DNA of 43,498 bases, taken from Trichomonas gallinae (taxonomy: Eukaryota). The notes beneath the pieces were generated by a model that was given only the letters and a program-made list of their open reading frames with translations, ran no database searches and was not told the origin of the DNA. The stretch lies in assembly GCA_008369845.1 (NCBI GenBank), contig MRSU01009624.1, positions 1 to 43,498 of the forward strand, given 5' to 3'. The translations under genes were made by a program, and so were the position numbers. Positions 1 through 43,498 of this stretch are shown here, in pieces. Within the stretch, counting starts at the first letter, position 1. Each line of letters begins with the position of its first letter.

Positions 1-73
1 TGCTTCTGGTGGGATTCGGACCCACGACCTTCCGCTTACTAGGCGAACGCTATAACCACTAGGCTACAGAAGC
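1..73 (-). tRNA. tRNA-Thr: tRNA-Thr(AGT)
   Basis: Reverse complement is GCTTCTG TAGCCTAGTGGTTATAGCG TTCGC CT-AGT-AA GCGGA AGGTC GTGGG TCCGAAT CCCAC CAGAAGC A. It forms a full cloverleaf with a 7-bp acceptor stem, AGT anticodon and no encoded CCA. The T-loop reads TCCGAAT instead of TTCGAAT. Confidence 0.93.
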
Positions 74-171
74 TATTCAATTAAGAAAAGGAACTAGTCT
101 TAACAGTAGTACCACATTGAAAACTGCGTCAGTAAAATTTATTCCCTCTCAATTAATATTTTCATTACGAA

Positions 172-480
172 ATGACAGTGCTTGAGATTCCTTCTTCAAT
201 ACGAGGCTCACCGCTATGCGATGACAGTTACACACCGGAAGACAACGAAGAAATCATGTTAAACATGATATTAAACCTTGAAGAAAGATTTGCAACTTGC
301 GACAAAATATATAAACAAGCTTCTAAGTCTACAGAACTTAGATATAAAGAACACATCGCTGATCTTGACTCACTAATCGCAGATCTTACAAAAATCTCTT
401 CCAAATATAGAACATTAGTTACAAATGACAGCCTTGAATCTATTATATCGCAAGAGGTAGACAAATTCTTTGGGTTATGA
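172..480 (+). CDS. Small hypothetical protein (102 aa), helical/coiled-coil C-terminal half
   Basis: ATG preceded by the initiator TCATT about 10 nt upstream; protein-like composition; no family recognised. Confidence 0.6.
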   Translation: MTVLEIPSSIRGSPLCDDSYTPEDNEEIMLNMILNLEERFATCDKIYKQASKSTELRYKEHIADLDSLIADLTKISSKYRTLVTNDSLESIISQEVDKFFGL

Positions 481-1256
481 TATCATTTCACCCAAAAAAT
501 ACATTATTTGAGATATTGTCGATGGAAGACCAATTTTATTATATGAAACCCTATTCTGGAATTGCATTTACGAAGCAGAAAACATCGAAATCTTTGTTAA
601 TATCATGGTAATGATTAAATCAGTTCTAAATATATTTACGGAAATTCGAAATATGCACAAAGATGGAAAAGATGTAATGTATACACATTATATACGTGTC
701 ACAAGTAATACTGATAGCAAATATTTATCAATGTCTCAAAATTATACCCATAACAAAATTTTCACTCTTAAACCAGAATTCCTTAATAGATTATAATTGA
801 GTGAAAAGATAAGAGAACATTTTCTCATAGAATTTTGCGATTGATAATACATATTTTGAAAACTCTGAAAATTCATTGATTTGCAGCCTAATTATTGCTC
901 AGTATGTAATATTAACCATATATTTTCAAATTTGTTAAGCTATCATTTGTTTTTCAGACTAAAAATCAGAAATTTAATTTTTTATTTTTACTTGACTGTG
1001 ATAATCATATAAACCATATGAATTTTATTTACACTAATGTTATGCGTCTAAATTATATCCAATGTAACTAATCATTGCAATCATGTAACCTCAAATTATT
1101 TCATTATTAGTTATATATGAATTTTATCAATATTCCTCACAATGTTTTTATTTTAATATTTATAGAAAAATATTTTTAAACTATGATGAAAGGAATTAGA
1201 AAATAAATTAAAAAATAAGAATAATATTAAAAAATGAAAGCCGTATTTTTATTTAT

Positions 1257-4200
1257 TTAGAAGAAAAATGGACCTCCGAAGTCAGCACTCCAGAATGGGC
1301 CTCTAAACCTTGGCATGCATCTTGGCTGTTGAGTTTGTCTCTGCTGTTGTTGAGGCTGCTGATTTGTTTGCCTTTGCTGTGGCTGTTGTGGTGCCTGTTG
1401 TTGCTGGCGTCTTTGCTCCATTTGCTGCTGATAGGCTTGTCTAAATGCCTGCTGGAACAACTGACGGAAAGCAGGGCTGAGGAAATCTGTTGGATCGCCG
1501 CCATTTTGGTTGGCGTAGCTCTGTGCTGCCTCTCTGTACATCCTATTCATGCTCTCCTGTCTCTTCTGTTGTATTGCTCTTTGGACATTATATTTTGTGC
1601 GTACATAGTCATTGTCCATATCAGCTTGAAGCCTTTGGAGTTGCTTCTTGCGATTTACTAATGCCCTGATTTTCTGATCGATTTCTTGTGTTTCGTCTTC
1701 TATTTGTTTAAGTTTCTTGTTGTAGTTTGCCTGGTAGTCCTTGAACTTCTTGATTAATTCTTCTTCTTCATTCATCTGAGGCTTCTCTTGTGGCTTCGGC
1801 TTTTCGACTTTCTTCTTCTGCTGTTTCTTCTTGCGCTGTGGAAGGCCGAGGAGTGTCGCGAGTGGATGCTCGAAGTATTCTTCTTCTTCACCATCTTCGC
1901 AGACAACTTCTCTGCATCTGCATTCCGGCTTCTTCGGTGGAATCCTTCTTGCAATTGGGCGTCCCCAAGCATCATAGAGATATTCATCTTCATCATCTTC
2001 TTTCTCCTCTTCTTCCTCATCTTCGTCTTTAGGCTCTTCGACATAAGATGGACGTCTTGGAGTGGTTGAAGTGTTCCTCCTCTTGCCTTTATTCTGTGGA
2101 TTCCTCCTGCCGATTGGATGGCCCCAGAAATCGTAAATCTGGTCATCATCGTCTTCACCATCTTCATTATTTACTTCGTCGTCTTCGACTTCTTCGACTC
2201 CATTTGCCTTTGGTTTAACTTCCGGCTCAGTTACACTTGGCTTTGCGAATTCTTCTGGCCGAGGTTCTTCGACGCGTGGTGATGATGGAACGCGTGGAAC
2301 TTCTTGGACATCATCTGGCTCTTCGACATCATCAGCTTCATCAACGGTGACAACTGTTGGCTTCTTCTGTGGCTCTGGAGCTGGCTTCAATGGCAAATTG
2401 GACAAAGCGGATAATCTAGATTCGATTGTCTTGAGTCTGGAAATGTATTGATCAGCCTTGAATGTTGGATCTTCGAACTTTGGCTCCGACATTGCCTTAG
2501 AAACGCATTCGATGAAGTCGTTGACTTCTTTGAGCAATGCTTCTTTCTCGCCGCCATCAATTCTATCAGGCTGCGTCTTGAGAAGTGTCTGGAGTTCGCT
2601 GGCTCTGTCTTTGAGCGGAGCGACTTCATCCATCAAAGCCCTGAATAGTTTGAATCTGTTCTGGGCTGGTCTGAAGAATGATTCGATTGCATCGATTCTT
2701 GTCTTGTATTGTTCGATTGGGAATCTATCGAATTCGTGCTCAGAGAACCAGTCTTCGATATCTTGTACGTCCTTCTTGTATTTGTTGAGCTGTTGTGGAT
2801 CAAAGTTATCTGGGAAGTCTCTGTTCAATCCATTCTTTGCTTCGAAGATCAAACTCTCGAGGTTGTTCTTTGCTTCGTCAATTGCGCATTCTTTGGCATC
2901 ATTAGCTGTCATCTTTGCTTCCAACTCTTTGAACTTAGCGAGATCTTCTTCTGAAATCTCGAACTCAGCCTTGTATCTGAACTTGCCATCTGGAACTGGC
3001 CTTCCTTCTTCAGCGATTACTCTTGCAGCATATACAGAGAAAACATTAGAAATAGATAAGCGAACTTCGACTTCTACTGTCACGTTTTCGTTTCCGTAAT
3101 CTAATTCAAGTGTTCCTACCTTTCCTTTGTCAGATACGAAATCGACTGTTGACTTTCCATCGACTTTGACTTTGAATTTCATCATTGATGGAGTTTTTGA
3201 GTATCTCTTAAATATCAGTTTCTCGACAGACTCTTCACCTTCTTTCCAGTTCGCTGAAATTTCCGTGTTCGTTATATCTTCGATATCCAAGTCTTTTTCT
3301 TCACCGACAAATTTCCTGCCAATAACAGCAACACCGCCAGCGAATGACTCGTTAGCATTTAAGACTTGTGCGAACTCTTTTCCTACTGTCTGGAAAACTG
3401 CTTCCTTAACTAGAGGAACTCTGCCGCCACCAGCGACAATTTCCACAGCATAAAGATCTTCGCGCTTGATTCCAGCGAGTTCTAAAGCATGCATTATTGG
3501 CTCGTGGATGCGGTTGATCAAGCCTTGAATGCGCTGGTTGAAGTCTTCGCGCTTGACGAGGAAATTAACGTCGACATCATTCATGAGGCAAGAAATATCG
3601 AAATCAACTGCTTGATTTATTGACAACGTCATCTTGAGTTTCTCACATGCATCTTGGAATCTGATCCATGCACGTGGGTTATCGCGTGGATCTAAGTTGT
3701 ATTTCTGGATAGTTCTCGATACAAGGTATGGCAGTAGCTCGTTTGTGAAGTGCATGCCTCCCAGTGTGTCGTCTGAATCCATAGCAGCGATGTGAACGTA
3801 GTCTTTCTTGACTAAAGCGACAGCAACGTTTAAAGCAAAATCACCGAGATCAATAATCATGATAGGAACTGGTTTAGCTTCTTTAGGAGGAAGCTTGCTC
3901 TCTTGTAGTTTGATGTATGAAATTGCAGCAGCTGTTGTCGAATTAATTAAGCCGAGGCAGTTAATTTCTCCAATCTTGATTGCGTTGAGTAAAATTTGGC
4001 GCTGTTCGTTTGTCCACCATGGGCAGACGGACAGTATGCACTTATCGATAGATTGATTATGCGTTTGCGAGATTTTTACTAATGATTTAAGTAAATAGGC
4101 AACAATCTGTTCTGGTCTTAAGATTACATCAGCATTGTCATACTGAATCTTAACACCTGTAAATCCGTCCTCAAGCTCAACAAGCGAATAAGCGGATAAT

Positions 4201-4448
4201 GATTCGATTTGTTTTCTTTCGATTGAATCATATTTTAGTCCTATTAAGGATTTAATTTTCGTGATAGTTGTCTTGTAGTATTCCATTTGCTGCTGCTGCG
4301 AAAGCTCACATGCATATCTTCTTTCATTTGTATAAGTAACCATTGTTGGCAAAACTTTGTTGAAAATAGTCTTCTCCTCCTCGCCATCGAGTGGAAGGCT
4401 CAGCACACAGTTCTTATTACCAAAGTCAATGCCTAATATTTCACTCAT
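1257..4448 (-). CDS. Hsp70-superfamily chaperone, Hsp110/Sse-like, with long acidic and Q-rich C-terminal extension
   Basis: True start is probably MSEILGIDFG at 4448 (initiator TCATT just upstream; the ORF-track extension to 4580 runs through promoter DNA). Motifs: GIDFG, DLG, DDTLGG, CEKLKMTLS, EIVAGGGRVP, LNANES and the Hsp110-type AKNNLESLIF lid. Stop overlaps TAAA. Confidence 0.85.
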   Translation of the reverse strand: MSEILGIDFGNKNCVLSLPLDGEEEKTIFNKVLPTMVTYTNERRYACELSQQQQMEYYKTTITKIKSLIGLKYDSIERKQIESLSAYSLVELEDGFTGVKIQYDNADVILRPEQIVAYLLKSLVKISQTHNQSIDKCILSVCPWWTNEQRQILLNAIKIGEINCLGLINSTTAAAISYIKLQESKLPPKEAKPVPIMIIDLGDFALNVAVALVKKDYVHIAAMDSDDTLGGMHFTNELLPYLVSRTIQKYNLDPRDNPRAWIRFQDACEKLKMTLSINQAVDFDISCLMNDVDVNFLVKREDFNQRIQGLINRIHEPIMHALELAGIKREDLYAVEIVAGGGRVPLVKEAVFQTVGKEFAQVLNANESFAGGVAVIGRKFVGEEKDLDIEDITNTEISANWKEGEESVEKLIFKRYSKTPSMMKFKVKVDGKSTVDFVSDKGKVGTLELDYGNENVTVEVEVRLSISNVFSVYAARVIAEEGRPVPDGKFRYKAEFEISEEDLAKFKELEAKMTANDAKECAIDEAKNNLESLIFEAKNGLNRDFPDNFDPQQLNKYKKDVQDIEDWFSEHEFDRFPIEQYKTRIDAIESFFRPAQNRFKLFRALMDEVAPLKDRASELQTLLKTQPDRIDGGEKEALLKEVNDFIECVSKAMSEPKFEDPTFKADQYISRLKTIESRLSALSNLPLKPAPEPQKKPTVVTVDEADDVEEPDDVQEVPRVPSSPRVEEPRPEEFAKPSVTEPEVKPKANGVEEVEDDEVNNEDGEDDDDQIYDFWGHPIGRRNPQNKGKRRNTSTTPRRPSYVEEPKDEDEEEEEKEDDEDEYLYDAWGRPIARRIPPKKPECRCREVVCEDGEEEEYFEHPLATLLGLPQRKKKQQKKKVEKPKPQEKPQMNEEEELIKKFKDYQANYNKKLKQIEDETQEIDQKIRALVNRKKQLQRLQADMDNDYVRTKYNVQRAIQQKRQESMNRMYREAAQSYANQNGGDPTDFLSPAFRQLFQQAFRQAYQQQMEQRRQQQQAPQQPQQRQTNQQPQQQQRQTQQPRCMPRFRGPFWSADFGGPFFF

Positions 4449-5227
4449 CAAAAATAATGAGATAAAAAATTTGACATTGTAAAAAGTGACAAATAAAGTG
4501 TTCGGCCATTTTTGAATTCTATATTTGTGAAGTTTACATGCATCGGAGAAAGAAATTTTATTCCTTTTAGAGTTGTACACATAACTATTTAACGCCTAAA
4601 TAGCTTATTTATCAAAATTTGGAGCTGAAAATCACTAAATTTTTGGAAAAATTAGAATATTGTTGCAAATCCCCATATAACACAGAAATTATATAATTTT
4701 ACAACAATGGTTTCACTTTTGTGTATAAAATACATTAATTTATTTGGTTTGCAATTTCGATAATGAAATATTTTGTTTCAAATTCTATTATAAGTTGTAC
4801 ATATAACTATTTGGTTCCTAAATAGACTATTTGACAAGACTTAATATTCTATCTCACTATTTTTATTCTGAAAATAAAATTTTGATAATATTGCCATACG
4901 ATATATATAGACCATCATTATTGACCAATATTTTTACTTTTTGTGAATATTTTGTATGGATATATTTGATATTTAATTTCATTAATAAAATATTTTGTTT
5001 TTCATTCATTCAATGTTTTATTAATTCTTTTTATACATCAATTTGATTTATTCTAACCGATAAATTTGCGAATTTATCGATTGGATAGTGAAAATTCAAT
5101 TTAGATTATAGAAATTAATGATTTGTGATTGAATGATTAAAATGTTTTGATTGTGTATAAGTTAAATTTTCAAACAATACATCTATATTTACAATATATC
5201 ATATATTCATATAACAAATAAAATAAA

Positions 5228-7381
5228 TTATTCAATTTCAACGATTGGAAGCTTGAGAAGAGTTCTAGAAATGATGTAAGATGAATTAGAATGCTTAAAC
5301 TGTACATTAATCCATACATCAATGTCCATTTCATATTTATCAAATTCAGGCTTTCTGAATAAGATGAGTCCTTCGTGTACATAGAACCTTCCAGATGTTG
5401 GAAGCTCTGTTGGTGTTGAATAATCGTACAAATTAGCGTGCGAGACTTGCAATGTGATTTTTGCGTCTTTATGTAGTTCATTTTCGATTGATCCATCAAT
5501 GTCGACGCCAACCATGAACTCCCCCATTTTCGGAACACGGACTTCATTATTGAGAAGACGAATGTTAGTGACTGAAATTGGAAATTCGCGTTTAAAGAAT
5601 GCAGGAGGAACATGTCTAAACTTGGAAACAATCGCATATAACTCATCAACACCTGGCTGTTGTCCCAAGGCTTGTATCTCAGTTGTCAATGTAGAGATTC
5701 TTTGCGCGCATTCATAACTGGTTTTGTCGAATTCTGCTGAAAGAAGTAATGAATACGTTGGAAAAGTCAATGCAATTCCTATCAAATCCTGTAAACCGTC
5801 AACAATCATATAAAGATCTGAAATTTCAGGAACAAGCTTCAAGAAAGAGAGCTGCAGACAAACGCTGGAGCACAAGAACCTGATTTTAGACAAAATGCAG
5901 TGAAGAGAAAACATTTCGCCTGATATTCTGAATGAACTTTCTGCTTGACTGTATAATAGGCACGCATTTGAAAAATCTTCTGACAAAAAGGCCAACTCAC
6001 CATCGGTGAAGAGTTTCAAGCTGTCGTAGAAGCCATCACCTCGTCTCATGCTGAAATAGTGTGAAGCTTGCTGATATTGGCCGATATGGAAAGCTACGAC
6101 ACCTAAAAGGCCTGGATCTGATGGAATGAAGTTCTTATTCAGCTCCTGATCGAGAACAAATGAAATTCTCGCCATTCCAATTTTTAATTTCTCAGTTGCG
6201 ATTTGAACAACTTCAGAAAGCTCAATGTATGATGATGCGTTATCAATAGATACGGATGAAAGGAATTCACCAACAGCATCTTGGTGATCTGATGAAATCA
6301 TGACTAATTCATAGAACATGTTACTGATTTCTGTATGCGTTTCATATGACAAAACATTCTGGTACTCGCTGAGCGCTCTAGTTACGTCAACAAACATCTT
6401 TGGATTTTTAAGATCATTTTTGAATTGCTGAATTTGCTCAACAATCTTTGTTCCCCATTCTGTTGTGCGTGGTAAAACGTATATTAATGAAACTAATGTG
6501 CGCAAATCGTTTGGTTCGATTGATTGAATATCAGAATCTGTAATATACATCAATGAGATGATTTTGAGGTATGGTGTAATATATTTGTAGTGTGTGATCA
6601 TTTCTTTGCAGAAATTGAACATGATTTCCATTTGTTCCGGAATTAAATATTTTATTGCTGGTCTGAGCTTGCGTAAGATTGTGCGAACAAATTTTTCATC
6701 TTCTTTCATGTAAGATAATATTCTCATTAATAACAAAAATGTTGAACGTGGAAAACTAAATATTTTCATTACGAAAACAATTGACGCATCGATCAATTCA
6801 ATCAAATTTGGATAATCATAGACCATGTAGTCATTGATTAACTGAATAGAAGACCGAATTACATGGTTTGATCTTGTTAAATAAGGAATAATATCAATAA
6901 TGTAAGGCATTTTGAGTTCTTTGACGATTTGAAGACAGAAGTAATCGTAATTCTTGCATAGTTCCATAGCAGCACGTTTCGCAGAAATGCTTTTTTCGAG
7001 ATTTGAAGTCATGCATCCACGAATTATTTGGCCAAGGATGGGCAATTCTGGCTTGATTGAGTTCGCAAAGATCTTTGTAGCCTGAAAAATGAAGGAATGA
7101 GTAATTTGGTTGTCGTAATTTAGTTGTTTTGTTAATAATGGGAAAAATGTAATCGGTTTTTTAAGTGGTTTGTAGCTGTTTTGTGTAATTTCTAAGAAAG
7201 TTATCATGCATTTGAGTACAAATGGATCCTGATACTTAGACATCACAGAAGCAATTTGTACTAAAGCTTCCTGCGCAGCAACAGGTCCTTCATCATGAAT
7301 AATTCGCATATTTTTTAAGAAAACGTCATTTAACTGAACTTGTATCTGTGGATTGTCTAAATCAATTGCTGTAGCATGCAT
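5228..7381 (-). CDS. Helical-solenoid protein with C-terminal beta domain; possible divergent Integrator complex subunit 7
   Basis: Uninterrupted 717-aa ORF (gene existence is secure). N-terminus (AQEALVQIASVMSKYQDP...LEITQNSYKPLKK) and VPPAFFK followed by a beta-rich tail resemble INTS7 as remembered; product call is tentative. Confidence 0.5.
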   Translation of the reverse strand: MHATAIDLDNPQIQVQLNDVFLKNMRIIHDEGPVAAQEALVQIASVMSKYQDPFVLKCMITFLEITQNSYKPLKKPITFFPLLTKQLNYDNQITHSFIFQATKIFANSIKPELPILGQIIRGCMTSNLEKSISAKRAAMELCKNYDYFCLQIVKELKMPYIIDIIPYLTRSNHVIRSSIQLINDYMVYDYPNLIELIDASIVFVMKIFSFPRSTFLLLMRILSYMKEDEKFVRTILRKLRPAIKYLIPEQMEIMFNFCKEMITHYKYITPYLKIISLMYITDSDIQSIEPNDLRTLVSLIYVLPRTTEWGTKIVEQIQQFKNDLKNPKMFVDVTRALSEYQNVLSYETHTEISNMFYELVMISSDHQDAVGEFLSSVSIDNASSYIELSEVVQIATEKLKIGMARISFVLDQELNKNFIPSDPGLLGVVAFHIGQYQQASHYFSMRRGDGFYDSLKLFTDGELAFLSEDFSNACLLYSQAESSFRISGEMFSLHCILSKIRFLCSSVCLQLSFLKLVPEISDLYMIVDGLQDLIGIALTFPTYSLLLSAEFDKTSYECAQRISTLTTEIQALGQQPGVDELYAIVSKFRHVPPAFFKREFPISVTNIRLLNNEVRVPKMGEFMVGVDIDGSIENELHKDAKITLQVSHANLYDYSTPTELPTSGRFYVHEGLILFRKPEFDKYEMDIDVWINVQFKHSNSSYIISRTLLKLPIVEIE

Positions 7382-7787
7382 TTTTAATTTTTTGACTTTT
7401 ACATGACATATTTACATAAATTGAAATATATTACATGTCAAAAATAGTACTATTTTGCAAAATTCATTTGGAAATCCTATCTATAGGTCAGTGTAATGCA
7501 GGGATTAATATTAGCGCAGAGCATCTGGAATAGCAAATATCATAAGATATATTATGAAACTGTTATAATTTTTAAATAATTAGAAATTGATTTTAATAAC
7601 TTATATTATGACTGTTTCACAGTTTTTGAGTGTAGTATTCTTGAATTTTGATTCACAATATTATGATTTTTATTTGCAAAAAATAAATAAATTTCAATAT
7701 GATTAGTAATTAACTTAATATGTATTTACACAGCAGATAAAATACAATACAGGCTTGTAAGACCTGACAATATAACAAAATAACAAA

Positions 7788-8492
7788 TTATTCTAAAGCT
7801 TGAAGCTGTTTCTTGAGTTCCTCGAGTTCTTTAGTTTTAGCTTCAATTGTAATATCTAGATTTTCGTTTAATGAGCGTGAACTTGGAGGCTGATTGTTGA
7901 TTTTCTCTGATTTTAATGAAGCTCTCTTAGCAAGAATTGGTTTGTTCTGTACTGCCAAGAGACGATTGAGTATGTGGTATGTTTCTTCCTCATTCGGTGG
8001 ATGAAGTGTTATTTGCCATCCATTTCTTAATAATAGAGGAACTTTGTCGTTGAAGCTTTCTGCAATCTTCCTTTCAGCTCTTGTCACAAGATCACCATTT
8101 ATTTTTCGTATTGTTGGAATTAAAATAATGATTCCTGATTTAAATGCTGCATTTTTCATTATGGGAGTGCCAAGCACATTAATAGATGTCAAACTTGGGA
8201 ACGATGGGAAATTTTTGAATGATTCAAACTCCGAATTCTCTAAATCAATTGATACAAGATTGCTTGTATTTGAGAGTCCATCAAGAGTCTTAAAGGGATT
8301 ACGACATAGCATTAAATGTGTTGTTCCAGATGGAATTTCAAGAACACTAAGTTTCGTAAGATTCATATTCGAATAATCCGTTGTACCATTGATTGTTTTG
8401 TCGAAAGCTGCCACCATTTTATCGTTCTTGATAGTGCGAGCTTTTGATGATGATAATGATTTGTGTGCACGTGAGATTGCGCGAATTTTCAT
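7788..8492 (-). CDS. Leucine-rich repeat protein with LRR cap and C-terminal coiled coil
   Basis: LxxLxLxxN-type repeats (HLMLCRNPFKTLDGL, LVSIDLENS, LTSINVLGTPI) and LRRcap-like IPTIRKINGDLVT. Confidence 0.8.
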   Translation of the reverse strand: MKIRAISRAHKSLSSSKARTIKNDKMVAAFDKTINGTTDYSNMNLTKLSVLEIPSGTTHLMLCRNPFKTLDGLSNTSNLVSIDLENSEFESFKNFPSFPSLTSINVLGTPIMKNAAFKSGIIILIPTIRKINGDLVTRAERKIAESFNDKVPLLLRNGWQITLHPPNEEETYHILNRLLAVQNKPILAKRASLKSEKINNQPPSSRSLNENLDITIEAKTKELEELKKQLQALE

Positions 8493-8774
8493 TTTTTTTT
8501 TCGTCTGTTTAAAATTTTGTTTTTTGTAAATTTTGTATTTGTTTTTTGTAATGTTTATGTATCATACTTCAATTATAAATCAGAAATTTTTGGATTTTTA
8601 CAGAAAATTATCGAAATTTCGAATCAAGATTCATAATAGAATTAATTTTGTATTATAATAATTTTAAAAATTAAAAGCTTATGTAAATCTAATCTATTTG
8701 GCTGAGTAACTTTTTATATATTTCATGTGAAAGTAATTATTCAATATAATTTATTTAAATAAAAACCATTTTAT

Positions 8775-9327
8775 TTACTTAAGAGGATGTGTAAAAACTG
8801 GTGCTTGATGGATTTGTTTTGTTTGGAAAGCCTTCTTGATTTGAGGATCTTCGCATAATTCGATTGGTAATTTTCCTTGGATATTAGATATTTTTGTATT
8901 AGCACCGTACTCTAATAAGCATCTTACGCCATCTGCACGATATTTTGCAGCCTCGTGTAACGGAACGTTTCCAAATTTGTCGCGATCGTTGATATCAGCT
9001 CCATTATCAATAAGGAATTTCATTATTGATACGTTAGATTTATGAGCGGCATTGTGAAGTGGTGTTGCTAAAGAAAAATTTAATAAATTTGTACATTCTT
9101 TGCCATTACATTGGCTCCTTTCTGAACAAGTAACTTGCATATATCTAGTTTATCATAGAATGCAGCGATATGAAGTGGTGTATCTCCTTATTAAAATGAT
9201 GAATTAATTAAGAATAAAAATGAATTTTGTTTGCAGCATTTAACTGTGAAGGGTCGGCATTCAACAATGCTTCGACTTGACTAGCATCACCTGTCTTGCA
9301 CAAATCGAAAATCGATGTTTGTGACAT
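8775..9327 (-). CDS. Ankyrin-repeat protein (about 166 aa) encoded in three segments separated by two short non-canonical inserts
   Basis: Segment 1 from ATG 9327: MSQTSIFDLCKTGDASQVEALLNADPSQLNAANK. Segment 2 (9187-9095): GDTPLHIAAFYDKLDICKLLVQKGANVMAKN. Segment 3 (about 9077-8775): FSLATPLHNAAHKSNVSIMKFLIDNGADINDRDKFGNVPLHEAA... The ORF track shows only segment 3 with a spurious N-terminus. Confidence 0.75.
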
Positions 9328-9847
9328 TTTTGTCAATTTTTTATCCTAAACTCACCTCACATTTCGATTTTTTATGCATTAACAATAGGATTTGACCAGT
9401 TATTTGGATTCTATCACGTTATTCTACTATTTTCGATACATTTATATCAGATATTTAATTCTAAACATCCAAAAGATGGATTTGATGAATTGTATAAGGA
9501 GAGGTATGATGCAATTCCAATACTGATTTTAATTTCAAAATATATTATAGCATAGCGTATGGTATAGCTTATCAGATTGATTCAAACTTCATATACAGGT
9601 ACAGTTCCATATGGAGGATACGAATGCAAAGTTCATTGATCCTGCTGCAGTCGGACCCTGTTTTGAAAATTACATTCGATTTTAACTTCAAAATCTAGTA
9701 GGTAAACATGATAGAATATTATAGACACTAATAGGATGATTGAAACTAAGTATTATTTATATTTGATTTTCCTTTAGAATTTCATTCATGGTTTTCTTGA
9801 AAAAAATGATACATATATATTAATTAAATGTTGATACATAATGCATT

Positions 9848-10800
9848 TTATTCCAATGTAGAAACTATATATAGGGTAGGGAGTTCAATTACTTTAAATA
9901 GATTGTTTCCATAATTTTCATATATTGTTTCAGGTGTCGATTCATAACCTTTAAAAATTTGTATTTTCTTAGGACACTTGTTAGAAATATCAAATTTTAA
10001 TTTGAAAGAATTTGGAGATGAACAATTATAATTATGATCGTTACCAATGAAATATGCATCTATTATATTGAATGAGTCAGCTGAGTACATGTTCTCCCCT
10101 TTATTATAACTAAAGATGCATTTTGTAATATTAAAATTTCCAGGACAAGAAATCAAATCAAAATCTACATTATTTTTAGTAATAATGCAATATTCGATTC
10201 CCCAATTTTCACTCTCATGATATAATCCATAATGTTCGCATGAGTTATTTATAAAAATCGAATATGAACATATACTGTCTTCATCATGTCGATACATGCT
10301 GTACATAGCCCTAGAATAAGTAATAGTATTACTTACATTCATATGAATATCTCTAACTTTACCATATGCAAGTTCGTAAGGAGCTATACCTGAATCAAGA
10401 TCCCTGCCACATAAATTTAACGATGAATGATTGAAATAATCACGCTTTGACGATCCTTCTTCTGCCCATACATATGAGAAATGAGCATAACCAGTTCCAT
10501 AGCAATTTATTGTGCAAAGTTTTGTTTGAATAGCTTCTCCACCAGAATATTGACCGAAAAAAACAGCACCTCCATCTAACCCTTCTAAATTCGTTATATT
10601 ATCAAACATGCAATCTTCCAGTAACATCTTAGTATTTGAGGAAGCAGGATTGATGATGACTGAGCCATTTACAGAATTTGCAAAATGCACATTTGATATC
10701 ATCCAATATCTATCAGATGCAAGTGTTCCCCCAGTTGAGAACTCTGGGGTTCCATCAAAATAATCAGCCCAAAGACAATGCTTTATTGAGATTGTTACAT
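9848..10800 (-). CDS. Cys/Asn-rich beta-helix-like hypothetical protein of an expanded trichomonad family; 5' end apparently frameshifted
   Basis: 284-aa ORF (DCMFDNI, DGGAVFF, CSYSIFINN, YCIITKN) stays open upstream of 10702 as VTISIKHCLWADYFDGTPEFSTGG. The only nearby ATG (10800) is out of frame by 1 nt (ATG TAA). Confidence 0.6.
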
Positions 10801-10870
10801 TTTGTCTTTTTTTTAAATTAGAAAAAAATTACTCGTAAACAAAAATATATTCGAAATACAAAATTATATA

Positions 10871-10921
10871 AAAAATATACGCCACTTTTTGTGCGAAGCT
10901 CAAAAAGTGGCGTATATTTTT
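10871..10921. repeat. Perfect 21-bp inverted repeat with 9-nt spacer
   Basis: AAAAATATACGCCACTTTTTG-tgcgaagct-CAAAAAGTGGCGTATATTTTT. Confidence 0.95.
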
Positions 10922-11309
10922 ATTCTTGCGCCTTCAATTTTGAATCATTTTGAGCATTTTTTTTCAAGATAATTATAACCGTTTCAATTCAAAATTGAAT
11001 GTTCAAGAATAAAAGTGAAAACGATTTAAAATATTTTGTATAAAAATGACAAATAATTAGCCTCCAAAGATTAATTATCTTATTAATAACAAAATAAAAA
11101 ATCGGTGTATCCATTATAAAAGTGATAAAACATTAATTGTCAATTTTTTGTTTTTACCGAATTGTTTGTTATATAACTTAATATTTTTATTAATCATCAT
11201 ACTGGCTCGCTTGATACTGAAATAATAAGTCATAATAATCAATATTGTATAAGAATTTACTTTTTTTTTTATTTTTGCAAAATTCAAAAAAGTACAGAGA
11301 AATTTGCTA

Positions 11310-11510
11310 GATCTTATTACGGAAATCAATGAACCAGCATTTTCAACTAGTAAAAACAAACACAACATAAACCAAAGAAAATTAAAATTGCTACATAATC
11401 AGGAGCATTTAGTGATTGTTCAAATCTTGGATCAATCGAATTCCCAATCAACTTAAACCTGTAGGATCATATATAATTAGTTCTGGCATAAGTGATATAC
11501 TTATCAAATT
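11310..11510 (+). pseudogene. BspA-like (TpLRR/LRR_5) pseudogene fragment
   Basis: Frame-shifting pieces LITEINEPAFSTSK, GAFSDCSNLGSIEFP (11402-11446), then NQLKPVGSY..SSGISDILI match the IxxxAFxxCxxLxxIxxP consensus. Confidence 0.7.
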
Positions 11511-12231
11511 CTATTCCAGGGTTCGAAAGATAAGCATTAATTTTTACATTGTATCGATATTTCACCTTAATATTATGGATATCTTATTGCCAGCACATTA
11601 GTATCTAATATAAATATATGTGATTATACATAATATCAATATATAGTTAATAATTCTCATATCTTCACTTCATCGATAAAATTGCGATCAAAATATTGTG
11701 ATTTAAAACGGTTTAGCTATATTAAATGTATATGCAGATAATACTTACCGTTAAGCACTTGTGCACATTGAATAAAATGATATTTTTGATATACTTTATA
11801 TTTACCAATAATATTACTTATCGACAACAATAGCTAATTTATTGATATGTTATTACATTCATTTTAAATTTTTATTCTCTAAATTATATATGATCAAGTA
11901 TGAATATTGGTGAAAATCGAAATTAGATTTCGACCAATATCAGATTTAACAAAATATAACTATCAGATCATTTGGTTACATAAGCTATTTGTTTGATGTA
12001 TATAGATGATTCCAGAATATATCACACTTTCGAAAAAAAACATCCAAATTCTGGGGACAATAATCGTTTTTTGTGACTTTTTTGGGATTCAGGAACATCC
12101 ATTAGTCAACTGAATAAAAATACATGAATTAAGCAGCCTGTATAAAAATTCTTAATTTATTTTACATGACATATGTCAAAAAATACATGACATATGTCAA
12201 AATATGCGAAATTACATGTCATTTTCCAGAA

Positions 12232-13614
12232 ATGGAGTTAGAGAATGGTATCTCGACTGTTTTTGGATTTGAAGTAGCTCCAGAGTTCCAGCAATGCATT
12301 ATGATAGAACGACTCATTTACAAATTAGAAGAATCGAATTTTGATGCAACTGTTCGCTCATTTCAAGAATTAAACATAAACGATGATTTCTACAAAGATT
12401 ATGTATATCGCGTACTTGCAGCAGCTAATGAATGCTATATATTCAAAACAGAGCTATATGGAAGGCTTTGGTTCGCTCTAGGTTGGCAGCAAAAATATAT
12501 TATTCCAAATGATTTCGAATTATACATTGCAAGGAAGTCCAATAACACAGAACTCCTAGAAAAATTCGAATGCGACCCTTTGCAGCCTCTAGAAACCTAT
12601 ACACATAAAAATTTGCCTCCAATTTTCATGGCAATATTAGCAAATGACGTCGCTGAAATACAGAGATTGATTGCAGATAATCAATATGTCTTACAATGTG
12701 ACATAATTTTAAAAGCAGACTGTATTTCAGTTTTAGATTTTTGCGCGCTTCTTGGTAATTTCCTTTTATTCAGATTCTTCGTTGATAAAGGCTGCCAAAT
12801 TTTTGGTTCTACTGTTGAATGCGCAATAAGATGCGGAAATTTAAATATAATTACGTACTTGATCGAAAAAGGCTTTAGTGTTGAGAATTACTTCGATATT
12901 GCATTAGAGTTCCACCAGACAAGGCTTGCAGAATTGTTAATAAGGAGAATTCCTGATGAAAACGCAATAATTAACTCATTAAAAGCCGCAGTTCGAGGAT
13001 TCAACACAGCAGGACTATATATATTCAAGTTTTTCGGTATAGAATTCGATAAAATCCAGTCTTCAAGCAGTTTGATTCTTCATCATGCTACTTTTTGGGG
13101 AAATATAGTATTAACAAAATATTTAATCGAAAAAGCCGGCGCTTATGTCAATAGAATAGGTTTGGGCGGTCTGTCAACATTCCATTATGCCATCAGAGGT
13201 GGAAATTTCGAATTAATTAAATATTTAGTTGCACAAGGTGCAGATATTAACATGAGATCGGGATTTGGCGTATTGGTTGAGCGAAAATTCCAGCCATGGC
13301 AGACAGAAGAAGAAACTTACGAGATTAAGTTTAAAACACCTGTTCCTTTTGTTATAAATTATGATTTTGATCCTGATTCTCGTTCGCAGACGAAAGAGTC
13401 ATATTCGAACCACGGAAAGACTCCTTTAATTTTAGCAATGCTAGAATCTAATCTTTGGCTTTGTGAATACTTACTTGATATTGGAGCTGATAGAACAATC
13501 AAAGATAACAGAGGCCATGATTTTGACTACTACAAGGACAGATTTGATCAATCTTTGAATCAATTTGAAGAAGAAGAATATGATATTGCAATAGAATTTG
13601 ATGATGAGATTTAA
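12232..13614 (+). CDS. DUF3447-like/ankyrin-repeat protein
   Basis: Start probably MELENG at 12232 (initiator TCATT at 12219; the upstream MTYVKKY residues come from a promoter repeat). DUF3447-like region AIRCGNLNIITYL...ALEFHQ; ankyrin repeats GLSTFHYAIRGGNFELIKYLVAQGADIN and GKTPLILA. Stop overlaps TAAA. Confidence 0.85.
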   Translation: MELENGISTVFGFEVAPEFQQCIMIERLIYKLEESNFDATVRSFQELNINDDFYKDYVYRVLAAANECYIFKTELYGRLWFALGWQQKYIIPNDFELYIARKSNNTELLEKFECDPLQPLETYTHKNLPPIFMAILANDVAEIQRLIADNQYVLQCDIILKADCISVLDFCALLGNFLLFRFFVDKGCQIFGSTVECAIRCGNLNIITYLIEKGFSVENYFDIALEFHQTRLAELLIRRIPDENAIINSLKAAVRGFNTAGLYIFKFFGIEFDKIQSSSSLILHHATFWGNIVLTKYLIEKAGAYVNRIGLGGLSTFHYAIRGGNFELIKYLVAQGADINMRSGFGVLVERKFQPWQTEEETYEIKFKTPVPFVINYDFDPDSRSQTKESYSNHGKTPLILAMLESNLWLCEYLLDIGADRTIKDNRGHDFDYYKDRFDQSLNQFEEEEYDIAIEFDDEI

Positions 13615-14333
13615 ATCCAGAGAAGCAATATATTATATTTGTTGTAAAATTGTATTTTGTATGTTTATTCATTAGATTTAACTTCATTTTTTGATAATAT
13701 GATTTCAATTTTTTTTAATTATTGGAAAATTGTTAATTTTTCCAGTAGAAATGCTGTGTTGACGCAAATTTAGATTGATTGCATATAATCGAGCATCATT
13801 CTTCCGATTTTTTTCTTAATGTTTCATAACCATTCAATATCAGCGACCAACATTTATACAATAGACTAATTTTATTGTATGTTGAACATATGTATAATAA
13901 AAACAGCGATCATTCAGATTTTCAAAATTTCGTGATTTCAATTTTTTCATGGAAACAACTTTCGGAATTGATATTTAGATGGAGAAATTCAATAAGAGAA
14001 TGGAGCACAATAAAATTGGTAAAATAAATTCGGTTGGAGAAATTCCTTAACCTATATGCGATAGGATAATATATATAAACGAGTATCATGATCAATTTTG
14101 ATAAGATGTGGTTTATGAATCACAAACAAAAACTCTCTGATATTTTTAAAAAATAAAAAAAGACTTTATTATAATTTGATGCTACTAAGATTGAGTTAAA
14201 CCCCTTGTAATCGCAGTTCCTTTCAATGAAAAAGTGCCTCAATTACTTTGAAAGATAGTATCACTTTGTATATAATAAATTACTGATTGACTGAGTTATT
14301 TGGAAATATTGCATCATTTAGTACCTTTCCATA

Positions 14334-14452
14334 TAAAAGTGACTATATTATTTTGAAAAGTGCCGATAATTTCAATGAAATGTGACGCAGTTTGATATTG
14401 AAAAGTGACTAATTTCATAAGAAAAGTGACATTAATTGAGATGAAAAGTGAC
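14334..14452 (+). promoter_or_regulatory. Phased array of AAAAGTGAC (M2-like) motifs
   Basis: Six copies starting near 14334, 14355, 14377, 14400, 14421 and 14443, with further copies near 14228 and 14560, upstream of the ATG at 14589. Confidence 0.65.
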
Positions 14453-14588
14453 ATAAATTCTTAATTCTTGGAAAATTTTACCATAATCGTTTAGTGATTC
14501 TTTTAACCATTTAGAAGCAAATACTGGATATTAGGGATTTGTAAAATTTTAACAATTATGAAAAGTGACAACATTTTTTCCCGTAGAA

Positions 14589-15626
14589 ATGTTTGTGCCT
14601 TTATTTGCCTCATTCACTGTTTCATCTTCAAATTACGCGTCGTTTAAGGTTGATGGTTCTACGAGTTGCCCTGATGCAGTAACTAACACAGTGACAGATG
14701 TTAACGAAGAGCTGAAGAATACTAACCAAGCTAAAATTGATGTTTACTTTGGAAAAGATGATGTGTCCATTAATGAGGCATCACTTGGCGCAAAAGAAGT
14801 TAATTTTATTGCATGTTCTGCTTCAAATTCGATTACGATCAACTTTGATGATAGCGCAAAAGCTAAGAAATTATCATTTTCTAATTTAGCCGTAACTGTA
14901 ACTGGCTCTAATGAACTTGCGGCATTAAATCTTGCATCGTTAAGCCTTAAGAATTCTCAACTTAAGAAAGGTGTTCAAGTTAAGTGGAATTCTGATGTAT
15001 GGGCTTCCGATATGTTATCAGGCAATTCTGATGCCGTTTCTTCAGCGTCTGTTAAGAACTTAACAATTAATGGAGAAAATATTTTAACAGATATCACAGT
15101 GAAATCGAACGTTTTCACACTCACAGGAACAAAAGATTTCACATATAACGTAGAAGTTTCAGAAAGCGCCTACTTCGATTATTCCACAACAGACCAATTC
15201 ACACTTAACGTAGAAAAGCTCACAGTTCCAGTCACTATTAAGCCACTTGTTAACGGAACACATATGAAGATCGAATATGATGACACAATTTCGATGGTCA
15301 CAATTGATAACACAAATGTTAACATGAAAATCTCAACAAGTGACAAGGTCAACCTCAAAATAAACTATAGAGATGCAACAAATGTTCCAGCGATTGAGGA
15401 AGTTACTCCAATTTCGACCAAATTAAATGCTGGACAGATTATCGGCATTGTTATTGCTGTTATACTTATTATCGGCTGCATTCTTGCTTGCGTCTTCATT
15501 TCAAGGTGTGAAGCCAAAGAACAGGCAGAAGATGAGGCCGCCCTCAAAGCTGATGCTCAGGTTACTGAAAATGACCAAGAAGAACCACAAGAGAATGAAG
15601 AGAACAAAAGCAGTGAATCCAAATAG
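14589..15626 (+). CDS. Putative type I membrane/surface protein
   Basis: ATG at 14589 (MFVPLFASF, short hydrophobic leader); S/T/N-rich beta ectodomain; TM helix GQIIGIVIAVILIIGCILACVFI; acidic cytosolic tail. Confidence 0.8.
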   Translation: MFVPLFASFTVSSSNYASFKVDGSTSCPDAVTNTVTDVNEELKNTNQAKIDVYFGKDDVSINEASLGAKEVNFIACSASNSITINFDDSAKAKKLSFSNLAVTVTGSNELAALNLASLSLKNSQLKKGVQVKWNSDVWASDMLSGNSDAVSSASVKNLTINGENILTDITVKSNVFTLTGTKDFTYNVEVSESAYFDYSTTDQFTLNVEKLTVPVTIKPLVNGTHMKIEYDDTISMVTIDNTNVNMKISTSDKVNLKINYRDATNVPAIEEVTPISTKLNAGQIIGIVIAVILIIGCILACVFISRCEAKEQAEDEAALKADAQVTENDQEEPQENEENKSSESK

Positions 15627-15759
15627 ACAAATTCTTATATATAAAAGACTTTCTATTTATTTCTTTAGATATCATCATATTTTTAGCTACTTTAATTAAA
15701 TACAAATCTATTTTTATTACAAAACAAATTAATAAAATTTGAATTTCAAATTATTGATA

Positions 15760-17148
15760 TTATTCAACAGCAAAATGATTCCTGAATTCATGAAATGCTT
15801 CATCATCGAAATCATCGGTTGTTTCGAGTGTTATTTCAATAATTTGTTTAAATTTTTCAATTAAGAACTCATCTTGGGTTTGTGTGACTTTTATATACAT
15901 ATCTATCGCAATTAATGACTTACAAATCTGTATAATGAGTGGCTCTTCATCACATGAATCAATATAATCTTCAACAGCATTTAAATACTGTAAAAGGTTG
16001 ATATCAGCAAGATATTGCAGGTCAACGCTGCTTATTAATGAAGATAAGAAAATTAAAGAATCACGTTTGAATAGAAAGTCTGTATCATTTGCTGTTCCTA
16101 ATATATCATTAGCCAAACTCGCAAAATTCGCAAAATTGGCGTTCAAAGCTTCAATTTTGCGTTTTAAGAGAATTTCAGATAATGCAACAAAAACAGCAAG
16201 AGATGTATCTGCATCTTCATGATCGATCTTGTCAAAAAGGTCTGCACATGTTAATCCTAAATGATCAAGAAGATCTGGACAAATTTTTGTGATAATATAA
16301 ATCAACTGCATTGCACGAATTGGATTGTATGATAGTATTTTTGGCATGAATTGCTGCAATAATGTTTCATATTTGAGAAGATTTTCTACTGAAATATTTT
16401 TTGATTTGATTAAAAAATAAATTAGAATTGATGCAGCGCTTTCAAACACACGTTCATCATTCATACCTAGCAAATATATCATGCAATCAAAAACACGCGA
16501 TTTGATTTCATATGAATCAAGATTACAATTCGTAATAAATATTTGAACTATTTTTGCTAGTGCTGGTACTTCATCTCCGCATGAATTAAATAATTTTCCA
16601 AAAATGAGAACAAAAATCTCATCAGAAATCTGATCTGGAAATTGAATGAACAAATTTACTAAAGATTTCGCCGTATTTTTGCTTGTAATCTCATCATTAT
16701 AGTATTTTAAGATAAAGTATATTGTGTCTAAGTAGTGTTCATTTAATATTGACTTAATATAACATTCATCTCCATTTGATAAATCGATAATCAGCTCTAA
16801 AGCAGCATTTAATAGTGGCAATTCTATAAATCTAAAGTTTTTCAATGTATCACAAACGTAATGAATCAAGTTTGAGTCAATTAATATTTGATTTTTTGGT
16901 ACATATTTGTTTCTAGTGTTATTTGTTATCATACCATGAATATGTTTGTAGTGTTGGTAAATATTTTCTAGATTTTCGAGTGGGTTATTGAATAAAAAAT
17001 TGATCTGATTTAAATGTTCTTGTAACTCTTCAGTAAACTCAGGCAATTTCCAACGAGGATCAGGTTCATTAGAATTTCCATTATTGTCTTCTAACGAATT
17101 ATCATTATTCGTGAATGCATTAAAAACATCTTTATATTCATCTTCCAT
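15760..17148 (-). CDS. ARM/HEAT-like helical repeat protein
   Basis: 462-aa Leu/Ile-rich helical ORF with importin-alpha-like segments (AALELIIDLSNGD, TAKSLVNL). Confidence 0.65.
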   Translation of the reverse strand: MEDEYKDVFNAFTNNDNSLEDNNGNSNEPDPRWKLPEFTEELQEHLNQINFLFNNPLENLENIYQHYKHIHGMITNNTRNKYVPKNQILIDSNLIHYVCDTLKNFRFIELPLLNAALELIIDLSNGDECYIKSILNEHYLDTIYFILKYYNDEITSKNTAKSLVNLFIQFPDQISDEIFVLIFGKLFNSCGDEVPALAKIVQIFITNCNLDSYEIKSRVFDCMIYLLGMNDERVFESAASILIYFLIKSKNISVENLLKYETLLQQFMPKILSYNPIRAMQLIYIITKICPDLLDHLGLTCADLFDKIDHEDADTSLAVFVALSEILLKRKIEALNANFANFASLANDILGTANDTDFLFKRDSLIFLSSLISSVDLQYLADINLLQYLNAVEDYIDSCDEEPLIIQICKSLIAIDMYIKVTQTQDEFLIEKFKQIIEITLETTDDFDDEAFHEFRNHFAVE

Positions 17149-17451
17149 CTATATAAAATATGACAAATTTTCTTTATGAAGTTAGTTTACTAGTTTAATG
17201 CTAATATAAAAATTTGATTTGACAAACAATTTATTCAAAATTAAATTCATTGAACAAAGAGATCATTAGCATTACCAATTCTTACCTGATTATGATATTC
17301 ATTGCTATTGCTCGTATTTCAAAATTAAATTCTGCAAAAATATTTTCTTGAATTTCGATGCTGTTAAATTGCATAATTATGTCAACATATGTTGCATTAG
17401 TTGACACTAAATGGTTGAGGAATGATCAAAACAAAATTTAATTTTGGATTC

Positions 17452-17555
17452 AATTTTTCTCTTTTTTTTTTGTATCAATATTGTAATGTAAAACGTCAAC
17501 AATATAGTATTGTTTGGATATAATTTTTCTCTTCATGTATCAATATTGTAATGTG
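17452..17555. repeat. Short direct repeat between two genes
   Basis: AATTTTTCTCTT...TGTATCAATATTGTAATGT occurs twice (about 17452 and 17522). Confidence 0.7.
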
Positions 17556-17596
17556 AACAACAAAGTCACTCGTGGGATAAAGAAATGATTAAGAAA

Positions 17597-19261
17597 TTAG
17601 TTTGAATCTCTCTTCAGGAAGTCAATCATTCTCTTAATGTGGCGCTGAGTGTCACCGACAGGAGAAAGGCACATGTCAACTCTCCACGTTGGTGTCTCCG
17701 TATATCCGCCAAATTCTGTCTCATTTCCGAGACTCAAAGCAAAAATATATTCAATTCCAATCAACCTGTTGATCATCTTCTTGTGTTTTTCCTTTGTCAT
17801 CGCGTTCCAAGCACCAGCTGTTACGCCCCATGATGGGATTTTGTCGACAGTTGTCATGCATTCAATCGGTTCAACAGTTGAGTCATCCAATGTCAAGCAG
17901 ACAACAAGTGCCATGCTCATCTCATTAGGACTGATGTGAGTATTACAGTAGCAACACGAATCGCCGCACAAAATTGTGCCGCACACTTTATGCGAACGCT
18001 TTAATTCGCACGAAGCGCTGACTATAACTGCTCTTACGAGCTGTGTGACGTATCTATGCAATACAGATAAAGGACGAATTGGTACTATATCTGATGAACA
18101 CAATCCATGCAAACAAGAAGTGTCAAAAAGCGTGGCTTCAGGAGTGAAATCTAGCGCATTTTCTCTCTTAGATAAACCGAATGCGTAAATGTAATGATTG
18201 GTTTTGACTTTGACTATTTCCGTTTGTAAGTTTGGCGGAATGTTTGCCATCGTCGCCCAGATGTACGCGTGGCCGTAATCCTGGCTTTCTACTTCCAGGC
18301 ATGTAGAGGACCAGACACCACTCTGCATGAAGTGCGAAACTTTGATGACTGAGCCATGTATTGATCTGCAGTTCGTTGAGTTTCTGAACAAAAGACCATC
18401 TTGTGCCAAAGTTGATGATCTTTGTGTTAACTGTGATAATTTGCTGTCACCAACTGCTGGGACACGGAATATCAATGTGCTTGGTCCGAAATAAAGAGAA
18501 AATCCGCCAGTTTCAGATTGCATCGCATCTGGCCTGTATAATACAATAACATCATTGAATCTGAGCAATAATTTTAGAGCCTGTCTTTCCTCATCTAGTA
18601 TCAGTTTGTAAGGATAATCAGTAGATCCGTCTGTAACTGAAATTCCATCAGGAAGTGCATCAAGGACGCGCAAAAGTAGAGCACCAGGAAGAGGCTTGTC
18701 TATTGATATTCCTTTTAATGAGTAATTGTTCGTTTCTGTCATAATAAAGTTGATTTCTTCTTTTGATCTTTGTAAATCGACAATCATGAGCTGATTCGGT
18801 ACAATAACGTGATTCGAGAATCGAGCATTCGCAAGATGTATTCTATGTCCTGGTGTTAAGAATTTATTAACAAATGGAAAAAAAGAGCCGTGAAGAGCTA
18901 AAGTAAGTTGATTATCGCTTTTCTGTTGGACAATGTTAAGTGCGTATGCGTCAGTTTGTTCGTAAAATCCAATTCTTGAAATTGTTGCGTGAATTGTCTC
19001 TGTAAGTAAAGCATCTTCAGCTTTGATATTCCAGCTACGTTTAATTTGGCCTGCTTTCTTAACTACATCTTGTTCTACGATCGCAGGAGTAATACCTGTT
19101 GACCATTGAACAATTAAAAGTAAAATTTGCTCTGTGATCCATGTACGATCATGAGCAAGTTCATTTACAGATGACAATGTCTTTTGTATTGTATTGGATA
19201 TGATTTCAGTCTTTGTTTCGATGAAATCGCGAAGGTCAAGCGAATGCTTCAGCGAAAACAT
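17597..19261 (-). CDS. Multi-OB-fold nucleic-acid-binding protein, CDC24_OB (fission yeast Cdc24/plant) family-like, with Cys/His zinc-ribbon insert
   Basis: WITEQIL..WSTGITPAIV, LALHGSFF, YKLILDEERQALKLLL..DVIVLYRP, LYFGPSTLIFRVP, TSCLHGLCSS, HKVC..CCYC and LTLDDST follow the remembered order of CDC24_OB1-3 motifs. Confidence 0.62.
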   Translation of the reverse strand: MFSLKHSLDLRDFIETKTEIISNTIQKTLSSVNELAHDRTWITEQILLLIVQWSTGITPAIVEQDVVKKAGQIKRSWNIKAEDALLTETIHATISRIGFYEQTDAYALNIVQQKSDNQLTLALHGSFFPFVNKFLTPGHRIHLANARFSNHVIVPNQLMIVDLQRSKEEINFIMTETNNYSLKGISIDKPLPGALLLRVLDALPDGISVTDGSTDYPYKLILDEERQALKLLLRFNDVIVLYRPDAMQSETGGFSLYFGPSTLIFRVPAVGDSKLSQLTQRSSTLAQDGLLFRNSTNCRSIHGSVIKVSHFMQSGVWSSTCLEVESQDYGHAYIWATMANIPPNLQTEIVKVKTNHYIYAFGLSKRENALDFTPEATLFDTSCLHGLCSSDIVPIRPLSVLHRYVTQLVRAVIVSASCELKRSHKVCGTILCGDSCCYCNTHISPNEMSMALVVCLTLDDSTVEPIECMTTVDKIPSWGVTAGAWNAMTKEKHKKMINRLIGIEYIFALSLGNETEFGGYTETPTWRVDMCLSPVGDTQRHIKRMIDFLKRDSN

Positions 19262-19639
19262 CGAAATGATTTTTTAAAAATGAACCAATATTATTTCTAT
19301 AATTATTCCTTCCATTATTTTAAAACTTACCATAATATTGACAAATAAAATATTTTTACATGACAAAAATTAAAATTTTCGATTTACATGTCAAAGATTT
19401 TATGAATGTTTCTGAAAAATTATATCTTGACTCGTTAAACATATTAAAACAGTTAAAATAATCATATTAATCTCAATACGAATGCATTACTAATGAAATA
19501 ACTGCATATTAATGAAATGATCAAATTGATTTGAATTCTGAATCGATTTCTTTATGTTGCTATATAGAAAAACTACGTCAGCTAGTATAAGGTAACATTA
19601 AAATTTTATGAATATAAAAAACAATTAATATAAACTAAA

Positions 19640-20557
19640 CTAATTGATGAAAATCGTATTAGATAAGTGTGGTATCTTGAATTGCGAGTATTTAGTAATC
19701 ACAAGATTTGGCGGAAAGTGCTGATTTACTGAAGTTTCAAGAACTCTAATACTTTGCAGATTAATATATTGAAGAGATAAGACTGATTCCAAGTTATGTA
19801 ATGAGAAGAACTGTAAATCAGAGTTTCCACTAATATCTAACGACTTCAATGATAACAAGTTTTCGATGAATGGTGGGAATTGCACAAGACCACAATAGGC
19901 TAACGATATATGCTTCATCTGTTCGAATACCATTGTTTGTGGGATTCCAGCTATGATCGAGTTATACGACAAATCCAAGAACTCTAATTTAGGCATGAAC
20001 GACGGGTTAACTACGTCAGGCCATCTAATAAATTTGTTGTTTCGTAAGTTCAATCCTCTAATATTTGTCCATTTCGCTTTCGCTGGAATTTCAGAAATAT
20101 AATTATTCGATAAATCGATAAATTGTAGGTTTCCATGCATTTTCAGGATTGTCTTAGGCACATGCTTCAATCCTGTGTTCGAAAGAGACAGTACAGTTAA
20201 ATTTTCGAATGTCTTGAGTGGTTTCAAGAAGGATGATTCGAGGTTTTGCGTATTTGAGAAATCTAAGTACATTACGGTAGCGTTTGCCGTTTTATCGCCT
20301 TTCTTATTATGTATTGTGGAAACATAAACGCTTAACGACGCATCCATCGACATTGGACCAGGATGGCGGACATCCTTTGATGCGCGCGATCCATTTTTAG
20401 GCTTTAATATACGATTGTGGGCACAAAATGTGAACGTTGGAGTCGCCGCGTCATGATCAATCGACAACGTCTGTCTCCTCTGTTCCCTCTTGCGTATGAT
20501 GGCGGACAAGCGCGTGATATTTGAATGCAACGTCGATCTGTATTTAGTAATATCCAT
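19640..20557 (-). CDS. Leucine-rich repeat protein
   Basis: About six LxxLxLSxNxL repeats (LTVLSLSNTGL, LQFIDLSNNYI, LEFLDLSYNSI, LKSLDISGN). Confidence 0.88.
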   Translation of the reverse strand: MDITKYRSTLHSNITRLSAIIRKREQRRQTLSIDHDAATPTFTFCAHNRILKPKNGSRASKDVRHPGPMSMDASLSVYVSTIHNKKGDKTANATVMYLDFSNTQNLESSFLKPLKTFENLTVLSLSNTGLKHVPKTILKMHGNLQFIDLSNNYISEIPAKAKWTNIRGLNLRNNKFIRWPDVVNPSFMPKLEFLDLSYNSIIAGIPQTMVFEQMKHISLAYCGLVQFPPFIENLLSLKSLDISGNSDLQFFSLHNLESVLSLQYINLQSIRVLETSVNQHFPPNLVITKYSQFKIPHLSNTIFIN

Positions 20558-21667
20558 CGACGGATATAAAAATATAAATTTACTGTCAGAAAAAGAATTT
20601 TAAGAAAAAGTGGACCCCTGTCAAATATCCATCAGATTTCTTTGTTTGTTTTTATCTTTTATACAATAAGCATCACATTGATATAAAAATTATAGTTCAC
20701 ATTTTTAAGAGTGATGCAGCCCCTCATTTAAATTTTTTTTTAATAATAGAGTTATTTATTGATATTTATTTCATATATAATTTTTTCTATGAAAAGTGAT
20801 TTAACCCCTCAACAATTTATAAATAAATGTTTTAAAACTCTATGAATCTCCGATTACTAATTGTAATTTTCTAGTACCTAACCCTATATATCTTATAGTA
20901 TCTATAGCTTTAATTTGGAAAGACGTTATTGAGAAATTATATTGTCCGCAGTTTATGTATTCTTTTATGAAAAGTGATGATAGTTTTACGGGCGTGAAAG
21001 AACCCAAAAATGTCGCAAAAGTTTAATTATAAGATATATGGTTATTTTCGTATTTCTTAAATTTTTCTTTCTTAAATTTTGAATATAAAATAATCGATTA
21101 TTGTTTTATATAAAATATCTATAAAAAATGTCCGTGACTAGATTATTTGTTAGAAGACTAGTGAACGGTGCCGAGTGTTTATTCAAAATCATATCTTACC
21201 TTGATATTTTTTATTAAGGTTTATTGCCGCAACGATTTAAGGCTTGATTTCGTATTCTGTATACTGCTAACAGTATACTTAAGAATAAAACAGCATTATC
21301 TTGATGATATCCGCGTGCGTAAATTTTGTTCAAAATATTCTTTGATTGATCAACTAGTTATTGCCATAAATTCCAACAAACTCTACCTAACTAAGACAAT
21401 AATAACGGATGAATGCATTGCATGTCTTTAACAAATTATCGCAGAGATTATAAGATGATATTTAATCATTTATAATATGTGGTATATCATCAACTATAAC
21501 TTTCAATTACTTTGGTGATCAAAATTTGTTGAGATAATGATTTTTGATATCTTGATATCTTTTGCTGATTGATGTATGATTGACTCGGATTCAAATGTAT
21601 ATGTAATTTAATATATATATACTAAATAATTTTACAAAAGATAAATATATAACATAAAATATAAATA

Positions 21668-24600
21668 TTAATATCCCATTTGTAGTCTTAATATATCCAT
21701 ATGTGTAATCCTTCCTGTTGTTGCGACGTTCTTAGGCACAGTTGTAGATATCAATGTCGAGTGTTGAATAGCAGCTCTCGATTGTCTTGTAAAGTTCAAA
21801 ATATCATCATTGACAAACCTTTGTGAAACAGTTGAGCTCCTGTTGAAGAGTGGACTCTGAGGAATTGGCTTCGTTGATCTTCTGGCTGTTGCTTCTCTTT
21901 GTGATTGTTCATATCTTTCGCGCAATTTGTCATTTATGTCTCTTTGCATTTCAATTTGTCTGATCAGTTCGTGCTTAATTGCTATATGCTTGATTGCGTC
22001 GTATTGTTCATTTGTTCTATCTCTCATAACACTCATCGTTCTATATCTGACTTCTTCTATATCGACTTTAGTTGTTTGCCTAGTTGATTTAACTAACCTA
22101 GTCTTTTCTATTCTGCCTTTGAACTTTCTCTTCCACAGTGAGAAGAATTTGTCGACTAATGTGTAGTTAGGAACTGTTGGACGAAGAATTAAGACTGGTT
22201 CTACGCTGCTAGAAACTCCAGACATTGTTGCAAAGTCTGATGTAGGTGGAGCAAAAGTGATGCGCTTGGACTTTTCTGGTTTTGCTGAGTCTTTTGTCGA
22301 TGGACTCTTTAGAATCGATTTCGGTCTGAAATTGTCTGATGTTCCAATAGATGCATCAAAATCATTTCCATCTGAAACATAATTCTCTTCACTGTTCTCG
22401 TAATTAAGATCTGGATTAAATTCAACAACTTTACCTGATTTATGTGAATTCGCCCTATCATTTGTCTTTGAAGAGTTTGGAAAATTATCGGATTTGAATT
22501 GTGGAGAAACATCAGAAAGAATAACTCTCTTTTCTTTAGATGGTTTTGGCGAATCATTTTCTTTGATCTGGCTGCTCTGAGGAGAAACAGTATTAATATC
22601 TTCTTCCGATTGATTCTCAACTTTCGGAATTATCTTCGAATTCTTAGTTTTAGCGTTTTTATCACTCGAATTATCATTTTTGTTTTCATTATTAAAATCA
22701 TCATCGTCTAAATTTTCGAGTGATAAGTTGTTTTCGTCATCAGAAACAGCCAGGATTTTAGAACTATGTGAATCTTCATTATTTGAAATTTGCGAATTTT
22801 CAACTCTTGGCGGATTAGATGTGAATGATGTTAAGAGCGGAACAGTGACTTGTTCTTCGTCATTCATATATTTTCTTATTTTTCTTCTTTGTTGGTCGCT
22901 TATCTTTGAATCGTGATTTCCATCATCATCATCAAAATCAATGTCAATTTCATCTTCGTGTTCATTGAAACTATTGGGAATTTGTCCGGTTCTGAGTTTT
23001 TCTTGTGATTTAGATATAATATTTTCACTGTCATTTTGCGAATTTAGCAAATCTTCTTCTTTCATTTTATCGAGTTCTTCTTGTTCTATTTGTTTTGCGC
23101 GCTGCTCTTCCATTTCGAAAGATCCTAGAGTGTTTGGACTGTTGTATGACTGATTAGGAAGAAGTTCGTCATCAGAGCCAACTTCGTAATCATTTTTATC
23201 GAATTTGTAATATGATTCTTCTTCATCATAATTGTTTTTATTTTTGTCATTTTCATCTGAGTTGTAATCATAACTCTTTTGTTCTTTTTTCCCTTGTTTT
23301 GGTGGCAGTTTGTTCTTGTAGAGTTCTTCTGAGTTATAATCATATTCATTTCCGATTGTTTGATCAGCTTTTGGCTTGTTTTCGACAAGTTCTTCTTCCG
23401 AATCATATACATTTCCATTTAAGAGATATTTGTATTTCTCTGTAAGTCTGTTTATGTCACCATAAGATTCTTCTTCGTTGAGTAGTTTATCTATTTCTTC
23501 TTCATCGAATGGATCTTCTTCGCTTGTTTTTCCGCAAATCTGGAATTTGCTTAATTTAATTTTTGTGTCAATATCATTTATTTCTTTCTCTAAATCATCC
23601 TGATGTGTCCCATCTAAATCGTCCTCTTCCTCATGATCATTAAAATCTTTCTTTCCTGAATTTAGTGTGTTGATTAGATTACTTGCCTGATCATTAAGAC
23701 CTTTCTTTGTTTGCTTTGATCCAATGATTAAATCCTTTTCTTCAAAATCTTCTTCATCGAAATTTCCATTATTGTATTTAGTTACTTTTTTCATAGGATT
23801 TTGACCAACGACTAAATCTTCATCAAAATTCTTAGGATCGCTGTATTTGTCTCCTTTCTTTTGTCCATTAACTAACTTTTCTTTGCCAGAATTTTCACTA
23901 ACTCCCTTTTTATCAGTATTTCGTTCATTGGCCAATTCATCTTTACTTTTGTTTGCTTTGGCCATTTTATTATGTAAATCATCATTCCCAAAATCATCTA
24001 AAAATTCTTCTTCCTCTTCGAAATCGTCGTCATTTTTGTTCTTACCTTCGTTGTTAGACTGGTTAAGATAATTATTTTTGATATCTGGATCAAATTGGCT
24101 ATTTTTGACAGCATAATCATTATCTTGATCATTGTTTCCATTTAAACCATCAGAATCATTTTTATTTCCTTGTTTGATGTTACTTGGGTCATAGTTTTTG
24201 TTTTTACCGCTCATTTTACTATCATTTTCATTGAAATCATCTTCATCGAATTTTTGATTTTCGTTTTTATTGTTATTTTTAGCTTTATTTGCATCGTAAT
24301 TCTTTGTGTCATCATTATCATTTATTTTATTGTCATTTTCCTCATCATAATCTTCTTCTTCCATTTGAATATCACTTGCATTCATGTCATCATGATAATT
24401 TCCATTGGCATTTTCGTCAGCAAGATTTTCATTTGTGCTATTTTCGTTTTCATTGTCATTTTGCAATTTTTCGGCATTTTCCATATCATCTTGATTTTGT
24501 TGATCATTTATGCTTATTTCGTTGTTTTGGTTTTCATCATCGAACTTATCGTTGTTTAACGCGTCAAAAACATCATTACCAGCTACAGAATTGTTGTTTC

Positions 24601-25543
24601 CTGATTTCTTCTTCTGGGAATCGTTGACTTTCTTGACACCTTTCAACACAGACCTCGCGCGAGATGACTTTGAAGCAGTACTGGCTGTTGAAGCTCTGCT
24701 CATTCTTGAAGCAACACTCTGGCAGTCATCTGGATTGATCTGGACTCCGTCACCGATGCCAACCATGAATAAACAAGCAGAAGACAGCGGTTCGACTAAT
24801 TCAGAAAATGGAACAATTCCTGATGCGTGTGAAGCATTTGAGAGAGTTTTTCTGTGCTTTCTTATGCTTAGATTTGGTATTTTTGAGCATGTCTTCGCTA
24901 AATCTTGAACTTCTTGGTGCTTTTCCAAAATTAAAGCCTTAAGGTCAGACATATACTGTCCTGGCTTAGCATTTTTGAATCTGCAGCGTATTTCTTGAGA
25001 GTACTCGTTCTCATTTGGAAGTTCTACCAAATTATTTGATTCTTGAAATTCGATTTCTGGATGTTTGAGCACAATTTCGATAGATTTGTATACATAATCA
25101 GCAAGATAGATGATTTGAATGAAATTTTTCTCCATATCTATGTAATCTATTTTATAACGAGATTCCTTTGATTTTAGGATTGATTTAACGTCAACTTCGT
25201 TGATGTAAACGATTTGTGGGCAGATCCTTATCAAGTGTAGCTCCCATAATGGAAGAAAACAGACAGGATTTCTTTCTAAACGAATCGTTCTTAATTTTGG
25301 TAATTGCGCAAGGGGAAGTAATGTTTCTATCGTCTCGATGAGGTTGTACTCGATCATTAAAGACTGCATGAATCGAAATTGAACGATATTATCGAGATTG
25401 CTGATAGAATTATATGAAACGTACAGGAATCTGCAGTTTTTAACCACTTTCGGCGGAAGAAGGTCGATTTCTAGGACACCTTTCCCTGTCGCTCGGACGA
25501 CTTGAGCATCATCTGAGGGAATAAGATTTTTGCTCAATGTCAT
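21668..25543 (-). CDS. N-terminal LRR protein with very long D/E/N-rich disordered region and C-terminal coiled coil
   Basis: ATG at 25543. SDS22-like LRRs (FLYVSYNSISNL, SLMIEYNLI, LRTIRLERNPV) with LRR cap, then about 800 aa of acidic low complexity. Confidence 0.82.
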   Translation of the reverse strand: MTLSKNLIPSDDAQVVRATGKGVLEIDLLPPKVVKNCRFLYVSYNSISNLDNIVQFRFMQSLMIEYNLIETIETLLPLAQLPKLRTIRLERNPVCFLPLWELHLIRICPQIVYINEVDVKSILKSKESRYKIDYIDMEKNFIQIIYLADYVYKSIEIVLKHPEIEFQESNNLVELPNENEYSQEIRCRFKNAKPGQYMSDLKALILEKHQEVQDLAKTCSKIPNLSIRKHRKTLSNASHASGIVPFSELVEPLSSACLFMVGIGDGVQINPDDCQSVASRMSRASTASTASKSSRARSVLKGVKKVNDSQKKKSGNNNSVAGNDVFDALNNDKFDDENQNNEISINDQQNQDDMENAEKLQNDNENENSTNENLADENANGNYHDDMNASDIQMEEEDYDEENDNKINDNDDTKNYDANKAKNNNKNENQKFDEDDFNENDSKMSGKNKNYDPSNIKQGNKNDSDGLNGNNDQDNDYAVKNSQFDPDIKNNYLNQSNNEGKNKNDDDFEEEEEFLDDFGNDDLHNKMAKANKSKDELANERNTDKKGVSENSGKEKLVNGQKKGDKYSDPKNFDEDLVVGQNPMKKVTKYNNGNFDEEDFEEKDLIIGSKQTKKGLNDQASNLINTLNSGKKDFNDHEEEDDLDGTHQDDLEKEINDIDTKIKLSKFQICGKTSEEDPFDEEEIDKLLNEEESYGDINRLTEKYKYLLNGNVYDSEEELVENKPKADQTIGNEYDYNSEELYKNKLPPKQGKKEQKSYDYNSDENDKNKNNYDEEESYYKFDKNDYEVGSDDELLPNQSYNSPNTLGSFEMEEQRAKQIEQEELDKMKEEDLLNSQNDSENIISKSQEKLRTGQIPNSFNEHEDEIDIDFDDDDGNHDSKISDQQRRKIRKYMNDEEQVTVPLLTSFTSNPPRVENSQISNNEDSHSSKILAVSDDENNLSLENLDDDDFNNENKNDNSSDKNAKTKNSKIIPKVENQSEEDINTVSPQSSQIKENDSPKPSKEKRVILSDVSPQFKSDNFPNSSKTNDRANSHKSGKVVEFNPDLNYENSEENYVSDGNDFDASIGTSDNFRPKSILKSPSTKDSAKPEKSKRITFAPPTSDFATMSGVSSSVEPVLILRPTVPNYTLVDKFFSLWKRKFKGRIEKTRLVKSTRQTTKVDIEEVRYRTMSVMRDRTNEQYDAIKHIAIKHELIRQIEMQRDINDKLRERYEQSQREATARRSTKPIPQSPLFNRSSTVSQRFVNDDILNFTRQSRAAIQHSTLISTTVPKNVATTGRITHMDILRLQMGY

Positions 25544-25791
25544 CAACGAAGAAAGTGTTTAATGATGTATTAATATTAAGGAGGTGTGCTGCAAATTAAA
25601 AAAACTATGGATCGATAGGGCATCGTCTGTGGATAACAACTATATAGTTTTCAGGCACTGAAAGTGTTTATTTTCTGAGAAAAACGAGGTCAAAGTAGTA
25701 TTAAGTTATTTAATCCATATATAAATAAACTGTAAATATGACGTGTAAAATGTCAAATTGGCAAAAAATCATATTCTTTTTTCTTCATTTT

Positions 25792-25912
25792 GATACCAAT
25801 GGAAAAAGCCTTATCTTCTTCCTTTAATTAAAAGTCTCCTCTCTCAATTGCAGTCCTACTGAAATATGATGTAATTGTTCAATATCTTGCGAAGCATGAT
25901 GCAGTTGAATAG
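25792..25912 (+). pseudogene. Isolated terminal ankyrin-repeat fragment with a 28-nt interruption
   Basis: DTNGK (25792-25806), then in the +1 frame KSPLSIAVLLKYDVIVQYLAKHDAVE* (25832-25912). Confidence 0.5.
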
Positions 25913-27613
25913 CTTTATATGAAATAACAAAAGCATTTCAAACAAGCATTATAAAATGACATTAATTATTTGAAATATGATACATTGTCGGTTTCAGACA
26001 GTTTAAATATTGCATACTTGATTGTATTAGTTGTATAATGAAATATTATAAAATTTCATTTTATTTCTCGTGGTTTCTTTAATTTTGTATTATGAGTTTA
26101 TTTCATTCCAAATTATCAATGTATATCATACAGTAAATAGTACAATATTTTTGAAAATGAAAAAGTATGTAATCAGAGTCCATTACAGTGATATTTATAT
26201 TTAATGGTTTGAATATATTAAAAATATGACTTATCAATAGCTATTCTCTTTCAACAATAGATATTATTTTATACTAAATTGATTATTTGTATTAATTTCA
26301 TTATTTAGGATAAATAAATGTTAAATACACTTTGTATATATAAGGAATTACAACGCATGCATGCTTAACTAAGATATTCATTTTGATTTTCATCAATATT
26401 CAATGGAAATCTAGGGTTTCCTATATATACATTTAAATTGAAATTCATTATCATTCCATTATTTATACTGATATCAGCTATATGTTATTCATTTAGTCAA
26501 TGATATATGGAAATAGCTAAAAACAATATAATATGTATTCGATATATGCATGCATATGCTGAATACATATATAAAACTTCTTAGATTCCATGAATGAACG
26601 TTCATATTTTTTTTATTGTTTTTGTAAAGGCTTTTAGGTCAAAACGAAATGTATGTTTATTAAATAGCAATTTTTTGATAAGAGATAACAAATAGACCTA
26701 AAATAAACAAAGAATCAAAATCCTTCTATTTTTGAATATGAAAATCAATCGTATACAGCATTATTTAACAAGTGGATGATATTTTTTACATGTTATATAT
26801 GCTTATACAATATAATACATCAAGTTTGAGATTCAATTTTCCTAGCAAATCATCGTTGTCAAAATATAGTCCGAAAATCATAATCTATGAGCCCAGTATA
26901 TGACCATTACATGGAGTAGAAACATTAAATTGTTGGTCGATTGAATTGTTTAGGAAAAAAATTGGATTATCAGTCCAAAACTCAAGATGTAAAGGTATCT
27001 CCTTGTGCCTATTCTATAGGAAAAACTAGACAATCCGAAAGCAATCCGGATTATTTGTTCGTTTTTTTTTTTATTTTTATAAGATCAGAATTTGAAAATA
27101 TTTAAAGTTATAAAAATCTTATGCTGATGATTTAGAATAAAAAACATTCGATGAATTTCGTGTTAATTCCATTTAAAATCGATCTCTCAAATGCGAATTT
27201 TTTAATTTAGTTGTTTTGAATATAAAAGACAAATCCATCATTATTCTATCGATAATTTTCTTTAGGTATAGAAAATGCTTTCAATATATGCTATTGAATT
27301 GTTTTGAATTGAAAAGTTGAATAAAAATTAAAATAAAAATCACTAATATATCAAATATATTTAATTAATAGCATGATATATACAGATATATTTAATTATC
27401 ATTCAAAATATATTTTATATTAACTTTAAATAAAATATGAGATATGATAAGATTTAAAAATCATATTCAAAAATTTTGAATAACCATTTTATTTTTTTGA
27501 ATAAATTATTTTCATAACTTTATTTAGCTTTTCCTCTATTATTGTCTGTAATATAGAATTATTACAAAATTAAGAAAATTTTCGATTTGAATGGTTTATT
27601 TTTCTATTTTATA

Positions 27614-28540
27614 ATGAACTACAGAGAGACGGAATTCTTTTTCCACCACGGAATCACGTGCGAAAAAGTTTTGGCGCGCAGTGCTAACAGTGTTATCTAC
27701 TTAGTGCACTCAAAACAAGTAGATGGGAATGTTATCTTGAAGAAATGCAATACTAATCTTTTTTCTGACAAAGAATTAGACGCCTATATTACATCGAATA
27801 ATCAATATATTGTCAAGTTATATCGTTACTATCATTACTCCAACTATCTTTACCTTTTAATAGAATATTGCCCATCAAATCTAGAAAAATTAGTCATGGA
27901 AAGCGAAAACTTCACAGGGAAAACTCTTCAAAATGCTGTGAAAGATGTCATTCTCGCAATAAAATCATGCCATGACATTAGATTCGCATTACAAGATTTT
28001 GATGTCAAAACGTTTTTAGTTACTTCTAATGATAAGATCAAGCTCAACATCTTCAGCATATCACGAAACGCACAGGATGAAAGGATCTACTCAGAGCAAT
28101 CATTAGTTTCAACAACTTATTTCGCTCCACCTGAGGTTTTATTCCAAACTAATTATCACGCGTTGCGCGCTGACATATGGGTACTCGGCTGCATTCTTTA
28201 TTTCATGGCAACCAAAACTTTACCATTTTTTTCAAAAGATATAAAAGAATTTAAGCAGAAAGTTAAGTCTTTGGACTATGATATTAGCGCTGTAGAAAAC
28301 GATAATCTTAAGGAACTTATCATGAAATGCCTCAAAATCGAACCAAAAGAAAGAACTTCGACGAGAAGCCTTCTTAACTCGAAATACTTCGGCATGAGGC
28401 TTAATAACAACAATTTGCCTATGATCGATCGCCAAACAGTATATTATATACCAAGAAATCCATCATTCGTTCACACAAACTTGAATATTTCGCGCGAGAC
28501 TCCTAACACGCCATTAATTACGGTTAACACGTTCTTATGA
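27614..28540 (+). CDS. CAMK-family-like protein kinase, probable pseudokinase
   Basis: ATG at 27614. Kinase fold (VILK, LLIEYCP, ADIWVLGCILYFM, LPF, PKER), but the Gly loop, HRD..N and DFG motifs are degenerate. Confidence 0.85.
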   Translation: MNYRETEFFFHHGITCEKVLARSANSVIYLVHSKQVDGNVILKKCNTNLFSDKELDAYITSNNQYIVKLYRYYHYSNYLYLLIEYCPSNLEKLVMESENFTGKTLQNAVKDVILAIKSCHDIRFALQDFDVKTFLVTSNDKIKLNIFSISRNAQDERIYSEQSLVSTTYFAPPEVLFQTNYHALRADIWVLGCILYFMATKTLPFFSKDIKEFKQKVKSLDYDISAVENDNLKELIMKCLKIEPKERTSTRSLLNSKYFGMRLNNNNLPMIDRQTVYYIPRNPSFVHTNLNISRETPNTPLITVNTFL

Positions 28541-28588
28541 AACAACTGAATTATGTATTTTTTTGTTTGTATAAAATCTAGTATAATA

Positions 28589-28813
28589 TCTTCAATTATA
28601 TTCTTTCTAATATATATAATATTAAATTATACAACCTAAGTAATAATATTTCACTAGCTAAACTATAGATGATCATTAAATATTTTTTGTTGTTTAATTC
28701 ATTTATTAAATCTTCAATTTCATTCTTTCTAATATATACAATAATCAAATATGCAATCTAAATAATAATATTTCATTCACCAAAATATATATAATCATTA
28801 ATAAATTTTGTCG
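28589..28813. repeat. Degenerate tandem duplication (about 122-bp period)
   Basis: TCTTCAATT.(c)ATTCTTTCTAATATATA...TAATAATATTTCA...ATCATTA at 28589 and 28711. Confidence 0.8.
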
Positions 28814-29024
28814 ATAAAAAATTTATTTAATGATTAATGAGTTTTAATAAATTTTTCTTTTCGGATATAGATATATCAGATTTGATGTTGAAATTAGATA
28901 AAAATGACTTTTTGATGAAAAAAAAAATTATTTTGGTAAATTTAATGGAAATGATGTTGTTTAGTCAAAGATATGAGATTAATAAATAATATTTAATCTA
29001 TATTACAAACAAATATATTATAAA

Positions 29025-32000
29025 TTAAAGCATCGTTCCAATAGAGCGAGCAATATAAAATATGACGTTTCTTCTTTCAGCATTGTCCGGTGGAGATTCG
29101 GGTGGAGGCAACTCTCGCTTGAGTGTCGCGTAATAAGTGTTCGTTTTGTTTACGAAATCTTCATTTTCTCTCATAATGAAAATAACCCTCTCGATTATAT
29201 TGTAAAGTCTTTCTTCCTTGAACTCAAACTCAATGCACATCTTAAGGAAGTCGAACCAAGCTGTTTCGAATTCTAATGTTATTTCATTGAGATAAGTTTC
29301 GAGTTCGCTGAATCCCATCATCATCAAAGAGAACCTCTTCATCTTCTCATTGCAGATCATTGAAGCGTTGATTAAAGTAGTGAAAGTTTGCGTAATTTTT
29401 TCTTTTTTACGAACTTCAACTAAAATTGCTTCAACTTCTGTGATTTGGAGGACTTGGTTGCCAGCAACGATAAATGCGCAGCATTCCAAGGCTTCAAGAG
29501 AATCCTTTCCGACTTTTTGCGAAATTTGTTGAAATCCGTCCCAAATTCTAGGGTCTGGTGTAGGACAAGTTATCAATTTGAACATTGCTGGATGTGCGAA
29601 ATCTTTCTCAAGGAGAATGGTTAAGAACGAATAAGTATATTCGATATTTGGCAAAATGAATTTTCGCTGTGAAAACATTCTGGCCAAACTTGGTCCTTTG
29701 ATGAAGTCTTTGACAGGTATAACCTCGATGACAGGCAACAAAACGCAGATAATCGTTGCTAAAACTTGAGTTCTTGTTGCAACAGCTGCAATGTGAGCTG
29801 CTGTGTCGAATAACTTATAAGCATCGATGTCATTGGCTCTAAATGCGTTAGCTTTAATGATGGAAGCACCAAAATTCAGTAAAAATATTGAAGATGCAAT
29901 TGCTGCATCGCTGCTTCCTCTAGATAATGAACATACGTTGTTGAAATCTCTTAGCATGTATTGTACTGATGTAGAAGGGAATGATGATGAGGCCTGAGCA
30001 ATTTGATCTGCCCTGAAATTCTGCATCGCCATGTTTTCAGGCGATGCCATGCTAGAATGCGCTCTCTGTCTCTTTGCGAACTGTATTTCTGTCTCTTTCG
30101 GTGGCGTAAACATAGATGGATTGATCAGAACAAATTGTCCGTGAATATCTTTGTAAGCGCAAGCTAAATTCGATATTGTTCCGTGCGCGAACTGCTTGGC
30201 TAAGAGCTGCAAGAAAGGTGTCCAGTCTAAAATGTCGCTACCATATGAATTAACAATTCTCAATACAAAATCAACGGCGCGAATCGAAAGCTCGGCGTTG
30301 ATACTCGTCACTGAGAACGCGCAAAACGTTTTGAACACGTTATCAATGATGTGTGTCTCATGAAATGTTGATGCAATTTGAACACTCGACGTAAAAGCAT
30401 CGACGCCGGACTCTGAGCCGCTCGCAAACAGGTCAGACAGCACCGGCCCGGCATATCTCCACGTTTTCTCGAATAATGCTGCTGTTACACCCATCTCGAA
30501 GCCAGTATTTATTCGCAAATTTAGCGCCTTCTCTCTGCATTCGATTAAATGCCAGTATTCCGGTGTCTTCTTCTGCAGACTGGTCTCTGGAGATAGTGGA
30601 TGCTTTAAAATTCCGTCGAAAAGCGAATCTAAAAATTCTTGTCTAAAGTTTTTGTCGCCATTTTGGCCTTTTAACATCGTCCTGAAGCCTTCCAGTGTCT
30701 GTTTCTCTGTGACACTCGCGTTGTGAAGCGAAGTATGAAGCATTAGCCAAGCAAATCCTAAAATGTGGACTGCTGCTTCATTTTCGAACTCTTTGTCGAT
30801 ATTTTTAGAGTAAACTTTAGCGAAATGCTCGAATGCTCTGTCCAAAACTTGTCCTTCGCCTGGGAATTTAATAATTGTTAAAAATACGCGAACAGCTGAG
30901 TCAAAAGGCAGATTTGTGATGTTAAGAAGCTGTATGAATTCATCTAGAATGTTAAGAGTGTAGTTATCATTCTTAGAAAAGAAGTTTCCAAGAGTTTCAG
31001 CATTAATTCCTGTAGATAGTAGATATTGAGCCGCAATTTTTGGTGGAAGAGAAGTTTTGTGGCCTTCTATCAGTGAATTGACTTTTGTTATGTAGTTGTT
31101 CAATGAAATATTTTCGTCATGAAAATCGAGATTGTCAATAAACGTGGATTGCGACCTTAGTCTGAAGTCTGATAGCTGCCCCACGACACTGGAAACTACT
31201 CCAATAGCGAGTGGACGCGAAACTATTAAATCTGAGTCTGATCCTGCAATTTGGCAAACCGTCTGCAGGAAAACGTCAGAAAGATTGGGCACTGAGTCCC
31301 TCTGGTTGTAGTTTGAGTATAATTGCTTGATAAAAACAGGAATTGCTGCGAAATCAGCCAATAATTCGAAAGCATCAGCGCGAAGATCAGCGTTATGCGA
31401 TTTTGAGTTGATGAAGTTTAAAAGGTGATCAATGCATGTTCCAAATTCGATCAAATGAGCGTCCCAAGACTGAGAGAAAATAATGAAAAATAATCTCAGC
31501 GTAGGAATGAAATAAACACGATCTGGAGAGTCCAAAGACTCAATGAACAGAGCAGATGTTGCCGGGCGTATTAAATCCAAGCCATCTGCCTTTGCTTCGG
31601 AAATCGATCCCAAAATTTCGATGCAAAGCGCGCGTTGGACTGGCAGACCGTAGCGTGAGATCGTTATCAAATACTCAAGAAGAGGAGTGCCAAGCGGTAA
31701 AGCAGAAAGCGCAATTCGCTTCGCTAGAAGAGAAAAACTGTATGGAAGGATTTGAGGCAGTTTGAGGACGGCAAAGTTCTCAATCAAGGCTTTTATTGCG
31801 TCCATTGATATCTGCGGGCTGATTTTCGATTGTAAAGTTAATTCGTAAATGATTTGGAAAGTATTTACAGCGTAAATGTTAAAATTTGGATGCGTGAGAT
31901 GTCTCTGAAGTATATCTAATAAGTTTTGCGCCAGAAAATCGCCTTTTTTTACATCAGAACAAAATTGCGCGTGAGCGATTCGATGTAGTGACTTAAAAAC

Positions 32001-32222
32001 GGTTACAATGGTGTTCTCGGTGATGTCTTTGAAGTCCAGTATCGAAAGAAACGGCTGCAAGACGTCAGACGCCTTTTGTTCTTCGAAAGGTTTCAGCCAC
32101 AAGGTTGTTTTGAGGGAAAACAGGCCGCGCTGAACTTCTTCGACCTTCGGATCGTTTTTCATGTCGCGGAGAATCGAATCAACCGAATGAATTTCGTCAG
32201 AAACAAAAAGATGATGTTGCAT
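29025..32222 (-). CDS. Sec7-domain Arf guanine-nucleotide exchange factor (large GBF/BIG-type architecture)
   Basis: Sec7 motif 1 FPGEGQVLDRAFEHFAKVY with the glutamate finger; motif 2 LGFAWLMLHTSLHN; GQNGDKNF; upstream HUS-like LYSNYN; flanking HEAT regions. Confidence 0.88.
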   Translation of the reverse strand: MQHHLFVSDEIHSVDSILRDMKNDPKVEEVQRGLFSLKTTLWLKPFEEQKASDVLQPFLSILDFKDITENTIVTVFKSLHRIAHAQFCSDVKKGDFLAQNLLDILQRHLTHPNFNIYAVNTFQIIYELTLQSKISPQISMDAIKALIENFAVLKLPQILPYSFSLLAKRIALSALPLGTPLLEYLITISRYGLPVQRALCIEILGSISEAKADGLDLIRPATSALFIESLDSPDRVYFIPTLRLFFIIFSQSWDAHLIEFGTCIDHLLNFINSKSHNADLRADAFELLADFAAIPVFIKQLYSNYNQRDSVPNLSDVFLQTVCQIAGSDSDLIVSRPLAIGVVSSVVGQLSDFRLRSQSTFIDNLDFHDENISLNNYITKVNSLIEGHKTSLPPKIAAQYLLSTGINAETLGNFFSKNDNYTLNILDEFIQLLNITNLPFDSAVRVFLTIIKFPGEGQVLDRAFEHFAKVYSKNIDKEFENEAAVHILGFAWLMLHTSLHNASVTEKQTLEGFRTMLKGQNGDKNFRQEFLDSLFDGILKHPLSPETSLQKKTPEYWHLIECREKALNLRINTGFEMGVTAALFEKTWRYAGPVLSDLFASGSESGVDAFTSSVQIASTFHETHIIDNVFKTFCAFSVTSINAELSIRAVDFVLRIVNSYGSDILDWTPFLQLLAKQFAHGTISNLACAYKDIHGQFVLINPSMFTPPKETEIQFAKRQRAHSSMASPENMAMQNFRADQIAQASSSFPSTSVQYMLRDFNNVCSLSRGSSDAAIASSIFLLNFGASIIKANAFRANDIDAYKLFDTAAHIAAVATRTQVLATIICVLLPVIEVIPVKDFIKGPSLARMFSQRKFILPNIEYTYSFLTILLEKDFAHPAMFKLITCPTPDPRIWDGFQQISQKVGKDSLEALECCAFIVAGNQVLQITEVEAILVEVRKKEKITQTFTTLINASMICNEKMKRFSLMMMGFSELETYLNEITLEFETAWFDFLKMCIEFEFKEERLYNIIERVIFIMRENEDFVNKTNTYYATLKRELPPPESPPDNAERRNVIFYIARSIGTML

Positions 32223-32232
32223 AGAAATTATT

Positions 32233-32291
32233 GAAAAGTGACAAAATTTTTACATGAAAAGTGACAAAATTTGGATTTTATAAAAGTGACA
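32233..32291 (+). promoter_or_regulatory. Triple AAAAGTGACAAAAT (M2-like) motif just upstream of the Sec7 gene
   Basis: Copies near 32233, 32256 and 32281, 11-70 nt from the ATG at 32222. A single copy also lies near 4482, upstream of the Hsp110-like gene. Confidence 0.65.
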
Positions 32292-32950
32292 AAATTTTTT
32301 TTTCTTTTTACTCGGAGAAAAACTAGAAATCACCAAGCATTTTCTTTTTCTGTGGTTTGCTTATATCAACAAGTAATTTCTGATTATTTTGATATATTGA
32401 TTATATTCATTAAATTATTTGACATTTTATATTTAATTAGTCTAGGTATCAAATATAAAGAAGTATTTGATAGGGAAAACCATTACCCATGATCAAATTT
32501 TAAGATTTTATAATCAGATAAATATATATCATTTTCAGACGATGAGCGACCAAAATAACAGATAAAATCGCTATTGTGCATTCAAATAATAACAAATATT
32601 CTTACTCATAAGGTTAATAAAATTTCAGCGAAATTGAGGACTGACTTATAACTATCAGCTGAGTGATAAATTTATATAAATTCATTAATATCTTATTATT
32701 TGTATTCCAAACTTTATTATTATATGTATTTTAAAAAATTATATTGATTTCATTCATAAATATCAGTCTTTGATAATTTTGGCAAACTTATTTCATAATT
32801 TTATCATCTATGAATGTAAAATATGATATGCTCATATCTATATCTAATAACTTATAAATATTCTCGAAGATGTCAAAATTTTTATAGTTTACATGACAAA
32901 TTTTGAAAAATTTTGTTCTGACACTTTTTAATACGTTATAAAACAAAAAA

Positions 32951-34351
32951 ATGAATAAAAAAGAGAAACTGGAAAATCTCGAAGAAGTTGAGTCAGGCCA
33001 AAATTCGGCAACGTCCTCCAAAAACGTCCACGTGAGGCCTCAGAATCCATTTCGAATTCCAGACGATAAAGAGCAATTTCAATTACACGAAACAATGCGA
33101 AATTCGGATAAAAAGTCAAGATCTAGGCTTCTCGACATAGTACCAAGCCGACAGAACTTTCGTCATTTAACACAAGTCACTACACAACCGATTTCAAATG
33201 AAGAAAAAGCGTTAGATGCACTTATTCCCGCACCTGACTCATCGAAGAACAGAGAAGGCCTAAGAGAGTTCATTTCCCAAAAGAGAGAAATCTTTTTGGC
33301 ACAACTCGCCATTGATACAAAAAGAGAAGAATTACAACGCTTAGAAAAGCTAGAAAAAGAAGAAGAACAGGCTCTTAAAGCTAAGGCTGCCGAAATCAAC
33401 CTTTTCAAGACACAATTCGCGAATTTCATCGAATCTGATGGAAAAGCAACAATGGAGGCCAGATCATCGGCAGAAAGGAAGTCAAAAGAAAGATTACAGG
33501 TATCAATGAAAATCAAACAAGTTTCAAGCCAAATTTCCACGTTAAGAAACGAAATTGCACATCAAGATGAAAAACTCGCTGAATGTCAGGAATATCAGCA
33601 ATTCCTTGAATCTCTGACACCACCTGACTGGAGGAAAACCCATCCTGGTGAAATGTACTTCCAAAACCCAGATCAACTCATAAATATAATTGTATCTCTT
33701 GAAGAACAGAATATGTTCTTAATTAGACACTGCCAGGAAGCTGAAGAAGCTGTAGAAAGATATAGAGCTAAGTTTAACGAGCTTTTAAACAGTCGTGAAG
33801 GTGGAATGAAACAAATGATCAATAACAAAGAGGAAAAAGAGAAAGAATTGACGCAATTGAGAGAGAACAACGGTCAATACAAGACGGAAGGCTCTTATAG
33901 ATATGGTAACGAATTAAATGACGACGAATACAAACAAATTCAGCAAGACATTATTATTTTCCATAAATTTTTGGGATTCGATGTTGCCAGCTCCAACGAT
34001 ATCTCAATGATGCTGAGAAGAATCGAAAATAAAATGGAACAACTAATTCTTAAATTAGAAAAAGCAGAGCCAAGCCACGTCAAAAGCCTCGCTCTCGAGA
34101 AAGAAAGAGAAAGAAGAGACCTCAAGAGAACGAAAGACCAGGAAGAGAAGCAGATGGCGCAGGCAGAGAAGGTCAGGAAAGCGATCGAACTCGCCAACAA
34201 ACCAATCGAGAGAAAACTCGGCCGCCCTGTCGTCGAGAGAATCATCCCGAAGAAGGGGCAGAGCAGGCAGGAGGAAGAAGACCGCGCGAGACAAGAGAAG
34301 CTCGAAAAAGAAGCAGACGAACAACTTTTGTTTGGCCAGATTTGGGACTAA
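32951..34351 (+). CDS. CFAP100: Cilia- and flagella-associated protein 100-like (CCDC37/CCDC38 family, DUF4200)
   Basis: LREFISQKREIFLAQLAIDTKREELQRLE; YQQFLESLTPPDW; MYFQNPDQL..LEEQNMFLI..CQEAEE; GRPVVER tail. Confidence 0.82.
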   Translation: MNKKEKLENLEEVESGQNSATSSKNVHVRPQNPFRIPDDKEQFQLHETMRNSDKKSRSRLLDIVPSRQNFRHLTQVTTQPISNEEKALDALIPAPDSSKNREGLREFISQKREIFLAQLAIDTKREELQRLEKLEKEEEQALKAKAAEINLFKTQFANFIESDGKATMEARSSAERKSKERLQVSMKIKQVSSQISTLRNEIAHQDEKLAECQEYQQFLESLTPPDWRKTHPGEMYFQNPDQLINIIVSLEEQNMFLIRHCQEAEEAVERYRAKFNELLNSREGGMKQMINNKEEKEKELTQLRENNGQYKTEGSYRYGNELNDDEYKQIQQDIIIFHKFLGFDVASSNDISMMLRRIENKMEQLILKLEKAEPSHVKSLALEKERERRDLKRTKDQEEKQMAQAEKVRKAIELANKPIERKLGRPVVERIIPKKGQSRQEEEDRARQEKLEKEADEQLLFGQIWD

Positions 34352-34425
34352 TTTTTTATGTTTTTTTATTGTTAGTTATATAAAGATATATTGTTTATTA
34401 TAAAATCTAAAACTATTTATTTGCA

Positions 34426-37400
34426 TCAAACATAAAACTCTTCTTGATTAGATAACTCATCTGAAAGCACATTAGAATTCTTGTTGAAGTGCTTGATTGC
34501 GATAACAGCGCCAATGATTCCGGTAATGACAGCGATTGCGCCTACTGTGGCACCAATGATGACTGGCAAATTCTTAGAATTTTGTTCATTTTTGTCATTA
34601 GGATTATCATCCTGTCTGGAGCCACGATCATTTGGAGAAACTGCTGAAGTCGTTGTTGGTTGATCATCAGGTTTCGTTTTATCACCTCCGTCACCTTCTT
34701 CTACATCACCATCATCGCCGCCTTTATCATCTCCTTTTTCTTCTTCTTTTCCTTCTCCTTTATCGCCTTCATCTTTACCTTCTTCTTCACCTTTTCCTTC
34801 TCCTTTATTATCTCCTTCTTCTTCACCTTTTCCTTCTCCTTTATTATCTCCTTCTTCTTTTCCTCCTTCTCCATTTTCATTACCTTTTTCTTCTTTTCCT
34901 TCCTCACCTTCATTACCTTCTTTTCCTTCGCCTTCATTATCTTTATCTTCTACTTTTCCTTCACCGTCATCACCTTTATCTTCTCCTTCATTGTGACCTT
35001 CACCTTCCTCATTGTGGCCTTCATCGCCTTGGTGTTCATTTTCGTTTTCACTGGCACCTTCATTATTTCCTTTATCATCACCTTCACCACCTTGATTTTC
35101 GCCATGGTCTTCATCACCTTCATCGGTTTCTTCTGGTGGTGTTTCTAATACAGGAAGAGGCTCGGTGACTTCTTCAAGGTTTGCATTGGCAAGTAAACCT
35201 GCAATTTCGATTTCTCCTTTTCTTGCAACTAATGAAATTATATGCTGTGAGTTTGGCGTTAAACCATCAATGCAGAAGAGAATGCTCTGGTAGATATTAT
35301 CCATGGCCATTTTTTCGGCATCTTCTGGGTCAATGTATGTTGTGTCGATGCTTCCAATGAATTTTGTGCCATCGTAAACATCTAAAACGCCGCCACCATA
35401 CTTAAGATGACGATCGCCAATAATTACGATAGAGTTGCCTGTAGAATTAAGATGAACATTGCATGTTAATCTTGCACTTTCATTGAGGTGCCAGCCTTTT
35501 CCATTATAATAAATACCTTCTTTAGAAAGATTTCCTGATCCTGTTAATTTGAATTTCGTGTGTGTTGCTGGAATGATGTTATCTGTTGTTCCTGCATTCC
35601 TTAGTATTGGGAAGACTTTAGAAATTGTGTTTCCTGCTGTTGTAATAGAAAGAACTTTGCATGTATGAGGTGCATCAAAATCAATTGCATTATTTGAACT
35701 TGGATCGTAATTCTGATTATAGATTTGTTCTCCATCGCATGAAATTTGAAGATTTGCGGCGTTTTGAAGTGGAATTCTGAGTCTGTCGAATTTGATTTGA
35801 TGTTTGAAGTCAACGTTGTATGTTGTTAAGTCAGCTGTTGCTTGACGACTGTTTGGATTTGTAATCTTGAATTTGCGATTGTCATATTTGAGATCTCTTG
35901 AATCGACAAAGTGTCCAAGTGTTGGATCATTTTCAAAATCAGGAACGAATTCATATGTATCAACATCTCCTTCCTTTGCATTCCAGAACATTGTCATCTT
36001 ATCAGTGATTGACTTAACTTGATCATTATCATTGTAAACAAAGCCGATTTCACCGTTTGCAAAACCACCTCTTGTTTGGACCAACAAATATCTGAAGTAG
36101 TAGTGTTTGCCTTCTTGGAGATTGGTATAACCTTCGCGAACCTGGGTACCCTGGCGTACTGAAACGCGGTAATTTCTAGCCTGCATTACATCTTCAGGGA
36201 GAGGTTGGGCAGAGATATAAAACTCGCCATCATATGAAGACTTGAATACGAACTTGTGTTGAGAAGTTTTCTCTGGAATGAAAATTCCCTCAACCATTGC
36301 AATCCATCTGACATTATAAGGGAATTCTGGATTAGGTATATTTATTCCTGATCCAGTTTCAGATGCTGCGGTAGCTTTGTCACCCATCATTGTATTATAA
36401 GCAGATCCCAAAGTTAATCTTCCTGTTGGTTTATCGTAATAAATTGTGACACCATTGACAATCTGTCTAACCTTAACAACGACTGTAGTTATCTGCTCAT
36501 TTGTTGTATCTTTATACTTAACATAAAACTTTTCAATAGCATGAATATCTTCAGGTGGAGTGTAATTATAAACACCGTTGCTTATTTCTTCAAGATTTCC
36601 TGTTACTGGAGTAATTGAATCAAATTCAAAGTCGTGGCATCCAGGGACTGTTGTCTTATATTTAGCAAAGTTAAATGTATACGGTGCCCTGCATGGGATT
36701 GTAAATGGTCTGGCTGTTTCAATTTCAGTGCCATCATCAAGTACATAACCAGTCTGATATAAACAAGCTACTGGATGTAATTCTTTGTAACCTAATGCTG
36801 TAATTTTGTCATGAACTTCTTGGCTAATATCTGTGTCATAGTTTAAGTATGGTACTTGATCATCTCCAGTTCCTTCTATTAATCCGCTAAATGTCTTATA
36901 AAAAGGTCTGACATCGCGCTTTGACATAGTACAGAGATGAAGCAAGAATTCTCCATGGTAGCCATATTGACTTCTCTTGAAATCTTTCTGTATAACATGT
37001 GCCTTTAAAATCTTGCGCCACAGGTCATGGCCGAAGAAGTAGAGATAGTTTGAGTAGAATGCTAACATGTCTTTGTAAGTGAGTGACTTGTATGGATGAG
37101 CTCTTTGATTCCAACCCATGCCAATGATTTTGTACTGATCTTTGAAATTAACGCGTCTTGTTTCCGTCATCTGACACATCTTTGCATATGAGATGAGGTT
37201 GAGAGCATTGTTCGTGACCTCAACGAAGTTTCCTGTACCCCAGTTCTCCTGGAAATGATGTCCATATTCATGGAATTGTCCCCAGGCTCCCCATTTTGCG
37301 GTATCGTAGCTGGAAAAATCTCCGAACCAACTTGATGGTGCCTGGACATAATTATACCAAATATAAGCCAAAGCACCCTTATTGTCGGGAACGAATGAGT

Positions 37401-38337
37401 CTAAATGGAACTGTAATGGTTTATGAACGCGTCCGTCTGAACGACGAGGATATTTATAGATTTCATTGATTGAATATAAAACTCTGCTTGTTCCACGCCA
37501 TAATGCCATAGCGTCATTCATCTTAAGTGAGTTGCGCGCGTAAACACTTGGACCAGTTATAACCATTGCACCTGTATCTAGCATCATTATTGGTGCTGGT
37601 AATTTTGATATTTCTTCTTCCCACTCTTGATCAGTGTGTACACCATATTTGAAGAATGGAGCTCTGATGCCACCTGTAATATTAACATCAAATCCCAAAT
37701 TATATGTATCTACATCTAATTGAAGAACAAGATTTGCGCCAAATGGCCAAGCGATTTGGTTAACTCGTTTATGGAGAGGTATGTAAGCAGCCAATCTTCT
37801 TGTCCTATAGTTCCATTCAGGATTGTCTTTGCAATGTCGATCCATGTGTGCATTAATCTTACCAACAGCTTTTTCAGGTATTTCGATTGTAATAGATTCT
37901 CCTGGTGGCATGTATACGCCTGTATAGTGATATTCTTGATATCTTGTGTTCATAAATAATCTAAATTTATATCTTGGTGCGTCATTTACTAGTTTTGCAT
38001 CACCTTCAAACTGATTAACACCAGCTGGATGTGCAAATAGCTTGTCTTTTGGAAAAACATCGTGCGCTTCTAAATAATTGTCGAAAATTGCGGAAGTTTC
38101 TTTTTGTAATCTGTCATTATCTGCGGTTTTTGCATGGTCTGGCCAGCCGTATTCTTCGTATTTGATTGGTGGGTTGACCCAGCCAGATTCGTTAATAAGT
38201 CTAACTTCTGGCTTTTCTACTTCATGCAAAATAACCAAGCTGTCGCATTCTTGAGCTTGAACTGTGTCAGTGCCAGTGTAACCAAATCTTGATGGAGTGA
38301 ATGGTTTGATGAATTGTAATAATAGAAACAAAAACAT
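34426..38337 (-). CDS. M60-like (enhancin/PF13402) surface zinc metallopeptidase with PA14-like and putative carbohydrate-binding domains, acidic stalk and C-terminal TM helix
   Basis: ATG at 38337 (MFLFLLLQF leader, initiator TCATA). HYTGVYMPPGE, PFGANL, WGQFHEYGHHFQ..EVTNN gluzincin motif (HEYGH at 37272-37258); G/E/K/D repeat stalk; TM VIIGATVGAIAVITGIIGAVIAI. Confidence 0.9.
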   Translation of the reverse strand: MFLFLLLQFIKPFTPSRFGYTGTDTVQAQECDSLVILHEVEKPEVRLINESGWVNPPIKYEEYGWPDHAKTADNDRLQKETSAIFDNYLEAHDVFPKDKLFAHPAGVNQFEGDAKLVNDAPRYKFRLFMNTRYQEYHYTGVYMPPGESITIEIPEKAVGKINAHMDRHCKDNPEWNYRTRRLAAYIPLHKRVNQIAWPFGANLVLQLDVDTYNLGFDVNITGGIRAPFFKYGVHTDQEWEEEISKLPAPIMMLDTGAMVITGPSVYARNSLKMNDAMALWRGTSRVLYSINEIYKYPRRSDGRVHKPLQFHLDSFVPDNKGALAYIWYNYVQAPSSWFGDFSSYDTAKWGAWGQFHEYGHHFQENWGTGNFVEVTNNALNLISYAKMCQMTETRRVNFKDQYKIIGMGWNQRAHPYKSLTYKDMLAFYSNYLYFFGHDLWRKILKAHVIQKDFKRSQYGYHGEFLLHLCTMSKRDVRPFYKTFSGLIEGTGDDQVPYLNYDTDISQEVHDKITALGYKELHPVACLYQTGYVLDDGTEIETARPFTIPCRAPYTFNFAKYKTTVPGCHDFEFDSITPVTGNLEEISNGVYNYTPPEDIHAIEKFYVKYKDTTNEQITTVVVKVRQIVNGVTIYYDKPTGRLTLGSAYNTMMGDKATAASETGSGINIPNPEFPYNVRWIAMVEGIFIPEKTSQHKFVFKSSYDGEFYISAQPLPEDVMQARNYRVSVRQGTQVREGYTNLQEGKHYYFRYLLVQTRGGFANGEIGFVYNDNDQVKSITDKMTMFWNAKEGDVDTYEFVPDFENDPTLGHFVDSRDLKYDNRKFKITNPNSRQATADLTTYNVDFKHQIKFDRLRIPLQNAANLQISCDGEQIYNQNYDPSSNNAIDFDAPHTCKVLSITTAGNTISKVFPILRNAGTTDNIIPATHTKFKLTGSGNLSKEGIYYNGKGWHLNESARLTCNVHLNSTGNSIVIIGDRHLKYGGGVLDVYDGTKFIGSIDTTYIDPEDAEKMAMDNIYQSILFCIDGLTPNSQHIISLVARKGEIEIAGLLANANLEEVTEPLPVLETPPEETDEGDEDHGENQGGEGDDKGNNEGASENENEHQGDEGHNEEGEGHNEGEDKGDDGEGKVEDKDNEGEGKEGNEGEEGKEEKGNENGEGGKEEGDNKGEGKGEEEGDNKGEGKGEEEGKDEGDKGEGKEEEKGDDKGGDDGDVEEGDGGDKTKPDDQPTTTSAVSPNDRGSRQDDNPNDKNEQNSKNLPVIIGATVGAIAVITGIIGAVIAIKHFNKNSNVLSDELSNQEEFYV
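34725..35040 (-). repeat. Coding tandem repeats of the acidic stalk, including a perfect 36-bp duplication (GDNKGEGKGEEE)
   Basis: The unit CCTTCTTCTTCACCTTTTCCTTCTCCTTTATTATCT occurs twice near 34778-34858, within more degenerate copies. Confidence 0.85.
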
Positions 38338-38799
38338 AATTTTGATATGAAAATTTTTCAAAGATCTGATTATGCTATGACATGGTGAGACTATATTTAA
38401 GATTTAAAAAACAAAATTTAGAATAACCATAAAATGAAATATTTTAAAATATTGATTATTATGTTATAAATATAATAATGCCTATAAATGTTTGAAAAGT
38501 TTTTTGAATTTTTGTTAAGGCTCACAAAAATTCTTTCAAAAGATTTTGTGAGAAATTAATTTTAAATATGTATTGAATAAATATCAATATTTACACAATT
38601 AATTTTTTGAAAAAAAAGTGTTTATTTTAGTTATTATACTATTTAAGTTATATTATACATTTTGCTTTTTTATTCAAATTCAAAAGATTTCTGAAACTGA
38701 TCATCAGAATCAATTGAACTTATATATTTCGCTGTGTATCATATTTTGAAATAATGGAAAAAAATTATAATCGGAATAAATACTTTATGTGTCAGCTTT

Positions 38800-38990
38800 T
38801 ATATTTACATTACATATTTTATAATCTGACAAAGTATCAATTGTAAAATTTACATGGCATTTTATTTTGTAATTTGGCAAGGTGTCAAATTCAATTTTTA
38901 CATGGCATCTTATTTTGTAATCAGACAAATTGTCACTTGAACAATTTACATGACATATTATTATCACAAATCTGACATATTGACAGATTG
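38800..38990. repeat. Degenerate 48-bp tandem repeat (about 4 units)
   Basis: TTTACAT cores at 38804, 38849, 38897 and 38945, each followed by ..CAT..TATTTTRTAAT..G(A)CAA. Confidence 0.8.
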
Positions 38991-39301
38991 AATTTTTCAA
39001 AGAATTTCGTAAATCGAGAGAATTTCATTTTCCAGATTCTAATAAAATTGGCATCAACGTAAAAAGCAGATATTTAACGAGAGATACAATAGATAAGATA
39101 ATTTAATTAATTTTTTAATAAAATGTCGAAATATGACGATTTATCCATTATAAATACACTCACATGCATGATATATTACTGTATATTATAGAAATAGTCG
39201 AAAAAAATTATTTCAAAAAGATTCAATTTATTGGATTATTTCAACCGTAATAATGTAAAAAGTTAGACATTTATAACTCAACAGCTATGAGTTTTTTATC
39301 T

Positions 39302-40573
39302 TTATTCTGTGAATCGGCTGATTAATGCTGAGAAAGCCTCATTTGCATCTTGTGAATCGACGTCTCCTTGGAATGGTTCACCCTGGATAGCGTTAAGTGA
39401 GACACCAGCACTGATGCAGAACTGCTTGACCTTCTCGATATCGATCTTGCCCTTGTTTGCGATTGTGTAGAATCCGTTTGCTCTAATCTTAGCCTGGTCG
39501 ATGATCCAATTGGCCATGTTATCGAAATCAGTGAATGTTGAGATCTTAGAAAGGATTTTCTCGTCGCGCTGAAGGATTTCGGCGATTTGTTCCTTAGACA
39601 TTGATCTTGTTAAGAGGGACTTGCATGTAATGACAAGGCAGAAGTCAGAGCAGTCACCCAAGAGAGTATCATGGATAAGTTCGTGGCCTGGGAAATCCTC
39701 GGAGTCGAAAATAAATGTAATATGAGATCCAAGGTTGTGGCAAACGAATGTAGCGTTCATAACTTCTGTGAAGATATCAGCGGAATCCTTGTTGCGAGTA
39801 TCGACGACGTAAATAACTGAATATTTTGGTCTGAGAGATACGATTCTGGCGTTCAAAGTCTCGCGATTGAAAGATTGCATTGTTAAGAGGTGGCCCTTTA
39901 AGTTCTGCTTTTCGAAAACGGAAAGGATTGGAAGAGAAATGTGCGATGAGTTGCAAATTAAAACGAAATCAGAGTTTGTATTTGTAAGTCTATCCTCGAT
40001 TGGATGCTCGATTCTGTATCTTAATGTCTCGACGAGTTCTGGTGTAACTGGTGAGGACTTTGTATCCTTTTCTGAAAGGACATAGCTATCCGAATTAATT
40101 GGCTTTGGCCATTGGATACCGATCTGTGGGTCCATTGGGTTAACAGCGAAGTCGAGGTGTGGGAAGAAGCAGCCGCCCTGATAATAGCAAAGAACGGAAT
40201 CTTCTTCAGCGGAGAAAACGCCGTGAGCGCAGTATGGTGGAACAATGACGTGTGTATCCTTATCAAGCCAGCATCCAGCCCACTTCATGAATGTTGGGGA
40301 GTTTGGACGCATGTCGACGCAAACATCGAACATCTTGCCTTGAGGGCAGAAGGCGATCTTGTGATATGGAGCAATGTGGATGCCACGGATGACATTCAGT
40401 TTAGATCTAGAGATGTTGATTTGCTTCATTTCTGGATCAGTGTGATTTTTAAGAATGTTGAAAAGCTCGATTAAGTCTGTATTCGGGTCTGCTGTTGTTC
40501 CTGGCTTTCTGATAGCCTTGTACTGAATCATTCCATCGACTGCAAGTGGTGTTGCTTCGAAATGATCAATCAT
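39302..40573 (-). CDS. rmlC: NDP-4-dehydrorhamnose 3,5-epimerase (RmlC cupin) fused to a degenerate SDR (RmlD/NRS-ER-like) domain
   Basis: First ATG at 40573. QINISRSKLNVIRGIH, KIAFCPQGKMFDVCVDMRPNSPTFMKW, VPPYCAHG, DPQIGIQWP and LSEKD are RmlC signatures. Confidence 0.88.
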   Translation of the reverse strand: MIDHFEATPLAVDGMIQYKAIRKPGTTADPNTDLIELFNILKNHTDPEMKQINISRSKLNVIRGIHIAPYHKIAFCPQGKMFDVCVDMRPNSPTFMKWAGCWLDKDTHVIVPPYCAHGVFSAEEDSVLCYYQGGCFFPHLDFAVNPMDPQIGIQWPKPINSDSYVLSEKDTKSSPVTPELVETLRYRIEHPIEDRLTNTNSDFVLICNSSHISLPILSVFEKQNLKGHLLTMQSFNRETLNARIVSLRPKYSVIYVVDTRNKDSADIFTEVMNATFVCHNLGSHITFIFDSEDFPGHELIHDTLLGDCSDFCLVITCKSLLTRSMSKEQIAEILQRDEKILSKISTFTDFDNMANWIIDQAKIRANGFYTIANKGKIDIEKVKQFCISAGVSLNAIQGEPFQGDVDSQDANEAFSALISRFTE

Positions 40574-42503
40574 TCCAAATTTTTGAACGATATTTTTTTG
40601 GTTTAACTTCACTTTCCTAGTTCAGCATGTTTTCTATATGTAAACAAACAGGAATTTATCACTTTAATAAAAAAATTATATAAATTTACATGTCAGATTT
40701 GATTTGTTTCAATGCTTACGTGTCAGAGGAAAGGTTTAAAAAATTCATACCACTTAATCAAATTAAACAGTAGTTTGCTGGCTGCTAATGTTTAAACGGC
40801 TGTTCTTTCGCTCAATAATCTTAATATAATTCTTGTGCTTTTGAAGGTTTACCTTCAAATAATATTATTTGGTAGAGTATTTGCAGCTTGTATAGATATC
40901 ATTGAGTCGTTCATTGTTTTCCCCATTTGTCATGTTATCGATTTCAAGATTTGCAAAGTTCCAAATTTTATCCTAATATGAAATAATTAACAACAATACC
41001 AATAATATTATGATAATGTAAATGCTTTTACACTACTTAACGTATATAAAAGTGCAGATATGAATTATTCGCAGAAAGTCAAAGGATAATATAATAAATT
41101 TCTGTGATAAATGATGAATTTATCTAAATTTAATATTATTTTATGAGTTTAAAGCGCTAATTTATCAAGTTTTTCATTATGAAATTCACATTTTATCAAA
41201 AAAATCAAGAAAATTCTGTAGTTCCTACGATGAATTTCTTTCAAATCTTGTGATTTTGCTAAAAATTACCGGTGAAATTGGGCTCGTATGAGCTTGGATA
41301 TCACATCATTAACATTATCAGTCATGGATTATTAATGTAATAGTTAATATAATTATTATTTCTGTCTTCAAGTCTATTCTGCATGAAATTACAAAGTAAT
41401 ATATGCGTGCTTCCATATTGATTAATAGTAACACTGGTATAAGATATGATATCTATTCGACGAAGGTATTTTATCTTATTGATGTTTTTATATAACGGGT
41501 TTTTTAACTCCATACTCAGTATTTCATTGACTTATGAAAGAATATCAAAGATTTTAATGAGATATAGTTTCAGTCTTTATTCATTAAAAAATGCCAAATG
41601 TAATGTTTTGGATTTTTCTATTTATTGGAAATTTGGAACATTGGAACTGCATCAAATGTTCATAAGCATAACATTTACAGTATAGATATGTCAGTTTTCG
41701 CTTATCGATGTTGAAATTTCAGATATTGCTTAGAAAATCTGCATTCTCTTTCTGTAGGTTCAGCAGTGTATAAAGAAAGACCGAAAAATCATGATCTTAA
41801 TTTCCTAAGCAGCAAATGTATAACTTTCCGATTCAATAGATCTCGTTAATTCAAAACAAAATAGTTGTATCAATGACCATCGGGGACCTTTGTAAAGTAA
41901 TCATATGCAAACTGACTTTGATATCTTCTCGGAACGTCAAAATGTTAGTAATGAAATTTGAAGAAAAAGTTTGACAATCTGACTCATAAAAGATCTAATC
42001 AAATCATAGTAAATTCCAGAATAATTTTAATCTACTCATACCAAAAATCTTAATCCACAAATTTAATCTAAAAATCGATTTAAAGTGTTTTGACACGTAA
42101 ATATTTTTGGAAAATGTTCGAATTTCATACATAATCATGAAAAATTTATTGTAGTTATTAAATTAAGGAAACATTCATAGGAAAAATCAATAATATTTTT
42201 TTGACATGTAAAACATATAATTCAAATGTCAGATTTTTGTGGATATTTATGCTTTATTTATGGTAATTATTAAATTAACAAAGCGGGTTAAGGAGAATCA
42301 GATAATAGTTTTTTGACATGTAAAGGTCAGATTTCACTCCGACCAAAGTCTTTTCGTTATGATATTTTGGTTACAAACAAGGAATTAACTTGATATTTAA
42401 AATAAAAACCAGAATAAAATTTACATCGACGATACAGGAAGTTTGGTCAATGCAAAATTTCCCTTAGAAATAATTGTGAGACTCAGAAATCGCATTTTTT
42501 ATT

Positions 42504-43498
42504 ATGGCCTGCTCTTCCCCACAAGGTGCACCATTCGAGTACAGAATCCAGGACATCAACCTCCACGTCCTCGGCCGTAAGGAACTCACACTCGCTGAGA
42601 AGGAAATGCCAGGACTTATGGTTCTCCGTGAGCGCTTCTCCGCTACAAAGCCACTCAAGGGCATCAGAATCTCTGGCTCCCTCCACATGACAGTCCAGAC
42701 AGCCGTCCTCATCGAGACACTCGTCGCTCTCGGTGCTGATGTCAGATGGGCATCTTGCAACATCTTCTCTACACAGGATACAGCCGCCGCTGCCGTCGTC
42801 GTCGGCCCAACAGGCACACCAGAGAAGCCAGCTGGTGTTCCAGTCTTCGCCTGGAAGGGCGAGAAGCTTCCAGATTACTGGGAGTGCACATACAGAGCCC
42901 TCACATGGCCAGATGGCAAGGGTCCAAACCAGATTGTCGATGATGGTGGTGATGCTACACTCCTCATCGCTAAGGGCCACGAATTCGAATGCGCTGGCGC
43001 CGTCCCAGAGCCAACAGACAATGATAACGAGGAATACCGCTGCGTCCTCGCTGTTCTCAAGCAGGTCTTCAACCAGGACAAGAACCACTGGCACAATGTT
43101 GTTGCCGACATGAACGGTGTCTCTGAGGAGACAACAACAGGTGTCCACAGACTCTACCACCTCGAGGCCCAGGGCAAACTCCTCTTCCCAGCCATCAACG
43201 TTAACGATTCCGTTACAAAGTCCAAGTTCGATAACATCTACGGTTGCCGCCACTCCCTTATCGATGGTATCAACCGTGCTTCCGATGTTATGATCGGCGG
43301 CAAGACAGCTCTCGTCATGGGCTACGGCGATGTCGGCAAGGGCTGTGCTCAATCACTCCGCGGTCAGGGTGCTCGCGTCATCATTACAGAAATTGACCCA
43401 ATCTGCGCTCTCCAGGCTGCCATGGAAGGCTACCAGGTCCGCCGCATCGAGGAAGTCGTCAAGGATGTCGATATCTTCGTCACATGCACAGGCAACTG
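42504..43498 (+). CDS. SAHH: S-adenosyl-L-homocysteine hydrolase (3' end outside the window)
   Basis: [39 protein letters not shown]...[62 protein letters not shown]. Absent from the ORF track because no stop lies in the window; strong C-ending codon bias. Confidence 0.98.

Follow-up and report, generated by a model that had tools for sequence, protein, structure and literature searches.

We found that an ankyrin gene on the minus strand of the window, a 43,498-nt stretch of Trichomonas gallinae DNA (contig MRSU01009624.1), is interrupted by two short inserts that are kept in a second genome and are missing from an assembled contig of a sequencing run guessed to be RNA. We conclude that this is a real, conserved and probably spliced feature, a likely pair of non-canonical nuclear introns in one gene, as seen in contigs of which the RNA label was guessed. 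Open reading frame translations gave three ankyrin-coding segments, each in a different frame; the first begins with an ATG at 9327 and the last ends in a TAA stop at 8775-8777 that overlaps a TAAA. Exon 1 (9226-9327, 102 nt, codons 1-34) holds the ATG and a first, degenerate ankyrin repeat, exon 2 (9089-9190, 102 nt, codons 35-68) one ankyrin repeat, with the next in-frame Met at codon 63, and exon 3 (8775-9071, 297 nt, codons 69-166 and the stop) two ankyrin repeats and a tail; the equal length of exon 1, counted from the ATG, and exon 2 may be chance. Between them lie insert 1 (9191-9225, 35 nt, 89% AT) and insert 2 (9072-9088, 17 nt, 94% AT), both of phase 0 and free of G. Pfam Ank matched segment 2 (E=1e-10) and segment 3 (E=5.6e-14), at 41.7 and 51.9 bits against a curated cut-off of 21.1, as expected of an ankyrin repeat protein, and gave no match to segment 1 searched alone. 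The original prediction had described the three segments, the ATG and the TAAA-overlapping stop, and had given the inserts as about 90% AT and as each running into an in-frame TAA within 5-6 codons; the frames, the Pfam matches (for segments 2 and 3), the composition of the excised pieces and the translation agree with it.

Taking out 35 and 17 nt leaves 501 nt, i.e. 166 codons and a stop. When 49 pairs of excision lengths were scored against 273 ankyrin proteins, the 35/17 pair was top-scoring for 154 proteins and the next pairs for 18 each. Removal of these lengths had been predicted to give consensus repeat spacing and a 166-aa protein, and the two gaps in the probable RNA contig described below have the same lengths. 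The boundaries had been placed at 9188-9222 and 9078-9094, off by 3 and 6 nt from those of the contig. The two inserts had also been assigned the same repeat position: both joints do lie in the same repeat loop, but they are one codon apart, before -3 (joint 1) and before -2 (joint 2) relative to the T of TPLH. A Leu before T-T-P-L-H in P0151, considered as support for joint 2, was set aside as a likely start-codon artefact, P0156 having Met there.

Of seven public sequencing runs listed, three, from three studies (X1, X2 and X3), contain part of the stretch; they were compared with the window as assembled contigs, not as reads, together with X4 and X5, of which no contig aligned, a blank without evidential value. 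By automated guess X1, labelled bird metagenome, is DNA (402 million letters, longest record 89 kb), whereas X2 (21 million letters, longest record 8 kb) and X3 (76 million letters, longest record 14 kb, with partly different alleles) are RNA, a status guessed without a library record; X1 and X2 are different samples from different studies. In X1, one 882-nt contig (depth 27.8, 37 differing letters) extends over 8680-9499 and carries both inserts. Because this single contig from a second genome keeps them at full length, the inserts are real, common to two diverged genomes and not an assembly error. Among the X1 records listed there was no insert-free copy. The sole X2 contig over the gene (504 nt, depth 26, covering 8769-9321) lacks both inserts: it joins 9190 to 9226, skipping the 35 nt of 9191-9225 with 96 letters on the short side, and it skips the 17 nt of 9072-9088 with long flanks on both sides. 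Aligned to the stretch without exon 1, this contig showed a 96-letter loose end that continues into exon 1, and over 9226-9321 it has one differing letter. A 155-nt contig of X3 (depth 3.2) ends at 9071, and its 11-letter loose end matches the end of exon 2 at 10 of 11 letters. The intergenic DNA next to the gene is not covered by X2, an absence that carries no evidential weight; that X2 and X3 cover both end at 8481, where X1 continues, is a weak hint. We consider the X2 contig very likely to be mRNA and, taking it as such, removal of the inserts at the RNA level, the most economical reading, is therefore likely. In ribosomal bypass, as in T4 gene 60 and Magnusiomyces byps, the insert stays in the mRNA; given that bypass needs the insert there and that both are missing from the probable RNA itself, the proposal that ribosomes bypass the inserts found no support.

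All 10 exonic differences found in X1, X2 and X3 are synonymous in the joined frame (0.28 expected by chance, P ~3e-6). These comprise 2 of 2 in exon 1, 2 of 2 in exon 2 (one from the depth-3 contig) and 6 of 6 in exon 3; leaving out the two low-depth X3 letters, 8 of 8 are synonymous. Between the window and X1 the count is likewise 8 of 8 among the differences listed, those for X1 exon 1 being possibly incomplete. In a neighboring gene, for comparison, 4 of 5 differences are synonymous. All three exons look to be under purifying selection on these counts. Since the 10 differences are synonymous in a joined frame made up of three genomic frames, the gene is not decaying, and the random decay that the original prediction had argued against is disfavored. 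The prediction of non-canonical introns gained support from the same exons and from the contigs, as the probable RNA contig lacks both predicted lengths and a DNA contig of the same alleles keeps them. That the inserts are introns in the broad sense is likely: they are present in the window and X1 and absent from the X2 contig, and X3 is without insert 2, with the RNA label guessed and the strains differing.

The shared alleles bear on a DNA-level explanation, in which the organisms of X2 and X3 carry an insert-free allele or paralogue (or the runs are DNA) and the allele in the window is broken. Each of the 12 differences listed for X2 is common to X1, and three of them (9039, 9143 and 9289) flank and sit between the inserts, yet X1 keeps both inserts. 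Because X2 shares the X1 alleles, a genomic explanation needs two precise losses on the X1 haplotype, and it would also need a second loss of insert 2, in X3. The guessed RNA status of X2 and X3 and the different strains behind the DNA and the RNA leave room for it, the leftover TAA described below would suit a dead allele, and an intron-less paralogue mimicked splicing in T. vaginalis, according to the available text of PMC12316389. Set against this, the inserts of the window and X1 differ by one listed substitution each, the wholly synonymous exonic differences between these two genomes are unlike those of a dead allele, and an insert-free allele would still hold the TAA unless an unlisted X2 letter sits there. 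On balance, we regard a DNA-level difference as improbable.

The joints could also be artefacts of reverse transcription (template switching) or of assembly, the mRNA being unspliced and decoded by ribosomal bypass or frameshifting. The evidence comes from contigs only and joint 1 has 2 nt of microhomology, and T. vaginalis has 923 frameshift-split genes for which there is an old idea of translational frameshifting (10.64898/2026.08.31.748405, available part). Joint 2, however, lacks microhomology and was seen again in another study, there is no stable structure that would favor skipping, and the skipped form is the only X2 contig over the gene, at a depth of 26. Two chance deletions would restore the frame once in 9 cases, and rarely at consensus lengths. 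We hold this explanation to be very improbable and return to excision from the RNA.

The feature fails the tests of every intron class checked. Insert 1 has the ends AT..AA, and its cut may sit 1-2 nt further upstream (AA..TA, AA..TT), while insert 2 has the ends AT..CT and allows no alternative sliding placement. Searched on both strands, GT-AG, GC-AG and AT-AC ends had no placement within 2 mismatches of either joint. There is no CTAA in or beside either insert, consistent with the predicted lack of a CTAAC-type motif. Both inserts start with AT, as in U12-type introns of the AT-AC kind, but end with AA and CT, and their donor departs from the U12 consensus ATATCC at the third base. The CAG/CTG signature and paired ends of euglenid introns are likewise missing, with no G in either insert and no significant fold: folded with their flanks, neither region was better than shuffles (z=0.42 and 0.56), and the excised inserts alone have a fold energy of 0. 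IRE1 splicing of HAC1 and XBP1 removes a short 3n+2 piece, shifts the frame and dispenses with GT-AG, as with the inserts here; its targets have twin stem-loops with a CNG-CNG loop at each cut site, which the joint sequences and folds of this ankyrin gene with its two pieces do not show. Trichomonas introns are described in the available text of PMC12316389 as GT-AG introns that have a fused branch site and measure either 23-28 or 56-196 nt, type B being those of 23-28 nt with a TCTAA branch at -12 to -8. At 35 and 17 nt the inserts fall outside both length classes, and neither has ACTAA or TCTAA at -12 to -8. The same source reports U12 components as absent in T. vaginalis (PMC12316389, in part).

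A 27-nt GT..AG stretch around insert 2 (9068-9094, minus strand) has a 5' end that fits the type B consensus donor and has no branch motif. It was rejected as the excised piece, as X2 retains its first 6 and last 4 nt; because its length is 3n it cannot restore the frame, as had been predicted. As for signals of the inserts' own, comparison of the two suggests an AA preceding the cut, an ATTYATT that begins the insert, a 3' U run and a TWAG immediately past the joint as possible candidates, from two cases only. The 5' heptamers are alike at 6 of 7 positions (P=0.04 by shuffling, borderline) and the 3' ends at 4 of 7 (P=0.43).

We consider it reasonably likely that the inserts are tiny non-canonical introns. 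A spliceosome relaxed in its recognition of intron ends would probably excise both from the pre-mRNA, the ribosome would read through or recode the TAA of joint 1, and the outcome would be a 166-residue ankyrin-repeat protein. The enzyme itself is a guess, for which a relaxed spliceosome is our tentative choice; we favor it because the U2 spliceosome is thought to handle the divergent ends of Fritillaria introns, which it likely removes (PMC12621601, available part), and because the 3' ends of the inserts are U-rich. Several points count against this best explanation: there is no branch motif and the ends of both inserts are unlike those of any known spliceosomal class, insert 2 at 17 nt is shorter than the shortest intron known in Trichomonas (23 nt), the main joint retains a stop, which is odd in a productive splice, a strain or allele difference between X1 and X2 is possible, and contigs hide minor forms.

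The missing spliceosomal signal at either end would suit removal without a spliceosome, in which an endonuclease cuts both ends and an RNA ligase of the RtcB or Trl1 type joins the exons. IRE1-type introns, like both inserts, are 3n+2. As both 5' cuts lie in C-AAA(A)-UU followed by a U-rich run, a 3'-end processing nuclease is a candidate for the cutter; the T. vaginalis cleavage motif is given in the available text of PMC13515687 as AA(0-3)UU, located 11-30 nt downstream of UAAA and followed by a U-rich element, and a TAAA begins 17 nt upstream of joint 1. Joint 2, by contrast, has no TAAA within 40 nt upstream, and CA(3-4)TT is common, with 45 occurrences in the window's 27,966 coding bases. 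As no fold exceeded shuffles, the stem-loops of IRE1 substrates and the bulge-helix-bulge of tRNA introns are missing. A nuclease plus ligase is the rival candidate for the enzyme, less likely than the relaxed spliceosome but not far behind it.

With the observed joint, codon 35 is an in-frame TAA (9188-9190, minus strand), which occupies the variable -3 position within the repeat loop, so that joint 1 reads Asn-Lys-stop-Gly-Asp-Thr-Pro-Leu-His; the original statement that the segments carry no other lesions does not hold. A full-length product would need readthrough or recoding at this codon. Since no change at 9188-9190 is listed for X1, both genomes have the TAA, which is older than the eight synonymous changes. 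X2 has 7 differing letters in 8769-9192, six of them at listed positions; judging from which differences are listed, those within ~30 nt of the end of an aligned piece go unlisted, so that the seventh would fall in 8771-8799 or 9162-9192 and may be in the TAA, in the A-rich 3' end or elsewhere. Readthrough of the TAA may well occur, although we would not call it probable; a different letter in the RNA is conceivable but rather unlikely, a minor joint that avoids the stop, whether by a one-base shift or by a cut of 38 nt, is improbable, and truncation or a restart at Met63 is quite improbable. Shifting joint 1 by one base avoids the stop and differs by one letter; the coordinates of the X2 joint speak against its being the form in X2, and it is possible as a minor form. 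Given that the differences upstream of Met63 are synonymous (3 of 3; chance 0.28 cubed, ~0.02), there is a weak sign that the N-terminal part may be translated into protein. UAA readthrough inserts Gln, Tyr or Lys, and each of these occupies the -3 position in 5-6% of 1670 TPLH motifs. For T. vaginalis, the available text of PMC3378599 describes tentative readthrough of TGA, a tagged construct across the TGA having given signal, and that of 10.64898/2026.08.31.748405 describes 118 curated transcripts that, on RNA evidence, span adjacent predicted genes.

Homologue searches yielded general ankyrin proteins. One orthologue search gave 0 of 1 candidate and another 2 of 6, at ~40% identity, and no orthologue was found; 3229 general ankyrin matches were obtained, the best identity to the joined protein was 47% among 275 proteins retrieved, and the best 150 representatives are long general ankyrin proteins with no such inserts. 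Further matches, at 31-50%, were to 10 loci from metagenomes and 2 from prokaryotes, and none of the 10 metagenome loci is broken likewise. By exact sequence, 0 of 10 window proteins were in the protein collection, and a protein cluster atlas returned general ankyrin clusters only. Patterns of the junction motifs matched neither metagenome contigs nor viral contigs (0 each), collections that may contain few trichomonads. A scan of the window for canonical trichomonad introns gave 2 loose matches, neither convincing, and Rfam gave 7 weak matches in 7000-11500, all below the gathering score and none on the ankyrin gene. A second case of such inserts was found neither in the window's 15 long ORFs nor in its other ankyrin gene.

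The window is AT-rich eukaryotic DNA with long unbroken genes, whose want of introns is in keeping with a trichomonad. Its second ankyrin gene (12166-13614, plus strand, 482 aa, weak DUF3447 match, E=0.037) is unbroken, so not every ankyrin gene in the window is split. A 36-nt ankyrin motif at 8992-9027 is matched by other X1 and X2 contigs (the X2 contig being 1160 nt), which represent a paralogous ankyrin gene. At 9570-9700, close to the ankyrin gene on its upstream side, a short element is matched by many X1 contigs, one of 84 nt at a depth >2000, and is likely a multi-copy repeat. On the minus strand at 9848-10822, the ~40 codons that precede the ATG of a 284-aa ORF are free of stops in its frame, and an ATG near 10800 lies in another frame with a TAA immediately after it; a one-base lesion, an assembly slip or a further split 5' end is possible there. 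A near-perfect intergenic hairpin (10871-10921, 24-nt arms, 96% complementary) lies near a second inverted repeat (10918-11014) and had sub-threshold matches only in Rfam. Elsewhere, there are a tRNA-Thr(AGT) (1-73, minus strand), a dTDP-4-dehydrorhamnose 3,5-epimerase domain with a long C-terminal extension (39302-40573, minus strand), an adenosylhomocysteinase at 42507 that presumably resembles the T. vaginalis enzyme, and an M60-like peptidase (34426-38337, minus strand, 1303 aa) that has an acidic Gly/Glu repeat and, at the C terminus, a hydrophobic stretch, and that looks like a surface mucin-degrading enzyme. Intergenic tandem repeats occur at 38815-38958 (48 nt), 28550-28793 (122 nt) and 42112-42324 (~112 nt), and the motifs TTTACATGAC and AAAAGTGAC, recurrent in several intergenic regions, are possibly promoter elements.

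Among known systems, Trichomonas type B introns come close in being very short, U-rich and set in an intron-poor genome; ankyrin genes are among their hosts (3 of 63 in T. vaginalis), and two short introns per gene occur in T. stableri (PMC12316389, available text). The inserts are unlike type B introns in their lengths, their AT..AA and AT..CT ends and their want of a TCTAA branch. The pipeline by which the known Trichomonas introns were defined drops junctions without these motifs and removed 99.7% of questionable junctions (PMC12316389). The non-canonical U2 introns of Fritillaria borealis have divergent ends and are likely spliceosomal, as proposed here; there they make up most of the introns of a chordate genome, whereas here we have two tiny cases in one protist gene and a guessed enzyme (PMC12621601, in part). 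Nonconventional introns of euglenids and diplonemids resemble the inserts in being in nuclear mRNA, in not being GT-AG and in the unknown mechanism, but carry CAG/CTG motifs and paired ends in the descriptions available (PMC12501133, PMC12621601), unlike the G-free inserts with no significant fold. In Giardia, non-canonical junction candidates are GC-rich and some are in ankyrin genes, where they are rarely spliced, 93-273 nt long and near multiples of the repeat unit (PMC10711314, available text). Trichomonas split genes share adjacent broken frames, one transcript, one protein, an apparently tolerated stop and ankyrin examples with our case; the available parts of these reports propose readthrough on unspliced RNA, whereas here the spacer is missing from the probable RNA and one stop is left (PMC3378599; 10.64898/2026.08.31.748405). 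The available text of PMC6679479, PMC8529796, PMC3111441 and PMC11529991 describes no intron of such a kind, and a full-text literature search, with most subscription papers outside its scope, turned up no mention of non-GT-AG introns from parabasalids.

As described so far, trichomonad introns follow one rule: they are uniformly GT-AG, have a fused branch site and are at least 23 nt long. The finding bears on a question posed since the 2007 genome: are the T. vaginalis split genes, counted in the available text of 10.64898/2026.08.31.748405 as 923 split by frameshifts and 542 by stops, pseudogenes or genes mended during expression? Trichomonads might have a second RNA excision system, a doubtful extension of our data, which would remove G-free pieces of 17-35 nt marked by AA before ATTYATT and by TWAG, without spliceosomal signals and paired with UAA readthrough at the joint, and which would act in many repeat-protein genes and account for part of the ~1,465 split genes of T. 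vaginalis; intron pipelines that filter by motif drop such cases. If true, introns of 17 nt (AT..CT) and 35 nt (AT..AA) in a gene that is conserved would break the rule for trichomonad introns and point to a hitherto unknown splicing chemistry in a lineage that parasitizes humans and animals.
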